Source of the DNA: Escherichia phage Cyrano
Reading direction: 5' to 3' (one strand)
Sequence record: OV696614
Length of the DNA stretch: 64,000 nt
The position numbers and the translations under genes were made by a program. The notes below the pieces were generated by a model. That model was given only the letters and a program-made list of their open reading frames with translations, searched no databases and was not told where the DNA came from. Shown in pieces: positions 1-64,000 of the stretch (position 1 is the first letter of the stretch; each line of letters starts with the position of its first letter).

Positions 1-866
1 ATATTGATTTAGGAGGATGTCCAATCAGCCGCTATCGCATCGTTCCTGAAGGCAACCAGCTCTTCGACAAATATATTGAAAAGCATCTTTCGTCAGGTGT
101 TTCGTCGACGCTGGCAAAAGACCTGGAGCGAGCAATAGCAAGCAGAAACAGAGTTCAGTTTATACCGGGCCAGCGTCGGGGGCGCATTCATGGTTCTAGT
201 ATCTACAGATTAGCAATGAATGATGATCGCGTGTTTCGTAAAAAAGAAGAATCTAAAGCCGTTAACGCCTGTGTTCAACAAGTGATTGATTTATCAGGTT
301 CAATGAGGGGTATAACGATACAATTGGCTCTTGCAAGTGCATATACCATCGCCGATGCCCTTGATCGAATAAATGTTCCCAACATTATCACCGGCTTCAC
401 TACATTTGGTAGTCATATGGCGGCAGGAGAACTTAAGGCTGTCAAGTATGAGTTCTCTCGCTTTGAATCTTTAATGCTACCTATCATCAAAAATTGGAAT
501 GAAAAGGTAAATTCTCGCGAAGTTCGCTCACGTATGGGGTGCGTAGGCTACACATTCCCACTTCTTAATAACGTGGATGGTGAAAGCATAGCCAGCCTTG
601 CATCGTTATTTTCCGGTCGCATGGAGGACAGGAAGATCATGCTTGTTCTGAGCGATGGCGAGCCGTGGGCTGTTGGGAGAGGTTTTGACGCTCATTTGCG
701 TTCGGTTGCGAAGCAAATTGAAACGCAGACTGACATTGATTTGATGGCAATTGGCATCATGACTGACGCACCGGAGAGATTTTACTCAAATCATGCCCTG
801 GTAACGAGCGTTGATAGTCTTGGTTCATCTGTAGTTACTGAACTATCTCGTATCATTTTAAAGTGA
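1..866 (+). CDS. vWA-domain protein, CobT-like, 5' end truncated by window edge
   Basis: Frame is open from the window start (no stop before listed ATG at 216). MIDAS-like DLSGSM motif and vWA-like MLVLSDGEPW. Immediately precedes an AAA+ ATPase, as in CobS/CobT or MoxR/vWA pairs. Confidence 0.6.
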   Translation, partial: IDLGGCPISRYRIVPEGNQLFDKYIEKHLSSGVSSTLAKDLERAIASRNRVQFIPGQRRGRIHGSSIYRLAMNDDRVFRKKEESKAVNACVQQVIDLSGSMRGITIQLALASAYTIADALDRINVPNIITGFTTFGSHMAAGELKAVKYEFSRFESLMLPIIKNWNEKVNSREVRSRMGCVGYTFPLLNNVDGESIASLASLFSGRMEDRKIMLVLSDGEPWAVGRGFDAHLRSVAKQIETQTDIDLMAIGIMTDAPERFYSNHALVTSVDSLGSSVVTELSRIILK

Positions 867-961
867 ACAAAACAGCCTTAACGATAAGTAACCACTTACG
901 ATAGATAATGATATATTTATATAAGAAGTTGAACGCTCATTAGAAAACAAAGGAAAAACGC

Positions 962-2197
962 ATGACTACTACTGCACTGCAAAATGAAAAAAATCCTTCT
1001 GATTACCTTGTTTGCAAGTGGTGCGGAAAATCATTTCACTATTTTAAGTCCCATGTAGCCAATGGTAATTGCGAGGGCATTCCTGAGTCAGTAAAAGATG
1101 CCGATCCTGACACCGTACTGAAAATGTACACAACACAGTTTCCAGATGAGCCAACGCTATCGAAAAAGGCACTTGATGCAATTCAAGCTAAACGTGCCGA
1201 GCAAAAAAGCGAAATGGCCAAATCATCTGGCGTGACCAGTAGCCCAGGCTACACAGGCACAGTTGAGTACAAGACAGATCTGGTCGCAGCTCACGAACTG
1301 CTAAATGTAACGGTGAAAGAACTCGGAACAAAACGTGGGACGCCGCTCATGGTTAGCGTCAACGTCAATACGCCGTTTCCAGAGTTCGTTCCAGAAGTGA
1401 AGAAGGGCTACGTATATGGCGACTTCGAACTGATCAAAGACATTTTCATGATGCTTGAACTTGGCATACCTGGCTATTTGTGGGGTCATGCAGGAACAGG
1501 CAAATCGTCATTGCCTACACAACTATGTGCTTTGCTCAATCGTCCGTTGATCCGTGCCCAACATACAGCATCAATGGAAGAGGCACATGTTACGGGGCAA
1601 ATTCTGGCGCGTGATGGCTCTACGTATTTCGAGCCTGGCTTGCTTGCGCTCGCAATGAAGCATGGCTGGGTTTACCTCGCGGATGAATACGACTTTGCGT
1701 TTCCACAGATTCTTGGCGTGTATCAGCCAGTGCTGGAAGGTGAAGCGTTGGTCATCAAAGAGGCGACTCCAGAATGGCGTCGCATTACTCCGCATGAACG
1801 GTTTGCTTTCATTGGCACTGGCAACACGAACGGATCTGGTGATGAAACCGGCTTGTACCAGGGTACAAACATCCAGAACGCCGCGAACTTTTCGCGTTTT
1901 GGCATCGTTTCGAATGTGAAATACATGAGCAAAGAGGCAGAGATCAACATGTTGATAAATGCCGGTATCGTGGATGAATACGCAGAAAAGATGGTTAAGT
2001 TTGCCGGTATCGTTCGCGATGGATACGAAGAACACCTTATCAGTCAGCCAATTGGCCCTCGTGAACTTTTGTTGTCGGCCAAGATTGGAATGATGCGAGG
2101 CGACTTTGTGACAGGTATTGAGCGTTCTTTCATTAACAAACTCCCTTCAGCTTCTGCACAAGCGGCTCGTGAAGTTGTTCAAAAAATATTTGGTTGA
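962..2197 (+). CDS. AAA+ ATPase, CobS/MoxR-like
   Basis: Walker A GHAGTGKSS and Walker B VYLADEYD; N-terminal Cys/His cluster (CKWCGKSFHYFKSH); paired with upstream vWA protein. Confidence 0.65.
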   Translation: MTTTALQNEKNPSDYLVCKWCGKSFHYFKSHVANGNCEGIPESVKDADPDTVLKMYTTQFPDEPTLSKKALDAIQAKRAEQKSEMAKSSGVTSSPGYTGTVEYKTDLVAAHELLNVTVKELGTKRGTPLMVSVNVNTPFPEFVPEVKKGYVYGDFELIKDIFMMLELGIPGYLWGHAGTGKSSLPTQLCALLNRPLIRAQHTASMEEAHVTGQILARDGSTYFEPGLLALAMKHGWVYLADEYDFAFPQILGVYQPVLEGEALVIKEATPEWRRITPHERFAFIGTGNTNGSGDETGLYQGTNIQNAANFSRFGIVSNVKYMSKEAEINMLINAGIVDEYAEKMVKFAGIVRDGYEEHLISQPIGPRELLLSAKIGMMRGDFVTGIERSFINKLPSASAQAAREVVQKIFG

Positions 2198-2403
2198 TCG
2201 TGCGTAAAGGATGTTTCGGCTCTCTTATCGCTGCTTCTGAAACTGGTAAGGCTTGTCTGGTATGTCCAGACAAGCCCGATTGTCACCAATCAGCAAAAGA
2301 AGTTGCGATTTCGATGTATGGGAAGTTCGTAGGCTTCCCCAATGACAAAATCAAAAAAACCATAAAGGTAAAAACACATGAAAGCACTGATGGTTCGAAC
2401 TGA
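2194..2403 (+). CDS. small Cys-rich ORF (hypothetical)
   Basis: 69-codon ORF with TTG/GTG start overlapping the upstream stop; four Cys in a C-x13-CxxC-x5-C pattern; overlaps start of the polymerase gene. Weak support. Confidence 0.2.
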   Translation: MIVRKGCFGSLIAASETGKACLVCPDKPDCHQSAKEVAISMYGKFVGFPNDKIKKTIKVKTHESTDGSN

Positions 2404-5400
2404 CTTCTCACTTGGGGAGTCGGCTCTAAAAGCAGAAAACGCGGTGAAGATTGCCAGAGAAGCTGGCTACACCGCTGTAATTTCAGCAGATAGCATGAAT
2501 ATTGCGAGTGTTATTCCACTACAACGTGCCGCTGGTGACGACATGGCGGTTATTTGTGGTGTGAAACTAAATATCGTTGATGATCCCACATACGAGCACC
2601 GGGCTAAACTTGCTAAAGAATCTATGAGATGTATGGAATCATTAGAGCGGGGACGTAACTACTCGTTTACCGCTCTAATTAAAAATGAGCAAGGATATCG
2701 CGACATCTGCGAACTAATGACGGCGGCCAACACACGAGAACAGTTCTACTTTGTACCGCGTCTCTCGCTCGAACAGTTGGTTTCTACATATGCCAAAGGC
2801 AACATCATCCTGCTTACTTCCGACATCGGTAGCGTGTTCCAACGCAACGATTTTGCAAAAATCATAAGCACACTGATTACAGCGGGTGGAAAAGACAACT
2901 TCTATAGTGTGGTTTATCCGCACCCTACCCCATTCTACGACCAGATTAACGTCCGGGCGATGAAAGTCGCCAGCGCATTGAAAATAGAGCCAGTGGCGTT
3001 CTATCCCGCTTATTACGAATCGATCGACGATGCAGACATTAAAGACATTGCGCACATGGTTACGAACAACATCAAAATCGACCAGCCGCATCGTCTGCGT
3101 ATCCCCCACCAGCGAGATAACGCCATCAATGGTCGTCGCCATCTCCTTGAGGCGCTTAAAGCCTTCTCCGTTCGCATGGATGTGCCGGTAACAGCTGCAA
3201 TGGCCTCAACAACGCAGGACTCCATTATCGATGCCTGCACATGGCGCTGGCATGAATTGCCACCAGCACTGCCCAAGATGGCAGACGACGAACCTGCAAC
3301 GCTGATGAAACTGGCTGTTGCAGGGCTGCGTAAACGTCTTACCACAAAAGAGTTTGGATACACACCACCTGCTTCTGAGAACAGGGTTTATGTTGAGCGG
3401 CTAAAGTACGAAATGGACACGCTGACTCGCCTGGGATTCTGTGGTTACTTCCTGATGGTACGCGATCTGATGAATCACAGCCGTGAAACTGGCATTCCTG
3501 TCGGGCCTGGTCGTGGTTCCTCTGCCGGTTCTCTGGTGGCGTGGTGCATAGGCATAACCAACGTCGACCCAATCCGTCACGGTCTTCTGTTTGAGCGTTT
3601 CATCAACCCTGAGCGTCTCGACTTGCCGGATGCGGACTTGGACTTCAGCCAGGCACGTCGCCATGAGGTGATCGAGTATCTGAATGAACGCTACGGCGAA
3701 GATTACGTTGCAGGCATTCCGAACTTCACCTATCTGGGCGCGGCATCTGCACTACGTGACACCGCTCGTATTTATGGTGTGGAGTCCGCAGATATGGCGG
3801 TATCAAAAGAACTGAAGAACGTCGAGGATGATAGCCTTCCATTGGAAGAGCTGCGCGAACAACTGGCAAGTCTCGACAAATACGCAACAAAATATCCTGA
3901 TGCATTCAATGCAGCCTGCAAGTTACAAAGCCTTATGCGTGGCTTTGGTAGACATGCGGCAGGGATGATCGTAGCAGGTGTTCCTCTGACAGAACGTACA
4001 CCGGTTGAGCGCCGTGGTGACGCGCGTTGTATCGCATTTGACAAGCGTTACTGCGAGGCTATGGGCCTAATTAAGCTGGACGTGCTTGGCCTGGCAACTC
4101 TCGATTTGCTCGATAGTGCAAAACGCTACATCAAAGAGAGTACCGGGGAAGACATCAATCTCGACGCTATCCCACTGGACGATCGCAAGGTTCTGGATGG
4201 GTTCGCTGCAGGGTACACGCAGGGCGTATTCCAGCTGGAGTCCGGCCCCATGCGTAAGTTGCTTAAAGATCTGGGCGGTGGCATCGAGCCAATGAGCTTC
4301 AAGACCGTTGTCGCCACGACCGCACTCTTCCGACCAGGCCCGATCCAATCCGGCATGTTGGACGACTATGTCTCCGTGGCCAAAGGCTTCATGGCTCCAC
4401 ATTCAATTCATCCGCGTCTTGAGGAAGTCACCCGGGAGACTAATGGTGTTTTGCTCTATCAGGAACAAATCATGCAAAGTTCCCGAGTACTTGCCGGGTT
4501 CTCTATGGCCGAAGCAGACGCTCTGCGTTCCGCTATCGGTAAAAAGAACATGGATAAGATGAAAGCGATCGGCAGCGATTTTGTAGAACGAGCACAAGCA
4601 GGCTGGGTGACACTGTCACTCAAAAATGGAGGTACTGTAGAGGTTCACAAACACGCAAAACTGGATTGCTCAGACGGTAAGCGTAGAAGCTACAGCGAGG
4701 CTATTAGTGACGGCATAGACTACGTGGAGATCGTCTCTGAACAAGAAGGTCTCAGTAAGGAAAAAGCCCAAGAAATATGGGACGCCTTTGAGAAGTTCGG
4801 TGGATATGCCTTCAACAAATCACACAGTGTTGCTTATTCTTTAATCAGTTATCAGTCTATGTGGCTAAAGACGCACTACCCTGCTGAGTTCTTCGCAGCT
4901 GCGCTCACCATTCTGGGCGAGGATAAGCATCAGGGGCTGGTGAAGGATGCGCTGACCTATGGCATTCGCGTATTGCCACCAGACGTTAATGTGTCATCTA
5001 ACCGAATTGAGATCCGCACACTCGAAGACGGCAGTCAGGCACTGTATGCGCCATTCTCTGCTGTGAAAGGCTGTTCTGAAAATGGTTGTCAGGCAATTAT
5101 GCGTGCGCGTGAGAAAGTTGGTGGCAAATTCGAGTCAGTGGCACAATTCGATGAAGCGGTCGAGAAGCGTGCATGTAACAGTCGTGTACGCGAGTCGCTT
5201 CATAAAGTAGGGGCTTTTGCGTCAATTGAGCCAGGCAGTCTGCCAGCAACTGATCCTGAACGACTGCGCGACCAGGCTGAGCTGATGGGCAATCTCATCA
5301 TTGACGCTGTTAAAGCATCACGTCCGTTCGAAATGAATCCTAAGCGTTCTGCCGAAATCAACGTACTCATGACACGTATGGCGGCTGAAATGGGCTTGGG

Positions 5401-5884
5401 TGAGGAGTTGATACGCCCGACTATTGGTATTAAACCCAAAATCATGATCATTCTGGACAATGCGAACGGCAATGACGCTCGTACCGGCTACTTCATGGAG
5501 AACGGATACGACGACTTTAAGGCAAAACTACTGACAGTTGGAGATCTGCGCATGGGCGATCTTTATGTCACGGGTGTTTGTAAGAAGGTTAAGGACAAAG
5601 AGAAAGACTATACCAAAGACGAGATAGGCCAGTTCACAGACTTTATGCGGGAAGAAATTAATCTTGTACGACCAACCTACATTTTGACGTGTGGTAGTCG
5701 TTCAACCGCACTATTTAACAATAAGAGTAAACCATCAGATCTGATTGGTCGTAAGGAGTACTTCCCAGAGCTTGATGCAACCGTCTTCTACGGATTTAAC
5801 CCGAATATCCTGTACTTCCGACCGGAAGAAGGAGAGCGACTGGAGGCCATTCTGGCTGATATCGCGGAGACAATAAATAAGTAA
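2378..5884 (+). CDS. dnaE: DNA polymerase III alpha-subunit-like replicative polymerase (DnaE family)
   Basis: 1168 aa. Conserved Pol IIIα palm region GFCGYFLMVRDL...GPGRGSSAGSLVAWCIGITNVDP...FERFINPER. N-terminal PHP-like region lacks the usual His residues. About 200 aa C-terminal extension of unclear fold. Confidence 0.85.
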   Translation: MKALMVRTDFSLGESALKAENAVKIAREAGYTAVISADSMNIASVIPLQRAAGDDMAVICGVKLNIVDDPTYEHRAKLAKESMRCMESLERGRNYSFTALIKNEQGYRDICELMTAANTREQFYFVPRLSLEQLVSTYAKGNIILLTSDIGSVFQRNDFAKIISTLITAGGKDNFYSVVYPHPTPFYDQINVRAMKVASALKIEPVAFYPAYYESIDDADIKDIAHMVTNNIKIDQPHRLRIPHQRDNAINGRRHLLEALKAFSVRMDVPVTAAMASTTQDSIIDACTWRWHELPPALPKMADDEPATLMKLAVAGLRKRLTTKEFGYTPPASENRVYVERLKYEMDTLTRLGFCGYFLMVRDLMNHSRETGIPVGPGRGSSAGSLVAWCIGITNVDPIRHGLLFERFINPERLDLPDADLDFSQARRHEVIEYLNERYGEDYVAGIPNFTYLGAASALRDTARIYGVESADMAVSKELKNVEDDSLPLEELREQLASLDKYATKYPDAFNAACKLQSLMRGFGRHAAGMIVAGVPLTERTPVERRGDARCIAFDKRYCEAMGLIKLDVLGLATLDLLDSAKRYIKESTGEDINLDAIPLDDRKVLDGFAAGYTQGVFQLESGPMRKLLKDLGGGIEPMSFKTVVATTALFRPGPIQSGMLDDYVSVAKGFMAPHSIHPRLEEVTRETNGVLLYQEQIMQSSRVLAGFSMAEADALRSAIGKKNMDKMKAIGSDFVERAQAGWVTLSLKNGGTVEVHKHAKLDCSDGKRRSYSEAISDGIDYVEIVSEQEGLSKEKAQEIWDAFEKFGGYAFNKSHSVAYSLISYQSMWLKTHYPAEFFAAALTILGEDKHQGLVKDALTYGIRVLPPDVNVSSNRIEIRTLEDGSQALYAPFSAVKGCSENGCQAIMRAREKVGGKFESVAQFDEAVEKRACNSRVRESLHKVGAFASIEPGSLPATDPERLRDQAELMGNLIIDAVKASRPFEMNPKRSAEINVLMTRMAAEMGLGEELIRPTIGIKPKIMIILDNANGNDARTGYFMENGYDDFKAKLLTVGDLRMGDLYVTGVCKKVKDKEKDYTKDEIGQFTDFMREEINLVRPTYILTCGSRSTALFNNKSKPSDLIGRKEYFPELDATVFYGFNPNILYFRPEEGERLEAILADIAETINK

Positions 5885-5890
5885 TAAAGA

Positions 5891-5913
5891 AAACCCGCCT
5901 GTTGGCGGGTTTA
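5891..5913 (+). terminator. rho-independent terminator after polymerase gene
   Basis: Hairpin AAACCCGCC-TGTT-GGCGGGTTT followed by T/A-rich tract. Confidence 0.6.
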
Positions 5914-6187
5914 TAAAGAATTATGGCGCTTGTTGAGGAAGTCACTCCTCTTACGCACTTTGTTTTGCCATGCCGGCAGTTAGCTTCTGCCTTTGACTAT
6001 TCATGCGGCAACCCCGCATTTCGCCACAATGGGCAATTCACTTTTATGGAATAAACTGGCCGTTGTGTCGATTTAATTAGCATGGCCTTACCATGCTAAT
6101 TTATTCAACTTGTACAATCCTACAAATCTATCCACTCAGGCTTACACCGTCTTCGTTATTGTAGAAATGAGGATCATCAGCGTTGAA

Positions 6188-6403
6188 TCAGCTTAGAGCA
6201 ACGACATTTGCTGCTGCTGGGCCTTTAGCACCATTCTCGATAGAGAATTCGACCTGCTGGCCTTCTTCCAAAGTGCGGAAATTATTACTCTGAATTGCCG
6301 AAAAATGTACAAAAACATCTTTACTGCCATCAGCAGGAGAAATAAAGCCAAAGCCTTTATCAGAGTTAAACCATTTTACTAAACCAGTCATTTTATTAGA
6401 CAT
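6188..6403 (-). CDS. cold-shock protein, CspA family
   Basis: 71 aa starting [21 protein letters not shown]...; RNP1/RNP2 motifs (KGFGFI, VFVHF); very similar to enterobacterial CspA-family proteins by recall. Long 5' leader typical of csp genes. Confidence 0.85.
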
Positions 6404-6732
6404 AGATATTACCTTCTTAATTTTGTGAGCCACATAGTGCGGCGAGAATTTGATCTGTATAGATTGGGACTTACTTAGGCACTTAAGGAGGAGACTCACG
6501 AAGAAGGGAAATCAGAAGATAACACTGAACTGAGACTGCTTTACTAAAACTGCTTACATAAGGTCTGTCTTGCAAACCAACGATGCTATTAACGCATACC
6601 CCTTCTTTTCATGCAACCTTTATTTTTCAAAGATAACTAATTTTTGTCACCATTGGTTTAGTAAACGTTAACGAACCAGACGATGCCAGACACCTTTACA
6701 GAGAACAGATGCCCGCCAATTGGCGGGCATCA

Positions 6733-7332
6733 TTATGCGCATTTCGCAATATCTTTGCGGCGTTTAATCAGTTTCTCCGCAATTTGCTCTATTTCGTTGA
6801 AATCTTTCGAGACGCTGTTTCGAAGCGCCAGATTCCATTTACTCAAAGTTCGGGCATTTTGGACAATTTGATCGCCCTCTTTAAGTCGTCCGTTATTCAT
6901 GAGCCATTCAGCCACATCAGCCCAATCCCAGAGAGGAGACTGGCCTTTTATGCGTTGTACAGGGCAAGGGAAGTCGCCGCTTCCGCGCTTACCGTCTTTG
7001 AGCAACGCCACTGCCTGGCGAGACAGGTCTGTCAGTTCCGCGATATCGCTTAAGCCCACAAGAGCCGAGTCGACGGATTCAACAATTGCACCGATACCGG
7101 CTGATTCAATATTGTCGACCGCAGATGCGATAGCTGCATCAAGTGATTGTGCTTCGCGGTCAAATTCTACATAGACGGAGTTTCCATATGCGCAAATTAG
7201 CGCATCGTCACAGCCGTTTTGGTACAGCGCGTCTTCCAGTCCTTCCGTCTCATACGATACGCCTGAGAGCGTCAGAGTGAAGTTATAAAGCGCCATAGTT
7301 TTCCTTTGAAGATAGTTGGACAGTTTCTGCAA
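6733..7332 (-). CDS. putative HicB-like antitoxin / DNA-binding protein
   Basis: Immediately downstream (same strand) of the HicA-like ORF; N-terminal region resembles the HicB fold and is followed by an HTH-like segment (DLSRQAVALLKDGKR). Assignment from motif resemblance only. Confidence 0.35.
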   Translation of the reverse strand: MQKLSNYLQRKTMALYNFTLTLSGVSYETEGLEDALYQNGCDDALICAYGNSVYVEFDREAQSLDAAIASAVDNIESAGIGAIVESVDSALVGLSDIAELTDLSRQAVALLKDGKRGSGDFPCPVQRIKGQSPLWDWADVAEWLMNNGRLKEGDQIVQNARTLSKWNLALRNSVSKDFNEIEQIAEKLIKRRKDIAKCA

Positions 7333-7356
7333 AAGGCGGCTAATGCCGCCTTGAAA

Positions 7357-7581
7357 TCATTTACAACGATCAACCATTCGTTTGATCTGTTTGGCATGGT
7401 TTTCGGGATTACCCGGAGTCGACCATACGCTCATTTGGTGAGTTTTGTGTTCACCTTCTGGATTACCGCATCGCAGTCTGCAAAAACAATGTGCAGCACC
7501 ACCAGCAGCTACCCAGATCCAGCCTTTACTTAATGCATAGTCAATGGCTGCTTGAATATGCTTATTCGGATGTTGCTTCAT
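7357..7581 (-). CDS. putative HicA-like mRNA interferase toxin
   Basis: 74 aa. LSKGWIWVAAGGAAHCFCRLRCG resembles the HicA core (L-x-x-G-x-x-V-x-x-G-x-x-H-x-x-x-R). Gene order toxin then antitoxin matches hicAB. Confidence 0.35.
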   Translation of the reverse strand: MKQHPNKHIQAAIDYALSKGWIWVAAGGAAHCFCRLRCGNPEGEHKTHQMSVWSTPGNPENHAKQIKRMVDRCK

Positions 7582-7598
7582 TCGCCTCAGATAATAGT

Positions 7599-7627
7599 AT
7601 TCTATTCACAGTGTTGACATCTGTCAA
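7599..7627 (-). promoter_or_regulatory. sigma70-like promoter with palindromic operator upstream of HicA-like gene
   Basis: On the minus strand: TTGACA, 17-nt spacer, TAGAAT, about 20 nt before the start codon. The -35 lies within the perfect inverted repeat TTGACA-TC-TGTCAA (7614-7627). Confidence 0.4.
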
Positions 7628-7834
7628 CGGCGACTGAATTTCATCCGTTCATGCCACACCCCATCCATCTCATGTATGTGACCTAAAGATGGTCAGCACA
7701 GCTTACCAAAATAAGACAACTAATTATCTTCGGTGATCTCAATATCTTCCCCTGAACAAAGTTGACATGACGCCATAAACCCGTTCTCTGTTTGATATAA
7801 TTGATACAGATTTTATAAGTAGGAACCTATTAGA

Positions 7835-8266
7835 GTGAACACTGATATTTTTTCTAAAATCATGGCCGATCTGGAGTTCGACCGCGACAACCTTGAGGAA
7901 GTATGGCGTAAACAGCCACGGCTTTTAATGGAGTATGGGTCAAAACTAGCGCAGGCAGATCGAGATGTCGCAGAGGCAAAACTTAACCTTGAAGCTGTTG
8001 AAGCAAAGCTATACGACACAGAGCGTAAGAACTTGAGTATGAACGGCATTAAGTTCAACGAGTCTGTACTGGACGCTAAGGTTAAAACAAACCCACAGTA
8101 TCTGTCTAAACGGCAGAAGTTGGATGAAGCACGGCACATCGCAGACATATACAAACATGCTGTCGCCGCCTTTTCGCATCGCCGAGACATGATCGTTCAG
8201 GCGTCAAAGATGGCCATCGTTGAATTAGAGCGATTAGGCTCTGAACGCTTTATTACTCCCCGTTGA
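7835..8266 (+). CDS. hypothetical protein (possible recombination mediator, helical)
   Basis: 143 aa, GTG start; lies directly upstream of the SSB and recombinase genes. No diagnostic motif. Confidence 0.4.
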   Translation: MNTDIFSKIMADLEFDRDNLEEVWRKQPRLLMEYGSKLAQADRDVAEAKLNLEAVEAKLYDTERKNLSMNGIKFNESVLDAKVKTNPQYLSKRQKLDEARHIADIYKHAVAAFSHRRDMIVQASKMAIVELERLGSERFITPR

Positions 8267-8383
8267 TTTTTGATAGATAATAAGTAAGTACTGATCTATC
8301 ATTTAACAGCTCGAAAGAGCCACGAATGAACGAAAGCCCAACGCGCATAGCGCCATCGGCCAAATCACAACAAGGAGAAACAC

Positions 8384-9412
8384 ATGTCTAAGACATTACT
8401 TGATTTGCTTAACAAAACTCGTGAAGACATTGCCGCCAAACGTGGCAACAACGTTGATCTGACTCGCTTAAAAGACGGCGTCAACTATATCCGCATCTTC
8501 CCGAATAAAGACGACCCAAACGGTAAGTTCTTCCAGACTTTCGGTATGCACTACGTTAAGTATCAGAACGAGGAAGGTAAAGAAGCAACCAACGCTTATA
8601 TTTGTGAGCAACATACTCACGGTCGCGCTTGTCAGCTATGCGAAATGGTGATGGAAGGTCGCGCTCGTCACAAGGGTAACAAAGCAATGGAAGAACGCAT
8701 CGGTCAAATGCGTGCCACTCCTCGCTACCTGGTCAACGGCATTCTTTCTGCTCGTGAGGATTTCGCAGATGCTGAGAAATGCCAGTTAATCGAGCTGCCG
8801 TCTACTGTATTCGATGATATCTGCAAAGCAATCACCGAAGACATCGCTGATGATATCGGCAATCCACTGAGCAAAGAGGAAGGCTACGCATTCCTGATTA
8901 AACGTACTGGCTCTGGTCGCGATACCAAATATGACGTCTCGCCTAAGCGTAAAGTCTACAAAGGCGATATCGAAGATAAATTCTGGAACACCCAGCATGA
9001 TCTGATCGCATACGCAAATCAGGCTGATGAAACTCGTCTTCTGTCGACAGTTCGCACTATGGGTCGTCTGATTGGCATCGCTGCACCAACTGCCGCAGCA
9101 TCTGCACCAGCAATTTCCTCAACCGCGAAAACATCGGCTGCGGCACTACCTGGATTTGGCTCTGTCACTGGTCATACAGAAGGAGCGACGGCTGTAGCAA
9201 CCGCGCACACACCGGCTTCTGAACCAACCAGTCTGGTTGATGAAGAAATCCTCCGTGCCGTTGAAACTGAATTTAAACCAGAGGCAAGTTCCGCTGCCGT
9301 TGCCGTATCAGTCAAAGAGTCTGAAGCAGTCGCAGCGACATCTGTAGCAACCGCATCTGCGACGGAAGATGAAGGTCTGGATGACCTACTGAGAGAGCTG
9401 GACTCTCTGTAA
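8384..9412 (+). CDS. single-stranded DNA-binding protein, T4 gp32-like
   Basis: IRIFPNKDDPNGKFFQ resembles the gp32 N-terminus; zinc-ligand pattern CEQHTH...CQLC; acidic C-terminal tail (DEGLDDLLRELDSL); RBS GGAG upstream. Confidence 0.8.
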   Translation: MSKTLLDLLNKTREDIAAKRGNNVDLTRLKDGVNYIRIFPNKDDPNGKFFQTFGMHYVKYQNEEGKEATNAYICEQHTHGRACQLCEMVMEGRARHKGNKAMEERIGQMRATPRYLVNGILSAREDFADAEKCQLIELPSTVFDDICKAITEDIADDIGNPLSKEEGYAFLIKRTGSGRDTKYDVSPKRKVYKGDIEDKFWNTQHDLIAYANQADETRLLSTVRTMGRLIGIAAPTAAASAPAISSTAKTSAAALPGFGSVTGHTEGATAVATAHTPASEPTSLVDEEILRAVETEFKPEASSAAVAVSVKESEAVAATSVATASATEDEGLDDLLRELDSL

Positions 9413-9430
9413 TCCCATTACGTGACCAGT

Positions 9431-9457
9431 AAGGCGTCTACGGACGCCTTACTTTTT
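9431..9457 (+). terminator. rho-independent terminator (AGGCGTC...GACGCCTT family)
   Basis: Hairpin AAGGCGTC-TACG-GACGCCTT followed by TTTTT; same stem sequence recurs at 13031 and 14170. Confidence 0.6.
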
Positions 9458-9472
9458 GGAAGGAATGTACCG

Positions 9473-10417
9473 GTGAATTATCTCTTCGTAGATGGCAATA
9501 GCCTGGGTTATTACCACCAACAATCTGACAAATTGCACAACGGCGAAATGGAAGTACAGGCTGCTTTCGGCTTTGTTAAGAACGTCCGTCGTTATGCCTC
9601 CATCCTCCATGCCCGACCTATGATTCTTTGGGATGGATTTAGTGACAAGCGTCGCGACTTTTACCCGGACTACAAGGCAAATCGCGACGACGATCCTGAT
9701 ATGAAAAAGATGAAGGAAGGCTTTGCTATCCAGAAGCCATACATCCTCAAAATGATGACCGCGCTTGGAGTTACCCAACTCATTGCAAAAGATGCAGAAG
9801 CGGATGATCTGGCCGGGCTGCTGGTATCCCGCATGGCACCGCAGCCAACCGTTGAACACATCTATCTGTTAACAGGCGATAGCGACTGGCTTCAGTTAGT
9901 TCGTGAAAACGTAAGCTGGGTAAGCCTGCGTGAAGACGCCAAAAACAAGCAGGTTAATTTTGAGCAATTTGCGGAGCTGACAGGATTCGCTACTCCTCGC
10001 GCATTTTTGGAAGCAAAAGCATTACAAGGCGATAAATCGGACAACATTAGCGGTGTTGGTGGCATTGGTGCTGGCGGTGCGAAAGAGCTGCTGCATGAAT
10101 GGGGAAGTGTCGCAACGATGGTACGCGGCATCAACGACGGCTCAATCGTGGTTGACAAAGGACGCCATAAGACCGCCTTCAACAAACTAGCGAAGAATGC
10201 CTTCAACGAGAAAACAGGCTGTCGAATGCTCGAAGCGTTCAAGAGAAACATCACGCTAATGAACCTGATTGAGACGAAGTTTCCGCCTACCGAAATCGAA
10301 ACAATCAAAGGCAATCGTGACGTGAAAGCATTCGAGCAACTGTGCTACGAGCTGAATTTCCGTTCGTTCCTTGAAGACCTTGAAGTGTTTGTTCTTCCAT
10401 TCGAAAGGTATTGCTAA
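9473..10417 (+). CDS. 5'-3' exonuclease / flap endonuclease (RNase H-like, FEN family)
   Basis: LFVDGNSLGYY N-terminal motif, EADDLAGLL, LTGDSDWLQLV, and H3TH-like GVGGIGAGGAKELL. Start set at GTG 9473 because the listed 9422 start lies inside the upstream terminator hairpin. Confidence 0.8.
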   Translation: MNYLFVDGNSLGYYHQQSDKLHNGEMEVQAAFGFVKNVRRYASILHARPMILWDGFSDKRRDFYPDYKANRDDDPDMKKMKEGFAIQKPYILKMMTALGVTQLIAKDAEADDLAGLLVSRMAPQPTVEHIYLLTGDSDWLQLVRENVSWVSLREDAKNKQVNFEQFAELTGFATPRAFLEAKALQGDKSDNISGVGGIGAGGAKELLHEWGSVATMVRGINDGSIVVDKGRHKTAFNKLAKNAFNEKTGCRMLEAFKRNITLMNLIETKFPPTEIETIKGNRDVKAFEQLCYELNFRSFLEDLEVFVLPFERYC

Positions 10418-10683
10418 TGCTTAAATCGATTATTAATGGCGCTACAACCACCCCCACCCAACTGGCAAAAGAGATTGTCTTTTATCACGGTGAGTACGCT
10501 GTCATCGCACTGCCGTCAATTCTAGGCGCTGCCGGAATGAAAGCGACAGATCGCGAGTTTGGATTAGTCAGCGAGCAGGTCGTAAAAATCCTCGCTCGTG
10601 TATCCAGACTCCTTAATCACGATGCGATTGTATTCGACGAATCCGCCGCTTTAAAACGAATCAACGAAACAAAAGGAGCCTGA
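10411..10683 (+). CDS. hypothetical protein
   Basis: 90-codon ORF tightly packed between the exonuclease and recombinase genes; no recognisable motif. Confidence 0.4.
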   Translation: MLMLKSIINGATTTPTQLAKEIVFYHGEYAVIALPSILGAAGMKATDREFGLVSEQVVKILARVSRLLNHDAIVFDESAALKRINETKGA

Positions 10684-10685
10684 TC

Positions 10686-13025
10686 ATGGCAAAAGGAAAA
10701 TCCGCACTGGCACTTGCTCTGAAAAAGAAAATCGGTAGCAACGACGAAATTCAGAAAGTAACTCATTGGATTGACACAGGCTTTCCTCCGTTAAACAAAG
10801 CTATTTCCGGTCGTTACGATGGCGGTTTCCCATGTGGTCGTATCGTAGAAGTATTCGGGCCACCAAGCGCGGGGAAATGTGTTACCGCAGACACCATGCT
10901 GCTGACGGAGCGTGGAATGGTAACAGTGAAAGAACTGTTTGAGATTGAGGGGCACAAAGCAACATGCACTACTCGCGATGTAGAGCATAACGTTGGACTC
11001 ATCAATGAAAATGGCGTGATAGAGAAGACCTCACACCTGACATGGAACAACCGTCGCAAATTCAAGCGTATTAAGCTGGCATCAGGCGGTTATATCGAGG
11101 CTACGTTCCGTCACCCAATCCGTGTGGTTGACGACTTAGGTAATGTCGTCTGGCGACATGCTGAAAAAATCAGTGTAGGCGACACGATTCCTTCAATGGT
11201 TGGCACACATCAATTCGGCGATCAGCACCTGGATGCCAATATCGCAAAACTGATGGGCTATTTAATTGCTGACGGATACGTGGCCTCTGAAAATTCAGTG
11301 AATTTTTCTAACACAGATCCTTTCATCAAGGATGAGTACTACCGCCTCATTTCGCTGGTATCAGACAAGATGCCAGTTACGAGAAAACATAACGGCTCGG
11401 AAGACCATGTGCTGTTTAGCAAAGAGGTGCGTTCGCTGCTTTTTAAAGAGTATGGTCTGGAGTATGAGAAAGCTGCTGGCAAGCAGGTTCCGTTGAGTGT
11501 GCGTCGCGCCAATAGCGAGGCTCAAATTGCATTCCTTCGCGGCTACTTTGAGCTGGAATGCCACGTCAATGATGGTCGCTGCATTGAGGTTGTGAGCGCG
11601 AGTGGGCTGCTGCTACAGCAAATTCGCCTCATGCTCCTGAATCTGGGGATTACGTCAACTATCTCTGAAAAACACGTCGCGGGTTATGAAAATACATATT
11701 ACCGGCTGTCATTCAGTGGCTCTAATTACGACCTTTTTCTGTCAACGATTGGTTTCGAATCTCCGGCACGTTTATCAGTGGCAACCAAACGGGACATTGG
11801 TTTTGACCGCACTTACTCAGGCTATGTTCCGCACATCAGCGGCTTAGTGAAATCACTCTACGAGTCGCTCACCAAGACCACCCGTGAAGACTACGCTCTG
11901 GTAGACCACGTTATTGGCCGCGGCGATCGTGTCGGAATAGACAAACTGCGAGAAATCTATGTCTCCTTCATTGGCAGAAAGAATCGTTTTAACGAGCATC
12001 TGTTTGCACAACTGGCAGCGGTAATTGGCTCTAACTTGTTCTACGACGAAGTCGTGGCTATTGAGGAAGGTGAAGCACCAACGTTCGACGTAGCGATGCC
12101 GGAAACACACTCTTTCTGGTCTAACGGGATTATCAGCCACAACACATTCCTTGCAACAGCAGCGATGATCTCCGCTCAAAAACAAGATGGTCTGGCGGTA
12201 TTCCTCGATCATGAAAACAGTTTTGACGTTGGCCTGGCTGTAGCCAATGGCCTGAACGCAGATGAGGATGACGGTCAGTGGGTATACAAGCAGCCAGATA
12301 CCTTCGAAGACTCTGTAGAGTTGATCGGCACAATACTTAAATTGGTTCGTGATGAAGAGCTTATCCCCGAATCAGCACCTATCTGTATCGTGGCTGACTC
12401 TCTTGCGTCTATGGTTCCGAACTCCAAAGCCGAGAAGTTCGAAAAGATGGCTGAAGGCACTGCCAAAGACAAAGATCAGCTAAACATGAACGACAATACG
12501 GCACTGGCTCGTGCGACGAGTGCGAACTTCCCTACTCTGGCTTTGTGGGCACGCAAATACAACGCCTGCATCATCTTCTTGAATCAGGTTCGCACAAAAA
12601 TCGGTGTAATGTTTGGCGACCCTACTACGTCGCCAGGTGGAGATTCACCGAAGTTTTACGCTTCTGTGCGCATCCGTCTCGGTGCATCGGTGATGAAGGA
12701 TGGGAAAGAGAAGATCGGCCAGGACGTAGGCGCAGAATGCATCAAAAACAAAGTTGCACCACCGTATGGCAAATGCACCTGGAAATTCTACTTCGATCCT
12801 ACTCGTGGCCTCGACGTTATCGAGTCGCTCGTCGAGTACATGCTGGAAGAAGGATACCTGCCAAAGAACGCCAGCGGGCGAGTTGAAATTGGTGACAAGA
12901 AATACACCAAATCGCAGATCGTCGACATGTATCGGGAGAAGCCATTAGCAGAAATCATTGCTGCGTTACAGGCGATAGATGACCGACGAGAGAAGACATC
13001 ACCAACAGAAGAACTAGAAGATTAA
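10686..13025 (+). CDS. recA: RecA-family recombinase interrupted by an intein
   Basis: N-extein GRIVEVFGPPSAGK and C-extein TFLATAAMISAQ rebuild a RecA-like P-loop (GPPSAGKT). C-extein contains IFLNQVRTKIGVMFGDPTTSPGGDSPKFYASVRIR, very close to the RecA L2 region. Exteins total about 357 aa. Confidence 0.85.
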   Translation: MAKGKSALALALKKKIGSNDEIQKVTHWIDTGFPPLNKAISGRYDGGFPCGRIVEVFGPPSAGKCVTADTMLLTERGMVTVKELFEIEGHKATCTTRDVEHNVGLINENGVIEKTSHLTWNNRRKFKRIKLASGGYIEATFRHPIRVVDDLGNVVWRHAEKISVGDTIPSMVGTHQFGDQHLDANIAKLMGYLIADGYVASENSVNFSNTDPFIKDEYYRLISLVSDKMPVTRKHNGSEDHVLFSKEVRSLLFKEYGLEYEKAAGKQVPLSVRRANSEAQIAFLRGYFELECHVNDGRCIEVVSASGLLLQQIRLMLLNLGITSTISEKHVAGYENTYYRLSFSGSNYDLFLSTIGFESPARLSVATKRDIGFDRTYSGYVPHISGLVKSLYESLTKTTREDYALVDHVIGRGDRVGIDKLREIYVSFIGRKNRFNEHLFAQLAAVIGSNLFYDEVVAIEEGEAPTFDVAMPETHSFWSNGIISHNTFLATAAMISAQKQDGLAVFLDHENSFDVGLAVANGLNADEDDGQWVYKQPDTFEDSVELIGTILKLVRDEELIPESAPICIVADSLASMVPNSKAEKFEKMAEGTAKDKDQLNMNDNTALARATSANFPTLALWARKYNACIIFLNQVRTKIGVMFGDPTTSPGGDSPKFYASVRIRLGASVMKDGKEKIGQDVGAECIKNKVAPPYGKCTWKFYFDPTRGLDVIESLVEYMLEEGYLPKNASGRVEIGDKKYTKSQIVDMYREKPLAEIIAALQAIDDRREKTSPTEELED
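10878..12143 (+). mobile_element. intein with double-motif LAGLIDADG homing endonuclease, inserted in the RecA P-loop
   Basis: In-frame 422-aa insert starting with Cys (CVTADTML) and ending in His-Asn (IISHN) before Thr+1; LAGLIDADG-type motifs LMGYLIADGYV and FLRGYFELECHV. Confidence 0.75.
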
Positions 13026-13030
13026 TTATC

Positions 13031-13055
13031 AGGCGTCCAAACGGACGCCTTTATT
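13031..13055 (+). terminator. rho-independent terminator
   Basis: Hairpin AGGCGTCC-AAAC-GGACGCCT followed by T-tract, directly after the recombinase stop. Confidence 0.6.
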
Positions 13056-13118
13056 GTATGTTGAAAATGTATAAGCACTTACTTATCATTAGCACACAAT
13101 AACCACATAGGAAAACAC

Positions 13119-13319
13119 ATGTTCAAACTCTATCTTATGGCAGTAGTTACAGGTCTATCTGTAGTTTTCATCTACTGTTTGCTGGTTCCGTCGCTGATCT
13201 CTGCTAAAAGCGACATTGCCGTAATGCTTGGAATCATCGTTGCTTTTGGTGCTCCTGTGATCGGGTTTATTGCAGGTCGTAAGTTTCTAAAGTCACTCAT
13301 CAATTCGAAGGAGAAGTAA
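13119..13319 (+). CDS. small membrane protein (possible NfeD-like partner of the SPFH protein)
   Basis: 66 aa with two hydrophobic segments; stop lies 4 nt before the SPFH gene start. Confidence 0.45.
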   Translation: MFKLYLMAVVTGLSVVFIYCLLVPSLISAKSDIAVMLGIIVAFGAPVIGFIAGRKFLKSLINSKEK

Positions 13320-13322
13320 GTA

Positions 13323-14153
13323 ATGAAGAAAGGTTTACTTGCAGTTGCTCTGGCGGCTATTTGCACAATGGGTCTTACTGGCTGCGATCGCGTGGAGCCT
13401 GGATACGTTGGCATCAAAGTAAACAAATTAGGTGAAGACAAAGGGATTGGTGAAGTGGTTGGCGTTGGTCGCCAATGGACAGGTCTTAACACCGAACTTT
13501 ACGTATTCCCGACCTTCAAACAAATGAAGACCTACGACGAGCCGTTCACATTCCAGATGAGTGACGGTACTGCTATTGGTCACAAAATTGGCGTTGCGTA
13601 TCTGGTTAATCGTGACAAGGTAACGACGGTGTTCCAGACCTATCGCAAAGGCGTAGACGATATCACCGAATCAGATCTGCGTCAGAAAATTGCCGACTCT
13701 CTAAACCGTTTGGCCAGCCGTATGACCACTGACTCATTTATCGACGGTGGTAAGGCACAATTGCTGGACAACGCACTGAAAGATATTCAGAAAGAGATGT
13801 CTCCGGTTGGTATTGAGGTACTGAGCCTGTCATGGGTTGGAAAGCCTGATTACCCAAAAACTGTCATTGAATCTATTAACGCCAAAGTAACGGCTAACCA
13901 GCGTACTCTGCAACGTCAGCAGGAAGTTGAACAACGTAAAGCTGAGGCGAATATGCTACGTGAACAGGCTAATGGTGAAGCTGATGCTATCCGTGCTCGT
14001 GCGCAAGCAGAAGCAGACGCCATTCGTCTGCGCGGTGAAGCTCTGCGTCAAAACCCGAACGTTATGGAACTGGAAGCCATCAATAAATGGAATGGCCAGT
14101 TACCGCAGTACATGACTCAAGGGGCTAACACTCCTTTCATTACAGTGAAATAA
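13323..14153 (+). CDS. SPFH/band-7 (prohibitin/HflC-like) domain lipoprotein
   Basis: Lipobox LTGC after a signal peptide; band-7-like core; C-terminal coiled-coil with Ala/Glu/Arg repeats (EADAIRARAQAEADAIRLRGEALR). Confidence 0.6.
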   Translation: MKKGLLAVALAAICTMGLTGCDRVEPGYVGIKVNKLGEDKGIGEVVGVGRQWTGLNTELYVFPTFKQMKTYDEPFTFQMSDGTAIGHKIGVAYLVNRDKVTTVFQTYRKGVDDITESDLRQKIADSLNRLASRMTTDSFIDGGKAQLLDNALKDIQKEMSPVGIEVLSLSWVGKPDYPKTVIESINAKVTANQRTLQRQQEVEQRKAEANMLREQANGEADAIRARAQAEADAIRLRGEALRQNPNVMELEAINKWNGQLPQYMTQGANTPFITVK

Positions 14154-14169
14154 CTCCCCTTAAAAGTTC

Positions 14170-14196
14170 AGGCGTCCAGTTGGACGCCTTTTTTAT
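14170..14196 (+). terminator. rho-independent terminator
   Basis: Hairpin AGGCGTCC-AGTT-GGACGCCT followed by TTTTTT. Confidence 0.6.
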
Positions 14197-14367
14197 CGCA
14201 ATTATCTTATTAAGAAAACAATTTGTTTAAAGGGTTAAGAAAATATAACAGCTATTAAGAAACTCTACGATGCCGCAAACGCGGCTCTGGATGTTATTGA
14301 TGATGAAGTATCAAAAGGCTTTCCTGAACCTGATTGGGCGCATCAGCTACGAAACGCTATCGCCGAA

Positions 14368-14670
14368 ATGAATCCACCAGATCCGACCACCGAGGAGACA
14401 GACTGGCAGCGATTCATCCGTATGTACGCTCAGGAAATAGGTCCAACGCCAACGGCAGAGCAGGCAATGCTGCTGAAATACTTCAAAGAGGCGGGAGAGG
14501 ATTTACCAATTGATGACTCAGCATATTGGTTCCACTGCGCATGGCGTAAGTATGACGTGATATTCACACAAGGCATGGGAAGCAAAGATATGGTTGTGTG
14601 GCATCTACTCCATATAGACACAGCCGTTGACAGAGTTATTGAACAGTTTTTCCCTAAACAAGAAGATTGA
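14368..14670 (+). CDS. hypothetical protein; true start may lie upstream at a non-ATG codon
   Basis: Listed ORF starts at ATG 14368, but the same frame stays open and protein-like back to 14239 (…KKLYDAANAALDVIDDEVSKGFPEPDWAHQLRNAIAE-M…) with no in-frame ATG/GTG/TTG; ATT at 14254 is a candidate start. Confidence 0.4.
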   Translation: MNPPDPTTEETDWQRFIRMYAQEIGPTPTAEQAMLLKYFKEAGEDLPIDDSAYWFHCAWRKYDVIFTQGMGSKDMVVWHLLHIDTAVDRVIEQFFPKQED

Positions 14671-14725
14671 TCGCCTATTCATAACTAACAAAATAAGTAA
14701 ACACTAACCACAAAAGGAAAAACAC

Positions 14726-15001
14726 ATGAGAGTTTTAGTTCGAATCGTTACCAGCACTGTCTATGACGTGTTTCCGGTTTTTATGGTCAAAGCCGATGGC
14801 CTTAACGACGAAGAAACTGACGCGCTGATCCAGCGTATTCTCGTTGAATATACAGGTCATGACGCTGATTCAGTGATGGTTGATGATGATGGTGTTTGTT
14901 GGCATAACGGCAACTGTTGGTACGTAGAAGAGACTCAACAAATCAGTGATGAAGATGCCGAACATCTTGAGCGTATTTTAAGCATCAGCACTTTTGAGTG
15001 A
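14726..15001 (+). CDS. hypothetical acidic protein
   Basis: 91-codon ORF preceded by the AGGAAAAACACATG start context seen at many genes in this window. Confidence 0.45.
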   Translation: MRVLVRIVTSTVYDVFPVFMVKADGLNDEETDALIQRILVEYTGHDADSVMVDDDGVCWHNGNCWYVEETQQISDEDAEHLERILSISTFE

Positions 15002-15039
15002 GTTTACAGTAAAATTTATATAAGTTAGTATCTACCTAT

Positions 15040-15219
15040 CATGAAGATTTTTATTGAATACTTGTTACTCATCGTTTCAATAGCTTTTGTCATCGACTGC
15101 ATTTTCACTGGTGTCATTCGTAAAGTCTTTTCCCCGGTGCACGACGTAGTCATAAACGCTTTGGCTATCGTGCTCGTATTTAATTCAGCATTTGATGTAA
15201 TCAAAGAGGTGGCAGCATG
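15040..15219 (+). CDS. small hydrophobic protein (not in supplied ORF track)
   Basis: 59-codon ORF read from the sequence (MKIFIEYLLLIVSIAFVIDCIFTGV...); stop overlaps the ATG of the next gene (ATGA). Confidence 0.3.
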
Positions 15220-15552
15220 AAGGCCATCCCATTCGCGCTGTTGTTCCTTTCTTCGATCGTTGTGGCCGACACCACTGTTTATCAGTGTGAAATGTCTGTA
15301 GCCGACGTTAAGAATGGCGCTCTTACCGACGTCATAAAAGCACCATATGGAGCGATGGTCGTAGACAGCGGCGACCAGTTCTATGTTGTGCGTGACGATC
15401 GAGTGTTGTCATCCCCATATCTCACAAATCGTAATGGCAAATTAACCGGCGTCGGAGAAGACCACTTCGTATACAACAAATACAAGGGCTTCTATGGCGT
15501 TCACGCTTCTCAGCAAAGCTACCTTTTCGATGACTGCAAGGAGGTTGGATAA
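15217..15552 (+). CDS. secreted hypothetical protein
   Basis: N-terminal signal-peptide-like segment MKAIPFALLFLSSIVVA; start overlaps upstream stop. Confidence 0.45.
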   Translation: MKAIPFALLFLSSIVVADTTVYQCEMSVADVKNGALTDVIKAPYGAMVVDSGDQFYVVRDDRVLSSPYLTNRNGKLTGVGEDHFVYNKYKGFYGVHASQQSYLFDDCKEVG

Positions 15553-15764
15553 TGGCATTAACACTGGCAGGTCTGGAAATCGAGAAAACAAGCGGCTACT
15601 GGCGTGCCAAGGGTTTCAAGCAACCTGGCATTCTTGAGCGTCTGGAACGTGAAGATGGGTATATCGTCCACCAGCGGCGTGAATGGCGTATGTACAATCC
15701 AGAAACAGGAAAACTGACTACAAAAGCCGGAACACTTTGGGGTCTGTTGAAGAAAATACACTAA
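15552..15764 (+). CDS. hypothetical protein
   Basis: 70-codon ORF coupled to the upstream gene (ATAATG overlap). Confidence 0.4.
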   Translation: MALTLAGLEIEKTSGYWRAKGFKQPGILERLEREDGYIVHQRREWRMYNPETGKLTTKAGTLWGLLKKIH

Positions 15765-15773
15765 TAGCACCAA

Positions 15774-16250
15774 CCACTGCGGTGAGTAGTCTGCTCACCG
15801 CATTCGTATCCAGCTCATTATCCACTGTAGTCAGTAACAAAACCTTCCTACATATCTGCTAACCACTGTAGCGAGTAGACAGCCTTTCATTCGCATCAAA
15901 CAACCACTATGGTGAGTATTGGAGTGAGATGTCCAGCGGGTATCCACTATGGTGAGTAAGCCTTTGCTGTTTTCAGTGGATATCCACTCGCCACAGTGGA
16001 TACGCTCAAAGATGAGGGCGACAACAACCACTATAGACAGTAAATTTTCCAAGATACCCAGTGACCACTAACCTCGCAGCCCTTGTTTCATCAGTGTTAG
16101 TGATCACTAACATTTAATTCAGTATTTGCATTCTACTGCCTACAGTGGTTATCAACAGATAACGATACTCACTATAGTGGATAGCGAATTACAGATATAA
16201 GTAAGGCTCACTACAGTGGATAGTGAGCCTTACTACTAACTACAGTGGTT
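15774..16250. repeat. iteron array downstream of repA (incA-like), about 11 copies in both orientations
   Basis: Repeated core CCACT(A/G)T(A/G)G / CTA(T/C)AGTGGATA, e.g. CCACTATGGTGAGTA, CCACTGTAGCGAGTAG, CACTATAGTGGATAG, CACTACAGTGGATAGTG, plus the palindrome CCACTCGCCACAGTGG. Confidence 0.7.
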
Positions 16251-16253
16251 GGG

Positions 16254-17309
16254 CTATTTGCGAGTCTTTGCCTTGCGCAACTCTTCGAGAAGCGCCAGTT
16301 CTTCTTTACTCAACATGACCATTTTGCCTTCTTTTTCGTCAGGCACAACGTCGATAATGTCATCTTGATTCTCATCTGGGAGGCTATATTCCGTCTCATC
16401 ATTATCGATTTTTGTTGATATTTGTGCCTGGCGTAACTTTGGCCGCCTATAGTGGATGACGAAGTAGACCGAGTTTCCGCGCTTAACTTCCGTGTAATCG
16501 AGATATCCTATCTCTCGCAGCTGTTCCATAGCCTTTCTTACCGTCGCATTCTGAGTAATAGTGCGACTTGTCAGATTAAGTCTGGCGCGTAAACGGGCTA
16601 GTGATATTGGTGCCGGATCAGGCGGCAAACTTTCAATAAAAGTATAAAGCGCCTGAGCGGATTCTTTTCTTGAGAGTTCGTTTATAGCCCGGAGTTGCAG
16701 AAGAACCTTTTTGTCGAACTGGTAGAGTTCGAAAATCTTGGGATCTGCTTTCAGTTCGACCGTATCGTGCTTGACACTATATTTTGCCGTTTGCACAAGA
16801 TGCGTTACGTAAAACTCATCAGAGCCTTTGCTACGGAACGAGATGGTATTTGTGGCAATACGGCTTAGCGAACTGTCCAGGCGTTTGCGTAACTTCGCTG
16901 ATGACCTGGCGGTCGGAATGCCACACAGCCTTACAAACTCAACGAACGGCAACGTGACAGTATCGCCAACGACCTTGTGTTTGGCAAACGCGTGGATTAT
17001 TCCCACCCACGTTTTAAAGTCGTTATCCATATCAAGCCGAAGGCCAGAGATCCTTATGTCTTCGTACCCTTCGGCTTTTGCCAGAGACAGCTGTTTGAGT
17101 TCAGCAGAGGCATCCATAGAGACCATTTGCCCCTTTCTTCCTCTGGATGTCGATTTCAGCGTCGGAACGAAGAGGCCCAGACGCATCAAAGCAACAGGCT
17201 GAACAGTGTTATTAGTGTTAGGAACCAACGTAACAACTTCGCCTGTCTTTTTATCTGTTTCTGAAAATGCTTCAACGATCGCTATGTTTTTATTGCCGTT
17301 TTCGCTCAT
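16254..17309 (-). CDS. repA: iteron-binding replication initiator (RepA/Rep_3-like)
   Basis: 351 aa flanked on both sides by iteron arrays; C-terminal half has a winged-helix-like pattern typical of Rep_3 initiators (…ALYTFIESL…[12 protein letters not shown]…[19 protein letters not shown]…). Confidence 0.65.
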
Positions 17310-17355
17310 TCCAAATGTCTCTTGTTATTCGACGGCTTTGGTGGCCTTTGCTGAT

Positions 17356-17473
17356 TACAGTGGATAGTAGCACTCATCACAGCGGTTATCCTACCGTCTA
17401 TAGTGGTTTTTCTCCTCTCTATAGTGGTTGCTTTGCTCCCTATAGTGGATTATTCGCTCTCTATAGTGGATAT
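17356..17473. repeat. iteron array upstream of repA (incC-like), 22-bp periodicity
   Basis: CTATAGTGG repeated four times at 20-22 bp spacing (17397-17473) plus two degenerate copies (TTACAGTGGATAG, CACAGCGGTTATC). Confidence 0.7.
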
Positions 17474-17474
17474 C

Positions 17475-17966
17475 GATCATGTCTGAAGGCAGATGGCACA
17501 ACGGTTTGAGGTGGGCGGGGATCTTATTGGGTCTTTATGGGTCTCTTTGGTTCTCTTTGTGATCTGAATTACTGGATCGGGCCTGTGGATAAAAATCAGA
17601 GGATTTCAAGAACAGGTAACTCTACTCTTCTGTGGATATTTAAGGACATAAGAATCATGACTAAGAGTAGAGTTTAAAATATATCTATGTATATCAGTAT
17701 GTTAATGAAGAATTAAGTCATTAAGTTATCCATAAAAGACAATGTGCTCTACTCTCTACAGTGGATATATACAGCTCTCCAGAGTGGTTGTTTTACTCTT
17801 CATAGCGGTTATTCAGCTCTCTACAGAGGTTTCTTTGCTCTCCATAGTGGATGGCAACACCCTTTCAGACCAGTAACCGCAACGGCTAGAGGCGATCGGG
17901 GATCTCTTTGGATCTTCTATTTGATCTTACTTGGGATCTCTTATTTGGATCTATCCAGTGGATAAC
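17475..17966. promoter_or_regulatory. origin-like region: DnaA boxes, AT-rich segment, second degenerate iteron set and GATC clusters
   Basis: Perfect DnaA box TGTGGATAA at 17585-17593 and near-matches at 17631, 17726 and 17958; degenerate 21-22 bp iterons at 17744-17870; six GATC sites within 17894-17951; a related degenerate block at 17510-17578. Confidence 0.55.
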
Positions 17967-18052
17967 TGGGATAAGTAAAACAGGCAAATGCAGATTAAGG
18001 TATGCCTAATGAGTTATCGTAGCATCGGCCAATAACTACTGAAAAAACGATT

Positions 18053-18697
18053 ATGGATCTAAAACGCACGCGCTGGGTTCGTCGTCTTGAGGACGGCTCC
18101 TACACTATCGAATCAAATTCCAACCTGAATAAGCAGAAGTTACTTTGTGATATCTGCGGTATAGCGGCGAAGTGCCCGATCTACGAAACCAGAATTAAAC
18201 TTGATAAGGCTGGTGTGAACTTTCATTTGAATAGTTGTATCAGGTACGTTCCATTGCTCGCATTTCGTAAACCGATCATCGGATTGGATGCGCCCTACTT
18301 CAACACACTCCGTTCAGGAGTAACGTGGCGAGATCGTTTAACACCAGACAAACTGATTTGCCTTGTATCCGCAGATACAGGAAAAATCATTCGTTTTGGG
18401 AAAGTAGACAAGGTTTACTCAGGCCCAGTTGACGAGATGTTGCGGAAACACAGCCGGTTTAATCACCTCTGCATGGGTGGTGAGAAAATCGAGAAGGTTG
18501 AAGAAGTGATCCGCAAATCCTACGGACACTTCCTGACCAAAGATAGCCTGCTCACTGCAATCTACATCAGACATGTAAAACGTGAGTTCGACCTTGAATA
18601 CCATAGCGAAGAAGAACTGAACCTTGTCGATCCACGTCCTAAAGCTGGCGTCATAAGCATAAATGCAGCGCGTAAAAAGCCCACTGACGCGCTGTAA
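18053..18697 (+). CDS. hypothetical protein
   Basis: 214-codon ORF next to the origin region; no recognisable motif. Confidence 0.45.
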   Translation: MDLKRTRWVRRLEDGSYTIESNSNLNKQKLLCDICGIAAKCPIYETRIKLDKAGVNFHLNSCIRYVPLLAFRKPIIGLDAPYFNTLRSGVTWRDRLTPDKLICLVSADTGKIIRFGKVDKVYSGPVDEMLRKHSRFNHLCMGGEKIEKVEEVIRKSYGHFLTKDSLLTAIYIRHVKREFDLEYHSEEELNLVDPRPKAGVISINAARKKPTDAL

Positions 18698-18951
18698 CCC
18701 TCCAGATCGTATATTGGCGTAGATAGAATCTACGCCCCCTCAAAATAGCTCTCATAGCGTTCTACAGTGATCCAGTCTTATTTTTAGTCATACAGACAAG
18801 CAAAGTTGCGCCACGATAAATAGGTATATACTTACTTATAAATTTTGTATATTAAGGCGCTCGTTTCATTCCTAACATACCGTTATGCATAGTTGTTTAC
18901 CTCCTCATTGCTCTTAGAATTTGTATCAAAATAACCACAAAGGAAAAACAC

Positions 18952-20037
18952 ATGACTTTGCCATACGGCGTCATTTCTGACTGCCACTACCACAAATGGG
19001 ATGCGTTCTCCACGACGAACGCTGAGGGGCTTAACTCCAGACTTGAAATACAGTTGGAAGCAACGAAAGAAGCAGCCATCGCCATGAAGAAGGCCGGTTG
19101 TAAGTACATGTTGGTTGCCGGTGATACATTTCACGTCCGAGGAACTGTGTCCCCTTCTGTTTTGCATTACGTAACTGAAACGTACAAGTGGATTATCAAC
19201 GAGCTTGATCTGACAGTAGTAATGCTGGCCGGTAATCACGATCTTGAAACCAACGATTCAGTATATAGCGCCAACGCAGCAGCATCGCTGAGTTCTATCG
19301 GCGTGGTAATCGTATGTGGCAAGCGCCCACACTCAATAAAAATTGGTGATGTGACTGTCCACCTGATTAGCTGGCGTAACAATCATGCGGAGCTTATCAG
19401 CGATCTGAAAGCATTACGTAAGAGCGTAGAAGGTGATAATCATGACGTTGTTATCCATACATCCATTAACAAAGCCATTCCAACAATGCCTGACGTCGGT
19501 ATCGATGCGCAGGAGTTAAAGGATATCGGCTTTCGTCTCGTGCTTAGTGGGCATTACCACAACCACAAAGAGGTCATTCCTGGAGTTATCAGTGTCGGTG
19601 CACTGACTCATCAAAATTGGGGAGATGTTGGATCTCTGGCTGGCTACATGATCGTAAACCCGGACGGCAGTTTCAGTCACTACGAAACCAGTGCGCCTAA
19701 ATTCATTAACCTGGAAGATGATGTTGCTGATGACCAAATTCGCGGCAACTACGTGCGTTTCCGCGCCGTAATTGAGAACGATGAAGAAGGCATTAAGTAC
19801 CAGAACATCCTCAAAACAATGGGTGCAAAAGGTGTCGTGTGCAACTTCATCCGTAAGTCATCAATGATGGAAGGGACAGCCAGCACAACTGAAACCAGCA
19901 AAATCGATAGCCTGGGAGAGTCGGTATCTGCTTATTGCAAGATTGTCCACGATACTGACGGCGGATTTGATCTGAGCAAATTGGATATTTTGTGTCAGGA
20001 AATCCTCACCGAAGCGGAGAGTTCGGAGGCTGTGTGA
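18952..20037 (+). CDS. sbcD: SbcD/Mre11-family nuclease (T4 gp47-like)
   Basis: Calcineurin-like phosphoesterase motifs in order: SDCHY, AGDTFH, AGNHD, SGHYH. Confidence 0.8.
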   Translation: MTLPYGVISDCHYHKWDAFSTTNAEGLNSRLEIQLEATKEAAIAMKKAGCKYMLVAGDTFHVRGTVSPSVLHYVTETYKWIINELDLTVVMLAGNHDLETNDSVYSANAAASLSSIGVVIVCGKRPHSIKIGDVTVHLISWRNNHAELISDLKALRKSVEGDNHDVVIHTSINKAIPTMPDVGIDAQELKDIGFRLVLSGHYHNHKEVIPGVISVGALTHQNWGDVGSLAGYMIVNPDGSFSHYETSAPKFINLEDDVADDQIRGNYVRFRAVIENDEEGIKYQNILKTMGAKGVVCNFIRKSSMMEGTASTTETSKIDSLGESVSAYCKIVHDTDGGFDLSKLDILCQEILTEAESSEAV

Positions 20038-20075
20038 AGCAAAGTCGTTATGGGAGCTTTCGAGACTTTGCCATC

Positions 20076-20270
20076 ACGATGAAAAGACTTGAACGAGGCC
20101 AGACGGTGATGTTTCACAAGCCCTACCCGCCACAAGGAAATCCCGTAGCGTTTTATCTTGGAAGGTTAACAAGAAAAGGCGTATTGAGGCGCAGATCCTT
20201 CCCGGCGCATACGGAGTTCAGATTGAAAGAAGGTCAAAAGCTAACACACGGTATCAAAGGTGTTATATGA
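20076..20270 (+). CDS. small ORF between sbcD and sbcC (hypothetical)
   Basis: Open frame spanning the 229-nt gap between the two nuclease genes; start chosen at an internal ATG. Weak support. Confidence 0.25.
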   Translation, partial: TMKRLERGQTVMFHKPYPPQGNPVAFYLGRLTRKGVLRRRSFPAHTEFRLKEGQKLTHGIKGVI

Positions 20271-22183
20271 AGTTTTTAAAGCTCCAGGTTGAGAATTTTA
20301 TGGCTATCGCCAGCGCAGAGGTCGAGTTAGATCAGCGTGGTTTAGTGCTTATTCAGGGTGTTAATAGTGATGATAGTTCCGCATCAAGTAATGGCTCTGG
20401 AAAGTCAACTCTAATGAATAGCCTGATGTGGTGTCTTTATGGCGAAACAGCTCATGGTGTGAAGGGTGAAGATGTGTTGTCTACCGACCATGAAAAGAAC
20501 TGTCGTGTTGCAGTAACCATCGAGGATGAAGGCAAGAGATACGCAATCATTCGTCACCGTAAACACAAAGAGTTCAAAAATCGTCTTATCGTTCGTGGTG
20601 AAGATGGCGATATGACGAAAGGCAAAGATGCGCTGACGCAGGAGTTCGTCGAGCGTCTGATCGGTGCATCTAAAGAGGTTTTCATGGCTTCCATCTATGC
20701 GAGCCAAGAAGCTATGCCAGATTTACCTGGAATGTCCGACAAAAACCTCAAAACCATCGTAGAAGAAGCCGCTGGCGTTGACAGACTGACACGCGCCTAC
20801 GCTATTGCTCGTGAGCGAGCTAATGCAGCTGCCGCACGTATGGATGTGGTTAAAACCAAATTGGAGTCGACAATCTCGACCATTGAGGCAACACAGTCAG
20901 AAATTGAGTCAGCGAAAGCCTCCTCTGAATCATGGGAGCAAGAGCGTTCTAAACGTTATGACGATGCCCTGGCTGGGCTGGCCAGTGCCGAAGTTGAGTT
21001 AACGGAAGTTGAACTTGAGATCCGCACTCTTCCCGAACAGATACGTGATACCGAGAAGGCAATCGAAAGTGAGCGCAAAAAGTTAGCCTCAAAAGAAGAA
21101 CATGACGCCAAGTTGCTCAAAGTTCGTGGTGCGATAACTGATATTCGGGCAAGCATCAAAGCTACAGAAAATAGTCAGGCTGATGCAATGAACCGCGCGC
21201 GTAATTTTAAGACCAAAGCAGAAGAGGTTGGTACTAAAGTGGGATCACCATGCCCTACTTGTGGCAAAGCCTACTGCGAAGAAGATCTATCAACGGTGAA
21301 GGAGAGTTTCATTGAACAAGCACGTCAGGAAATTGGTCAGGCGAAGACACTTGCAGAGGCAATGGCTAAACACAAAACGAATCTTGAGAAAGCGTTAAGC
21401 ATTGAGTCTGCCCTTGTTAAAACGACACCTGATGTAACGGCTATCATTGCCCGGATTGAAGAGCTTACGAAACAACTCTCATCTTTGCGTCATCGTGAGA
21501 AGGAGGTTGTTGCTATTGAGTCTCTTGTGACTCGTGCTCGTACTGAGGTCGATCGTATATCAAAAGAGATTAATCCGTTTATTGCTCTTATCGCCAGACA
21601 CGAAGATAACTTGGTATCCAGTAAGTCTACCTTCAAGTCCTTAAAAGATGAGTTGAAGGCTATTCAGGAACAAACGTTGCTATTGGAAAAAGCTCGTCAG
21701 GTCTACTCTCCTGCCGGGGTGCGTTCTCATATTTTGACGTCTGTTACGCCTTTCCTGAATACACGCACTGCCGAGTATCTCAATACGTTGTCTGACGGGA
21801 ATATTACTGCTGAGTGGTCGACGATGGATGTCACTAAAAAAGGTGAGTATCGCGACAAATTCAACATTAGTGTGCAGAAGAAAGGTTCAAGTAAGTCGTT
21901 CCAGACCCTCTCTGGTGGTGAGAAGCGGAAGGTTCGCATTGCGTGTTCTTTGGCATTGCAGGATCTGGTTAGTAACCGGGCGAGTAAAAACATCGATTTG
22001 TTTATCGGCGACGAAATTGACGATGCACTCGATACAGCCGGTCTTGAACGCCTCATGGGTATTCTGGAGTCCAAAGCTCGCGAGCGAGGTACTGTGCTGA
22101 TTATCTCCCATAAAGAGATGAAGTCATGGTTCCGGGAAACTATTACGCTGGAAGTTAAAGAGGGGCGCAGCTATGTCGTTTAA
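20267..22183 (+). CDS. sbcC: SbcC/Rad50-family ATPase (T4 gp46-like)
   Basis: Walker A SNGSGKST, central coiled-coil with zinc-hook-like CPTCGK, ABC signature LSGGEKRK, Walker B LFIGDEID. Confidence 0.8.
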   Translation: MKFLKLQVENFMAIASAEVELDQRGLVLIQGVNSDDSSASSNGSGKSTLMNSLMWCLYGETAHGVKGEDVLSTDHEKNCRVAVTIEDEGKRYAIIRHRKHKEFKNRLIVRGEDGDMTKGKDALTQEFVERLIGASKEVFMASIYASQEAMPDLPGMSDKNLKTIVEEAAGVDRLTRAYAIARERANAAAARMDVVKTKLESTISTIEATQSEIESAKASSESWEQERSKRYDDALAGLASAEVELTEVELEIRTLPEQIRDTEKAIESERKKLASKEEHDAKLLKVRGAITDIRASIKATENSQADAMNRARNFKTKAEEVGTKVGSPCPTCGKAYCEEDLSTVKESFIEQARQEIGQAKTLAEAMAKHKTNLEKALSIESALVKTTPDVTAIIARIEELTKQLSSLRHREKEVVAIESLVTRARTEVDRISKEINPFIALIARHEDNLVSSKSTFKSLKDELKAIQEQTLLLEKARQVYSPAGVRSHILTSVTPFLNTRTAEYLNTLSDGNITAEWSTMDVTKKGEYRDKFNISVQKKGSSKSFQTLSGGEKRKVRIACSLALQDLVSNRASKNIDLFIGDEIDDALDTAGLERLMGILESKARERGTVLIISHKEMKSWFRETITLEVKEGRSYVV

Positions 22184-22916
22184 ATTAAGCCGCTCGCAGT
22201 TTTTGCAGGTATTTGCAGTGATGCAGTCGATAAAACTGATCAATGGGCATACTTCCAATGGTGCGGCTCCACGTATTCTGTGGGGCAGCAACAATATTGA
22301 CGGAGTACAATTCGCCGCGTTGCTTGGTCTAATATCCGAGACGCCATTGATGCAAAGTTTGAAATCACTACCACCTGGATGTATTGCGCCGATCCTGATT
22401 AATCCTTTTGTTGAGGGGGGATATCTTCCCAACGTCGGGCCTGGGTTTATTGCATCCCATGAAACTGAAGATCTTAACATTAATAGCGAAGGGTTCTTTG
22501 GGGGAATGGGTGCGCATCACTGTATGGCTTTCACGAACCTTATTCGACTTGCCAATAAGCGGGTGGATAGTTTGGCATCGCCAGGTGATGCTTTTACTGG
22601 TTTCCTTATCCAAAGGAGGGATAAAAAGTACAGTGCGGACAAACTACAGTTTGTTGGTAAGTATGGAGAAATGGTAGAAATCGAACTTCAGCTCCCTCAT
22701 GTTTTAGCAAACGATAGTGCAGACAGTCGGAGGCTATTGGGCATCATGCGTCATTTCATAGCAAGTGGTGTTAAACATGCCGCAGATAAACGTGTCACGC
22801 AGGAAAATGAGTATTCAGACTTTGCAAACTATCCCCAACCAACGTTGCAAACGGCAATAGTAGCCAATTCGTTGGAGGCGAGATTATTGGAAAACCCTAT
22901 ATGGGGAACATGGTAA
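22173..22916 (+). CDS. hypothetical protein
   Basis: 247-codon ORF overlapping the sbcC stop; no recognisable motif. Confidence 0.5.
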   Translation: MSFKLSRSQFLQVFAVMQSIKLINGHTSNGAAPRILWGSNNIDGVQFAALLGLISETPLMQSLKSLPPGCIAPILINPFVEGGYLPNVGPGFIASHETEDLNINSEGFFGGMGAHHCMAFTNLIRLANKRVDSLASPGDAFTGFLIQRRDKKYSADKLQFVGKYGEMVEIELQLPHVLANDSADSRRLLGIMRHFIASGVKHAADKRVTQENEYSDFANYPQPTLQTAIVANSLEARLLENPIWGTW

Positions 22917-22925
22917 GGAGACTAT

Positions 22926-23495
22926 ATGAGTAAAAAAATCAGCGTAGTTGGTGTTGATCCCTCAATGAGCAACTTTGGGCTTGCTGTGGGCACTTTAGAC
23001 CTTGAGACGGACGAACTTGAGATTCACGGCCTTACTCTTGTTGAGACTAAAGCGGGGAGTAACAAAAAGACCGTTCGTGTGAACAGTGACGATCTGCGCC
23101 GCGCCAGTGAAATATGGCGTGTTGCGAAGCCAATCATTGATAAGGCAAATATGGTTTTTTGTGAGCTACCGGTTGGGAGCCAAAACTCTCGTTCGCAGAC
23201 GTCTTACGGTATTTGTATCGGTGTACTTGCGTGTGTGGATAAGCCATTGATCCAGGTTACTCCAAACGAAATCAAGCATTTTGTCGGCAATAAACTTACT
23301 ACATCGAAAGAAGAGATTATCCAGTGGGCTACGAAAAAACACCCTAAAGCACCGTGGCTGCGTCGTAAGCAATCTGGACAGGATGTTCTCGTGAACAAAA
23401 ACGAACATTTGGCTGATGCGGTGGCTGCCATCCATACCGGTATGCAAACAGATCAGTTCCGCCAGGTGCGCGATGTTCTTAAGTCTCTCATTTGA
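22926..23495 (+). CDS. RuvC-like Holliday junction resolvase (putative)
   Basis: N-terminal VVGVDPS...FGLAVG resembles the RuvC first catalytic Asp region; later FCELPVG and ADAVAAIH could supply the remaining acidic/His residues. Confidence 0.5.
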   Translation: MSKKISVVGVDPSMSNFGLAVGTLDLETDELEIHGLTLVETKAGSNKKTVRVNSDDLRRASEIWRVAKPIIDKANMVFCELPVGSQNSRSQTSYGICIGVLACVDKPLIQVTPNEIKHFVGNKLTTSKEEIIQWATKKHPKAPWLRRKQSGQDVLVNKNEHLADAVAAIHTGMQTDQFRQVRDVLKSLI

Positions 23496-23568
23496 TTTCA
23501 TTGATAGGTAAGTGCTTATCTATTAACATGGGCCACTATATTTAGTGGCCCTCTTTATTTGGTGATAC

Positions 23569-25884
23569 ATGATAAGCATCGTAAAACGTAACGGCCAAAC
23601 AGAGCCGTTATCCGAAGAAAAATACAACCGCGTCGTAATGTATGGCGTAGAAGGCATTCGTGGTGTAAGCGCATCCGCTGTAGCAATGGGAGCTGCGGCC
23701 AGCATTTTTGATGGGATTACCACCAGCCAGTTGCATGAGGCTTTGGTTAAATCTGCCGCTGATTTGATCTCACCAGAAGCACCAAATTACTCACAGGTGG
23801 CTGCCCGCCTGAACATTTTTAAAATCCGCAAAGATGCCTTCGGTCGTTACGACTATCCGAACTTCTACCAACACATTGTCAAGAACGTTAACAAGGGCGT
23901 TTATGACAAGGATTTGCTGACACATTATTCGTTTGAAGAGATCGAAGAACTCGGCAATTACATTAAGCCGAAACGTGACGATCTTTTTGGCTATGCAGCT
24001 ACGGTGCAGTTGCAAAGCAAATACCTCGTTCAAAACCGTGTTACTGGTGAGATTCATGAGGGGCCGCAACATATCTATATGCTGGTAGGCATGTGTCTGT
24101 TCCAGAATTGGGAAGACGACTGCGCTGGCAAAACACGTATGGAGATGGTCAAAGGTTTCTATGACGTTACAAGTACGTTCAAACTGTCTCTGCCCACACC
24201 AATCATGGCCGGCGTCCGTACTCCAACCCGTCAGTTCTCCAGTTGTGTGCTGATTGAGTCTGGCGATAGTCTGAAAGGGATTAGTGCAGCTTCAGCCGCA
24301 ATTATCGACTACGTTTCACGTCGTGCTGGAATTGGTATTGGTTTTGGCCGTATCCGTGCGCTGGGCAGCGAGATCCGCAATGGTGAAGCCACCCATACTG
24401 GAGTTATTCCATTCCTGAAGCATTTCCAGACGGCTGTTAAATCTTGTTCGCAAGGTGGTGTTCGTGGTGGCGCAGCAACAGCGTTTTACCCGATCTGGCA
24501 TCTTGAAGTTGAAAGTCTGCTGGTGGTGAAAAATAACCGTGGTATTGATGAAAACCGCGTTCGCCATCTTGATTACGGCGTCATGAGTAACCGTCTAATG
24601 TACCGTCGACTCGTCAGAAGCGAGAACATCACTCTGTTCAGCCCGCATGATGTGCCTGATATGTACGAAGCCTTCTTCACAGACCAGGAGCTGTTTGAAA
24701 AGCTGTACCATAAATACGAAGCCGATGATTCAATTCGCAAGAAGTCAGTACCTGCCATTGAGCTGTTCTCATCTCTGATGCAGGAACGAGCGTCCACGGG
24801 CCGAATTTATATTGCGAACGTCGATCATATTAACGAGCATGGCGCTTTCATTCCCGCTCTTGCACCTGTTCGCCAGTCAAACCTGTGCATGGAGATCACT
24901 CTACCCACTCGTCCACTGGCATTTACCGACGACCCGAACGGTGAGATCGCGCTATGCACTTTATCCGCTTTTAACCTCGGAGCCATCCGTTCACTGGAGT
25001 CTCTTAAAGAGGTGGCGTTCTATGCCGTTGCTGCACTGGATTCGTTACTGGATTATCAAGACTATCCGATGGAGGCAGCCGAAGTGCCTGCCAAAGCTCG
25101 TCGTAGCTTGGGAATTGGTGTAACCAACTTTGCTTATTACCTGGCAAAGAATGGCGTTCGTTATTCTGATACCGCTGGCAATAAACTGGTGCATGAAACG
25201 TTCGAAGCTATCCAGTATTACCTTCTTGATGCCAGCTGCCGACTTGCTGAAGCAAAAGGTGAGTGTGACTGGTTTGAGCAGACCAAGTACGCAATTGGTC
25301 AGTTGCCGATCGACCATTACCGTTCTTCATTAGACGAAAGTGGCGAAACCAACTTTGAGTTAAAGATGCCGTGGGAAGAACTGCGTGAACGTATTGCAAA
25401 ATACGGCCTTCGCAACTCCACACTGACGGCACAAATGCCATGCGAGACTTCCAGCCAGATCACTAATTCCACCAACGGCATCGAACCGCCTCGTGGACCG
25501 GTGTCGGTGAAATCTTCTAAGGACGGCATCGTTAAGATGGTCGTGCCTGAGTTTGAAAAACTGAAGGAACAGTATGAATACCTGTGGGATATGCCGGACA
25601 ACCGCGGCTATCTGACAAAGGTGGCGATCATCCAGAAGTTCTTTGACCAGGCTATTTCAGCCAATACCAACTATGACCCTTCTCGCTTTGAAGGCGATAA
25701 AGTCCCAATGATGACGCTACTGTCAGATTTGCTTCTCGCCTACAAGATGGGAGTTAAAACGCTTTACTACCACAACACCAGAGATGGGGCAGGAAAGCGT
25801 GATGACGACGAACCGCAGAATCCACTGACGCAAGCTGTAGCCGTCGAGCCAGAAGATGAGTGCGACGGAGCCTGCAAAATCTGA
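23569..25884 (+). CDS. nrdA: ribonucleoside-diphosphate reductase alpha subunit (class Ia)
   Basis: 771 aa with long conserved blocks recalled from E. coli NrdA (LVQNRVTGEI, PTPIMAGVRTPTRQFSSCVLIE, SQGGVRGGAATAFYP, NLCMEI, C-terminal ...CDGACKI). Confidence 0.9.
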   Translation: MISIVKRNGQTEPLSEEKYNRVVMYGVEGIRGVSASAVAMGAAASIFDGITTSQLHEALVKSAADLISPEAPNYSQVAARLNIFKIRKDAFGRYDYPNFYQHIVKNVNKGVYDKDLLTHYSFEEIEELGNYIKPKRDDLFGYAATVQLQSKYLVQNRVTGEIHEGPQHIYMLVGMCLFQNWEDDCAGKTRMEMVKGFYDVTSTFKLSLPTPIMAGVRTPTRQFSSCVLIESGDSLKGISAASAAIIDYVSRRAGIGIGFGRIRALGSEIRNGEATHTGVIPFLKHFQTAVKSCSQGGVRGGAATAFYPIWHLEVESLLVVKNNRGIDENRVRHLDYGVMSNRLMYRRLVRSENITLFSPHDVPDMYEAFFTDQELFEKLYHKYEADDSIRKKSVPAIELFSSLMQERASTGRIYIANVDHINEHGAFIPALAPVRQSNLCMEITLPTRPLAFTDDPNGEIALCTLSAFNLGAIRSLESLKEVAFYAVAALDSLLDYQDYPMEAAEVPAKARRSLGIGVTNFAYYLAKNGVRYSDTAGNKLVHETFEAIQYYLLDASCRLAEAKGECDWFEQTKYAIGQLPIDHYRSSLDESGETNFELKMPWEELRERIAKYGLRNSTLTAQMPCETSSQITNSTNGIEPPRGPVSVKSSKDGIVKMVVPEFEKLKEQYEYLWDMPDNRGYLTKVAIIQKFFDQAISANTNYDPSRFEGDKVPMMTLLSDLLLAYKMGVKTLYYHNTRDGAGKRDDDEPQNPLTQAVAVEPEDECDGACKI

Positions 25885-25990
25885 CATATGGTGGGGGATA
25901 TCCCCACCTTCTCTTTGATTTGTAAGCCTTGTTTAAACACATAAGATAACAACTTGTTTAAACCCACCAAAAAAGAAAAAGGAAAAACAC

Positions 25991-27133
25991 ATGTCATATT
26001 CAACGTTCCGTTTGGGTGCTAATGATGCAACCAAAGAGCCTATGTTCCTCGGACAATCTGTCAACGTGGCACGTTACGATCAGCAAAAATACCGTGATTT
26101 TGAAAAGTTGATTGAACGTCAATTGTCTTTCTTCTGGCGGCCGGAAGAAGTTGATATTTCGAGCGATCGTATCGACTTCAACACGAAGCTGCGGGACCAC
26201 GAACGTCACATTTTTCTGAGCAATCTCCGTTATCAAACGTTACTCGATTCAGTTCAGGGACGTAGCCCAAATGCAACGCTGCTGCCGCTTATCTCTATTC
26301 CTGAACTGGAAACGTGGGTTGAAACATGGTCTTTCTCTGAGACTATCCATAGCCGCAGCTACACCCACATTATTCGTGGCATGGTGGACGATCCGAGCAT
26401 TGTTTTTGACGGTATTGTTACGGATGAAGAAATCATCAACCGAGCGATCAGTATCTCTGCTGAATATGACAGGCTTTATGGGATGACCTGCGAGCGCCAG
26501 TCGTTAGGTGAGAAAGAGTTTGAACGTCTGTACGTAAATGAATATGGCTGGGAGCCATACCCTTTGCATCGTCAGCTTTTCCGCACGTTGGTGTCCATTA
26601 ATGCGCTTGAGGCGATCCGTTTCTATGTAAGTTTTGCATGTACGTTTGCCTTTGGCGAACGGAAGTTGCTTGAGGGTAACACCAAAATTATGCGCTTTAT
26701 TGCCCGTGATGAAGCTCTGCATTGCGAAGGAACTGAACGCATGATCCGCTTCATGCGTACCGGTCGCGAAGGTTTATTGTGGAAAGAGATTGCTGCTGAT
26801 GAAGAAAACGTCATTTACGACACCATGAAATCAGTCGCCGAACAAGAAATGAACTGGGCAGACTATCTCTTCAAAGACGGTTCGATGATTGGTTTAAACG
26901 CGGATATTCTGAAGACCTATGTAAAATACCGAACCAATCTGGCTATGAATCGTCTTGGCCTGAAGGCTTTATTTCCAGAGGTTACCACCGATCCGCTGGT
27001 CTGGATGAACAAGTGGTTGTTAACCGACACACTGCAAATTGCACCACAAGAGGCAGAGCAAAGCACATATCTGGTAGGTCAGATCGATTCTACCGTGGAT
27101 AAGGCTTCTCTAAGCCAGTTTGCTGACCTGTAA
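25991..27133 (+). CDS. nrdB: ribonucleoside-diphosphate reductase beta subunit
   Basis: 380 aa; [46 protein letters not shown] and [13 protein letters not shown] closely follow the E. coli NrdB pattern. Confidence 0.9.
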
Positions 27134-27210
27134 ACCGATACAAAGCATTATGTGGCCTGGCAACGCTGGGCCACAATGGATCACAAGAATTAAGAAGGAA
27201 CAAAACTAGC

Positions 27211-28080
27211 ATGAACTTTACCAAACTGACTGACCACCTGAAACTTGCCACCGATCGACTCATTGGATTTAAGCCAGAACCATATGAGTTGCATGAAGGT
27301 CATGGTGTAGCTACTGAAAGTATTTACAAGATGGTCGATCAGTTTCATGAACTCTTCCAGCATCCGAGACGCGTTATGCCGACACCAGAGCTGCTTCGTC
27401 TCCGTGCAAGCCTGATTCATGAAGAAGCTGTAGTGGAAGGTATTCCAGCTGCAATGAATGGGGATATTGAGCAACTGCTGGATGCAATGGCCGACTTTTT
27501 ATACGTTGGTGTTGGTACGATGGTCGCCATCAAAGGTGGTATTTCTACCGGCATGACCTATTACACGCAGGAACAGAGCATTGATCGCTTTATGCAGACA
27601 ATTTTTGTGCCTGGTAACACTGTTTTCGATGATATGGCAATGCCATTTCAGGAAGCTCGTGAGGCGTCATGTATGCTCGAAGAGCTGGCAGATAAACTTG
27701 AGAACAAGACTGTTAAGGATTCTGAGCTGATTCAGGAACTGCGCCGTGTCATGAACAAAATCTATGTGGCGTGCATGATGACCTATCGACTGGCTGATTT
27801 CCTCGGTATCAATGTAGTCGAGCTGGTTGGCGAAATTCATCGGTCTAACATGACAAAATTATGGCCTGCTGATGTTGAGGAACGTCGCCAGGCTGTGGCC
27901 AACTGCAAATACGACTCTTCAGATCTGGGATTCCGCCATGCTGATGGCACCGATAAGATGATCGGTTTTCGAATTTCCGATGGAAAGATTCTGAAGTCTC
28001 CAACCTATAGTGATGTCGATTTATCCTCCTTTGTTGAGCAAGCTAAAGCCTCAGCAATGTACGGAATGATCAAAAAATAA
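27211..28080 (+). CDS. putative all-alpha NTP pyrophosphohydrolase (MazG/HisE-like)
   Basis: EExxE-type segment LIHEEAVVEGIP followed by DIEQLLDAMADFLYV, resembling MazG metal-binding motifs; sits between nrdB and thyA. Confidence 0.35.
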   Translation: MNFTKLTDHLKLATDRLIGFKPEPYELHEGHGVATESIYKMVDQFHELFQHPRRVMPTPELLRLRASLIHEEAVVEGIPAAMNGDIEQLLDAMADFLYVGVGTMVAIKGGISTGMTYYTQEQSIDRFMQTIFVPGNTVFDDMAMPFQEAREASCMLEELADKLENKTVKDSELIQELRRVMNKIYVACMMTYRLADFLGINVVELVGEIHRSNMTKLWPADVEERRQAVANCKYDSSDLGFRHADGTDKMIGFRISDGKILKSPTYSDVDLSSFVEQAKASAMYGMIKK

Positions 28081-28148
28081 TTGTAGGTAGTTATCTATCT
28101 GTGTATATTTAACATGCGTAATAAAACTCTGGAATGACTATTCGTTTT

Positions 28149-28177
28149 GGTGGCCTATGGCCACCATTTTTTTATCT
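28149..28177 (+). terminator. rho-independent terminator
   Basis: Hairpin GGTGGCC-TAT-GGCCACC followed by TTTTTTT. Confidence 0.55.
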
Positions 28178-28250
28178 GTCTGGTCTTGTTCTCTCAATGA
28201 ATGTAAACTCACACGATGAATAAGTAATTACTTATCTTTGTGAGGTTTTT

Positions 28251-29354
28251 GTGTCACTCCTTTTGAATCGAGAGCATACGAACGGTCAGGTAACAAACGC
28301 ATCGTATGCAAAAGTTATTGAGACGGTGCTTAAAAGCGGCGTGCAGGCTGATGATCGCACAGGCACTGGCACTTTAAGCACCTGCTACGTTCCCTCTTAC
28401 TACATGCTTACTGGTGGGACTGTGCCGCTTATTTCTGGAAAGGCGGTAAATCTTAAGCCACTACTTGTCGAACTTGAGTGGTATCTGAAAGGCACGGGCA
28501 ACATCCAATTTCTCAAGGATAACGGCGTTAAGATTTGGGATGCATGGGCCGATGAGAATGGCGATTTGGGGCCGGTTTACGGTAAGCAGTGGCGTCGATG
28601 GGAAGATACCCGCATCGTGAGCCATAGTGAATATCTGAGCAAGATCGCTACTTTCCGTGAACGCGGGTACAAAGTCGAGGGATACCTGGGTATCAGTGAA
28701 GATCGCGTAGTGCTGTCCCGTGAAATCGATCAGCTACAGCGTATTGTCGATACACTGCGCACGAACCCTACCGATCGTCGCATCATGCTTAACGCATGGA
28801 ACGTAGGCGAGCTTGAGGATATGAAACTGCCACCTTGCCACTTTGTCTTCTCTTTGTGGAGTCGTGAGCTGGATTTTGAAACCCGTTTAACGATGGCAAC
28901 TGACATTGGTCTTCAACACAGTCGCCTCGGTTACGAGTCTATCTACACCAAGATGCTATACGATCTGGAGATGGACGGCAGTGTTACTGAAGCTGAACTG
29001 GATGAACTTGGAATCCCCAAACGCATCCTCAACTCCTGCCTCGTACAGCGTAGCGTAGACACTTTTGTTGGTATGCCATTCAATATTGCTGGCTATGGCA
29101 TTCTCACTCATTTTCTCGCGAAGATTACGGGTCACATGGCCGGTGCATTTGTGCATTTTGGCTTTGACGTGCATTTGTACAACAACCACATGGAAGGTGT
29201 GTGTGAGCTAATGAAACGACAGGCTCCAGAGCATTCAGATCCGGTCGTTATTTTCCCTCATGAATGGTCAGAGTTGGATGATTTCAAATGGGACGAGGTT
29301 TTAATTCTTGGCTATGACCCTCTACCGTGGATCAAGGTTCCAGTGGCGGTGTGA
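28251..29354 (+). CDS. thyA: thymidylate synthase with two internal insertions
   Basis: DRTGTGTLS, IWDAWADENGDLGPVYGKQWRRW, DRRIMLNAWNVGELEDMKLPPCHF and MPFNIAGY match ThyA active-site blocks; 367 aa versus about 264 in E. coli, so insertions are present. GTG start. Confidence 0.85.
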   Translation: MSLLLNREHTNGQVTNASYAKVIETVLKSGVQADDRTGTGTLSTCYVPSYYMLTGGTVPLISGKAVNLKPLLVELEWYLKGTGNIQFLKDNGVKIWDAWADENGDLGPVYGKQWRRWEDTRIVSHSEYLSKIATFRERGYKVEGYLGISEDRVVLSREIDQLQRIVDTLRTNPTDRRIMLNAWNVGELEDMKLPPCHFVFSLWSRELDFETRLTMATDIGLQHSRLGYESIYTKMLYDLEMDGSVTEAELDELGIPKRILNSCLVQRSVDTFVGMPFNIAGYGILTHFLAKITGHMAGAFVHFGFDVHLYNNHMEGVCELMKRQAPEHSDPVVIFPHEWSELDDFKWDEVLILGYDPLPWIKVPVAV

Positions 29355-29355
29355 T

Positions 29356-29769
29356 ATGGCAAGAGGTATGTATGTCTTATGCGAAATTGAAGGTGTGCTG
29401 GCAAATGCCAGCCATCGTAAATCAGTATCTGACGCGGATGCAGGCCAGCTCATTGCCGGTGATGAACTCATTTTCCCCACCAGCCGTATGTTGCGTGGTT
29501 TTGCTCGCTCAGGGGCTGAAGTGGTGCTTATCAGTAGCCGCTCTGAAACTCTTGAAGCGCCCACTAAACGATGGCTGAAAGATTTTGGCGTTGATTACGA
29601 CTGGCTTCATCTCGTACCGAATAGCACCAGTTATGAGAAGCATATTAAGCGCACATTAGCGGAGCATAAAGGCGATCTGCTTATCGCTGCGCTGGTGCAC
29701 GATCCTCGACTCCGTGCCGCTTTAGCTGACTCTCATCATAGACCGGTCATCTATGAGGTGAGCAAATGA
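29356..29769 (+). CDS. hypothetical protein
   Basis: Start set at the ATG just after the thyA stop (listed ORF start overlaps thyA); no confident motif. Confidence 0.4.
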   Translation: MARGMYVLCEIEGVLANASHRKSVSDADAGQLIAGDELIFPTSRMLRGFARSGAEVVLISSRSETLEAPTKRWLKDFGVDYDWLHLVPNSTSYEKHIKRTLAEHKGDLLIAALVHDPRLRAALADSHHRPVIYEVSK

Positions 29770-30242
29770 AGATGATAGCTGCTGTTGGCCGTAACTATGA
29801 GATCGGCATAGCGAACGAACTGCCCTGGCGTTGTTCTACCGATCTGAAGCTATTTAAGAGACTCACCAAAAACGCCACTGTCGTTATGGGGCGTAAAACG
29901 ATGGAAAGTCTCAAACGCCCTCTTCCAGAGCGTCATAACCTCGTTTTGACGCGCTCTCATGGCTTTGTACCAAATGGATTCTACCCTGCTGGTGTGGATG
30001 ATGTGTTGCGATTACCAGAGCCTGTGTGGGTGATTGGCGGGGAACAAATTTACTCGCTATTCATGCCGCATGTTGAAGAGATTTGGCTCTCCCACATCGG
30101 CGTTGATGTACCAAACGCCGATGCATTCTTCCCGGCAAGCATGATGCGTAACTTAGGCTTTGTGCCTGTTGAAACAGCTTATACCCAACGAGCCAGCGAG
30201 GAAGAGCCTGGCTTTTCGCAGATCGTATACAGAAGGTCGTAA
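29766..30242 (+). CDS. folA: dihydrofolate reductase
   Basis: MIAAVGRNYEIG...LPWR...DLKLFKRLT...VVMGRKTMESLKRPLPER...VIGGEQIY follows the DHFR fold pattern; adjacent to thyA. Confidence 0.8.
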   Translation: MKMIAAVGRNYEIGIANELPWRCSTDLKLFKRLTKNATVVMGRKTMESLKRPLPERHNLVLTRSHGFVPNGFYPAGVDDVLRLPEPVWVIGGEQIYSLFMPHVEEIWLSHIGVDVPNADAFFPASMMRNLGFVPVETAYTQRASEEEPGFSQIVYRRS

Positions 30243-30886
30243 TGGATTACCGGATTGGGATCACTGGTGCTCAGGGCAGTGGGAAAACAACCCTGGCTAA
30301 ATATATCGACAAACATTACGGAATCCCTTACGTGGATGCTGGTGTCGGAAGTTTGATGAGCCGCCTCGGTGTTCGAGTAGGTGAGTCTATGCCTCTATAT
30401 GAGCGGCTTCAGATTCAAATGGAAATAGCAAAGCATATAGAGCTACTTACACGTGGTGTTGAAGGCTTTGTTATCGATCGCACACCTGCTGATGTTATGG
30501 CCTACACGTTGGATTTGGTCGGCCATACAAATGAAGATCGGTGTATTGAGTTAGCCCTCGATATCGAAAAGTTTTGCCACAAAACTGCTATTTCAAACTT
30601 TAACGCCATTGCTGGCCTACGCCCGGGGGTCGCTCTCTCAGAGCGAGATTACTTGCGATCACAACGAGCATCATTAGACCGTCTGTATGTCGCTCGTATT
30701 GATGCGTTGATGTGCGGGGAACTGACAAAAATTCACCTGCATCCGCAAAGGGGAGATCTGCAAACCTTCGTCGTTTCCAACCGATATCGCACGGTTGAAG
30801 CAAGAGCCAGATCAGTGATGAGAATGCTAGATAACGCTGTAGAAAAGATAGAAAACCGGTTCTGTGGCCGAGTAACCGTTCATTAG
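30242..30886 (+). CDS. P-loop nucleotide kinase (putative dNMP kinase)
   Basis: N-terminal Walker A IGITGAQGSGKTT as in small nucleotide kinases; nucleotide-metabolism context. Confidence 0.45.
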   Translation: MDYRIGITGAQGSGKTTLAKYIDKHYGIPYVDAGVGSLMSRLGVRVGESMPLYERLQIQMEIAKHIELLTRGVEGFVIDRTPADVMAYTLDLVGHTNEDRCIELALDIEKFCHKTAISNFNAIAGLRPGVALSERDYLRSQRASLDRLYVARIDALMCGELTKIHLHPQRGDLQTFVVSNRYRTVEARARSVMRMLDNAVEKIENRFCGRVTVH

Positions 30887-30947
30887 AAATTGTTCGCCTC
30901 TTCGACATTGCGACAATAAAACTCTCAAAATGGGTTAAGGATAAAAA

Positions 30948-31367
30948 ATGTTTAGTGAAATGTTACTTGAAGATGAACTGGATCGGAAAACAACAGAGGC
31001 TTTGATTCGTGTAGCGGACGAACATTCCCGGTCGCTTATGAGCGATCGAGAGGCTCGTCTGGCTATTCGTACCGTATTCGAAATTGCGCAAGGGCTTGTT
31101 GGCGCACAAGTAGGTGAAGCCATTAACATCGCCATGTCTCAGTTCAGTGAAGACAGTAAAAAGCCTCTGTTTCCTATGCATTTGATGCTGGCTGGTGGCA
31201 CGGTGCTTTATATCTCTGTTTGTCTGGATAGCAACCAAATCAATATTCTCAACACTGCGTCAGGTAAGTGGAAAGATCCGATTGTCTGTGAAACCAGTGA
31301 AGAAACTTTGAAAAAAGCGGCTCAATTTGTACGTAGCGCACTACTTAAGGGCGCTAAGAAGTTGTAA
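30948..31367 (+). CDS. hypothetical protein
   Basis: 139-codon ORF with RBS-like AAGGATAAAAAATG context; no recognisable motif. Confidence 0.45.
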   Translation: MFSEMLLEDELDRKTTEALIRVADEHSRSLMSDREARLAIRTVFEIAQGLVGAQVGEAINIAMSQFSEDSKKPLFPMHLMLAGGTVLYISVCLDSNQINILNTASGKWKDPIVCETSEETLKKAAQFVRSALLKGAKKL

Positions 31368-31376
31368 GGAGTTCTG

Positions 31377-31934
31377 ATGACAACGATTGTTGCAGGCATC
31401 GATATCGAGTCTACGGGACTGGATTTCCTTGCTGGTCATAAAATTATTGAAATCGCAATTACCCGCTATGAACTGGAGACACAGAGACATATTGATAGTC
31501 TGGAGATGCGTTTTAACCCTCGCAGAAACATAGATCCGAAAGCTCAAGCCGTTCATGGCATTTCATTAGAACAGCTGGCAGCTGAACCTTTGTTGTCAAA
31601 TCATGCCAGCGAAATTGGCGCTTATATGGAGGCATGTAGTGCGTGGGTTGCTCATAACGGCGAAGCATTTGATATACCATTTATTAGACACGAGTTTTCA
31701 GGGTATGGAGTAAGACTGCCAGACGTTCCCGTTATAGATACTATGTTATCGGGATTGTGGGCCACAGAAGACGGTAAACGTCCTCGTCTTGAAGAATTGG
31801 CCTTCTCTCTTGGCTTTATATACGATCATGCCAAAGCACATAGTGCCTTATATGACACAAACTTAATGATGCAATGCTTCTTTAAGGCACGTAATAAATA
31901 CGGATTTTTTAAATTACCCTCTGAAATTGTGTAA
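31377..31934 (+). CDS. DnaQ-like DEDDh 3'-5' exonuclease (putative proofreading subunit)
   Basis: Exo I GIDIESTGLD, Exo II WVAHNGEAFDIPFI, Exo III HSALYDT, in the canonical order. Confidence 0.7.
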   Translation: MTTIVAGIDIESTGLDFLAGHKIIEIAITRYELETQRHIDSLEMRFNPRRNIDPKAQAVHGISLEQLAAEPLLSNHASEIGAYMEACSAWVAHNGEAFDIPFIRHEFSGYGVRLPDVPVIDTMLSGLWATEDGKRPRLEELAFSLGFIYDHAKAHSALYDTNLMMQCFFKARNKYGFFKLPSEIV

Positions 31935-31937
31935 AAC

Positions 31938-31977
31938 AAAAGCCTGCTTTAAAGAGAGTTTGAAGCAGGCTTTCTTT
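31938..31977 (+). terminator. rho-independent terminator
   Basis: Hairpin AAAGCCTGCTT...AAGCAGGCTTT followed by T-tract. Confidence 0.55.
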
Positions 31978-32094
31978 TAAAGAACAGTCGCCTTTCAATC
32001 ATTTCCTGCCTGTATTTAATACTTTTCCGCCTGATAGGTTTAGTCAAAATGTAGCCATCGAAACGCAAATGCAACTAAACAGAAGGAGACTTAC

Positions 32095-32904
32095 ATGAGT
32101 TCGGTTGAAAATGTAATGACAAATGATGATCTGGATGAGCTGACAGCCATGTTGCAATCACTTGATGAACCAGTAAAAAAAGCTGCACAGGTTGAAAATA
32201 CTGATGATATTGACGATCTGCTTCTCGGCCTCGATGCTGGCGTAGCCATGAGTTCTGATGATGTTGCCGAAGAACTGTTCAATGAAGAAAAAGCAGGTGA
32301 TTTCAGCTCTGCTTTAAATGAGTTGGAGTTAGCGCATGAGCCTATAAACGTAATTAATGCTGAAAGTGTTGAAGCTGCCGTAAACGAGCCAGAACAATTG
32401 GGATTTATTGAGGTTGAAGGGTGTGTTGAGGTTAATGAAGAATTAAAAGTTCAACAGTCAAATGATAGCAATACAAATAAAAAAGCTCGTACTGCAAGAG
32501 GTCCTCGCTTCACTTTAAGTGATAAAGATGATTCGTTTTTCAATAAAGCGGGCTTAGAAAAAGATATTTTCTTAGACGCTTACGATAACGCGCCTGTCAA
32601 AGCAAAGGATAAGATATTAAACCTTCTTAATTGGTTTAGCGGAGGTCCAGATATTAGTGTTTACACGGTAATTTCCATGAGACACCTTCTCACAGAAAAG
32701 AAGGCTACAAGTAATAGTATTAAGATTGCTTTAATGAGCAATCCAGAAAAACCGTATCCGCTTAACACTGCGTCAACTCAGGCTGGGCAAATGATGGCTG
32801 TATTTCCAGCGACAGGAATTGCCGTTAGAGACGGTGGAAATCTAACATTGAACGAAGAATCACCGATCGTTAAGAAGTTTGTAGCGGAGTACACTATTGG
32901 ATGA
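32095..32904 (+). CDS. highly acidic hypothetical protein
   Basis: 269 aa; N-terminal ~120 aa is strongly Asp/Glu-rich (DDLDELTAMLQSLDE...DDIDDLLLGLD...). Lies upstream of the Dam-like methylase. Confidence 0.5.
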   Translation: MSSVENVMTNDDLDELTAMLQSLDEPVKKAAQVENTDDIDDLLLGLDAGVAMSSDDVAEELFNEEKAGDFSSALNELELAHEPINVINAESVEAAVNEPEQLGFIEVEGCVEVNEELKVQQSNDSNTNKKARTARGPRFTLSDKDDSFFNKAGLEKDIFLDAYDNAPVKAKDKILNLLNWFSGGPDISVYTVISMRHLLTEKKATSNSIKIALMSNPEKPYPLNTASTQAGQMMAVFPATGIAVRDGGNLTLNEESPIVKKFVAEYTIG

Positions 32905-33087
32905 CGTCCCCCTACTGAAAATAAAGCCCATAGAGAGCTTTATAGTGCTGGGTAAGCCAATCACATATCCAGCACCACAAAAACGCGCCAGAGAGCTTCT
33001 CGTTTGCATTTCTGGCGCGTTTTATTTGATTGCCAGACATAAAATCAAATGCAAAAATAGGTAATCACTTACCTATCGAGAAAGAAG

Positions 33088-33681
33088 ATGATTGCAGCCG
33101 AAAAAATCAAACAGCGAAAGCGCGACAACTCTCTTCGTGACCTCTGGAGAACACCTGACTGGCTGTTTTCTGCCATTCAACGTTATCTTGGAGTGACATT
33201 TGATGTTGACGTTGCCTGCAACAAGGACAATGCGAAGCTGCCTAATTTCATAGGCGTTGAGCGTGATGCTTTGAAATCTGAATGGGGACAGCCAGGTACA
33301 ATTGCCTTCCTCAATCCACCCTACTCCAAAATCTCCCCCTGGATTGATGCGGCTATACGTGAGCAGGCTCGCGGAGTTACAACAGTGATGCTAATTCCTC
33401 AATCCCTCGATACAAAGTGGTATGAGCGTGCAACAGAGTGTGCGAATGAGACGATTATTCTGTCTGGTGGCCGCGTAGCGTTTGTCGAGCCTGACGTCAA
33501 TTTGGGTCAGGTAGAAGTAAACATCAACCCCGGTGGCAGTATGCTCGTTGTTTTTCGAGGATTCTGTCAGGACGCTGGGCACTCTATAAGCAAGATCCCT
33601 TTGGACGTCATGAAAAGTCTGGGAGGGTATGATCCTGCGAATGTGATCAGGAAAAAAAGACCATCAAAGAAGGCTGCTTAG
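33088..33681 (+). CDS. phage-type DNA N6-adenine methyltransferase (Dam family)
   Basis: Catalytic motif NPPYS (AFLNPPYSKISPWI) in a ~200-aa protein with WRTPDWLF N-terminal block, typical of the small phage Dam family. Confidence 0.75.
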   Translation: MIAAEKIKQRKRDNSLRDLWRTPDWLFSAIQRYLGVTFDVDVACNKDNAKLPNFIGVERDALKSEWGQPGTIAFLNPPYSKISPWIDAAIREQARGVTTVMLIPQSLDTKWYERATECANETIILSGGRVAFVEPDVNLGQVEVNINPGGSMLVVFRGFCQDAGHSISKIPLDVMKSLGGYDPANVIRKKRPSKKAA

Positions 33682-33843
33682 TTTGTTCTGGCGTCTGTAA
33701 TTAGCCTGCTTCTGTATATATAAATAACTACATATTAATTATTAATATACGGAAGCAGGCTGTTTTATATCAGAGACTCCCAGACCTGAACACCACTACA
33801 GAATCCACTAGAACCCCTTCCCAGACGCTTTAAAATCGATTTT

Positions 33844-34098
33844 ATGAACCACTTTAAGGAAACCAACATGTCATACCCGACTAATGTCGTTGCGCTCGTA
33901 GAGAGCGATTTTCTGGCCCAGGCTCGTGAAATGATGAAAGATCGTGAGCAGGCTTTCAACTTGTACGAGTGGGCAATTAAGTGCTTGCATCTTGGCGAGC
34001 ATCGCGAACTTGTTGAACAGCTTTTAGGTGAGTTGATCAATGAGGTGTTTGCCTTGAATGTTCAACTACATGGTCGAGAAAATAATCAATCACAATGA
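33844..34098 (+). CDS. hypothetical protein
   Basis: 84-codon ORF; no recognisable motif. Confidence 0.4.
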   Translation: MNHFKETNMSYPTNVVALVESDFLAQAREMMKDREQAFNLYEWAIKCLHLGEHRELVEQLLGELINEVFALNVQLHGRENNQSQ

Positions 34099-34681
34099 TA
34101 GATAAGTACAAACTATTTATAAAGTGAATTGTAAGTGCTAAGATCTGATAGTTTCCAGTCGTAGACTGGAGACTCGACCTGATGGGTGGGGGTAAGCGTC
34201 ACTGGCGTCAGGTTTAAAAAAGCTCACTACCAGCGTAGAACCGGCACCGTTTAGGGGTTGGGGAAGGGGGAACCAAAGTGGGCAGAGACAAGGGTCACTT
34301 TATGATTGTCGAGTCTGGAGTGTTTCGAGAGGTTGAATCCAGTACTCCCCTTCATAAAGTGTGGGAAGATCTCGGTTCTGGGGTGCTGTCATCCATAACT
34401 TCCCAAGCCTAAGCTGGCAGTAGACTTAGGTCATAACTTTTCAGGTTATGAAACGACCAGGTTGGTGAGGAAATTTTGTACTCACCTCCCTGGGAGAGTA
34501 TTACCTGAAAAGACAACCTCTCACTTCGTTCGAGGTGAACTTCACTCACTTCGTTCGTTCAGTTCAGGTTTATAAAAACCTGTTCTGGGAAGTAATTTGT
34601 TTATTTTAATAATTATTAACACGCACGCGTGTGCGCACGCGCGAGGAAAAAATCGGCGCGGCGCTTGATTCAGGAGTTTAT

Positions 34682-35275
34682 ATGACGACGAAGACACCAG
34701 CCCGATCGCAAGCAAAAACTCGCAAAAAAGCCAAAAACAAAAATTCTCCCCGCACCAATCCCACAACGTCTGTCGTAGAGTTCAATCCCCAGCTTAAAAC
34801 CGTGAAAATCTTCAGTGATGGCTCTTGCCTTAAAAATCCGGGTGGCCCGGGCGGTTACGGTATAGTTCTCCAGTATCGTGGTGAGGAACGCGAGTTCTCA
34901 GATGGTTTTCATAGCACCACCAATAACCGCATGGAGATGATGGGGGCACTTATCGGGCTGGAGCGTTTGAAATATCCATGCAACGTTATTTTGCACTCTG
35001 ATAGCCAGTATCTGAAAAACGGCATGACACTGTGGATGAAATGGTGGAAACGCAATGGATGGATGACTTCTGACAAAAAACCGGTAAAGAATGTTGATCT
35101 GTGGAAGCGTCTGGATGAGGCCGCAAGTCGACATAATGTTCGCTGGAAGTGGGTTAAAGGTCACGCCGGGCATCGTGAAAATGAAATATGTGATCGACTC
35201 GCGAAGATCGCAGCTTTTTCAGCAGCAGATATGCCTCACAAGAAAGATATTGGTTTTGTTTATAACAAGTGGTAA
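34682..35275 (+). CDS. rnhA: ribonuclease HI with basic N-terminal extension
   Basis: [17 protein letters not shown]...TNNRMEMMG...[41 protein letters not shown]...[20 protein letters not shown] closely tracks E. coli RNase HI. Start set at ATG 34682 (AGGAG RBS); the listed 34631 GTG lies inside a palindrome. Confidence 0.85.
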
Positions 35276-35420
35276 GTAAGTGTTTACCTATCATTTTAAA
35301 TCATGTATCTTATCAGCGTCAGGATGACAATGTGTCGGTAAGACACAGTTCCAGGATGGAACGAGAAAGGCGGCTGGCAATCGCCAGCCGCAACTCTTTC
35401 TGACACTGGATGGAGTCCAC

Positions 35421-35915
35421 ATGGCACGTCAAACCTATTTCACTTCTGCAACTAAACGTCCTCGTTCACTACGTCAAATTTTGGCCGAATTATTTAGCGG
35501 TCGTGTTCTGTCACGTCTTGATGAACTGGAGACTACCGTTCGGTTGCTGAATGAACGTTTAGATAAGCAAGCGTCAGTTGTTGCGAACGTGGGGGCGATT
35601 GTTACCTCTGGTTCTTCACACCAAGCGAAAAATGCACGGCCTTTAGTGAAGGAGAAAAACAACAAGGACAGTTCGAATGGAAAATTTTCAAAGAAAGAGG
35701 CTGAAACCAATGGCCTACGTTCTCATTATAGTTTCACTGGCGACGGTAGCCGTTCCAGCCGGCCAGAGCCTTTTGATGCCGGGTTCATCCATCACCACAC
35801 CTCCGTCGACGACAATTACCACCACTCCAGTAGAGCGTCCTGTCACTCTGGATGGGATGACGGTGGATGCGATACCTCAAGTTCATCCGGTTACTCAGGA
35901 TCATGCTGTGACTAA
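35421..35915 (+). CDS. hypothetical protein (3' portion of reading frame doubtful)
   Basis: N-terminal ~95 aa look protein-like; the remaining frame is Ser/His/Cys/Gly-rich low-complexity and overlaps a better-looking ORF in another frame. Confidence 0.3.
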   Translation: MARQTYFTSATKRPRSLRQILAELFSGRVLSRLDELETTVRLLNERLDKQASVVANVGAIVTSGSSHQAKNARPLVKEKNNKDSSNGKFSKKEAETNGLRSHYSFTGDGSRSSRPEPFDAGFIHHHTSVDDNYHHSSRASCHSGWDDGGCDTSSSSGYSGSCCD

Positions 35916-35928
35916 GGCGGTTGTATGA
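35710..35928 (+). CDS. small membrane protein with Thr/Pro-rich linker
   Basis: RBS AAGAGG 9 nt upstream of ATG 35710; hydrophobic segment YVLIIVSLATVAV followed by TTPPSTTITTTP. Confidence 0.35.
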   Translation: MAYVLIIVSLATVAVPAGQSLLMPGSSITTPPSTTITTTPVERPVTLDGMTVDAIPQVHPVTQDHAVTKAVV

Positions 35929-36113
35929 ACTGGTTTTCAAATCACTTTGGAAAAATTTGGCTGGCAATTCTTGCCCTCATGGCCGCCGGTTGGGTATCGA
36001 ACATTATAAAACTTGTTTGCTCTGGCGATCTCCAGTTTCAGGCTGGCATGACCTTGGCTCGTGTAGTTGGGATTTTTGTTTTTCCAGTCGGTTCGGTACT
36101 TGGTTATTTCTGA
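35925..36113 (+). CDS. small membrane protein
   Basis: 62 aa, two hydrophobic helices; start overlaps upstream stop (ATGA). Confidence 0.35.
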   Translation: MNWFSNHFGKIWLAILALMAAGWVSNIIKLVCSGDLQFQAGMTLARVVGIFVFPVGSVLGYF

Positions 36114-36206
36114 CGGCTGTTAGTGCATATGCATTGACCATCTTTGCGTAAGCAATTTATGAAACTATAAAACAACTTGTTTTGACAAATAACAAAAGGA
36201 AAACAC

Positions 36207-36632
36207 ATGTTAGGTTTCTTCAAAAAGAAAACTCGTAAAGCAGTTATCGAAGTCAAAAAAATGGAGAACCGTGATGCGGTTGAGGCCACCGTGTGGGGCG
36301 CGTACATGATCTCCTATGCCGACGGCACATGTGACGCAAAAGAAATTGCCATTCTTGAGAAGACAATTGCAGCTCTGCCTGCGTTTTCTCCGTTTGCTGG
36401 TGAAATTGCCCAAATGAGCGCCAATATCCGTGCTCGTTACGAAGCGTCCCCTCGTTCTGCTAATGCACAGGCTATTCGTGAGCTGTCTGATATTGCGGGT
36501 ACTCCAGAGGCGGTCGATGTTCTGTGTCTGTGCCTTGATATTGCCGACCAGGACGGCATTGATGAACCAGAAGAGCAGGCGCTGAAAAAGATCGCCCAGG
36601 CGCTTCAGTTGTCACTGGATGCTTATCTCTAA
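36207..36632 (+). CDS. TerB-like domain protein (putative)
   Basis: Pattern ISYADGTCDAKEIAILEK and LCLCLDIADQDGIDEPEEQALKKIAQAL resembles the two ADG/DG-x-E repeats of TerB-family domains. Confidence 0.4.
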   Translation: MLGFFKKKTRKAVIEVKKMENRDAVEATVWGAYMISYADGTCDAKEIAILEKTIAALPAFSPFAGEIAQMSANIRARYEASPRSANAQAIRELSDIAGTPEAVDVLCLCLDIADQDGIDEPEEQALKKIAQALQLSLDAYL

Positions 36633-36790
36633 TGCTTGAGAGATTCCGGCTTGTGACCGTCATTGCTCTTCTGGTGATAGCGGTGTTGGTGGATTTTACG
36701 GGAAAGATGATGTCTGTCATTTCTGATGGCGTCCTCATTGGTCTGGCGATCTACTTCGCTTATCCGCTAGTCCGTAAAGCAACGTGTTAA
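36632..36790 (+). CDS. small membrane protein (not in supplied ORF track)
   Basis: 52-codon ORF read from the sequence (MLERFRLVTVIALLVIAVLVDF...), start overlapping the TerB-like stop (TAATG); followed by a terminator hairpin. Confidence 0.3.
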   Translation: MLERFRLVTVIALLVIAVLVDFTGKMMSVISDGVLIGLAIYFAYPLVRKATC

Positions 36791-36793
36791 TGA

Positions 36794-36820
36794 CAAGGGC
36801 CAAATGGCCCTTGTGTTTCG
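36794..36820 (+). terminator. rho-independent terminator
   Basis: Hairpin CAAGGGCC-AAAT-GGCCCTTG followed by TGTTT. Confidence 0.55.
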
Positions 36821-36929
36821 TTGACCGAAATAGAGAGTTTGCACCTTTACGTTTAGCTTGCTCCCCTTTTATGCCACATCACAATAAAGCCAATAAGAAA
36901 ACAACTTGTTTAAGCATTAGGAAAAATAC

Positions 36930-37499
36930 ATGTGCAAGAAATGCAAAGCGATAGCTGATGAACAAAACGCCTTATTCGAAGAAATGGATGCTAATGAGCT
37001 GGTCAAAATGTTAGCCATTCTTCGAGGAATAGAAGACGTTTCCATATTTGAGAGAGTGGTTACAGCACTTAATTTTGAGTCCACCTTTGAAGAGCCAACT
37101 CAGGTTGTAGCTTTAGCACATCATTTCGGTGTTCATTATCTTGCTGAAAAAGAGCGCGCTGATAAGTTGCAGGCGACTTTGGATATGGTGAGCGAGACTC
37201 AACGAACTGATGACACTAACAAGAGTGAGGCGATTATTGCCAGCAAAGATCGTGAAATTGCTGGGCTTAAATCCTCTCTAACGATGTTGATGTCTGCGTT
37301 CAATCTTATGTCTTCTCAGGCGGGTTATAAAATGCCATCACTAAACAGCGATGATCCGATGGCCGTTCGTCAGCTTTTGGGAGCAATGGCCGACCAACTC
37401 GACGACACAAAGAGTCGCCTTGAAGACATGATGCGTGAGTTAAGCCATCGACATAACCTCGCAACACAACCACACAAAGTCTTTCAAAGCTCTAATTGA
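36930..37499 (+). CDS. hypothetical protein
   Basis: 189-codon ORF preceded by the AAAACAACTTGTTT upstream motif. Confidence 0.45.
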   Translation: MCKKCKAIADEQNALFEEMDANELVKMLAILRGIEDVSIFERVVTALNFESTFEEPTQVVALAHHFGVHYLAEKERADKLQATLDMVSETQRTDDTNKSEAIIASKDREIAGLKSSLTMLMSAFNLMSSQAGYKMPSLNSDDPMAVRQLLGAMADQLDDTKSRLEDMMRELSHRHNLATQPHKVFQSSN

Positions 37500-37553
37500 T
37501 CTGATATGGCCGCATGATCGGCCATATTGTGTTGATAAAAACAAGGGTGAAAA

Positions 37554-37835
37554 ATGGCATACGGTACAGGGATTTACAACAATAAAGGAATTAACGTTAC
37601 TGGCTTCCTTACACCTATTTTTTTTCTTGATCGATTTACGGCGTCATCAGGCTCTAAGACGTACTCTAATCCGCCACCGGGTAAATCACTACATGCCGTG
37701 TGGTCATTAATGCCTCTTAACAACGACAACTACATCAATTTACCTGTTCCAAATGTTACTATTAATGGAAATACGGTTAGTTGGTCAAATTTATATACGG
37801 GGCTTGGTTCTTACATATACACATACTGGGGATAA
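37554..37835 (+). CDS. hypothetical protein, AT-rich gene
   Basis: 93 aa rich in Asn/Tyr/Gly/Thr; GC content visibly lower than surrounding genes. Confidence 0.4.
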   Translation: MAYGTGIYNNKGINVTGFLTPIFFLDRFTASSGSKTYSNPPPGKSLHAVWSLMPLNNDNYINLPVPNVTINGNTVSWSNLYTGLGSYIYTYWG

Positions 37836-37837
37836 TT

Positions 37838-38452
37838 ATGTTCGGGATGTCAATTACTCAATCAGATGGAAGTTTGTGGATGAGTCCAGAATTTACTCCG
37901 CAAAATCTGATTAATAAAGGGACAATGTCTACATCTAAAGGTTCTGTTTTTCAAACATCAATCCCATCAAACAAATCATGTTTTTTTTTCATAAAAAGCA
38001 GTAATAAGGCGAACATGATGTTTATTCATGAGCATAGTAACGGATACAATGCTCTCAGATTGCATCAGGTAAATGGTAGCCCCGGAACAATAACAGTTTA
38101 TGCTTTTTCTGATATGGTGTTACCACATTCTGGCTATGGCATTGCCATGTATAACAGCGCAGGCGCAATGGTGTATCACGGTGAGATGATGCCCCTTGAT
38201 GCGAAACTTATCACTATTTCTGACCCTCAATTTACAATAGATATGGGGTATCCATGTGCGGTAATGCCTGCTATGGTTGGAGTATATAACTATAGACGAA
38301 CCGATTACGACAGACCTGTCTATGTAACAATGACAGGTGCAACTGGAAACCAAGTATATAACGGTAAATGGTATTCCGGTAATGTCACATGGGATATTAA
38401 GAAGATTTATACAAACAAAATTCTGGTGATAAATACCTCCAAGTATGATTAG
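37838..38452 (+). CDS. hypothetical protein, AT-rich gene
   Basis: Start set at ATG two nt after the upstream stop; about 204 aa, Asn/Tyr/Ser-rich, same low-GC composition. Confidence 0.4.
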   Translation: MFGMSITQSDGSLWMSPEFTPQNLINKGTMSTSKGSVFQTSIPSNKSCFFFIKSSNKANMMFIHEHSNGYNALRLHQVNGSPGTITVYAFSDMVLPHSGYGIAMYNSAGAMVYHGEMMPLDAKLITISDPQFTIDMGYPCAVMPAMVGVYNYRRTDYDRPVYVTMTGATGNQVYNGKWYSGNVTWDIKKIYTNKILVINTSKYD

Positions 38453-38555
38453 CCAATGCCTTTATTTGAAGGATTGCCTGTTTATTTCTATTTAGTACCT
38501 TTTCATTTTTGAAATAATTGCACCATTAAACAAATCACTTCTTAATGGTGCAATT

Positions 38556-40241
38556 ATGAATACAGCCCTTTCCATCATCGACGATGCCAACTCAAACACT
38601 GCTATCGACTATCGGCAGGAAATGAACGTCATCCACGAAATTGTGGCCGAGTGCGAGAAAGAGATCGCTTTCATGTACCAGGTTCACGACTTCGTTTATG
38701 GCGACGAACGCCACAACATGATTAATCGCCTGCTGCAACTGAACCACCGACCAGATGAAGAACGCTCACGTTTGAATCGAGCTTGGCTGGATAAAGTCGA
38801 TCTGGAATGGGTGAAACAGAATATTTGGGCCGAGTACTGGAGGAAGGTCACGGACATGACTAACGTTTTGCTGATCATGCCAGCTTCCCGTCGAGATGAG
38901 TGGCGCGAGCAGTTTATAGAGGGCAAACAGGAAGTCATCAAAACTGACAGAACCGGCTACCAGATGAAGGTTAAAGAGTTCGTTGGTGTACCGGAGTTCA
39001 AAGCAGAAACGGTCATACCCACGATGCTTAATTTGCTGAATGACAGGCACAAATATCTCTCTGAGCGCGTGTATGGCTTGTTTAAGGCGCTGAGTCCTGC
39101 GCACAAGACAAATAAGACAAACGGTTTCAGCGAGCGGCTGATAATCGCTGACTGCATTTCTGATTTCTGGCGGGACAGCGTTAGCGTGAACTATCGCAAA
39201 GAGGACTACATCGACGATCTGCGTGTCTTGCTTCATTTCTTCGCGCACAAAGAATTTATTACCATCAACCGCACTGCTGAGGTGCTATCAGCTGCGTATC
39301 GGGCAAACGACTGCCAGACCGGTGACTGGATGAACGTCGATGGAAATCTGATGCGCGTGAAGATGTTCAAGAACGGCAACGTTCACTTTGAAATACATCC
39401 TGACGTGGCCTGGAAGTTGAATGAGGTGCTGGCTTACAGTATGCCTGCTGCAATTCCCGCGCCATGCCGAACTGCGCCAAAAACACGGGCACCAAAGCAG
39501 TTCGGGTTAATCCAGAAGACGATCTCCGTGCCGGTTCGCACTGCGCTTCGTGACGGGCGATTGAGCAAAGACAAAGGCGTATGGTACTTCTCTGATTCAG
39601 CTCTCCAGAAGTCGCAGGTGGAAGAGCTTGAGCGCACACTGAGCTTCATTGGCGGCGTGCAGGAGAAAAAGCACTGGCAGTTCCCGTATGACATCGGCCA
39701 TACGCTAAATACGATTGTGGCTACCGGTTTAATACCGGATACAAAATCACACCAGTTCTACCCTACCCCACGCTTGATTGCTGAGTACGTTGCCAGAGCC
39801 ACTGAATTGAAGCCTGGTGAGAAGCTGCTTGAGCCTCAAGCCGGACGTGGGGATCTTCTGGCCTATATTAACGCCGATCTGGAAGATGTTACCTGCATAG
39901 AAATCGCACCTCTCTTCGCTGATATCCTGCGTGGAAAAGGGTATACGAACACGATTTGCTGCGACTTCATAAAGTGGTCTGAGGACAACGCAGGTTATCA
40001 GTTCGACAAAATCGTTATGAACCCGCCGTACTCGCTTGGTCGTCATAGAGAGCACACGCTGGCTGCGCTGGGGCATCTGAAAGTCGGCGGGCGTCTTGTA
40101 GCAGTATTGCCGGGCACTGCGCCAATCCTGAGCTGGATGACGATGGATAATTACGTTTATGCCAAAGGGAAGTCGTTTACCAACGAGTTTGAAGATACCG
40201 GGATCACAGTCAGCGTATACGTTTTCAAACGCGTTAAATGA
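38556..40241 (+). CDS. putative N6-adenine DNA methyltransferase with large N-terminal domain of unknown function
   Basis: C-terminal region has an AdoMet-binding-like LEPQAGRGDL followed by catalytic NPPYS (IVMNPPYSLGR); N-terminal ~400 aa unassigned. Confidence 0.5.
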   Translation: MNTALSIIDDANSNTAIDYRQEMNVIHEIVAECEKEIAFMYQVHDFVYGDERHNMINRLLQLNHRPDEERSRLNRAWLDKVDLEWVKQNIWAEYWRKVTDMTNVLLIMPASRRDEWREQFIEGKQEVIKTDRTGYQMKVKEFVGVPEFKAETVIPTMLNLLNDRHKYLSERVYGLFKALSPAHKTNKTNGFSERLIIADCISDFWRDSVSVNYRKEDYIDDLRVLLHFFAHKEFITINRTAEVLSAAYRANDCQTGDWMNVDGNLMRVKMFKNGNVHFEIHPDVAWKLNEVLAYSMPAAIPAPCRTAPKTRAPKQFGLIQKTISVPVRTALRDGRLSKDKGVWYFSDSALQKSQVEELERTLSFIGGVQEKKHWQFPYDIGHTLNTIVATGLIPDTKSHQFYPTPRLIAEYVARATELKPGEKLLEPQAGRGDLLAYINADLEDVTCIEIAPLFADILRGKGYTNTICCDFIKWSEDNAGYQFDKIVMNPPYSLGRHREHTLAALGHLKVGGRLVAVLPGTAPILSWMTMDNYVYAKGKSFTNEFEDTGITVSVYVFKRVK

Positions 40242-40302
40242 TAGGTAAATGCTTACTTAATTTGTGTAAGAATGTAGTAACTAAACGATAAGAGAAAAAC
40301 AC

Positions 40303-41007
40303 ATGAGCAACCTCCAGTTAGAGCATTTTAACGTCACAGGACATTCCGATTTTCCTTTCAAGTTTACATTGAAAGGTTATGCAGAGGATGCGGTAGGCCA
40401 GATCATTATTGATAAAGGCATCGTTAAGTTTGAGGGGAATTTTGATGAATCCGCGAAAACATTCATAGACTTCGTTGCCAAACGTTGGAGCGAGCAATGG
40501 AAAGACCTGGAAAAGCGCGCTAGTGAGTTTGATCGGTTCATGGATGCAATGGATACAGCAAAAGAGGCTATTGCTGCCGGGACTCCGTTAGATCTGGAGT
40601 CACTTTTCAACGGCGAAGTGGCCTCTGCGATGTTCGCTACCATGTTCGCGGGTGAGTTCGTCCGCAGCGGTGCCAAAAACTACCTTGAGCTGGATTACAA
40701 CGTCCCTGCAATTGGCGATTTCGTCGTTACCATCCAACGCAAAGAAGGTAAGACGCCAGGTGAACGCGTCGCAGAACTTGAGGCTGTTGTGGATCAGCGT
40801 AACGGAGAGTGTGACCGTTTGATCAACGAGCTTCATGCACTTCGGGAAGAAAGAATATGCGAGGGTAGTAATACACGTAATGCAGCGGATATCTACTTCC
40901 AGTTAGTTGAGGAATGCCAGATTCCACCAGGTGGCTCTCTTGTCGATTACGTCGGACATTTAATGGCGGAAGTTAACTCCAGCCATAAAGATGGTGAGGT
41001 GCGCTGA
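40303..41007 (+). CDS. hypothetical protein
   Basis: 234-codon ORF with AGAGAAAAACACATG start context. Confidence 0.45.
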   Translation: MSNLQLEHFNVTGHSDFPFKFTLKGYAEDAVGQIIIDKGIVKFEGNFDESAKTFIDFVAKRWSEQWKDLEKRASEFDRFMDAMDTAKEAIAAGTPLDLESLFNGEVASAMFATMFAGEFVRSGAKNYLELDYNVPAIGDFVVTIQRKEGKTPGERVAELEAVVDQRNGECDRLINELHALREERICEGSNTRNAADIYFQLVEECQIPPGGSLVDYVGHLMAEVNSSHKDGEVR

Positions 41008-41387
41008 TGTTTGGCATTGACGCACAGCGTATAGCCGCTTTTGCAAAAAGCCCTCTTGATAATCCCTTGTCTCGTAGTGAGCAAATGGAGCTGGCAAGGC
41101 TTTTTCTTCACATTCAAAAACAGGCAGACATTTTCAATAACATGCCTAATCAACCTATTCTGGATGGTCACATCCAGATGGTCATTAACAGTCATGAGAA
41201 AGGCTGGGCTGCAATCGTCCCCTGCACAATTACATACAGGTTGGCTAAAGAGGTTCAAGAGTTTCGAAAAGTCAGTGTCGAATCAGAGTCTACCAAAGCC
41301 GCAATAAACACTCTTATTCGCATGGGGTTCACATGGACCGGTGGAGCCTACTGGCAAGCACCTCACCCCATTTTATCCGGCAATTAG
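41007..41387 (+). CDS. hypothetical protein
   Basis: 126-codon ORF coupled to the upstream gene. Confidence 0.4.
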   Translation: MFGIDAQRIAAFAKSPLDNPLSRSEQMELARLFLHIQKQADIFNNMPNQPILDGHIQMVINSHEKGWAAIVPCTITYRLAKEVQEFRKVSVESESTKAAINTLIRMGFTWTGGAYWQAPHPILSGN

Positions 41388-41524
41388 ACGCTACAAATCC
41401 TTCGGCATGAATAAATAAAGGCCATAAGTTGTGGCCTTAAATAAATTGTTTTCTACCTTTTCTTATTTGTGAAAATAACCAGCACTTGGTAGTGCTTATG
41501 TAACAGCAAAGAAGAGAAAAACAC

Positions 41525-42076
41525 ATGAGTAACAAAATCGAAAATCCCGTAGTTCTCATTCACAAGCGCGAGAACCACGACTCCTATGCGGTGGCGATCA
41601 CCAATGGGAGTCACGATTTTTACGATGGCCTGCTAATGGCCTCAGTGTCGCCTGATAAGGCAGACAACTCTTTTGCCGTCTTCGCTATGGTTGGTTACTA
41701 CATGGCTGCCGAAATTGAGAAGTTGCGGGCGCAGAGAGACGCATTAGCGGCGGAGAATGTGGCATTGCGATCTAAGGCTGCGGAACTGGCACATGAAGCG
41801 TCAAAAATTTACTCGGCATATAACGCCACTATCACAGAGCCTGACGGGGATTTTATGGACATGCAGACATTGCATGAAATGCAGTGCATAGAAACTCCAG
41901 CCACCGATGCTTTTCTGGCTGAAGTACGTGCGCAGGGCGTGGATATGGCTCGTAACGCGATGATTGATTTTGTTGATGGTGAAGTTGGGCCAAACAAGAA
42001 CGTTCCGGGGCTGATTAGAGGCGCAGAGATATGCGTAAGTATTGCTGAACAGCTTCGTAAAGGAGTCATCCAGTGA
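41525..42076 (+). CDS. hypothetical protein
   Basis: 183-codon ORF with AGAGAAAAACACATG start context. Confidence 0.45.
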   Translation: MSNKIENPVVLIHKRENHDSYAVAITNGSHDFYDGLLMASVSPDKADNSFAVFAMVGYYMAAEIEKLRAQRDALAAENVALRSKAAELAHEASKIYSAYNATITEPDGDFMDMQTLHEMQCIETPATDAFLAEVRAQGVDMARNAMIDFVDGEVGPNKNVPGLIRGAEICVSIAEQLRKGVIQ

Positions 42077-42633
42077 GCAAGATTGACTATCAGGCACTGC
42101 GTGAGATAGCAGAGAAAGCAACGTGTGGTGTGTGGTCGCTCGAGTATGGAGAGGGCCGATTTGATGGTGATGATGCACTAATTCATCGCGAGGCTGCTGG
42201 ATATATTCCCATTTGCAGAATTGAAGGAGCGCATCCTGAAAGCGGTTTCGATGAAGATTTCCAAATGGAACAGCAGGCCAATGCTGAATTCATCGCCGCA
42301 GCCAATCCGGCTACTGTGCTGACGCTGCTGGATGAACGGGAAGGAAACCAGCAATACATCAAACGCCGCGACCAGGAGAACGAGGAGATTGCGTTAACGG
42401 TAGGGAAGTTGCGCGTTGAGCTTGAGGCAGAAAAACAGCGGGCAAAGGATCTGTTTATGGAAAATGCTCGGCTTAAGTCAGGCATAGCTGGTCTGATACA
42501 CCTCGGTATTCGATATGCGGATGTTGAGGTCATGAAAATTGCTGGAGATGCCCAGCTTTCTACTCCATGCACTGACAGCATCATAAACAGCATTGCAGCA
42601 GGCATTTTCACCAAAGAGGGGGCAGCACGATGA
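42073..42633 (+). CDS. ead/Ea22-like family protein (putative)
   Basis: N-terminus ...YQALREIAEKATCGVW resembles the conserved start of Ea22-like prophage proteins; central coiled-coil. Confidence 0.4.
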   Translation: MSKIDYQALREIAEKATCGVWSLEYGEGRFDGDDALIHREAAGYIPICRIEGAHPESGFDEDFQMEQQANAEFIAAANPATVLTLLDEREGNQQYIKRRDQENEEIALTVGKLRVELEAEKQRAKDLFMENARLKSGIAGLIHLGIRYADVEVMKIAGDAQLSTPCTDSIINSIAAGIFTKEGAAR

Positions 42634-42815
42634 GAACACTAGAGGTTCGCGCTGAAGACGTAATCCCTGGTGATGTGCTCATAACATCTAAAGGTCAACA
42701 ATGTGCGGTTAAATCTTTTTGGATGGAAAATGACAAAGTGACTCTGTTCGGTACGGATGGTTCCGAAACTGATTATGACTACGACGAATTGCTTGTTGTT
42801 GAGAGAGCTGCCTAA
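42630..42815 (+). CDS. hypothetical protein
   Basis: 61-codon ORF translationally coupled on both sides. Confidence 0.35.
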   Translation: MRTLEVRAEDVIPGDVLITSKGQQCAVKSFWMENDKVTLFGTDGSETDYDYDELLVVERAA

Positions 42816-43468
42816 TGACCACCGTTAACAATAAGAAATGCTACCCAAGCGAGAAATATCTTAATGAGCTGATCACCAACATTGAGTTTGCTGCAAGGGC
42901 ACCAGTTGAAGTCGTGAGAGCGATTGCAGCAGAGCTACAGAAGCACCGTAAGGCCTATGCCAATACAGCCGCATCTAAGGATGGTTGGATAAGCTGTAGT
43001 GAGCGAATGCCTGTAATCGGCGAGCTAAATTGGAGAACTGGTTTTCCTTTGCTGATTACGTGTGAGATCGGCGTTATACCTGCTTATTACGGCTTTGTGA
43101 GCGTTAATGGTGATAGGCATTATGGCTTTATGGAGAGTCTTAAATACGGAGACGATAACGGCAACCATCCTCAAACTAATGAATATGGTCTGATTAGCAA
43201 TGTCACACACTGGATGCCACTACCAGAACGCCGCAGGAGTCGAACAGTGAATAATGCAGAGTTATTTCAGAAAATATCGGCTCTCGCGACTGAATGCCAC
43301 GCTATAGCATCTGAGCTTGATGTTGGCGATGAACGAACCGAGATGTTCGAAATATACAGTGTGCTGCGCAATCTCTGTCGGCGTGGCTACGCCACTCAAG
43401 TAGGGCGAATGACTAACCCACTACTCTCATCCTGTGATGAGGATGACTCGGATGAGGATGACGAATGA
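42815..43468 (+). CDS. DUF551-like prophage protein (putative)
   Basis: GWISCSERMP motif resembles the conserved tryptophan/ERLP block of DUF551 proteins common in enterobacterial prophages; acidic C-terminus. Confidence 0.4.
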   Translation: MTTVNNKKCYPSEKYLNELITNIEFAARAPVEVVRAIAAELQKHRKAYANTAASKDGWISCSERMPVIGELNWRTGFPLLITCEIGVIPAYYGFVSVNGDRHYGFMESLKYGDDNGNHPQTNEYGLISNVTHWMPLPERRRSRTVNNAELFQKISALATECHAIASELDVGDERTEMFEIYSVLRNLCRRGYATQVGRMTNPLLSSCDEDDSDEDDE

Positions 43469-44130
43469 TGCATAAATCAGTAGCCGGTGAGTTTCAGAAG
43501 GAAGTCGATAATACTACCGTTCTATTGGACGATATTTTAAGCATTCTCGCGCTTCTTGAGGCTGGCGATTGGTCAGAACATTGCACTAAAACGGAGTTAG
43601 GCGGTCGGCTTGAAAGAGAGATTACACGACTTATTGGTGATGCGCAGGAAGCTACAGTCACTAGTTATGAGTTAATCGCTGAAGCCTGGCGTTTGATGGA
43701 TGGACAAGATCCTAAAACCAGCGATTGGCATAGCAAGGCTTCGAAGTATTTAAATTCCGATAGGGTAGAAAAAGTTGATGATGTGAAACCGAAGCCAGTA
43801 GACCACGGTTTCCGCGATAACTGCGAATGCTCTAGTTGCCAGACCACGGCCCGTATTTGTTCCGAATTGACAGATAAGTCCAGCCTAATCTACGAAGTTA
43901 ATGTAGGCGGTAATACATGGGTCGAATGCACAAGAGCTGCATACGTAAGAGCAAAAGACAAGGGTGAATTAACCAGAGTTGTTACCAATCACCCAAATAA
44001 TGAGCTTAAAGATCACCAGATTCGAGAACTGGTGAACGAGTTGAGAGATATTGCGGTTCAGTACCACGGAACGCAGCAATTGCGGGAGAAGATTGCCAGA
44101 GCAGTGAACAACTCAGTCCGTAAAAAATAA
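43465..44130 (+). CDS. hypothetical protein
   Basis: 221-codon ORF, last gene of a coupled plus-strand operon. Confidence 0.45.
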   Translation: MMHKSVAGEFQKEVDNTTVLLDDILSILALLEAGDWSEHCTKTELGGRLEREITRLIGDAQEATVTSYELIAEAWRLMDGQDPKTSDWHSKASKYLNSDRVEKVDDVKPKPVDHGFRDNCECSSCQTTARICSELTDKSSLIYEVNVGGNTWVECTRAAYVRAKDKGELTRVVTNHPNNELKDHQIRELVNELRDIAVQYHGTQQLREKIARAVNNSVRKK

Positions 44131-44571
44131 GCAATAGTACGATAAAGAGGCCCCATGCTCTTGATGGGGCCTGTAGCAACTAGCGTTATGGACGCTGGTT
44201 TACGTACTCAATGATCGCTTTGATAATCGCGAACATCGGCGGCACGATTTTGAACAGTAAGTTAACCATAACAGGCCTCACTTAGTTTTATCGCGCCTAG
44301 CTGCAAATACCTTTGGGCTTGCCTTTGCAGTTGCAATATCTGTAGTCGCCAGATACTTACGGCACGATTTCGAGTTAAGGTAAGGTTTTAGAGTCACCAA
44401 AAACCTGGACTTAAATCTTCTTTGAGAACAACGATGTTTAGTAAATGGTCATTATTACCTGGTATGACCACTCAACGTTTCTTGATGAATCCAGTACATT
44501 CGGTTAATCTTAATTCAGTCGCCAGATACTTATGGCTCAGGAACAGAGCCGCAAACTCTGTTTCCTTTTAA

Positions 44572-44600
44572 AAAGCCCAGCCTAGTCAACTGGGCTTTTT
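44572..44600. terminator. bidirectional terminator-like hairpin
   Basis: AAAAAGCCCAG-CCTAGTCAA-CTGGGCTTTTT: hairpin flanked by an A-tract and a T-tract. Confidence 0.5.
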
Positions 44601-44895
44601 AATGTCTATTTTTAACCCAATGAACCTTCAATACCGCAACATCAGTGTCTTGCGAATTAAGATAGTGTGTATAGGTTATGCATGCAAGTGCATAACTCTG
44701 TGGATAACTCAGGAAGGAAAAAGTAGCTTCCGCGCAATTTAGGCCAGACAAGGCTTTCGCAAAAGTCAACAGAGAGAAAAAATTTGTTAAAAATAACGTT
44801 TGTTGGAATTGTATATATTTATGCCTTTCAATAGTTAGCATCTTATTAACATCTTTTTTAAGAGATAGAGTTCAAAAATATATAGCTTCAACATA

Positions 44896-44915
44896 TACTG
44901 TATGTGTATACAGTA
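44896..44915 (+). promoter_or_regulatory. LexA (SOS) box upstream of the UmuD'-like gene
   Basis: TACTGTATGTGTATACAGTA is a perfect CTGT-N8-ACAG palindrome, 17 nt upstream of the start codon. Confidence 0.7.
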
Positions 44916-44931
44916 TTAAGAGGCGAGTATT

Positions 44932-45321
44932 ATGGGCTTCCCTTCTCCTGCGGCGGATTATGCTGAGAGCCGTATTTCTCTTGATCAGCAGATAATTAGA
45001 CATCCTTCAGCGACCTACTTCATGAGGGCAGCTGATAGTCATCATCGTGAGGGAATATTACAGGGTGCATTGCTGGTGGTCGATTCCTCACTTACCCCGG
45101 TTGATGGTTCTCTGCTTGTATGCGCTCTGGATGGGGAATATCGCGTAAAAAGATACCGGAAGTACCCACGTCAGCATCTGGAGGATTTAAGAACCGGTAA
45201 GAAGGAAGCATTGCCAAAGGATGACGATGGATGCACGGGCAGCAATGCCGTGTTTGGTGTGATCACTCACATTATCAACGACGCAAGAAGTGGCGAGTTT
45301 GATGATTGTCCCGTGATGTAG
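44932..45321 (+). CDS. humD: UmuD'-like protein (HumD-like, S24 LexA-type peptidase fold)
   Basis: Starts MGFPSPAADY..., i.e. at the position where UmuD is cleaved to UmuD'; HPSATYFMRA and VFGVITHII blocks match UmuD; in-frame stop 15 nt upstream; no umuC gene follows. Confidence 0.75.
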   Translation: MGFPSPAADYAESRISLDQQIIRHPSATYFMRAADSHHREGILQGALLVVDSSLTPVDGSLLVCALDGEYRVKRYRKYPRQHLEDLRTGKKEALPKDDDGCTGSNAVFGVITHIINDARSGEFDDCPVM

Positions 45322-45333
45322 GAGAACTGATTA

Positions 45334-45358
45334 GGCGGTGCATTGCACCGCCTTTTTA
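45334..45358 (+). terminator. rho-independent terminator between humD-like gene and apbC
   Basis: Hairpin GGCGGTGCA-T-TGCACCGCC followed by TTTTT. Confidence 0.55.
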
Positions 45359-46459
45359 TCACACTGCGCGGAATGCGATTTCGCCAGGTATTACTTCACC
45401 TTGCCAATACATTTGGGCAGCAACGCGATCTGCGAGGTCACGATAAATAGCCGTAAATTCGCTATCTGGACGACTAATAACGGTTGGTGTTCCGTTATCC
45501 AGATCTTCACGAAGAGAGATATGAAGTGGCATTTGGCCTAACAACTGCGTGTTGTATTTCTCGGCCAGTTTCTGTGCGCCACCGGTGCCAAAAATTGGCT
45601 CGTGATGACCGCAGTTACTGCAAATATGCACACTCATGTTTTCGACGATACCCAGTACCGGCACTTCGACTTTTTCGAACATCACAATGCCTTTCTTCGC
45701 ATCGATCAGCGCGATGTCTTGCGGCGTAGTTACCACAACCGCACCAGTTACAGGAATGTTCTGCGCCAGCGTCAACTGAATATCACCAGTGCCCGGCGGC
45801 ATATCGAGAACGAGATAGTCCAGATCAGGCCACAGTGTTTCCTGCAACATCTGCATCAGCGCCTTGCTGGCCATCGGTCCACGCCACACCATCGCATTGT
45901 CGTCAGTGACCAGATAACCAATTGAATTGGTTGCCAGGCCATGAGACATGATAGGTGCCATGTGAGTACCGTCAGGTGAGGTTGGACGTTGGTTTTCCGC
46001 GCCCAGCATGGTTGGAATTGATGGCCCGTAGATATCGGCATCCAAAATACCAACTTTCGCACCTTCAGCCGCCAGCGCCAGCGCCAGGTTTACCGCCGTG
46101 GAGGATTTACCCACGCCGCCTTTACCGGAGCTGACCGCAATGATGTTCTTCACGCCATTAATGCCTGGTTGGTTTTTGACGCGCTTAAGCGTGGCAATGT
46201 TGTACGACAGCTTCCAGTCAATAGCCTTTGCGCCAGTGATACGGAGCAGATCACCACTACATTGCTCTTTCAGATCTTCAAAAGGCTTATTCCACACGAA
46301 AGGCATGATTAGTTCGACATGCAGTGTGTCATCCATCAACGCAACATGGTGTAACGCTTTAAGCGTAGTCAGGTTGTGTTTCAGGGTTGGGTGCTGAAAA
46401 TTAGCCAGCGTACCGGCTACCATTGCTCTCAGGGCATCCGGCGATTTGGACTCGCTCAT
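45359..46459 (-). CDS. apbC: Fe-S cluster carrier ATPase ApbC/Mrp
   Basis: 366 aa with deviant Walker A SGKGGVGKSSTAVNLA and CSNCGHHEP motif; matches the enterobacterial Mrp protein by recall; divergent from metG as on the E. coli chromosome. Confidence 0.9.
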   Translation of the reverse strand: MSESKSPDALRAMVAGTLANFQHPTLKHNLTTLKALHHVALMDDTLHVELIMPFVWNKPFEDLKEQCSGDLLRITGAKAIDWKLSYNIATLKRVKNQPGINGVKNIIAVSSGKGGVGKSSTAVNLALALAAEGAKVGILDADIYGPSIPTMLGAENQRPTSPDGTHMAPIMSHGLATNSIGYLVTDDNAMVWRGPMASKALMQMLQETLWPDLDYLVLDMPPGTGDIQLTLAQNIPVTGAVVVTTPQDIALIDAKKGIVMFEKVEVPVLGIVENMSVHICSNCGHHEPIFGTGGAQKLAEKYNTQLLGQMPLHISLREDLDNGTPTVISRPDSEFTAIYRDLADRVAAQMYWQGEVIPGEIAFRAV

Positions 46460-46616
46460 CCCGTCTCCTTTATTTTAATTTGCGCAATTGTCGCCTTGTA
46501 GTGTACTCCAGCTACGACATTTAATCATTTATGAGAAATGCTGTTATCACATGGCAGACATAAGGCCATTTTGTTACTATCAAGCCCCTTTTCACTACAA
46601 AGAAGTAATGCCTACT

Positions 46617-48650
46617 ATGACCCAAGTCGCGAAGAAAATTCTGGTGACGTGCGCGCTGCCGTACGCTAACGGCTCAATCCACCTCGGCCATATGCTGGAG
46701 CACATCCAGGCTGATGTCTGGGTTCGTTACCAGCGAATGCGCGGCCACGAGGTTAATTTCATCTGTGCCGACGATGCCCACGGTACGCCGATCATGCTGA
46801 AAGCACAGCAGCTTGGTATCACACCGGAGCAGATGATTGGCGAAATGAGTCAGGAGCATCAGACTGATTTCGCAGGCTTTAACATCAGCTATGACAACTA
46901 TCACTCGACGCACAGCGAAGAGAACCGTCAGTTGTCTGAGCTTATCTATACTCGCCTGAAAGAGAACGGTTTTATTAAAAACCGCACTATCTCTCAGTTG
47001 TACGACCCGGAAAAAGGCATGTTCCTGCCGGATCGTTTTGTGAAAGGCACCTGCCCGAAATGTAAAGCGCCAGATCAATACGGCGATAACTGTGAAGTCT
47101 GCGGCGCAACATATAGCCCGACTGAATTGATCGAGCCGAAATCGGTGGTTTCTGGCGCTACCCCGGTAATGCGTGATTCCGAACACTTCTTCTTTGATCT
47201 GCCTTCTTTCAGCGAAATGTTGCAGGCATGGACCCGCAGCGGCGCGTTGCAGGAGCAGGTGGCAAACAAAATGCAGGAGTGGTTTGAATCTGGCCTGCAA
47301 CAGTGGGATATCTCCCGCGATGCGCCTTACTTCGGTTTTGAAATTCCGGACGCGCCGGGCAAATATTTCTACGTCTGGCTGGACGCGCCGATTGGCTACA
47401 TGGGTTCCTTCAAGAATCTGTGCGACAAGCGCGGCGATACCACCAGCTTCGATGAATACTGGAAGAAAGACTCCACCGCCGAGCTGTACCACTTCATCGG
47501 TAAAGATATTGTTTACTTCCACAGCCTGTTCTGGCCTGCCATGCTGGAAGGCAGCAACTTCCGCAAGCCGACCAACCTGTTTGTTCACGGCTATGTGACG
47601 GTGAACGGCGCGAAGATGTCCAAGTCTCGCGGCACCTTTATTAAAGCCAGCACCTGGCTGAATCATTTTGACGCTGACAGCCTGCGTTACTACTACACTG
47701 CGAAACTCTCTTCGCGCATTGATGATATCGATCTCAACCTGGAGGATTTCGTTCAGCGCGTGAATGCCGATATCGTGAACAAAGTGGTTAACCTGGCCTC
47801 CCGTAATGCAGGCTTTATCAACAAGCGTTTTGACGGCGTGCTGGCAAGCGAACTGGCTGACCCGCAACTGTACAAAACCTTTACTGATGCCGCTGAAGTG
47901 ATTGGCGAAGCATGGGAAAGCCGTGAATTTGGTAAAGCTATCCGTGAAATCATGGCATTGGCTGACCTGGCTAACCGCTATGTCGATGAACAGGCTCCGT
48001 GGGTGGTGGCGAAGCAGGAAGGACGCGATGCCGATCTGCAGGCGATTTGCTCTATGGGCATTAACCTGTTCCGCGTGCTGATGACGTACCTGAAGCCGGT
48101 ACTGCCGAAACTGACTGAACGTGCAGAAGCATTCCTGAATACAGAACTGACCTGGGATGGCATCCAGCAACCGTTGCTGGGCCATAAAGTGAATCCGTTC
48201 AAGGCACTGTATAACCGCATCGATATGAAGCAGGTTGAAGCACTGGTGGAAGCATCCAAAGAAGAAGTGAAAGCCACAGCCGCACCGGTAACTGGCCCAC
48301 TGGCTGACGACCCGATTCAGGAAACTATCACCTTTGACGACTTCGCCAAAGTTGACCTGCGCGTGGCGCTGATTGAAAACGCAGAGTTTGTAGAAGGTTC
48401 TGACAAACTGCTACGCCTGACGCTGGATCTCGGTGGTGAAAAGCGTAATGTCTTCTCAGGCATCCGTTCTGCTTATCCAGACCCACAGGCACTGATTGGT
48501 CGTCACACCATTATGGTGGCTAACCTGGCTCCGCGTAAAATGCGCTTCGGTATCTCCGAAGGCATGGTGATGGCTGCTGGCCCCGGCGGGAAAGATATCT
48601 TCCTGTTAAGCCCGGATGCTGGTGCTAAACCAGGCCACCAGGTTAAGTAA
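46617..48650 (+). CDS. metG: methionyl-tRNA synthetase
   Basis: 677 aa starting [26 protein letters not shown] (HIGH motif), KMSKS motif present, zinc knuckles CPKC...CEVC; near-identical to E. coli MetG by recall. Start set at ATG 46617, not the listed upstream 46488. Confidence 0.95.
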
Positions 48651-48672
48651 TTAAACAACCTCTCTTCGCAAT

Positions 48673-48696
48673 GCCCGGCAACACGCCGGGCATTTT
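48673..48696 (+). terminator. rho-independent terminator after metG
   Basis: Hairpin GCCCGGC-AACAC-GCCGGGC followed by ATTTT. Confidence 0.65.
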
Positions 48697-48811
48697 CATA
48701 TAGACACAATCCCTTCTGATTTACACAGTACCTAAAACAATTTGTTTTCTGCCTTTTGTTGATTGAGATAATAAGCCACATAAGAAAACAAATTGTTTCG
48801 GAGTGGTTGAA

Positions 48812-49111
48812 ATGTTGAACATTACCCAAGCCTACCAGGTGGCATTGATCAGTTCATCTCATACATCAGAGGAAGATGCTCGCCGATTCATGATCGCAAG
48901 CAATGAGCTGGATTGGGTTTCACAAATTGATGGCGGTTGTATTGTCCACGCCGGGTTACAGGATGATGTCTGGAAAGAGGACTTGCGTCGATATGGTATA
49001 TCCGAAGGCGCGATTGCTAACATTCAGAAAGTACTTGATGTAGGCTTTGACTCTGTACATTTTGATTGTGGTGCACCGGTCGTTGAAGGGCTTGAGTGCT
49101 GGAACTGGTAA
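48812..49111 (+). CDS. hypothetical protein
   Basis: ATG with GGAGTGG RBS, preceded by two copies of the AAAACAAnTTGTTT motif. Confidence 0.45.
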   Translation: MLNITQAYQVALISSSHTSEEDARRFMIASNELDWVSQIDGGCIVHAGLQDDVWKEDLRRYGISEGAIANIQKVLDVGFDSVHFDCGAPVVEGLECWNW

Positions 49112-49156
49112 CAGATATTAAAGCATTGGTAGTTTGTTTTTAGGATTATCAAAGAA

Positions 49157-49891
49157 ATGAAAAAGTTGAAAAGTTTAGAAATCCCTGGAACTGGTTATAA
49201 ATTCTTTATGGACAACGCGGAGTGTGCACCTAACGCGTTGGAAAAAATACAAAGTCTTATCAACAGCCTTACTGAAGAAGCGAAAGAACTGAAGAGCGAG
49301 GCGACAAAGGACAATACAGCTAAAATCCAATGCTTAAATCTCGTCTCTTATTGTTTATATCAAGTATCCAAAACACTGATTAAAGGCAATATCTATTACG
49401 ACGATGAAGACACCTCGACACCTGAAGAAAAAGATAGCGATGAAGAACTCTATGAAGATATCTCTACTAGTGCGGGTCACGCTGCCTTCGATGCTATGGG
49501 TGAATCGTCAGGCATCAGATCATTTGTTGAACAGAACAATTCGACAATAATGATTGAGTACTGTGAACAAACAAGCTCCAAGGCCATACATGTTCTTCAC
49601 GATGTTGCTGCAGGGGTTCGCTGTGAGGCTGAAGCGGTCAGAAAAGATGTATTTGGTGCAGACAGTAATACCGTGAAAGCGTTTATCAACAGTGCTCTGC
49701 TAAATTCTTACTCAAACCTTATAGTCAATGCGGCACTATGCGCAAATTCAGGTGAAGAACACATTGTCATAACTGAAACCAAACATGAGCATCAACAGTC
49801 ACCAACCATAGAAGAGGTAACTGCATTGGCTATCAAACAGGCGAGTGAAATTAGTGATGAAATTCTCTCTCTGCTAAACAAAACTAAGTAA
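49157..49891 (+). CDS. hypothetical protein, AT-rich gene
   Basis: 244-codon ORF with low GC and an acidic central segment; no recognisable motif. Confidence 0.45.
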   Translation: MKKLKSLEIPGTGYKFFMDNAECAPNALEKIQSLINSLTEEAKELKSEATKDNTAKIQCLNLVSYCLYQVSKTLIKGNIYYDDEDTSTPEEKDSDEELYEDISTSAGHAAFDAMGESSGIRSFVEQNNSTIMIEYCEQTSSKAIHVLHDVAAGVRCEAEAVRKDVFGADSNTVKAFINSALLNSYSNLIVNAALCANSGEEHIVITETKHEHQQSPTIEEVTALAIKQASEISDEILSLLNKTK

Positions 49892-49994
49892 AACATTGAT
49901 AATGGCGGTCACAATTTGATTCTTTTCTATAAGAATCCGTTGATCGCCACTACTCCCCTTCCATACCCGCAACCACATCCTTAAATATCAATAA

Positions 49995-50790
49995 GTTATA
50001 GTTGTTTATACAATCAAGAAAACAACTGAATAACAGATCAACGAAACGTCAACGCTTTCACCCGATTTGGCCTAAAAAATTGACGTTTTCACACATCACT
50101 GCTTATACCCGTAATTCTACGCAGCAGACAGCACCACAGCGTTCAATTTTCACCACAGACGACTCAACACACTACCAACAAAAACACACGCTCAAAATCG
50201 CTCCCGTTGCGTTACATAACCATATAAACAACTTATTTTCAGGCATAACAAAACAACTAAATAACACATATGCCATTACCCAAAACAACCAACCTCTTTA
50301 TGGCAGGCTACCGAAAAGACCCACCTCTTCTTCCCAGGCTACCGGACAACCAACCTAACTTTCACAGGCAATCCGAAAACATTCATACGCGCGATACCCA
50401 CGACACGCCATTACCCAAACAGCGAAGAAACACCAGAATCACTGAAACCCCAACGAAGCCTGTAACCGCAAGGTTTCTCTCAATCCCAAAAGACACGAAA
50501 CATAACAATCACGGGAAACGCCATTACCCAATACACGAATAACTACAAAAGCCTTTCACACACTCCAGACAAACAACTCAAACACAATAACGAAAGGAAT
50601 CGCCCACCTGCCATTACTCCATACACGGAGAAGAACAATCACCAAAACGACGAGAACACCCCATAGAAGAACCACCGCAAAACTAACGAAACCACATACA
50701 CCGACAGAGAAAACAACACACCCAATTCACCAACAGAAATAGTCGCCGTATAGAACGTTCTGGAAGGAGTGAGCATTAACGCCTATAGAG
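49995..50790. repeat. G-depleted CA-rich non-coding segment with GCCATTACCCAA direct repeats
   Basis: About 800 nt with very few G on the plus strand; GCCATTAC(C/T)CAA(A/T)ACA recurs at about 50271, 50408, 50519 and 50600; CAGGCTACCG recurs at 50303 and 50336. Confidence 0.55.
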
Positions 50791-50939
50791 AGGTTGAAAC
50801 AGATAAAACACGAAGAAAACACAACATGTATAGCGAACAAGACAGGTATGTATAAGTGGGGAGGGAAGGAGGGGTGTCGCCTCCTTTTTCGTATTTATTC
50901 AACTCCTGATTTTATCCCCCGTAACACCCCTACGGTCAG

Positions 50940-51100
50940 CCTTCGGTCCATACAGGGAAAAGGCTGCATCCCGCTACAGAAACGGCTGGGTTGCCTTCGG
51001 GGAACGGCTGGAGGTTTTCAGGGAAACGGTCGAGTTGCCTGTGTGGATTTCGGGAAAAGGCTCGATGCCGGTTCAGGAACGGCGGCGTACCGGTATAGCG
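50940..51100. repeat. array of GGAAACGGC-type direct repeats
   Basis: CAGGGAAAAGGCTGC, CAGAAACGGCTGG, GGGGAACGGCTGG, CAGGGAAACGGTCG, CGGGAAAAGGCTCG and CAGGAACGGCGGCG at roughly 20-25 bp spacing; a similar array lies at 54604-54720. Confidence 0.55.
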
Positions 51101-51425
51101 TGAGGGAGAGTTGCGGCTACCCACCTGTAATGTGCGGGAAGAAGAGAGGCGCTCACGTGCAGGCGAACTTACTTACCGCAGGATTCCCTCTGAATGCCCA
51201 ACTACAGCGTAATTGTGCCAGACAGCCAACGGGCCACAATCGATTTCAGTAGGTTTTCGGGGAGATGATTATTCTGCCCACCAGCCACCTTCGGCCACTA
51301 AATCAGAATAATGTAAAAAGTGTACTCGGTACTGAACCTGAAAACTCACTGCCAAAACCACATTCACCGGAATAAAATCCTTTTTCGCCTTTGCGTTATT
51401 GCGATAATAACACCATCAAGAAAAC

Positions 51426-51776
51426 ATGTTGTTTAAGGATTGCTTTATGTTTGCAAATATCGACATCAACCAAATTAAGAAATTGACTCAAAAAGAGTTT
51501 GACCAGTTTTATGAGTTAGAAGGTTGGTCTTCCACTCTGATTAATTCAAGATGGGTGCTGGAACTGATGACTCGTGATGACGCACCTGCTTTGATGATCA
51601 GCGACCTGGGTGAAGATGCTGACTTTATGGATATGAGCGAATTTTGTGTGGACACATACAACCGCAGCCAGAAGTACTACTTCACATGCGATAGCGAAAA
51701 TGACGTGATTTCTAAGGTCTATCTTCACCTCGTCCAGCATTGGGACGTTCAGGAGTTTCTTGAGGTATTCGCGTAA
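51426..51776 (+). CDS. hypothetical protein (small-gene cassette)
   Basis: 116-codon ORF preceded by CGATAATAACACCATCAAGAAAACATGTTGTTT promoter-like motif. Confidence 0.45.
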   Translation: MLFKDCFMFANIDINQIKKLTQKEFDQFYELEGWSSTLINSRWVLELMTRDDAPALMISDLGEDADFMDMSEFCVDTYNRSQKYYFTCDSENDVISKVYLHLVQHWDVQEFLEVFA

Positions 51777-51930
51777 TCACAACCAAAGCCAGCAATGCTG
51801 GCTTAACTTAATCTGTAGCCGCAGGGAAGAACCTGCATATCGCTCATGCACCTGATCAATATGCTTTGTAGCCGTTTTCTTACTGGTATTATTTACGCCA
51901 TTGAGAAAACAAGTTGTTTACGGAGTTGTG

Positions 51931-52242
51931 ATGAAAAAATCATTGGTTCTTGGTCTGGACAAAGACCAGAAGAGAAAAGAGAAGCCTGCGCTGGTTGCTC
52001 AATTAACTTTGCTGGACATCGTTGCCAATGGAACCTCTATTCGTCTGTTCCGTGAAACAGCGGTGTCTTTCGATAAAAACACCTTTACTCGTTATGTAAT
52101 GAATGTTCGTCGCCAGCGTGGAAAAGGCTGGGTGGCATTTCAAAGAATGTGGCCGGAACATCAGCTCGAACTGGCTTTGATGGAAGTTAACCGCGTGGCC
52201 CAGCAAGAGATTCAGAGAGCATCAGTGATGGCAATAGCCTGA
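51931..52242 (+). CDS. hypothetical protein (small-gene cassette)
   Basis: Start set at ATG 51931 (GGAG RBS) after the AAAACAAGTTGTTT motif; followed by a terminator hairpin at 52277. Confidence 0.45.
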   Translation: MKKSLVLGLDKDQKRKEKPALVAQLTLLDIVANGTSIRLFRETAVSFDKNTFTRYVMNVRRQRGKGWVAFQRMWPEHQLELALMEVNRVAQQEIQRASVMAIA

Positions 52243-52276
52243 TAATGTGCAAGTGGTAATTAGTCGACAGTACGAC

Positions 52277-52307
52277 AGCCCCGCCATCCTTACGGGGCTT
52301 TTTTTGT
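52277..52307 (+). terminator. rho-independent terminator
   Basis: Hairpin CCCCG-CCATCCTTA-CGGGG followed by CTTTTTTT. Confidence 0.55.
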
Positions 52308-52369
52308 ATTGTAAGTACATACTTACGATCATAGAATATAAAAATAACCAAAACACTACGGAGAGTGAA

Positions 52370-52765
52370 ATGACCGTTAAACGCGAAAAACTGACAGTTG
52401 ATGTTTACTATGCCTCTGAAACCGCCGAAGGTAAGAATGTGGCAAAAATCACCGTTGTTACGTACAACACCGAAACTGGCGCCGAAGTCCAGGCCAGTAC
52501 GATCGTGCGTAAAGGTGATGCCTCCGGCGGCGAGTACGCGACTCAATACCAGTCTATTTTCGATGCAACTGACCCGCTGCTGCTGAAAATCGAGAACTAC
52601 TTCCGCCAGGTTGATGAAGAGGTGTTTGAAACCATGATGAATATGGTTAACACCGTATTCGCCTCCAGCCTGAATACCAACACTACCTGGATTGGTCAGT
52701 ACGGCCTGCGCATTACCTCTGGCATTCCTGCCGACACCTTAATCCCTGAAAGCGTATTCGCTTAA
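52370..52765 (+). CDS. hypothetical protein (small-gene cassette)
   Basis: Start set at ATG 52370 with GGAGAG RBS; followed by terminator hairpin AATGGCGCG-TAAA-CCGCGCCATT. Confidence 0.45.
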   Translation: MTVKREKLTVDVYYASETAEGKNVAKITVVTYNTETGAEVQASTIVRKGDASGGEYATQYQSIFDATDPLLLKIENYFRQVDEEVFETMMNMVNTVFASSLNTNTTWIGQYGLRITSGIPADTLIPESVFA

Positions 52766-52882
52766 TCCTCTTTAAATGGCGCGTAAACCGCGCCATTTTA
52801 TTAAGCCCGATAACAATTTGTTTTCTGCCTTATCTGATTTGTGAAAATGATTTCACTGAAGCAACTTAATAAGGAAACCATC

Positions 52883-53257
52883 ATGGGACTTGATATCTAT
52901 ATCGAGACACAGCCTAAAAACGATCTGAATAACGAGGCATCCAGAAAGCGGGTTGCTTACTTCCGTAAGTTCAATGCGCTCGTTGGGTGGATGGAGCGCA
53001 ACGTAGGTGAAGTCGAAAATTGTGAGCTTTTAGAATTAACGATGAATGACATTTGTTTTCTGAAGGCTCATTTGATGCACATAAACGAAAGTAATTGCGA
53101 AGAGTACTTGCCTACCCGGGAAGGTTTTTTCTTCGGCAGTCAGGAGTACGATGAAGGTTACTGGCATGATGTGGGGGAGTTGAAAGAGCTTGTGGAAGAT
53201 CTGATTAAGAACCACGACTTTCACAATAACAGACTGACCTTCTGCGCCTGGTGGTAA
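52883..53257 (+). CDS. hypothetical protein (small-gene cassette)
   Basis: Start set at ATG 52883 (AAGGAAACC RBS) because the listed start lies inside the conserved upstream motif. Confidence 0.45.
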   Translation: MGLDIYIETQPKNDLNNEASRKRVAYFRKFNALVGWMERNVGEVENCELLELTMNDICFLKAHLMHINESNCEEYLPTREGFFFGSQEYDEGYWHDVGELKELVEDLIKNHDFHNNRLTFCAWW

Positions 53258-53407
53258 ATATGGGCGATTTCAAGAAACGCCTGAAGGAGAGAGCCGAGAT
53301 GGTCAGAAAGCGAAACGCCTCTTCTGTCATCAGATACGCAAGGCAGTTTAGTCGCAACAACAAATCAGTTGAGGAAAAGATCCTTAGCGTAATCGGGCGA
53401 TAATTAT

Positions 53408-53433
53408 TAAGGCCACCAGCATTGGTGGTCTTA
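53408..53433. terminator. hairpin element, one of a near-identical pair flanking the 53587 gene
   Basis: AAGGCCACCAGCATTGGTGGTCTT here and AAGGCCACCAATGCTGGTGGCCTT at 53880-53906, each followed by AAATGAC. Confidence 0.5.
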
Positions 53434-53586
53434 AATGACTTTTAATAACCGAAGGTTAGTTTGAAACCTGGCTATCAACTTCCAGAACCTTTCTTGTGTA
53501 TTCAGCCTGTATTAACTTCTTTTATGCCTTATCTACACTGCGATAATTACACCAACAAGAAAACAACATGTTTACGCAGTGAGGAT

Positions 53587-53874
53587 ATGCTCATGACTGA
53601 TTTCACCATTACCCCTAAAGCACAAAATGTATTCCTTGAATCATGGCTGGACTTGCCGGAAACAGAACAGCAAGAAATGGATCATGTGGATTATGACGAG
53701 CAGGTAAGCACGCGATTCTTCCACTTTGAGGGATGCGTTTACGACATTGCCGACTTCATGCGAGATGACCGCTTCCCTGAATGGCACGCAAGCTATCCAC
53801 TAAACGCCTTTGCCATGCTGATGATCCGTGTGGATGATTCAGGGGATACCATCGACATCGGTCTGCTCCACTAA
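53587..53874 (+). CDS. hypothetical acidic protein (small-gene cassette)
   Basis: Start set at ATG 53587 after the GATAATTACACCAACAAGAAAACAACATGTTT motif; bracketed by the hairpin pair. Confidence 0.45.
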   Translation: MLMTDFTITPKAQNVFLESWLDLPETEQQEMDHVDYDEQVSTRFFHFEGCVYDIADFMRDDRFPEWHASYPLNAFAMLMIRVDDSGDTIDIGLLH

Positions 53875-54078
53875 AGATTAAGGCCACCAATGCTGGTGGC
53901 CTTAAATGACCATCCTGTTTCCCGCAGGCTAAAAACACCAACCTCTTACCTCCAGGCAACCGACAAACCCACCTGTTCCCGTCCGGCTACCGCAACTTTC
54001 CACTTTGACGCCTTATTCGTACAACGATAATTAACACCAACAAGAAAACAATTTGTTATTTACGATAAGGAATTAATC

Positions 54079-54561
54079 ATGAATTTTATCGCTACTGTAA
54101 ACGCACCCGCACATGGCAATATCGCTGTAACGTTCTCTGACATTGAAAAACGAGTACTTGGTGCATGGCGCGACAATGAGACGGTAGAACTGTCAGCACA
54201 AGAAAAATGCATTATTGCACGCGACATCATTGGCAATCGTCGTTACTCGCGGGTATTTGAGAAAGCATATGTGGTAAATTCTGGATTCGGAACGTTCGTC
54301 TTTCCGGTGCGCTCCGGGCGATTCTGCCAGTCCAAGCTGATTGAGTTCGCTACGCAGATTTCTGTCTGGATTAAAACTCAATCGTCGTTCAAATTTTCCG
54401 ACGATGAAGCAGTATCGCAGGGGATGCGGATCGCCAACAATGCGATTAAATGCAAAAACATTACGTATACCGCTGGCGTTGATACATGGAAACTGTTTTG
54501 CGCTAACTTTATGCTGAATGTATACGCAAGCAACCGCATCCACATCCTTGATGGCGTGTAA
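54079..54561 (+). CDS. hypothetical protein (small-gene cassette)
   Basis: 160-codon ORF preceded by CGATAATTAACACCAACAAGAAAACAATTTGTT motif. Confidence 0.45.
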   Translation: MNFIATVNAPAHGNIAVTFSDIEKRVLGAWRDNETVELSAQEKCIIARDIIGNRRYSRVFEKAYVVNSGFGTFVFPVRSGRFCQSKLIEFATQISVWIKTQSSFKFSDDEAVSQGMRIANNAIKCKNITYTAGVDTWKLFCANFMLNVYASNRIHILDGV

Positions 54562-55149
54562 CTGAGAAGAGGGCCAGAAACGGCCCTTTCTCTACAGCCA
54601 CCAGCTGCCGCAGGGAAATTTTCAGAAACGGCGAGGAACGTATTCATGAGCCGACGGGAAACGGCCAGGATTTTTTCGGGAAACGGCTGCATTCGCCTTT
54701 ATGTAGAAAAAACATCGGGAAGCTGGTGGAATCCAACCAGCGGTTGTCGGACAGGTGAGCGGGGAAAATCATGATGACTTTCGTCGCCTGAGACATCCAG
54801 ATTTCTTTCGTAGCGTAATCACATACGTGATTAAGTGGTGTGATTATGTGAAAAATCACGCGCACATAATACGCGAGCGGATACGGAACAAAACAAAATG
54901 CCGATCCGCGCCGACAATTAAACGCGGATCACATAGCAAGAATAAAAGCCAATGATTAACCATACACCATAACGCAATATAACGCGCTTAAATCGCGTTA
55001 ATGCGCTAAGTAATGGGTATGTACTGGTAAGGATATAAAAGCGCGTCTATGGCGTTATTTTGGCGCTTATTTTTATGTTGTTGGAGTGAGTCAAAGACAA
55101 TAAAAAAGCGCCATCATTGGCGCGTTATGGTGGGAGTATTGGAAACGAA

Positions 55150-55172
55150 AAAAGCGCCCATAGTGGGCGCTC
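55150..55172. terminator. bidirectional hairpin, one of an identical pair flanking the 55177-55407 gene
   Basis: AAAAGCGCCCATAGTGGGCGC occurs here and at 55425-55447, each with A-tract on one side and T-rich sequence on the other. Confidence 0.5.
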
Positions 55173-55176
55173 GATT

Positions 55177-55407
55177 TTATTTGTGTAAACTAATTTTGAA
55201 TCCCATTTCTACAAACGCTTTCAACATTAAAAATATATCAGCGTCATTCACGTCTGCTTTTTTTCGCTCCTGGTCGCTCAGTAAGTCAATTTTGCGCGTC
55301 GTTTCATCGATAAACTCGACTGCGCGCCCAGCGTAACCAGCGATCCCAGCGATGCGATTAACAAAATATTCATTGCGCACGTTAACGCCAGCGATAAGAA
55401 TAAACAT
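55177..55407 (-). CDS. hypothetical small protein
   Basis: 76-codon ORF exactly bracketed by the identical hairpins; no recognisable motif. Confidence 0.3.
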   Translation of the reverse strand: MFILIAGVNVRNEYFVNRIAGIAGYAGRAVEFIDETTRKIDLLSDQERKKADVNDADIFLMLKAFVEMGFKISLHK

Positions 55408-55454
55408 GATTAAGCTCCTTAAAAGCGCCCATAGTGGGCGCCAGATTCCATTAA

Positions 55455-56114
55455 TTACGCTTTGAAAGCATCAGCCAGATAGTTATAGAAATCATTTTTA
55501 ATAAAGCGATATTGCTGCGTACCAGCTTTTGCGCTTCCCATTCCTTTGACTTTCTCAACAAGTCCAAGACGTTCGCAAAGATTGATAAGCTGGTTGGCTT
55601 GAGTGTATCCTGCGTCTAATTTTATTTCGTTGGCTTTTTTCGCTTCATTCATTAAATCGAAAACAGCGCCATTTGTGAACGTCTCGATCTCGTCGTTAAT
55701 CATATCGATTAATGCGAATACACGAGATCCGGACATATCAGCGACGGAATAAACACACTTTCCAGCTTTAATGGATTTAACCAGATAAACCAGTTTTTCC
55801 AGAGAATAACTATTAGTCATTGCATCACGGAAAAATACTTCTGGCGCTTGTTTGCTTGCTTTGATCGCATAGTAGAAAACAGAGCACAATTTTTCGTCTT
55901 CTACTGCGTTTACGACGTTGTTGATGAAGTAAGCAAGTTTGGTGGTCGCAGCTTGCATATTTGCTTTGTCTGCTTTTGTGTGCGTACCATTTTTATAATG
56001 TTCGTTATATGTTTGAGTTGCCAGATCTGCTTTTTCGCGCAGCTCGTCGGATACAATGGCAGCAGCTTCAATGATGGACTTTTTAGAAATGATAATGTTA
56101 GTCATGATGGACAT
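55455..56114 (-). CDS. hypothetical protein
   Basis: 219-codon ORF; C-terminal segment may be HTH-like but is not diagnostic. Confidence 0.45.
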   Translation of the reverse strand: MSIMTNIIISKKSIIEAAAIVSDELREKADLATQTYNEHYKNGTHTKADKANMQAATTKLAYFINNVVNAVEDEKLCSVFYYAIKASKQAPEVFFRDAMTNSYSLEKLVYLVKSIKAGKCVYSVADMSGSRVFALIDMINDEIETFTNGAVFDLMNEAKKANEIKLDAGYTQANQLINLCERLGLVEKVKGMGSAKAGTQQYRFIKNDFYNYLADAFKA

Positions 56115-56400
56115 CCTTACGAAAAATTAAAATGAATTTATTTTTTACTGTCGTTAGCTAGCTCGCTTTCGACGAGTTCAATTATCGATACGTGAAAAAA
56201 GATTGCAAGTATTTTTTTTAAATTTTCTGCAGGGATGAAAGTCCTAGAAATAAAAGCGAGATCGTCGAAGGTGTTCCCTAAATAAATAATCAATTCGGGC
56301 TTTTAACCTTATATATTTATACAGAGTGACATTGAAAGAGTTTTAAATGAATGGCATGTAAAATAATAACCGGGCTTAGCCGGTTATTACCCTTATAGAT

Positions 56401-56922
56401 TTAAAATGGAAGGATTCGTTCAACCCAATCGAAGAAAACAAGTATTTTTCTGCCGTCTTCTAATTTAAGAGTGACCTGGCAAGCATCAACGCCTCTTGAC
56501 ACCCCTTCTATTTCACGACCGTCTGTCATGTAGACCCTTATAGATTGGTCGTTTTGATAAGCCTTGCGACATATCGCAAAAAAGTCACGGCGTGATGGCT
56601 GATTGTCAACATAGTCTGGATGTATTGTTAGCCTACCTTTGAACTCGCGAGCAATGCCATCGATTACACCTGATTCAATTGTGCTAATGCGCTCAAGTGG
56701 GAGTCTTATACGATTTTCTTTATCATATGGAAGCGGGCATAAATCTAGCTTATTGCGGGAAGGCATTGTCCCCTGAACGTACATGCAAAACACCTGACCG
56801 TCTTCAAGCGTGACTCTTACAGGAATGTTGTTCTTCCGCCAGAACATAAGTATGTTTTCAGCATGTTCGTAGTCTCGCGGCCAGACTTCAGCCGGTATGC
56901 CGTAGGTGATGTCTTTAACCAT
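56401..56922 (-). CDS. hypothetical protein
   Basis: 173-codon ORF in an AT-rich stretch. Confidence 0.45.
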   Translation of the reverse strand: MVKDITYGIPAEVWPRDYEHAENILMFWRKNNIPVRVTLEDGQVFCMYVQGTMPSRNKLDLCPLPYDKENRIRLPLERISTIESGVIDGIAREFKGRLTIHPDYVDNQPSRRDFFAICRKAYQNDQSIRVYMTDGREIEGVSRGVDACQVTLKLEDGRKILVFFDWVERILPF

Positions 56923-57024
56923 AGTCTACCTTTTTAAGTCTTTTTTGGTCATTATATACATCTCTATGATGCGTAGACAGACTAACCGTACATTCCACCA
57001 AAAATTGATTATGGAATAAGTTTC

Positions 57025-57825
57025 ATGAAGAATGGGGTGAATAAAAAATACTCATTAGCATTGTTAATAGCGGCTTTACTATTAACAGGTTGTGATTCTG
57101 ATGAAGAGCGAGCCATAGATCTAGTTGAAAAGGATATTCGCTCTACACTGCTAGATCCTGATGCTGGTCGGTTCACGAATATGCGAGCTATTCAGTTAGG
57201 TGAAAATAGCTATTCATATATGGTATGTGGAGAGGTGAATGGCAAAAACGTCTTGAACGCCTATACAGGTGCGACCGCATTCAATGCGCACATCTTTGAT
57301 GTTCGTGAACGTAACCCGATTGTATTCGTTACAATGGATAAAAGTGCCAACTCGGCAAGAGAACGATTACGTTTTGAACGCCAAAATCTAGCATGTAAAG
57401 AAAACGGTGTGAAACTTTATCTGGAAAACGAATCTAAAATCAGGAAGGAAAAAGAGAAAATAGATGATTTAAAAAAAACTCCATTAGGTCAGGCTGTGTT
57501 TGATGCAGCAAGTGATTCGACATATGTGAGTAGAGAGTTGGGCGAATCGAGAGGTGTTAGTGAAGTGTATGCAAGAGAAAATGATAAATATGCTCTTGTT
57601 AGCGTCACCAATTATGACACTCCTGACTTTTACAAATTTAGGAAAAAAGACAACGGTGAACTAGAACCTGTTAGGGGACTGTCCTATACCGGCTATCCAT
57701 TCGCGGTTACACTGTGCCATTCTGAACAAACAGATTATGACAAATGTATAACAGAAGAAGAAATCAAGTTGCTTCGAGACGAAAAGAATAAGCTCGATGA
57801 TTTTGTCGTGCCACCAGAAGAATAA
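57025..57825 (+). CDS. lipoprotein of unknown function
   Basis: Signal peptide ending in lipobox LLTGC; AT-rich gene. Confidence 0.5.
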   Translation: MKNGVNKKYSLALLIAALLLTGCDSDEERAIDLVEKDIRSTLLDPDAGRFTNMRAIQLGENSYSYMVCGEVNGKNVLNAYTGATAFNAHIFDVRERNPIVFVTMDKSANSARERLRFERQNLACKENGVKLYLENESKIRKEKEKIDDLKKTPLGQAVFDAASDSTYVSRELGESRGVSEVYARENDKYALVSVTNYDTPDFYKFRKKDNGELEPVRGLSYTGYPFAVTLCHSEQTDYDKCITEEEIKLLRDEKNKLDDFVVPPEE

Positions 57826-58209
57826 CATATACAAAATATTTAATTGCTGTAAAATTTAATCGTTCAGACATAGGGAAAGCCCGACGCCCTCGACAAATCT
57901 TTTTGGTATTGTCGAGGGCGTGTTTCAGATATGCATCCTATTGAACTCTTCAGATTTATAGGTAGATAGCGTTAATTAGCGTTTTTGTTCTTCTCTTTTT
58001 TGCTAATTTCATCACATGCAATATCATCTACTATATTTCTTAGGTCACACGTTTTTATAAATTGTCGCATATATCCTCCGAATTTCTTCGGAGGCGAAGC
58101 CTACAAATATCATTTAGCCTATCAAGATCTTTTTCAGCCGAAGGTATATACATTCAAAAATGTGATGAATGTCACATGCAGGTGCTCTCATACACCTGCA
58201 TGTAGACTA

Positions 58210-58776
58210 TTAATCATTCAATAATCTATATTTTCTTTTGATTAAATCTTCACCTTTTTTGGTGAACACAAAACCAAATTGCGATTTTTTGTTCAGCCTA
58301 AGGACTCTGTTATCCAACGCATCTGTTGATGGAATCAATGTTTGATCATCTATCCAATTAAGCAGCGTAAGAAAGTTCAGCAGCCTCAACGTTGTTGTGC
58401 GAAGCTCTTTCGATATATTTTCAATGCTGGCAATTCGTCTTTCTTTTTTCTCAGGTGGTACAGATAATTGTTCTTGAGATTTCGTGGATAGATAATCAAT
58501 TTCGTTTGTTGCATCGAATGATATGTGAGGCGTAATTTTGCTAAAAAAGCCTTTCGCTGACTCACTTGATAATAAACCAGACCTATTCATATCGTTTGTT
58601 ATTCTGTACAGGAGTGGACTGTGTTTCATTTCTGGATAACGTTGATAAAAGTTAAGCAATTCAAAAGCAGCATTAGCACCAACAAGAAAATCAGAAGGAT
58701 CGCTGACTTTCCAGAAAGAATGATTTTTCTTAGCGCCAGTGGTGTCAACAAATGATAATTCTTTTAACCAACTCAT
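58210..58776 (-). CDS. hypothetical protein, AT-rich, last gene of the helicase operon
   Basis: Start set at ATG 58776 (MSWLKEL...) with AAGGAG RBS; about 188 aa; low GC. Confidence 0.4.
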   Translation of the reverse strand: MSWLKELSFVDTTGAKKNHSFWKVSDPSDFLVGANAAFELLNFYQRYPEMKHSPLLYRITNDMNRSGLLSSESAKGFFSKITPHISFDATNEIDYLSTKSQEQLSVPPEKKERRIASIENISKELRTTTLRLLNFLTLLNWIDDQTLIPSTDALDNRVLRLNKKSQFGFVFTKKGEDLIKRKYRLLND

Positions 58777-58841
58777 GATGTGCTCCTTTCTAACAAGTGA
58801 GCACATCATAGAATTAGTAGATAGGGGGTAAATATGAAATG

Positions 58842-59120
58842 TTACGGCAACCTGCTCAGTATTTCCTCTAGATCTTTTTTTGTCATATTGGAGTTTTCAT
58901 AGATGCGCATGATTTTCTCACGCGTCTTAGCGGAAACCCCAACGGCAGATGTGACTTTGTCAAATTCAGCCATAGTCATCGTCTCCAGAATGGCATTGAT
59001 AACTTCAGCCTTAGACATCTTGATTTTTTTCTCTTTGAGTTTTATTTGGAATTTTCCAAGTTTTTCATTGGCCTTATCAGACAATGCCACCTGGCAATAA
59101 GTTGTTTTCTTTTCGCTCAT
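58842..59120 (-). CDS. small basic protein (possible DNA-binding), coupled to the helicase gene
   Basis: 92-codon ORF whose ATG lies 2 nt after the helicase stop codon; Lys-rich. Confidence 0.4.
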   Translation of the reverse strand: MSEKKTTYCQVALSDKANEKLGKFQIKLKEKKIKMSKAEVINAILETMTMAEFDKVTSAVGVSAKTREKIMRIYENSNMTKKDLEEILSRLP

Positions 59121-59122
59121 AA

Positions 59123-60682
59123 CTAATCTCGTTTCAGAACTCCAAAATCGAATGCGCCATCAATAGGCAATACACCTTCTGCAAAGCCAGGTGTGGTGTC
59201 GATGATGTGTTTTCGCTCATAAGAGTGAGACAACAGGTATTTGTTGCTAATGTCAATGAAATCAGTGATAAAACACACGTTTGCCTGATTCTTCTTGGCT
59301 CGTAAGCCACGACCGACACGCTGTCTCATTTCAACTTCTGCTTTCCCACCACCAGCAAGAATGACCGCACCAACGCTTGGCACATCAACACCAACATCCA
59401 GAATAGTCGAGCCTATTAAAACATCTATTTCACCAGACGCTAAACTGTTCAGCTTTGCTTGCCTTGTCGACTGGTTCGATTCCCCATAAATGAAGTCAAC
59501 TCTAAGGCCGGACTCTTTCATCATTTCCATCAGGATTTGCCCGTGGCGTTTAAGACGAACCAGAGTCATGCAATTGAGAGAATGTTGCTTATAGAGCAAT
59601 GCTTCGCGCACAATGGCCTCGTTACGTCCCAAATTATACACGATCCCCAACTGATAAGCCTTTTGGTAGGCGGTGCTCATACCAACTCTAAAATTGAGGT
59701 GTTTGTTGGCAAGTTCGGCCTTGATTCTGGCCTCGTCTGGCTTGTAGGCAACTTTATGATAAAGGAAGTACGGTTTTGCCAGAATGCCTCGATCAATCAG
59801 GTACTTTTCTGTGACTTTGATTTCAATTCGCCCAGCCACAGCCATCAGACGCATGTTGGCTTCTGTAGAATCCTTCATGAACGGCGTGGCCGTAAGTGCC
59901 AGACGATAGTCTGCGTTCACACATAATCTGGCAATGTCATAGAAATTAGAACCTGAAGACTCATGCGCCTCTTCCAGAATAAGCAGAGACACACTTGAAA
60001 GGAAGCGTTTCACCAAGTCCCGACGTTTGAGGTGGTAGCTTTTCTTATCTGGTGTTGCATCGCGTGGTGGTTCTTCGAGGAAACTTGCAAGAGTTTGAAC
60101 TGTAGCGACGTTGATATGTCGTGATACCTGGAACTCACCCGAGCCAATGACTCCAACCTTTTGGTCTTTTAACCACGGTTCGCCATTTTTGGCGCGGTAG
60201 TCGATGGATCTCTGGAAGTTTTCGGCCATTTGAAACATCAGAACAGAGCGGGTTGTTAAAAATAATGTCATTCGACCGATACGTGCAGCTGCTTTGCAGG
60301 CAACATTAGATTTCCCGCCACCAGTAGCGATCTGCGCAATCATCATTCCCTCTCGAACCAGTGTTTCCACAGTCTGATCCTGATACGCATAATCAGGATT
60401 GTATGGGAATGGGTTAACCGCCGGATTTGGTTTACCAAGCGCCGGGGCTTTGTCTTTGCGGATATGAACACATTTGATGCCCGCCTTGTTCAAGTTCGCC
60501 GCTACAGGCTTGGCAAAGCCAGCAGGGAACGAGTTTTTACTCCAGTTGAACATCGTGCTTGTGCCCTTCCAGTCGCCAGTCTCGACTTCGTAGCTCAACA
60601 TCTGTTGCACCATTTGCTTTACCTTGTCATCTGCGCCAGAAATAAGCGCATTAACTGCGTTAGATACAATCCGAACAGTCAT
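59123..60682 (-). CDS. superfamily 2 DEAD/DEAH-box-type helicase
   Basis: Motif I IATGGGKS, motif II LILEEAHE, motif III LTATP, motif VI QRVGRGLR, in canonical order. Confidence 0.7.
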   Translation of the reverse strand: MTVRIVSNAVNALISGADDKVKQMVQQMLSYEVETGDWKGTSTMFNWSKNSFPAGFAKPVAANLNKAGIKCVHIRKDKAPALGKPNPAVNPFPYNPDYAYQDQTVETLVREGMMIAQIATGGGKSNVACKAAARIGRMTLFLTTRSVLMFQMAENFQRSIDYRAKNGEPWLKDQKVGVIGSGEFQVSRHINVATVQTLASFLEEPPRDATPDKKSYHLKRRDLVKRFLSSVSLLILEEAHESSGSNFYDIARLCVNADYRLALTATPFMKDSTEANMRLMAVAGRIEIKVTEKYLIDRGILAKPYFLYHKVAYKPDEARIKAELANKHLNFRVGMSTAYQKAYQLGIVYNLGRNEAIVREALLYKQHSLNCMTLVRLKRHGQILMEMMKESGLRVDFIYGESNQSTRQAKLNSLASGEIDVLIGSTILDVGVDVPSVGAVILAGGGKAEVEMRQRVGRGLRAKKNQANVCFITDFIDISNKYLLSHSYERKHIIDTTPGFAEGVLPIDGAFDFGVLKRD

Positions 60683-60764
60683 AAACCTCTTTCCTTAGTG
60701 CCTTTTGTATGTTATTTGGCTATTATAATAAGTAAGTGACTACTTAGTGGATTGTAGCAATAAA

Positions 60765-61445
60765 ATGGATGTAAAAATCACGATTTTGCAGGTTGATGTT
60801 GCCAACCTTCGCCCGAATACCTGGAACACCAATTCGGTTGGTGCGCAGAATTTTGAAAAACTGAAAGGTTCTATCGAAAAATTGGGCTTTTTTAAGCCAA
60901 TTTTGGCTCGTGAACTTGAAGATGGATTTTTTGAAATCCTCGGCGGCGAACATCGCTGGCGTGCTGCTATTGAGCAAGGAATTTCAACGGTTCCGGTGCT
61001 TTCTGTGGGCAAAATTAGCGATGTCGTAGCTAAACAGATGTCACTGGTGGACAACGAGCGATACGGTGAAGACGACCAAATCGCATTGCAACGCTTCATT
61101 GAAGAAATTCAGTCAGAACTTGACTATCAACTGTCTGAAATCGCCCCGTATGACGACGAAATCTCGATGGTTTTAGCAAAAGAGGCGGCAATCGACCTTG
61201 AAGCACTGGAGGCGTTGTCTCGTGGTAGTGATGAGCCTGTCGATACCGACAAACGAGAGAAAACCGAACGTGTCGGTGCGGAACATCAGACCATGCGCTT
61301 CAAAGTAACTTTCGATGCGTCAGATCGTGTTGCAGAAACCATAAAAAACATCATCAAAGAGCAGGCTATTAACACCGGTAATGAAATGGAGAACGCTGGT
61401 GAGGCTCTGGTGTGGCTGGTCGACTACTACAAGGAGCGTATGTAA
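60765..61445 (+). CDS. ParB/Srx-like N-terminal (ParB nuclease) domain protein 1
   Basis: LRPNTWNTNSV...LKGSIEKLGFFKPILAREL...EILGGEHRWRAA matches the ParB N-terminal domain signature (GERRWRAA-like). Start set at ATG 60765. Confidence 0.65.
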   Translation: MDVKITILQVDVANLRPNTWNTNSVGAQNFEKLKGSIEKLGFFKPILARELEDGFFEILGGEHRWRAAIEQGISTVPVLSVGKISDVVAKQMSLVDNERYGEDDQIALQRFIEEIQSELDYQLSEIAPYDDEISMVLAKEAAIDLEALEALSRGSDEPVDTDKREKTERVGAEHQTMRFKVTFDASDRVAETIKNIIKEQAINTGNEMENAGEALVWLVDYYKERM

Positions 61446-62113
61446 TGACCAAAAAGTTTGAAATCGTATATCGCGACCCGGCAGATCTTATTCCCTATGA
61501 GATGAATGCCAAAAAGCATGATGAACAGCAGATCCGAGATCTGGCCGCAGCCATTAAAAAGCGCGGATTTGACCAGCCAATTACGGTCGATAAGAACGAC
61601 GTAATTATTACTGGCCACGGCCGCCGTGAGGCTGCAATTTTTGCTGGACTTGAGCGCGTACCGGTTATTGTTCGCGATGATCTCAGTGATGACGAGGTTC
61701 GTGCGAAGCGCCTTGAAGATAACCGACTTGCCAGCATTGATTACGATGCAATTAAGCTACAGAAAGAGCTTGAGTCGCTTGTTCTGGACGATATTGAGGT
61801 TTTCGGCTTTGAAGAGCGTGAGTTGAATGTTCTCGTTGGCAGTATGACAGAAGAAATGGACACCGACTCGCTAGTTATCGATCTTGGCGAAGAAACTAAA
61901 CGACAGAAGGATGAACACACCGAGATCAGTCGTGAAGTTGCAGCGGAAGAAGTACGTGTTGTCGACGTATTGGGCTTTAAAACGCTCCCTGCTGGCTCTG
62001 CCATTGTTGTTGGTGATTTGCTTGCCCACATGGAAGAAATGACGGGAGAAAGCGGGGTAGACGCATTTGTGGCATATGCGGAGAAGATCTCTTCCGGGGA
62101 GATGGCTGCATGA
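61445..62113 (+). CDS. ParB/Srx-like N-terminal (ParB nuclease) domain protein 2
   Basis: LIPYEMNAKKHDEQQIRDLAAAIKKRGFDQPITV...ITGHGRREAA is a second ParB-N-like signature; start overlaps the upstream stop (TAATG). Confidence 0.65.
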   Translation: MTKKFEIVYRDPADLIPYEMNAKKHDEQQIRDLAAAIKKRGFDQPITVDKNDVIITGHGRREAAIFAGLERVPVIVRDDLSDDEVRAKRLEDNRLASIDYDAIKLQKELESLVLDDIEVFGFEERELNVLVGSMTEEMDTDSLVIDLGEETKRQKDEHTEISREVAAEEVRVVDVLGFKTLPAGSAIVVGDLLAHMEEMTGESGVDAFVAYAEKISSGEMAA

Positions 62114-62775
62114 GCAAATACATCATCAACGTATCGTTTCAGACACGCGTAAATAAAACCACGCGCACGTTGGAAATCGCTGAGTCGTTCGGGCTTGGCC
62201 TGGACGAAAAAGAGTGGACGCTTTACGACAATCTGGATCTGGAAGTGAAGCAGGGCGATGTGGTGTACATCACCGGCCAATCCGGTTCCGGCAAATCCGT
62301 TGTGCTGCGCGAGTTGCAACGACAGATGAAGGATGAAGGGCTGTCTGTAGCCTCCATCGATGATTTTACCTTCGATAATGAGGTTAACGTCATCGATCAG
62401 TTGGGCAAAACGACCAGTGATGCGCTTGGGTTGTTATCTATGGCTGGTCTGAACGATGCATATCTGTTTGTTCGCAAGCCTTCTGAAATGTCAGACGGTC
62501 AGAAATATCGTCTCAAGATTGCCAAACTGATTGAGTCAGGCGCTAAAGTGTGGGCTGCTGACGAGTTCGGTGCTGTTCTAGACCGTGTAACCGCCCAGGT
62601 TGTGGCATCTAACCTCCAGCGTGCCGCTCGAAAGGTTGGTGCGACGGTAATGGTGGCGACGACTCACGAAGACCTGAAGAACGCGCTGCGCCCGGATATG
62701 CAGATCACCAAGCACTACAAAGAACGCGTGAAGGTGGAATATCACAATGGTAGTCATGATGAGGTTCATTTATGA
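62110..62775 (+). CDS. soluble ABC-type ATPase (nucleotide-binding domain only)
   Basis: Walker A GQSGSGKS, ABC signature-like MSDGQKYRL, Walker B VWAADEFG, D-loop AVLD, H-loop ATTHE, in ABC order; 221 aa with no transmembrane or TOPRIM domain. Confidence 0.6.
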   Translation: MSKYIINVSFQTRVNKTTRTLEIAESFGLGLDEKEWTLYDNLDLEVKQGDVVYITGQSGSGKSVVLRELQRQMKDEGLSVASIDDFTFDNEVNVIDQLGKTTSDALGLLSMAGLNDAYLFVRKPSEMSDGQKYRLKIAKLIESGAKVWAADEFGAVLDRVTAQVVASNLQRAARKVGATVMVATTHEDLKNALRPDMQITKHYKERVKVEYHNGSHDEVHL

Positions 62776-63662
62776 CGGACATCATCATTAAACGCTACCG
62801 CCCTGAAGAGTTTCCGCGTCATCTGGACTTTCTGGAGCGAATGACTGTCACAAAGGGAACTGTAGAGGACTGGCACGCTCTTAAGTCGCTTCACTACAAA
62901 ACAGACGGCAAACCTTTCGCGCCAACTTACTATCGCTGCGAACTTGATGACCGTCTGGTGGGCGTCGTGGTTATGGCTTACCCGAAACTACTGTTGGCAC
63001 CTCGCCACCGCATGTTTCCTAAGTTGAAACCAACCACTAATACCACCGTGGCTAACCAGTACTGGGGTCGGTACGTGAATAACAACTTTGCGGTGATCAG
63101 TCGCTCAGTTGTGGATACTCAGTATCGTGGCGTAGGCGTCTCTTATCGAATGATTAACCTGGTTAGCAGGATGCATGACCGGCCAATCATTGAGATCCAG
63201 TCCTCGATGAGCAAATACAATCCCTTCGCCATGAAAGCAGGGTTTAAGTTCATCCGCCCTGAGCGACCGAAGAGCTATGAAAGTGCACTGCGTGTATTCC
63301 AGCGCCATTTCCGTTCCGACCCGGGTGATAACGAGGCGATCGTCAAAGAGTTGTTCGCAATGAGCGAGTCTCGTCGTCGCCGTGCATTGCGTGATCTGGT
63401 GGCGGACTACCACAAGAACAGTTCCCTGGCAAAAGCTGGGCGGAATCGTGGCACGACGATTCAGGACATTGCCGACAGTCTGGTGGACGAGGCCAGCATT
63501 GTGAAGCTGCTCAAGGACATTCACAACCTGAGCTTTACGTCTCCGTTGTATGGTGTGTACCGAAACCCTGACTTTGGCCGTCGACTGCCTGACACGCTGC
63601 CACTGCTGGCATTCGACAAACAACCTTTGGATAAACCGTTAGAAATTGCTTTACCGGCATAA
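62772..63662 (+). CDS. GNAT-fold acyltransferase-like protein (putative)
   Basis: VVDTQYRGVGVSYRMINLV resembles GNAT motif A (R/Q-x-x-G-x-G/A) and NPFAMKAGFKF resembles motif B; about 120 aa C-terminal extension. Confidence 0.45.
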   Translation: MTDIIIKRYRPEEFPRHLDFLERMTVTKGTVEDWHALKSLHYKTDGKPFAPTYYRCELDDRLVGVVVMAYPKLLLAPRHRMFPKLKPTTNTTVANQYWGRYVNNNFAVISRSVVDTQYRGVGVSYRMINLVSRMHDRPIIEIQSSMSKYNPFAMKAGFKFIRPERPKSYESALRVFQRHFRSDPGDNEAIVKELFAMSESRRRRALRDLVADYHKNSSLAKAGRNRGTTIQDIADSLVDEASIVKLLKDIHNLSFTSPLYGVYRNPDFGRRLPDTLPLLAFDKQPLDKPLEIALPA

Positions 63663-63671
63663 GGATTTGCC

Positions 63672-63938
63672 ATGACGTTAACCGATAAACAAAAGGACAT
63701 CATCAAAACGCTCAATCTCGGTTATGAGCGAGGTCATCTACTTGATCTGGACGAATTGCTTGAAGTTTTGCCGTACAAGACAACCAAGCAAAGTATCCAG
63801 TTCTCAATTCGCGCTCTGATAAAAAAGGGGCTGGTGGAGAAAGGGCATACGCGCCAACGCAGTGACAATCGCTATCACCGCCGAACTCTTGGGTTAACCA
63901 CTTTAGGTCGAGCCAAAGCGAAGTTACTGGTGATGTAA
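63672..63938 (+). CDS. small putative winged-helix DNA-binding protein
   Basis: 88 aa; IQFSIRALIKKGLVEKGH resembles a winged-helix recognition helix/wing; last gene of the plus-strand cluster. Confidence 0.35.
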   Translation: MTLTDKQKDIIKTLNLGYERGHLLDLDELLEVLPYKTTKQSIQFSIRALIKKGLVEKGHTRQRSDNRYHRRTLGLTTLGRAKAKLLVM

Positions 63939-64000
63939 TCGGTCTGGGAGCTTATTTAAAGACCTGCATCTGTATATATAAATAATAAGTAACTTATTAA

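What the first reader, a model, noticed from the sequence alone, without database searches (positions are those of the whole stretch)
60683..63938. Operon of two ParB-nuclease-domain proteins, a stand-alone ABC ATPase, a GNAT-fold protein and a small wH regulator
Five coupled plus-strand genes with clear motifs: two tandem ParB-N-like proteins (GGEHRWRAA, GHGRREAA), a 221-aa ABC-type ATPase (Walker A, LSDGQ-like signature, Walker B, H-loop) and a GNAT-like protein, but no ParA-type partition ATPase and no TOPRIM nuclease. I do not recognise this combination as a described partition, restriction or abortive-infection system. It could be a DNA-modification module (GNAT as a Mom-like acyltransferase) or an ABC-ATPase-driven nuclease defence in which ParB-like proteins replace the usual TOPRIM partner. 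The GGAAACGGC repeat arrays at 50.9 and 54.6 kb are candidate binding sites. The window ends at 64000, so the operon may continue.
Basis: partly seen in the sequence, partly recalled or inferred. Interest (0 to 1): 0.78.

Follow-up and report, generated by a model that had tools for sequence, protein, structure and literature searches.

The report
Terminase-linked ParB plus ABC–GNAT phage module
The five genes are real, but they are neither a plasmid partition system nor a defence system: they are an uncharacterised core module of SSU5-type phages, made of two ParB-like proteins, a split ATPase–acyltransferase enzyme and a small DNA-binding protein, that sits beside the DNA-packaging genes in both bacterial and archaeal viruses and most likely acts on phage DNA late in infection.

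Summary
The window is an SSU5-like E. coli phage-plasmid. It carries five translationally coupled + strand genes:
- two paralogous, acidic ParB-like proteins that lack the ParB HTH domain;
- a motif-complete ABC ATPase;
- a GNAT-fold protein with an intact acyl-CoA loop;
- an 88-aa probable winged-helix protein.

New findings:
1. ORF3 and ORF4 are the two halves of one enzyme. Hundreds of viral and archaeal proteins carry ABC→GNAT fused in that order. Some add a ParB-like domain, a family-B DNA polymerase or an intein.
2. The module lies directly upstream of the TerS-like, TerL, portal and capsid genes.
3. This synteny holds at about 40–45% identity in non-temperate ~110-kb siphophages (nickie, RHEph10) and in prophages of unrelated bacteria.
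4. In Bathyarchaeota-type viruses, a Thaumarchaeota provirus and a Gemmata prophage, the fused gene again abuts TerL.
5. ORF3 and ORF4 are about as conserved as TerL.

Partition and defence readings are not supported. The best reading (about 0.35) is a late, ParB-assisted, ATP-dependent acyltransferase acting on phage DNA. The main rival is a packaging cofactor. No paper or solved structure characterises the family. The GGAAACGGC-like arrays are real, but nothing links them to the operon.

The parts
59123..60682 (-). Divergently transcribed DEAD/ResIII (UvsW/XPB-like) helicase. It is a conserved syntenic neighbour of the module.
   Evidence: Pfam ResIII 1.1e-14, DEAD 2.1e-14, Helicase_C 3.7e-13. 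The same divergent position is seen in L004-L007 and L183-L187.
60683..60764 (.). 82-bp divergent intergenic region holding a perfect TATAAT at 60723-60728. Presumed promoter region; not tested.
   Evidence: Sequence read directly. The consensus scan found no full sigma-70 match here.
60765..61445 (+). ORF1: ParB-like protein A, 226 aa, pI 4.55. It has a ParB nucleotide-binding domain with GGEHR (H63 and R64 invariant) and DNxRYG, an acidic linker and a small conserved C-terminal domain.
   Evidence: ParB_N 3.3e-13; phrog_723 2e-79; Spo0J/ParB/Noc in the PDB at 2.6e-9; family alignment A3; pI.
61445..62113 (+). ORF2: ParB-like protein B, 222 aa, pI 4.53, a full-length paralogue of ORF1. It has a GHGR motif, an acidic helical linker and a C-terminal helical domain, with no ParB HTH domain.
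   Evidence: ParB_N 1.5e-8; phrog_930 1e-112 and ParB-methyltransferase phrog_498 5e-32; hhalign against the ORF1 family gives probability 98.9 over 192 columns; AF2 pLDDT 80 with Foldseek matches to Noc, ParB-CDP and KorB over about 131-138 columns only.
62110..62775 (+). ORF3: soluble ABC-type ATPase, 221 aa, with all catalytic motifs. It is the N-terminal half of a split ABC-GNAT enzyme.
   Evidence: ABC_tran 4.5e-13; motifs; matches the N-terminal ~200 residues of more than 60 fused proteins at E 1e-12 to 1e-63 (most 1e-40 to 1e-63); phrog_11143 positions 2-185.
62772..63662 (+). ORF4: GNAT-fold protein, 296 aa, pI 9.8, with a conserved acyl-CoA loop and a family-specific C-terminal region. 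It is the C-terminal half of the split enzyme.
63672..63938 (+). ORF5: 88-aa basic (pI 10.2) probable winged-helix DNA-binding protein, conserved in this position.
   Evidence: phrog_900 1.9e-45; sub-threshold wHTH hits; syntenic homologues aligned in A8.
63929..64000 (.). Left arm and centre of a ~120-bp imperfect palindrome lying between ORF5 and the TerS-like gene, cut by the window end. It is a candidate cos/pac site or operator.
   Evidence: In the 99.9% identical plasmid the arms are L003 23247-23306 and 23308-23367, 60 nt each and 70% complementary. The inner arms are conserved in SSU5 and Klebsiella pJN2-26. The SSU5 record and this window both end near its centre.

Best explanation
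The operon encodes a late-acting, DNA-directed enzyme complex of the phage. ORF3 and ORF4 together form one ATP-dependent GNAT acyltransferase. By analogy with other ABC ATPases, the ABC domain would dimerise on ATP and use hydrolysis to engage or remodel the substrate, while the basic GNAT half would transfer an acyl group from an acyl-CoA.

The two acidic ParB-like paralogues keep the nucleotide-binding fold and a C-terminal domain but have no HTH. They probably act as a hetero-oligomeric NTP-dependent activator or adaptor that lets the enzyme work on double-stranded DNA. This is how ParB-like partners serve phage thymine dioxygenases, and how ParB domains accompany phage DNA methyltransferases.

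The most likely substrate is the phage's own DNA, modified after replication and before or during packaging, so that packaged genomes are marked or protected. ORF5 is a small DNA-binding regulator or site-recognition subunit.

Shown: the folds, the motifs, the split-enzyme relationship, the fusions, the terminase linkage and the degree of conservation. Inferred: that DNA is the substrate, that acyl transfer occurs, that ParB acts as an activator, and the late timing.
For: 1. ORF3+ORF4 are a split form of a widespread fused ABC→GNAT protein. A profile of ORF4 finds 887 proteins, and most outside the SSU5 lineage are 410-560 aa with ORF3-like residues followed by ORF4-like residues. phrog_11143 is hit by both ORFs in order.

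2. Fusions tie the enzyme to DNA. ParB-like+Zn-ribbon+ABC+GNAT proteins of ~680 aa exist; hhalign of their N-termini against the ORF2 family gives probability 98.0, E 2.6e-13. PolB+ABC+GNAT occurs inside a phage replication module. One member carries an intein in the ABC domain.

3. ORF2's nearest relatives outside its own family are the ParB domains of phage DNA methyltransferases: phrog_498 at 5e-32 and PADLOC MTase_II at 2.8e-17.

4. The ORF2 model has a nucleotide-binding domain, a linker and a C-terminal domain, and matches ParB structures only over the first ~131-138 columns, so no HTH domain is evident. That is the architecture reported for ParB activators of phage T-dioxygenases on dsDNA (PMC13229309).

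5. The acyl-CoA loop and all ATPase motifs are conserved, in both the split and the fused forms.

6. The module sits with terminase in several unrelated virus lineages. Late-gene, genome-end placement is also where Mu mom and prophage ParB-methyltransferases lie (my own knowledge).

Against: - No modified base has been shown, and I found no report of unusual DNA in SSU5-type phages.
- ORF3 and ORF4 are conserved at about the level of TerL. That is higher than is usual for anti-restriction functions and would equally suit a morphogenetic role.
- ORF1/ORF2-type ParB genes were detected in only 1 of 80 archaeal-type viral loci. Those contigs are truncated, however, and my HMMs are narrow.
- The ParB-like proteins are very acidic and may not touch DNA at all.
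Confidence: 0.35

Rival explanations
1. The module is a packaging cofactor rather than a DNA modifier. The ParB-like proteins (as an NTP-gated nickase or switch) and the ABC-GNAT protein assist terminase at the cos/pac site in the palindrome between ORF5 and the TerS-like gene. This would parallel the HNH endonuclease that HK97-type cos phages encode at the genome end next to terminase.
For: - The module abuts the TerS-like and TerL genes in the SSU5/nickie lineage.
- The fused gene overlaps the end of TerL in 66 of 80 archaeal-type viral loci.
- It is also adjacent to TerL in Bathyarchaeota, Thaumarchaeota and Gemmata loci.
- ORF3 and ORF4 are about as conserved as TerL.
- A conserved ~120-bp palindrome, at which the SSU5 record is broken, lies right after ORF5.
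- A Nickievirus TerL groups with 3' cos phages (PMC8537276).
- ParB/Srx domains can nick DNA (review in PMC5512222).
Against: - It does not explain a conserved acyl-CoA-binding loop in the GNAT half.
- It does not explain the PolB fusion in a replication module.
- None of the five proteins is similar to a known terminase subunit or to HNH.
- No nuclease activity has been shown for this ParB subfamily.
Confidence: 0.25
2. The module is a DNA-associated protein acetyltransferase. The ABC-GNAT enzyme acylates lysines or N-termini of DNA-bound proteins, such as host nucleoid proteins (HU or H-NS) or phage replication and packaging proteins, to clear or tune them on phage DNA.
For: - One archaeal member is fused to TFIIB cyclin repeats.
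- The DNA-linked fusions and contexts fit this reading too.
Against: - No substrate candidate is conserved across bacterial and archaeal hosts.
- The module is equally conserved in viruses of hosts with unrelated chromatin proteins.
- Fold ranking among GNATs does not predict substrate.
Confidence: 0.15
3. The module is an anti-phage defence or abortive-infection system carried by the plasmid-prophage, with an ABC ATPase partnered by ParB-like nucleases in place of TOPRIM (PARIS/OLD/Gabija-like).
For: - A stand-alone ABC ATPase lies next to putative nuclease-fold proteins.
- Weak PADLOC hits appear, to mad3/mad8, PtuA and ATPase-Toprim, from E 1.7e-13 (mad3) to about 1e-3, mostly over the P-loop region.
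Against: - The module is present with the same synteny in non-temperate ~110-kb phages.
- It always lies inside the late/packaging block and is about as conserved as TerL.
- ORF4 has no PADLOC hit.
- The ABC domain is of the transporter-NBD type and lacks the coiled-coil or TOPRIM partner of the OLD, PARIS and Gabija families.
Confidence: 0.03
4. The module is a plasmid partition or segregation system for the phage-plasmid, with ParB centromere-binding proteins acting on the GGAAACGGC-type arrays.
For: - The proteins have the ParB_N fold.
- Conserved 22-bp-phased repeat arrays lie at 50955-51083 and 54576-54687.
Against: - No ParA gene is adjacent.
- No HTH or other basic DNA-binding domain is present, and both ParB-like proteins have pI 4.5.
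- NCBIfam ParB models are matched far below their cut-offs.
- The same genes occur in non-plasmid phages, in integrated prophages and in archaeal proviruses.
- They are fused to ABC-GNAT in other elements.
Confidence: 0.02

Closest known systems
ParB-dependent phage thymine dioxygenases (5mYOX clade E with a cognate ParB; PMC13229309)
   Same: A phage ParB-like protein with a nucleotide-binding domain and a C-terminal domain but no DNA-binding domain is encoded next to a DNA-acting enzyme and is required for its activity on dsDNA. Terminase genes are often nearby.
   Different: The partner enzyme here is an ABC ATPase plus a GNAT acyltransferase, not an Fe/2-oxoglutarate dioxygenase. There are two paralogous ParB-like proteins. 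No activity has been demonstrated.
Phage ParB-N6/N4 DNA methyltransferase fusions (phrog_498; PADLOC MTase_II PDLC03229)
   Same: ORF2's ParB domain is closest to the ParB domains of these enzymes (5e-32 and 2.8e-17). They are also typically late, terminase-proximal prophage genes (the placement is from my own knowledge).
   Different: No methyltransferase domain is present. The catalytic partner is replaced by ABC-GNAT and encoded separately.
Mom of phage Mu (GNAT-fold adenine-modifying enzyme, PDB 8bv8)
   Different: Mom is not specifically closer than other GNATs. Mom has no ABC ATPase or ParB partner. Sequence identity is about 10%.
COG2401 / phrog_11143 'ABC-type ATPase fused to a predicted acetyltransferase domain'
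   Same: It has the same two domains in the same order. JGI gives this name to ORF4 homologues. ORF3 and ORF4 both match the fused proteins.
   Different: The enzyme here is split into two overlapping genes. The family itself has no known function, structure or substrate.
TmcA/NAT10 (ATPase-coupled GNAT that acetylates cytidine in RNA)
   Same: It gives a conceptual precedent for a GNAT whose nucleic-acid base acetylation is driven by an attached ATPase (my own knowledge).
   Different: Its ATPase is a RecD-like helicase domain, not an ABC domain. No sequence relationship was detected, and its substrate is tRNA or rRNA.
ParABS partition systems
   Same: They share the ParB N-terminal nucleotide-binding fold, with the box II Arg and box III Asn conserved.
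   Different: There is no ParA, no HTH domain and no demonstrated parS. The module occurs in viruses that do not replicate as plasmids.

Membership tests
ParABS partition system | An adjacent ParA/Soj-type ATPase gene | tested here: not met
   The operon neighbours are a helicase and the ABC, GNAT and TerS-like genes. The only ParA-like ORF in the window, 45359-46459, is annotated as host-type apbC next to metG.
ParABS partition system | A ParB with a central HTH DNA-binding domain | tested here: not met
   The ORF2 AF2 model matches ParB, Noc and KorB only over the first ~131-138 columns. The rest is an acidic helical linker and a small C-terminal domain. pI is 4.5. TIGR00180 scores 43 bits against a cut-off of 58.
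ParABS partition system | Restricted to replicons that need segregation | tested here: not met
   The same module occurs in Nickievirus, Rhizobium and Stenotrophomonas phages, in integrated prophages and in an archaeal provirus.
ParB/Srx (ParB-CTPase) fold superfamily | The N-terminal alpha/beta nucleotide-binding fold with a conserved box II Arg | tested here: met
   Pfam ParB_N is above cut-off for both ORFs. Foldseek gives E 1.9e-7 to Noc and 4.9e-7 to ParB-CDP. R64 (ORF1) and R60 (ORF2) are invariant.
ABC ATPase superfamily | Walker A, Q-loop region, LSGGQ-type signature, Walker B D-E and H-loop | tested here: met
   ABC_tran 4.5e-13. Motifs were located at 56-63, 127-131, 147-152 and 184-187 and are invariant in the fused family.
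ABC transporter (as annotated in databases) | An associated membrane permease or substrate-binding protein | tested here: not met
   No membrane protein gene lies in the operon or in syntenic loci. The partner is a GNAT domain, fused in hundreds of relatives.
GNAT acyltransferase superfamily | The GNAT fold and the acyl-CoA pyrophosphate-binding loop (Q/R-x-x-G-x-G/A) | tested here: met
GNAT acyltransferase superfamily | Acyl-CoA-dependent transfer activity | not testable with these tools
   This needs biochemistry.
Mom-like DNA base-modifying GNATs | Specific relatedness to Mom beyond the generic GNAT fold | tested here: inconclusive
Mom-like DNA base-modifying GNATs | A modified base in virion DNA that depends on the gene | not testable with these tools
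   This needs LC-MS or long-read kinetics on phage DNA.
COG2401-type ABC-GNAT fusion family (phrog_11143) | An ABC domain followed by a GNAT domain of this specific family | tested here: met
   ORF3 (E 1e-12 to 1e-63) and ORF4 (E 1e-10 to 1e-24) match consecutive parts of the same proteins. Both hit phrog_11143. JGI's names for ORF4 homologues agree.
PARIS / OLD / Gabija-type ABC-ATPase defence systems | An ABC ATPase paired or fused with a TOPRIM (or other dedicated) nuclease, recognised by defence HMMs | tested here: not met
   PADLOC gives no system-specific match: mad3/mad8 match at E 1.7e-13 and 2.6e-9 and the rest (PtuA, BrxD, DndF, ATPase-Toprim) only at about 1e-3, mostly over the P-loop region. 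ORF4 has no hit and there is no TOPRIM.
PARIS / OLD / Gabija-type ABC-ATPase defence systems | Accessory, patchy distribution in defence islands | tested here: not met
   The module holds a fixed position next to terminase in every lineage examined and is conserved about as well as TerL.
Terminase small subunit / HNH-type packaging cofactors | Sequence or profile similarity to known TerS or HNH families | tested here: not met
   The only hit is a P-loop-level match of ORF3 to phrog_800 (E 0.0017). The TerS-like gene (phrog_867) is a separate gene downstream.

The most novel reading that the evidence does not exclude
The ABC-GNAT enzyme, helped by ParB-like NTP switches, is an ATP-driven DNA acyltransferase. 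That would be a previously unknown class of DNA base modification, for example acylation of an exocyclic amine. It would be installed just before or during packaging, inherited as a core function by a lineage of large siphoviruses, and shared with archaeal tailed viruses.
Probability: 0.3. Interest if true: 0.85.

Novelty: new variant of a known kind. Interest (0 to 1): 0.6.

Why it matters
This gene set sits in hundreds of sequenced clinical plasmids of Klebsiella, E. coli, Enterobacter, Yersinia and Salmonella (772 PLSDB records), where it is annotated as 'partition proteins' and 'ABC transporter'. Those labels are misleading.

The evidence shows a deeply conserved enzyme next to terminase, shared by bacterial and archaeal tailed viruses and about as conserved as the large terminase, yet with no known function.

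If it modifies DNA, it would add an ATP- and acyl-CoA-dependent chemistry to the list of phage DNA modifications. It would also give a second enzymatic context, after the T-dioxygenases, for ParB-like activators. If instead it is a packaging cofactor, it would define a new accessory machine for a large phage lineage. Either answer is testable with inducible SSU5-type phage-plasmids in E. coli K-12.

Tried and rejected

2. The afdb50 fold library was unavailable.

3. Literature searches found no characterisation of the module. I searched for COG2401, for 'ABC-type ATPase fused … acetyltransferase', for ParB-like+terminase+ABC+acetyltransferase, and for archaeal-virus terms. The Klebsiella 'p2' defence paper does not mention these genes.

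4. The first IMG/VR scan, with the ORF4 family, returned only close relatives (≥78% identity) and added nothing on distant co-occurrence. I repeated it with the fused family.

5. The contigs for the ParB-fusion protein P0226 and for P0191 were too short or too poorly annotated to give context.

6. Tandem Repeats Finder found no array at 48-64 kb. The arrays appear only as a degenerate 9-mer with 22-bp phasing. The exact GGAAACGGC occurs only 3 times in the window, none of them at 50.9 kb.

7. The N-termini of P0191, P0203 and P0231 look like a P-loop domain plus a PD-(D/E)xK nuclease by eye. Pfam gave only sub-threshold Pox_A32 and KAP hits (E ~0.02), so I treat this as a lead, not a result.

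8. The consensus promoter and terminator scans were no better than shuffled sequence.

9. I rejected a transporter role, because there is no permease and the partner is a GNAT. I rejected partition and defence for the reasons given in the membership table.

Full report
**What the window is.** The region is 99.9% identical to E. coli plasmid pF404-2, 98.7-98.9% to Escherichia phages PhiR41_1 and CMS-2020a, and 85% to Salmonella phage SSU5. Related copies occur in 772 PLSDB plasmids, mostly non-mobilizable, from Klebsiella, Escherichia, Enterobacter, Yersinia and Salmonella. It is therefore an SSU5-type phage-plasmid.

**Observation.**
- Five + strand ORFs lie at 60765-61445, 61445-62113, 62110-62775, 62772-63662 and 63672-63938.
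- Their junctions are TAATG, ATGA, ATGA and a 9-nt gap.
- ORF1 and ORF2 pass Pfam ParB_N, and ORF3 passes ABC_tran.
- ORF4 is barely detectable as a GNAT by sequence (E 0.037) and has no PDB sequence match.
- The acyl-CoA loop R-x-x-G-x-S/A/G is conserved.
- ORF5 belongs to a conserved ~90-aa family with a winged-helix-like pattern, supported only by sub-threshold matches.

**ORF3 and ORF4 are one enzyme.**
- JGI labels ORF4 homologues 'ABC-type ATPase with predicted acetyltransferase domain'.
- ORF3 and ORF4 hit consecutive parts of phrog_11143.
- A profile of the ORF4 family, searched against 1.84 billion representative proteins, finds 887 relatives.
- Outside the SSU5 lineage most are 410-560 aa. 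Their N-terminal ~200 residues match ORF3 (most at E 1e-40 to 1e-63), and the following part matches ORF4.
- All ATPase motifs and the GNAT loop are invariant in that fused family.
- No solved structure exists beyond generic transporter nucleotide-binding domains.

**The ParB-like pair.**
- ORF1 and ORF2 are paralogues over their full length (hhalign probability 98.9).
- Both are strongly acidic (pI 4.5).
- The ORF2 model (pLDDT 80) matches Noc, ParB-CDP and KorB only over the first ~131-138 columns. An acidic helical linker and a small, confident C-terminal helical domain follow, so the canonical HTH domain is not evident.
- The box II Arg and box III Asn are invariant in both families. The catalytic Glu equivalent is present only in ORF1, and there it varies. 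This mapping to canonical ParB motifs is my inference.
- ORF2's closest relatives outside its own PHROG are the ParB domains of phage DNA methyltransferases (phrog_498 at 5e-32; PADLOC MTase_II at 2.8e-17).

**Fusions link the parts.**
- Four ~680-aa metagenomic proteins carry an N-terminal domain, a zinc ribbon, then ABC and GNAT.
- That N-terminal domain is homologous to the ORF2 family (probability 98.0, E 2.6e-13) and the ORF1 family (probability 96.5).
- Other members are fused to a family-B DNA polymerase inside a phage replication module that also holds a 5'-3' exonuclease, prim-pol, RecA and an RNA ligase.
- One member carries a LAGLIDADG intein in the ABC domain, and one ends in TFIIB repeats.

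**Context and distribution.**
- In near-identical records the window end is followed by a ~195-bp spacer and then a TerS-like HTH protein (phrog_867), TerL, portal, scaffold, major capsid and tail genes. Upstream lies a divergent helicase.
- The same order holds at 40-45% ORF4 identity: helicase(-) | ParB, ParB, ABC, 0-3 variable small genes, GNAT, ~90-aa gene, TerS-like, TerL, portal.
- It is found in a prophage on a 3.3-Mb contig, in Ectothiorhodospira, Chitinibacter, Sphingomonadales and Betaproteobacteria genomes, and as a decayed copy in Halomonas.
- It is also found in ~110-kb phages: Pseudomonas phage nickie, Rhizobium RHEph10-like phages, and Stenotrophomonas and Xanthomonas phages.
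- A Nickievirus member was reported to show no temperate behaviour (PMC8537276).
- Against SSU5, Klebsiella pJN2-26, nickie and Ectothiorhodospira, amino-acid identity is 98.6, 96.6, 40.9 and 44.9% for ORF4 and 93.7, 91.4, 54.3 and 55.2% for ORF3.
- The corresponding values are 96.4, 95.2, 55.2 and 62.4% for TerL and 87.9, 87.6, 52.0 and 58.2% for the capsid protein. The ParB-like proteins and ORF5 evolve faster.

**Independent terminase linkage.**
- A scan of IMG/VR with the fused family found 450 relatives.
- In the best 80 loci (~40% identity) the fused gene lies immediately downstream of a TerL gene (phrog_2, E 1e-37) in 66 loci, at a median offset of -8 nt on the same strand. Tail genes lie upstream.
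- The contig usually ends soon after (median 1.4 kb downstream against 7.9 kb upstream).
- In species-representative genomes the fused gene is rare.
- It follows TerL in two Bathyarchaeota MAGs and in a Gemmata MAG, where host cytochrome genes come next.
- In a Thaumarchaeota MAG the order is ABC-GNAT, then a ParB_N protein (Pfam 3.8e-10), then TerL fragments.

**Interpretation.**
- Partition is contradicted by architecture and distribution.
- Defence is contradicted by the module's core status, its position and the lack of defence-specific matches.
- What unifies the ParB fusions, the polymerase fusion, the kinship with methyltransferase ParB domains and the terminase linkage is an enzyme acting on phage DNA late in the cycle.
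- A direct precedent exists. Phage ParB-like proteins with a nucleotide-binding domain and a C-terminal domain but no DNA-binding domain are required for a thymine dioxygenase to act on dsDNA (PMC13229309).
- A recent survey lists ParB-methyltransferase fusions in phages and a bacterial ParB-acetyltransferase fusion (bioRxiv 10.1101/2025.10.10.680097).
- Mom is the top viral structural match, but only marginally.
- I therefore favour an ATP-dependent, ParB-assisted DNA acyltransferase at confidence 0.35.
- A packaging cofactor acting at the palindrome is the main rival (0.25), and a DNA-associated protein acetyltransferase is third (0.15).

**Repeat arrays.**
- The exact GGAAACGGC occurs only three times in the window, none at 50.9 kb.
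- The degenerate RGRAAMGGC occurs 13 times against 3.8 expected. It clusters at 50956-51083 and 54576-54687 with 22-bp phasing.
- Arrays of the slightly looser RGRAAMGGY motif lie at syntenic places in SSU5.
- The arrays are real and conserved, but nothing links them to ORF1 or ORF2.

**Novelty.** The sequences are known and common, and the function is not. The nearest described kind is the ParB-associated phage DNA-modifying enzyme. The ABC-GNAT effector and its terminase linkage across bacterial and archaeal viruses make this a new variant of that kind.

Noticed in passing
window 63929-64000 (continues beyond the window; L003 23247-23367): A ~120-bp imperfect palindrome lies right after ORF5. 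Its inner arms, CCTGCTTCYGTATATA / TATATACGGAAGCAGG, are conserved in SSU5 and Klebsiella pJN2-26. The SSU5 linear record and this window both end within about 10 nt of its centre. Downstream lie two CAGWAAACAAGTTGKTT repeats and a stem-loop just before the TerS-like start. It is a candidate cos/pac site or operator.
   Followed up: partly
window 50955-51083 and 54576-54687: Two arrays of RGRAAMGGY units with 22-bp phasing, of about 6 and 4 units. Equivalent arrays lie at syntenic positions in SSU5 (L014 7497-7602 and 11096-11160). They lie in stretches between annotated genes and their binding protein is unknown. They are not near repA.
   Followed up: partly
window 45359-46459 (-) and 46488-48650 (+): The phage-plasmid carries host-type apbC (Mrp/ParA-like Fe-S carrier) and metG (methionyl-tRNA synthetase) genes, so named by PGAP on the 99.9% identical plasmid. 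This looks like captured chromosomal cargo.
   Followed up: no
between ORF3 and ORF4 (window 62772-62775 junction); L002 8059-8313; L178 9055-9606; L005 6961-7999: The ABC/GNAT junction is an insertion hot-spot. This window has no gene there. SSU5 has an 84-aa phrog_796 gene, Klebsiella pJN2-26 a 183-aa gene, and the Ectothiorhodospira prophage three genes, including Phage_gp49_66 and RyR-domain proteins.
   Followed up: no
L009/L010 8001-11783 (protein P0206); protein P0165: A 1260-aa PolB-ABC-GNAT fusion, seen in many metagenome samples, sits within a phage replication module. A separate family member carries a LAGLIDADG intein inserted in the ABC domain.
   Followed up: partly
L184 (Halomonas sulfidaeris AP019514.1, 1898222-1912839): A decayed chromosomal copy of the whole block. 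The helicase, GNAT, TerL and portal genes are each split into several ORFs, which indicates a degenerating prophage.
   Followed up: no
L016/L015 (pF404-2; parts correspond to the first ~19 kb of the window, not inspected there): The element encodes its own DnaE, DnaB-like helicase, NrdAB, a 367-aa thymidylate-synthase homologue, DHFR, RNase HI, a CobT/AAA pair, Dam-type and DUF4942 methyltransferases, and a TA-type GNAT (DUF1778 pair). The long ThyA homologue may deserve a check for hydroxymethylase-type changes.
   Followed up: no
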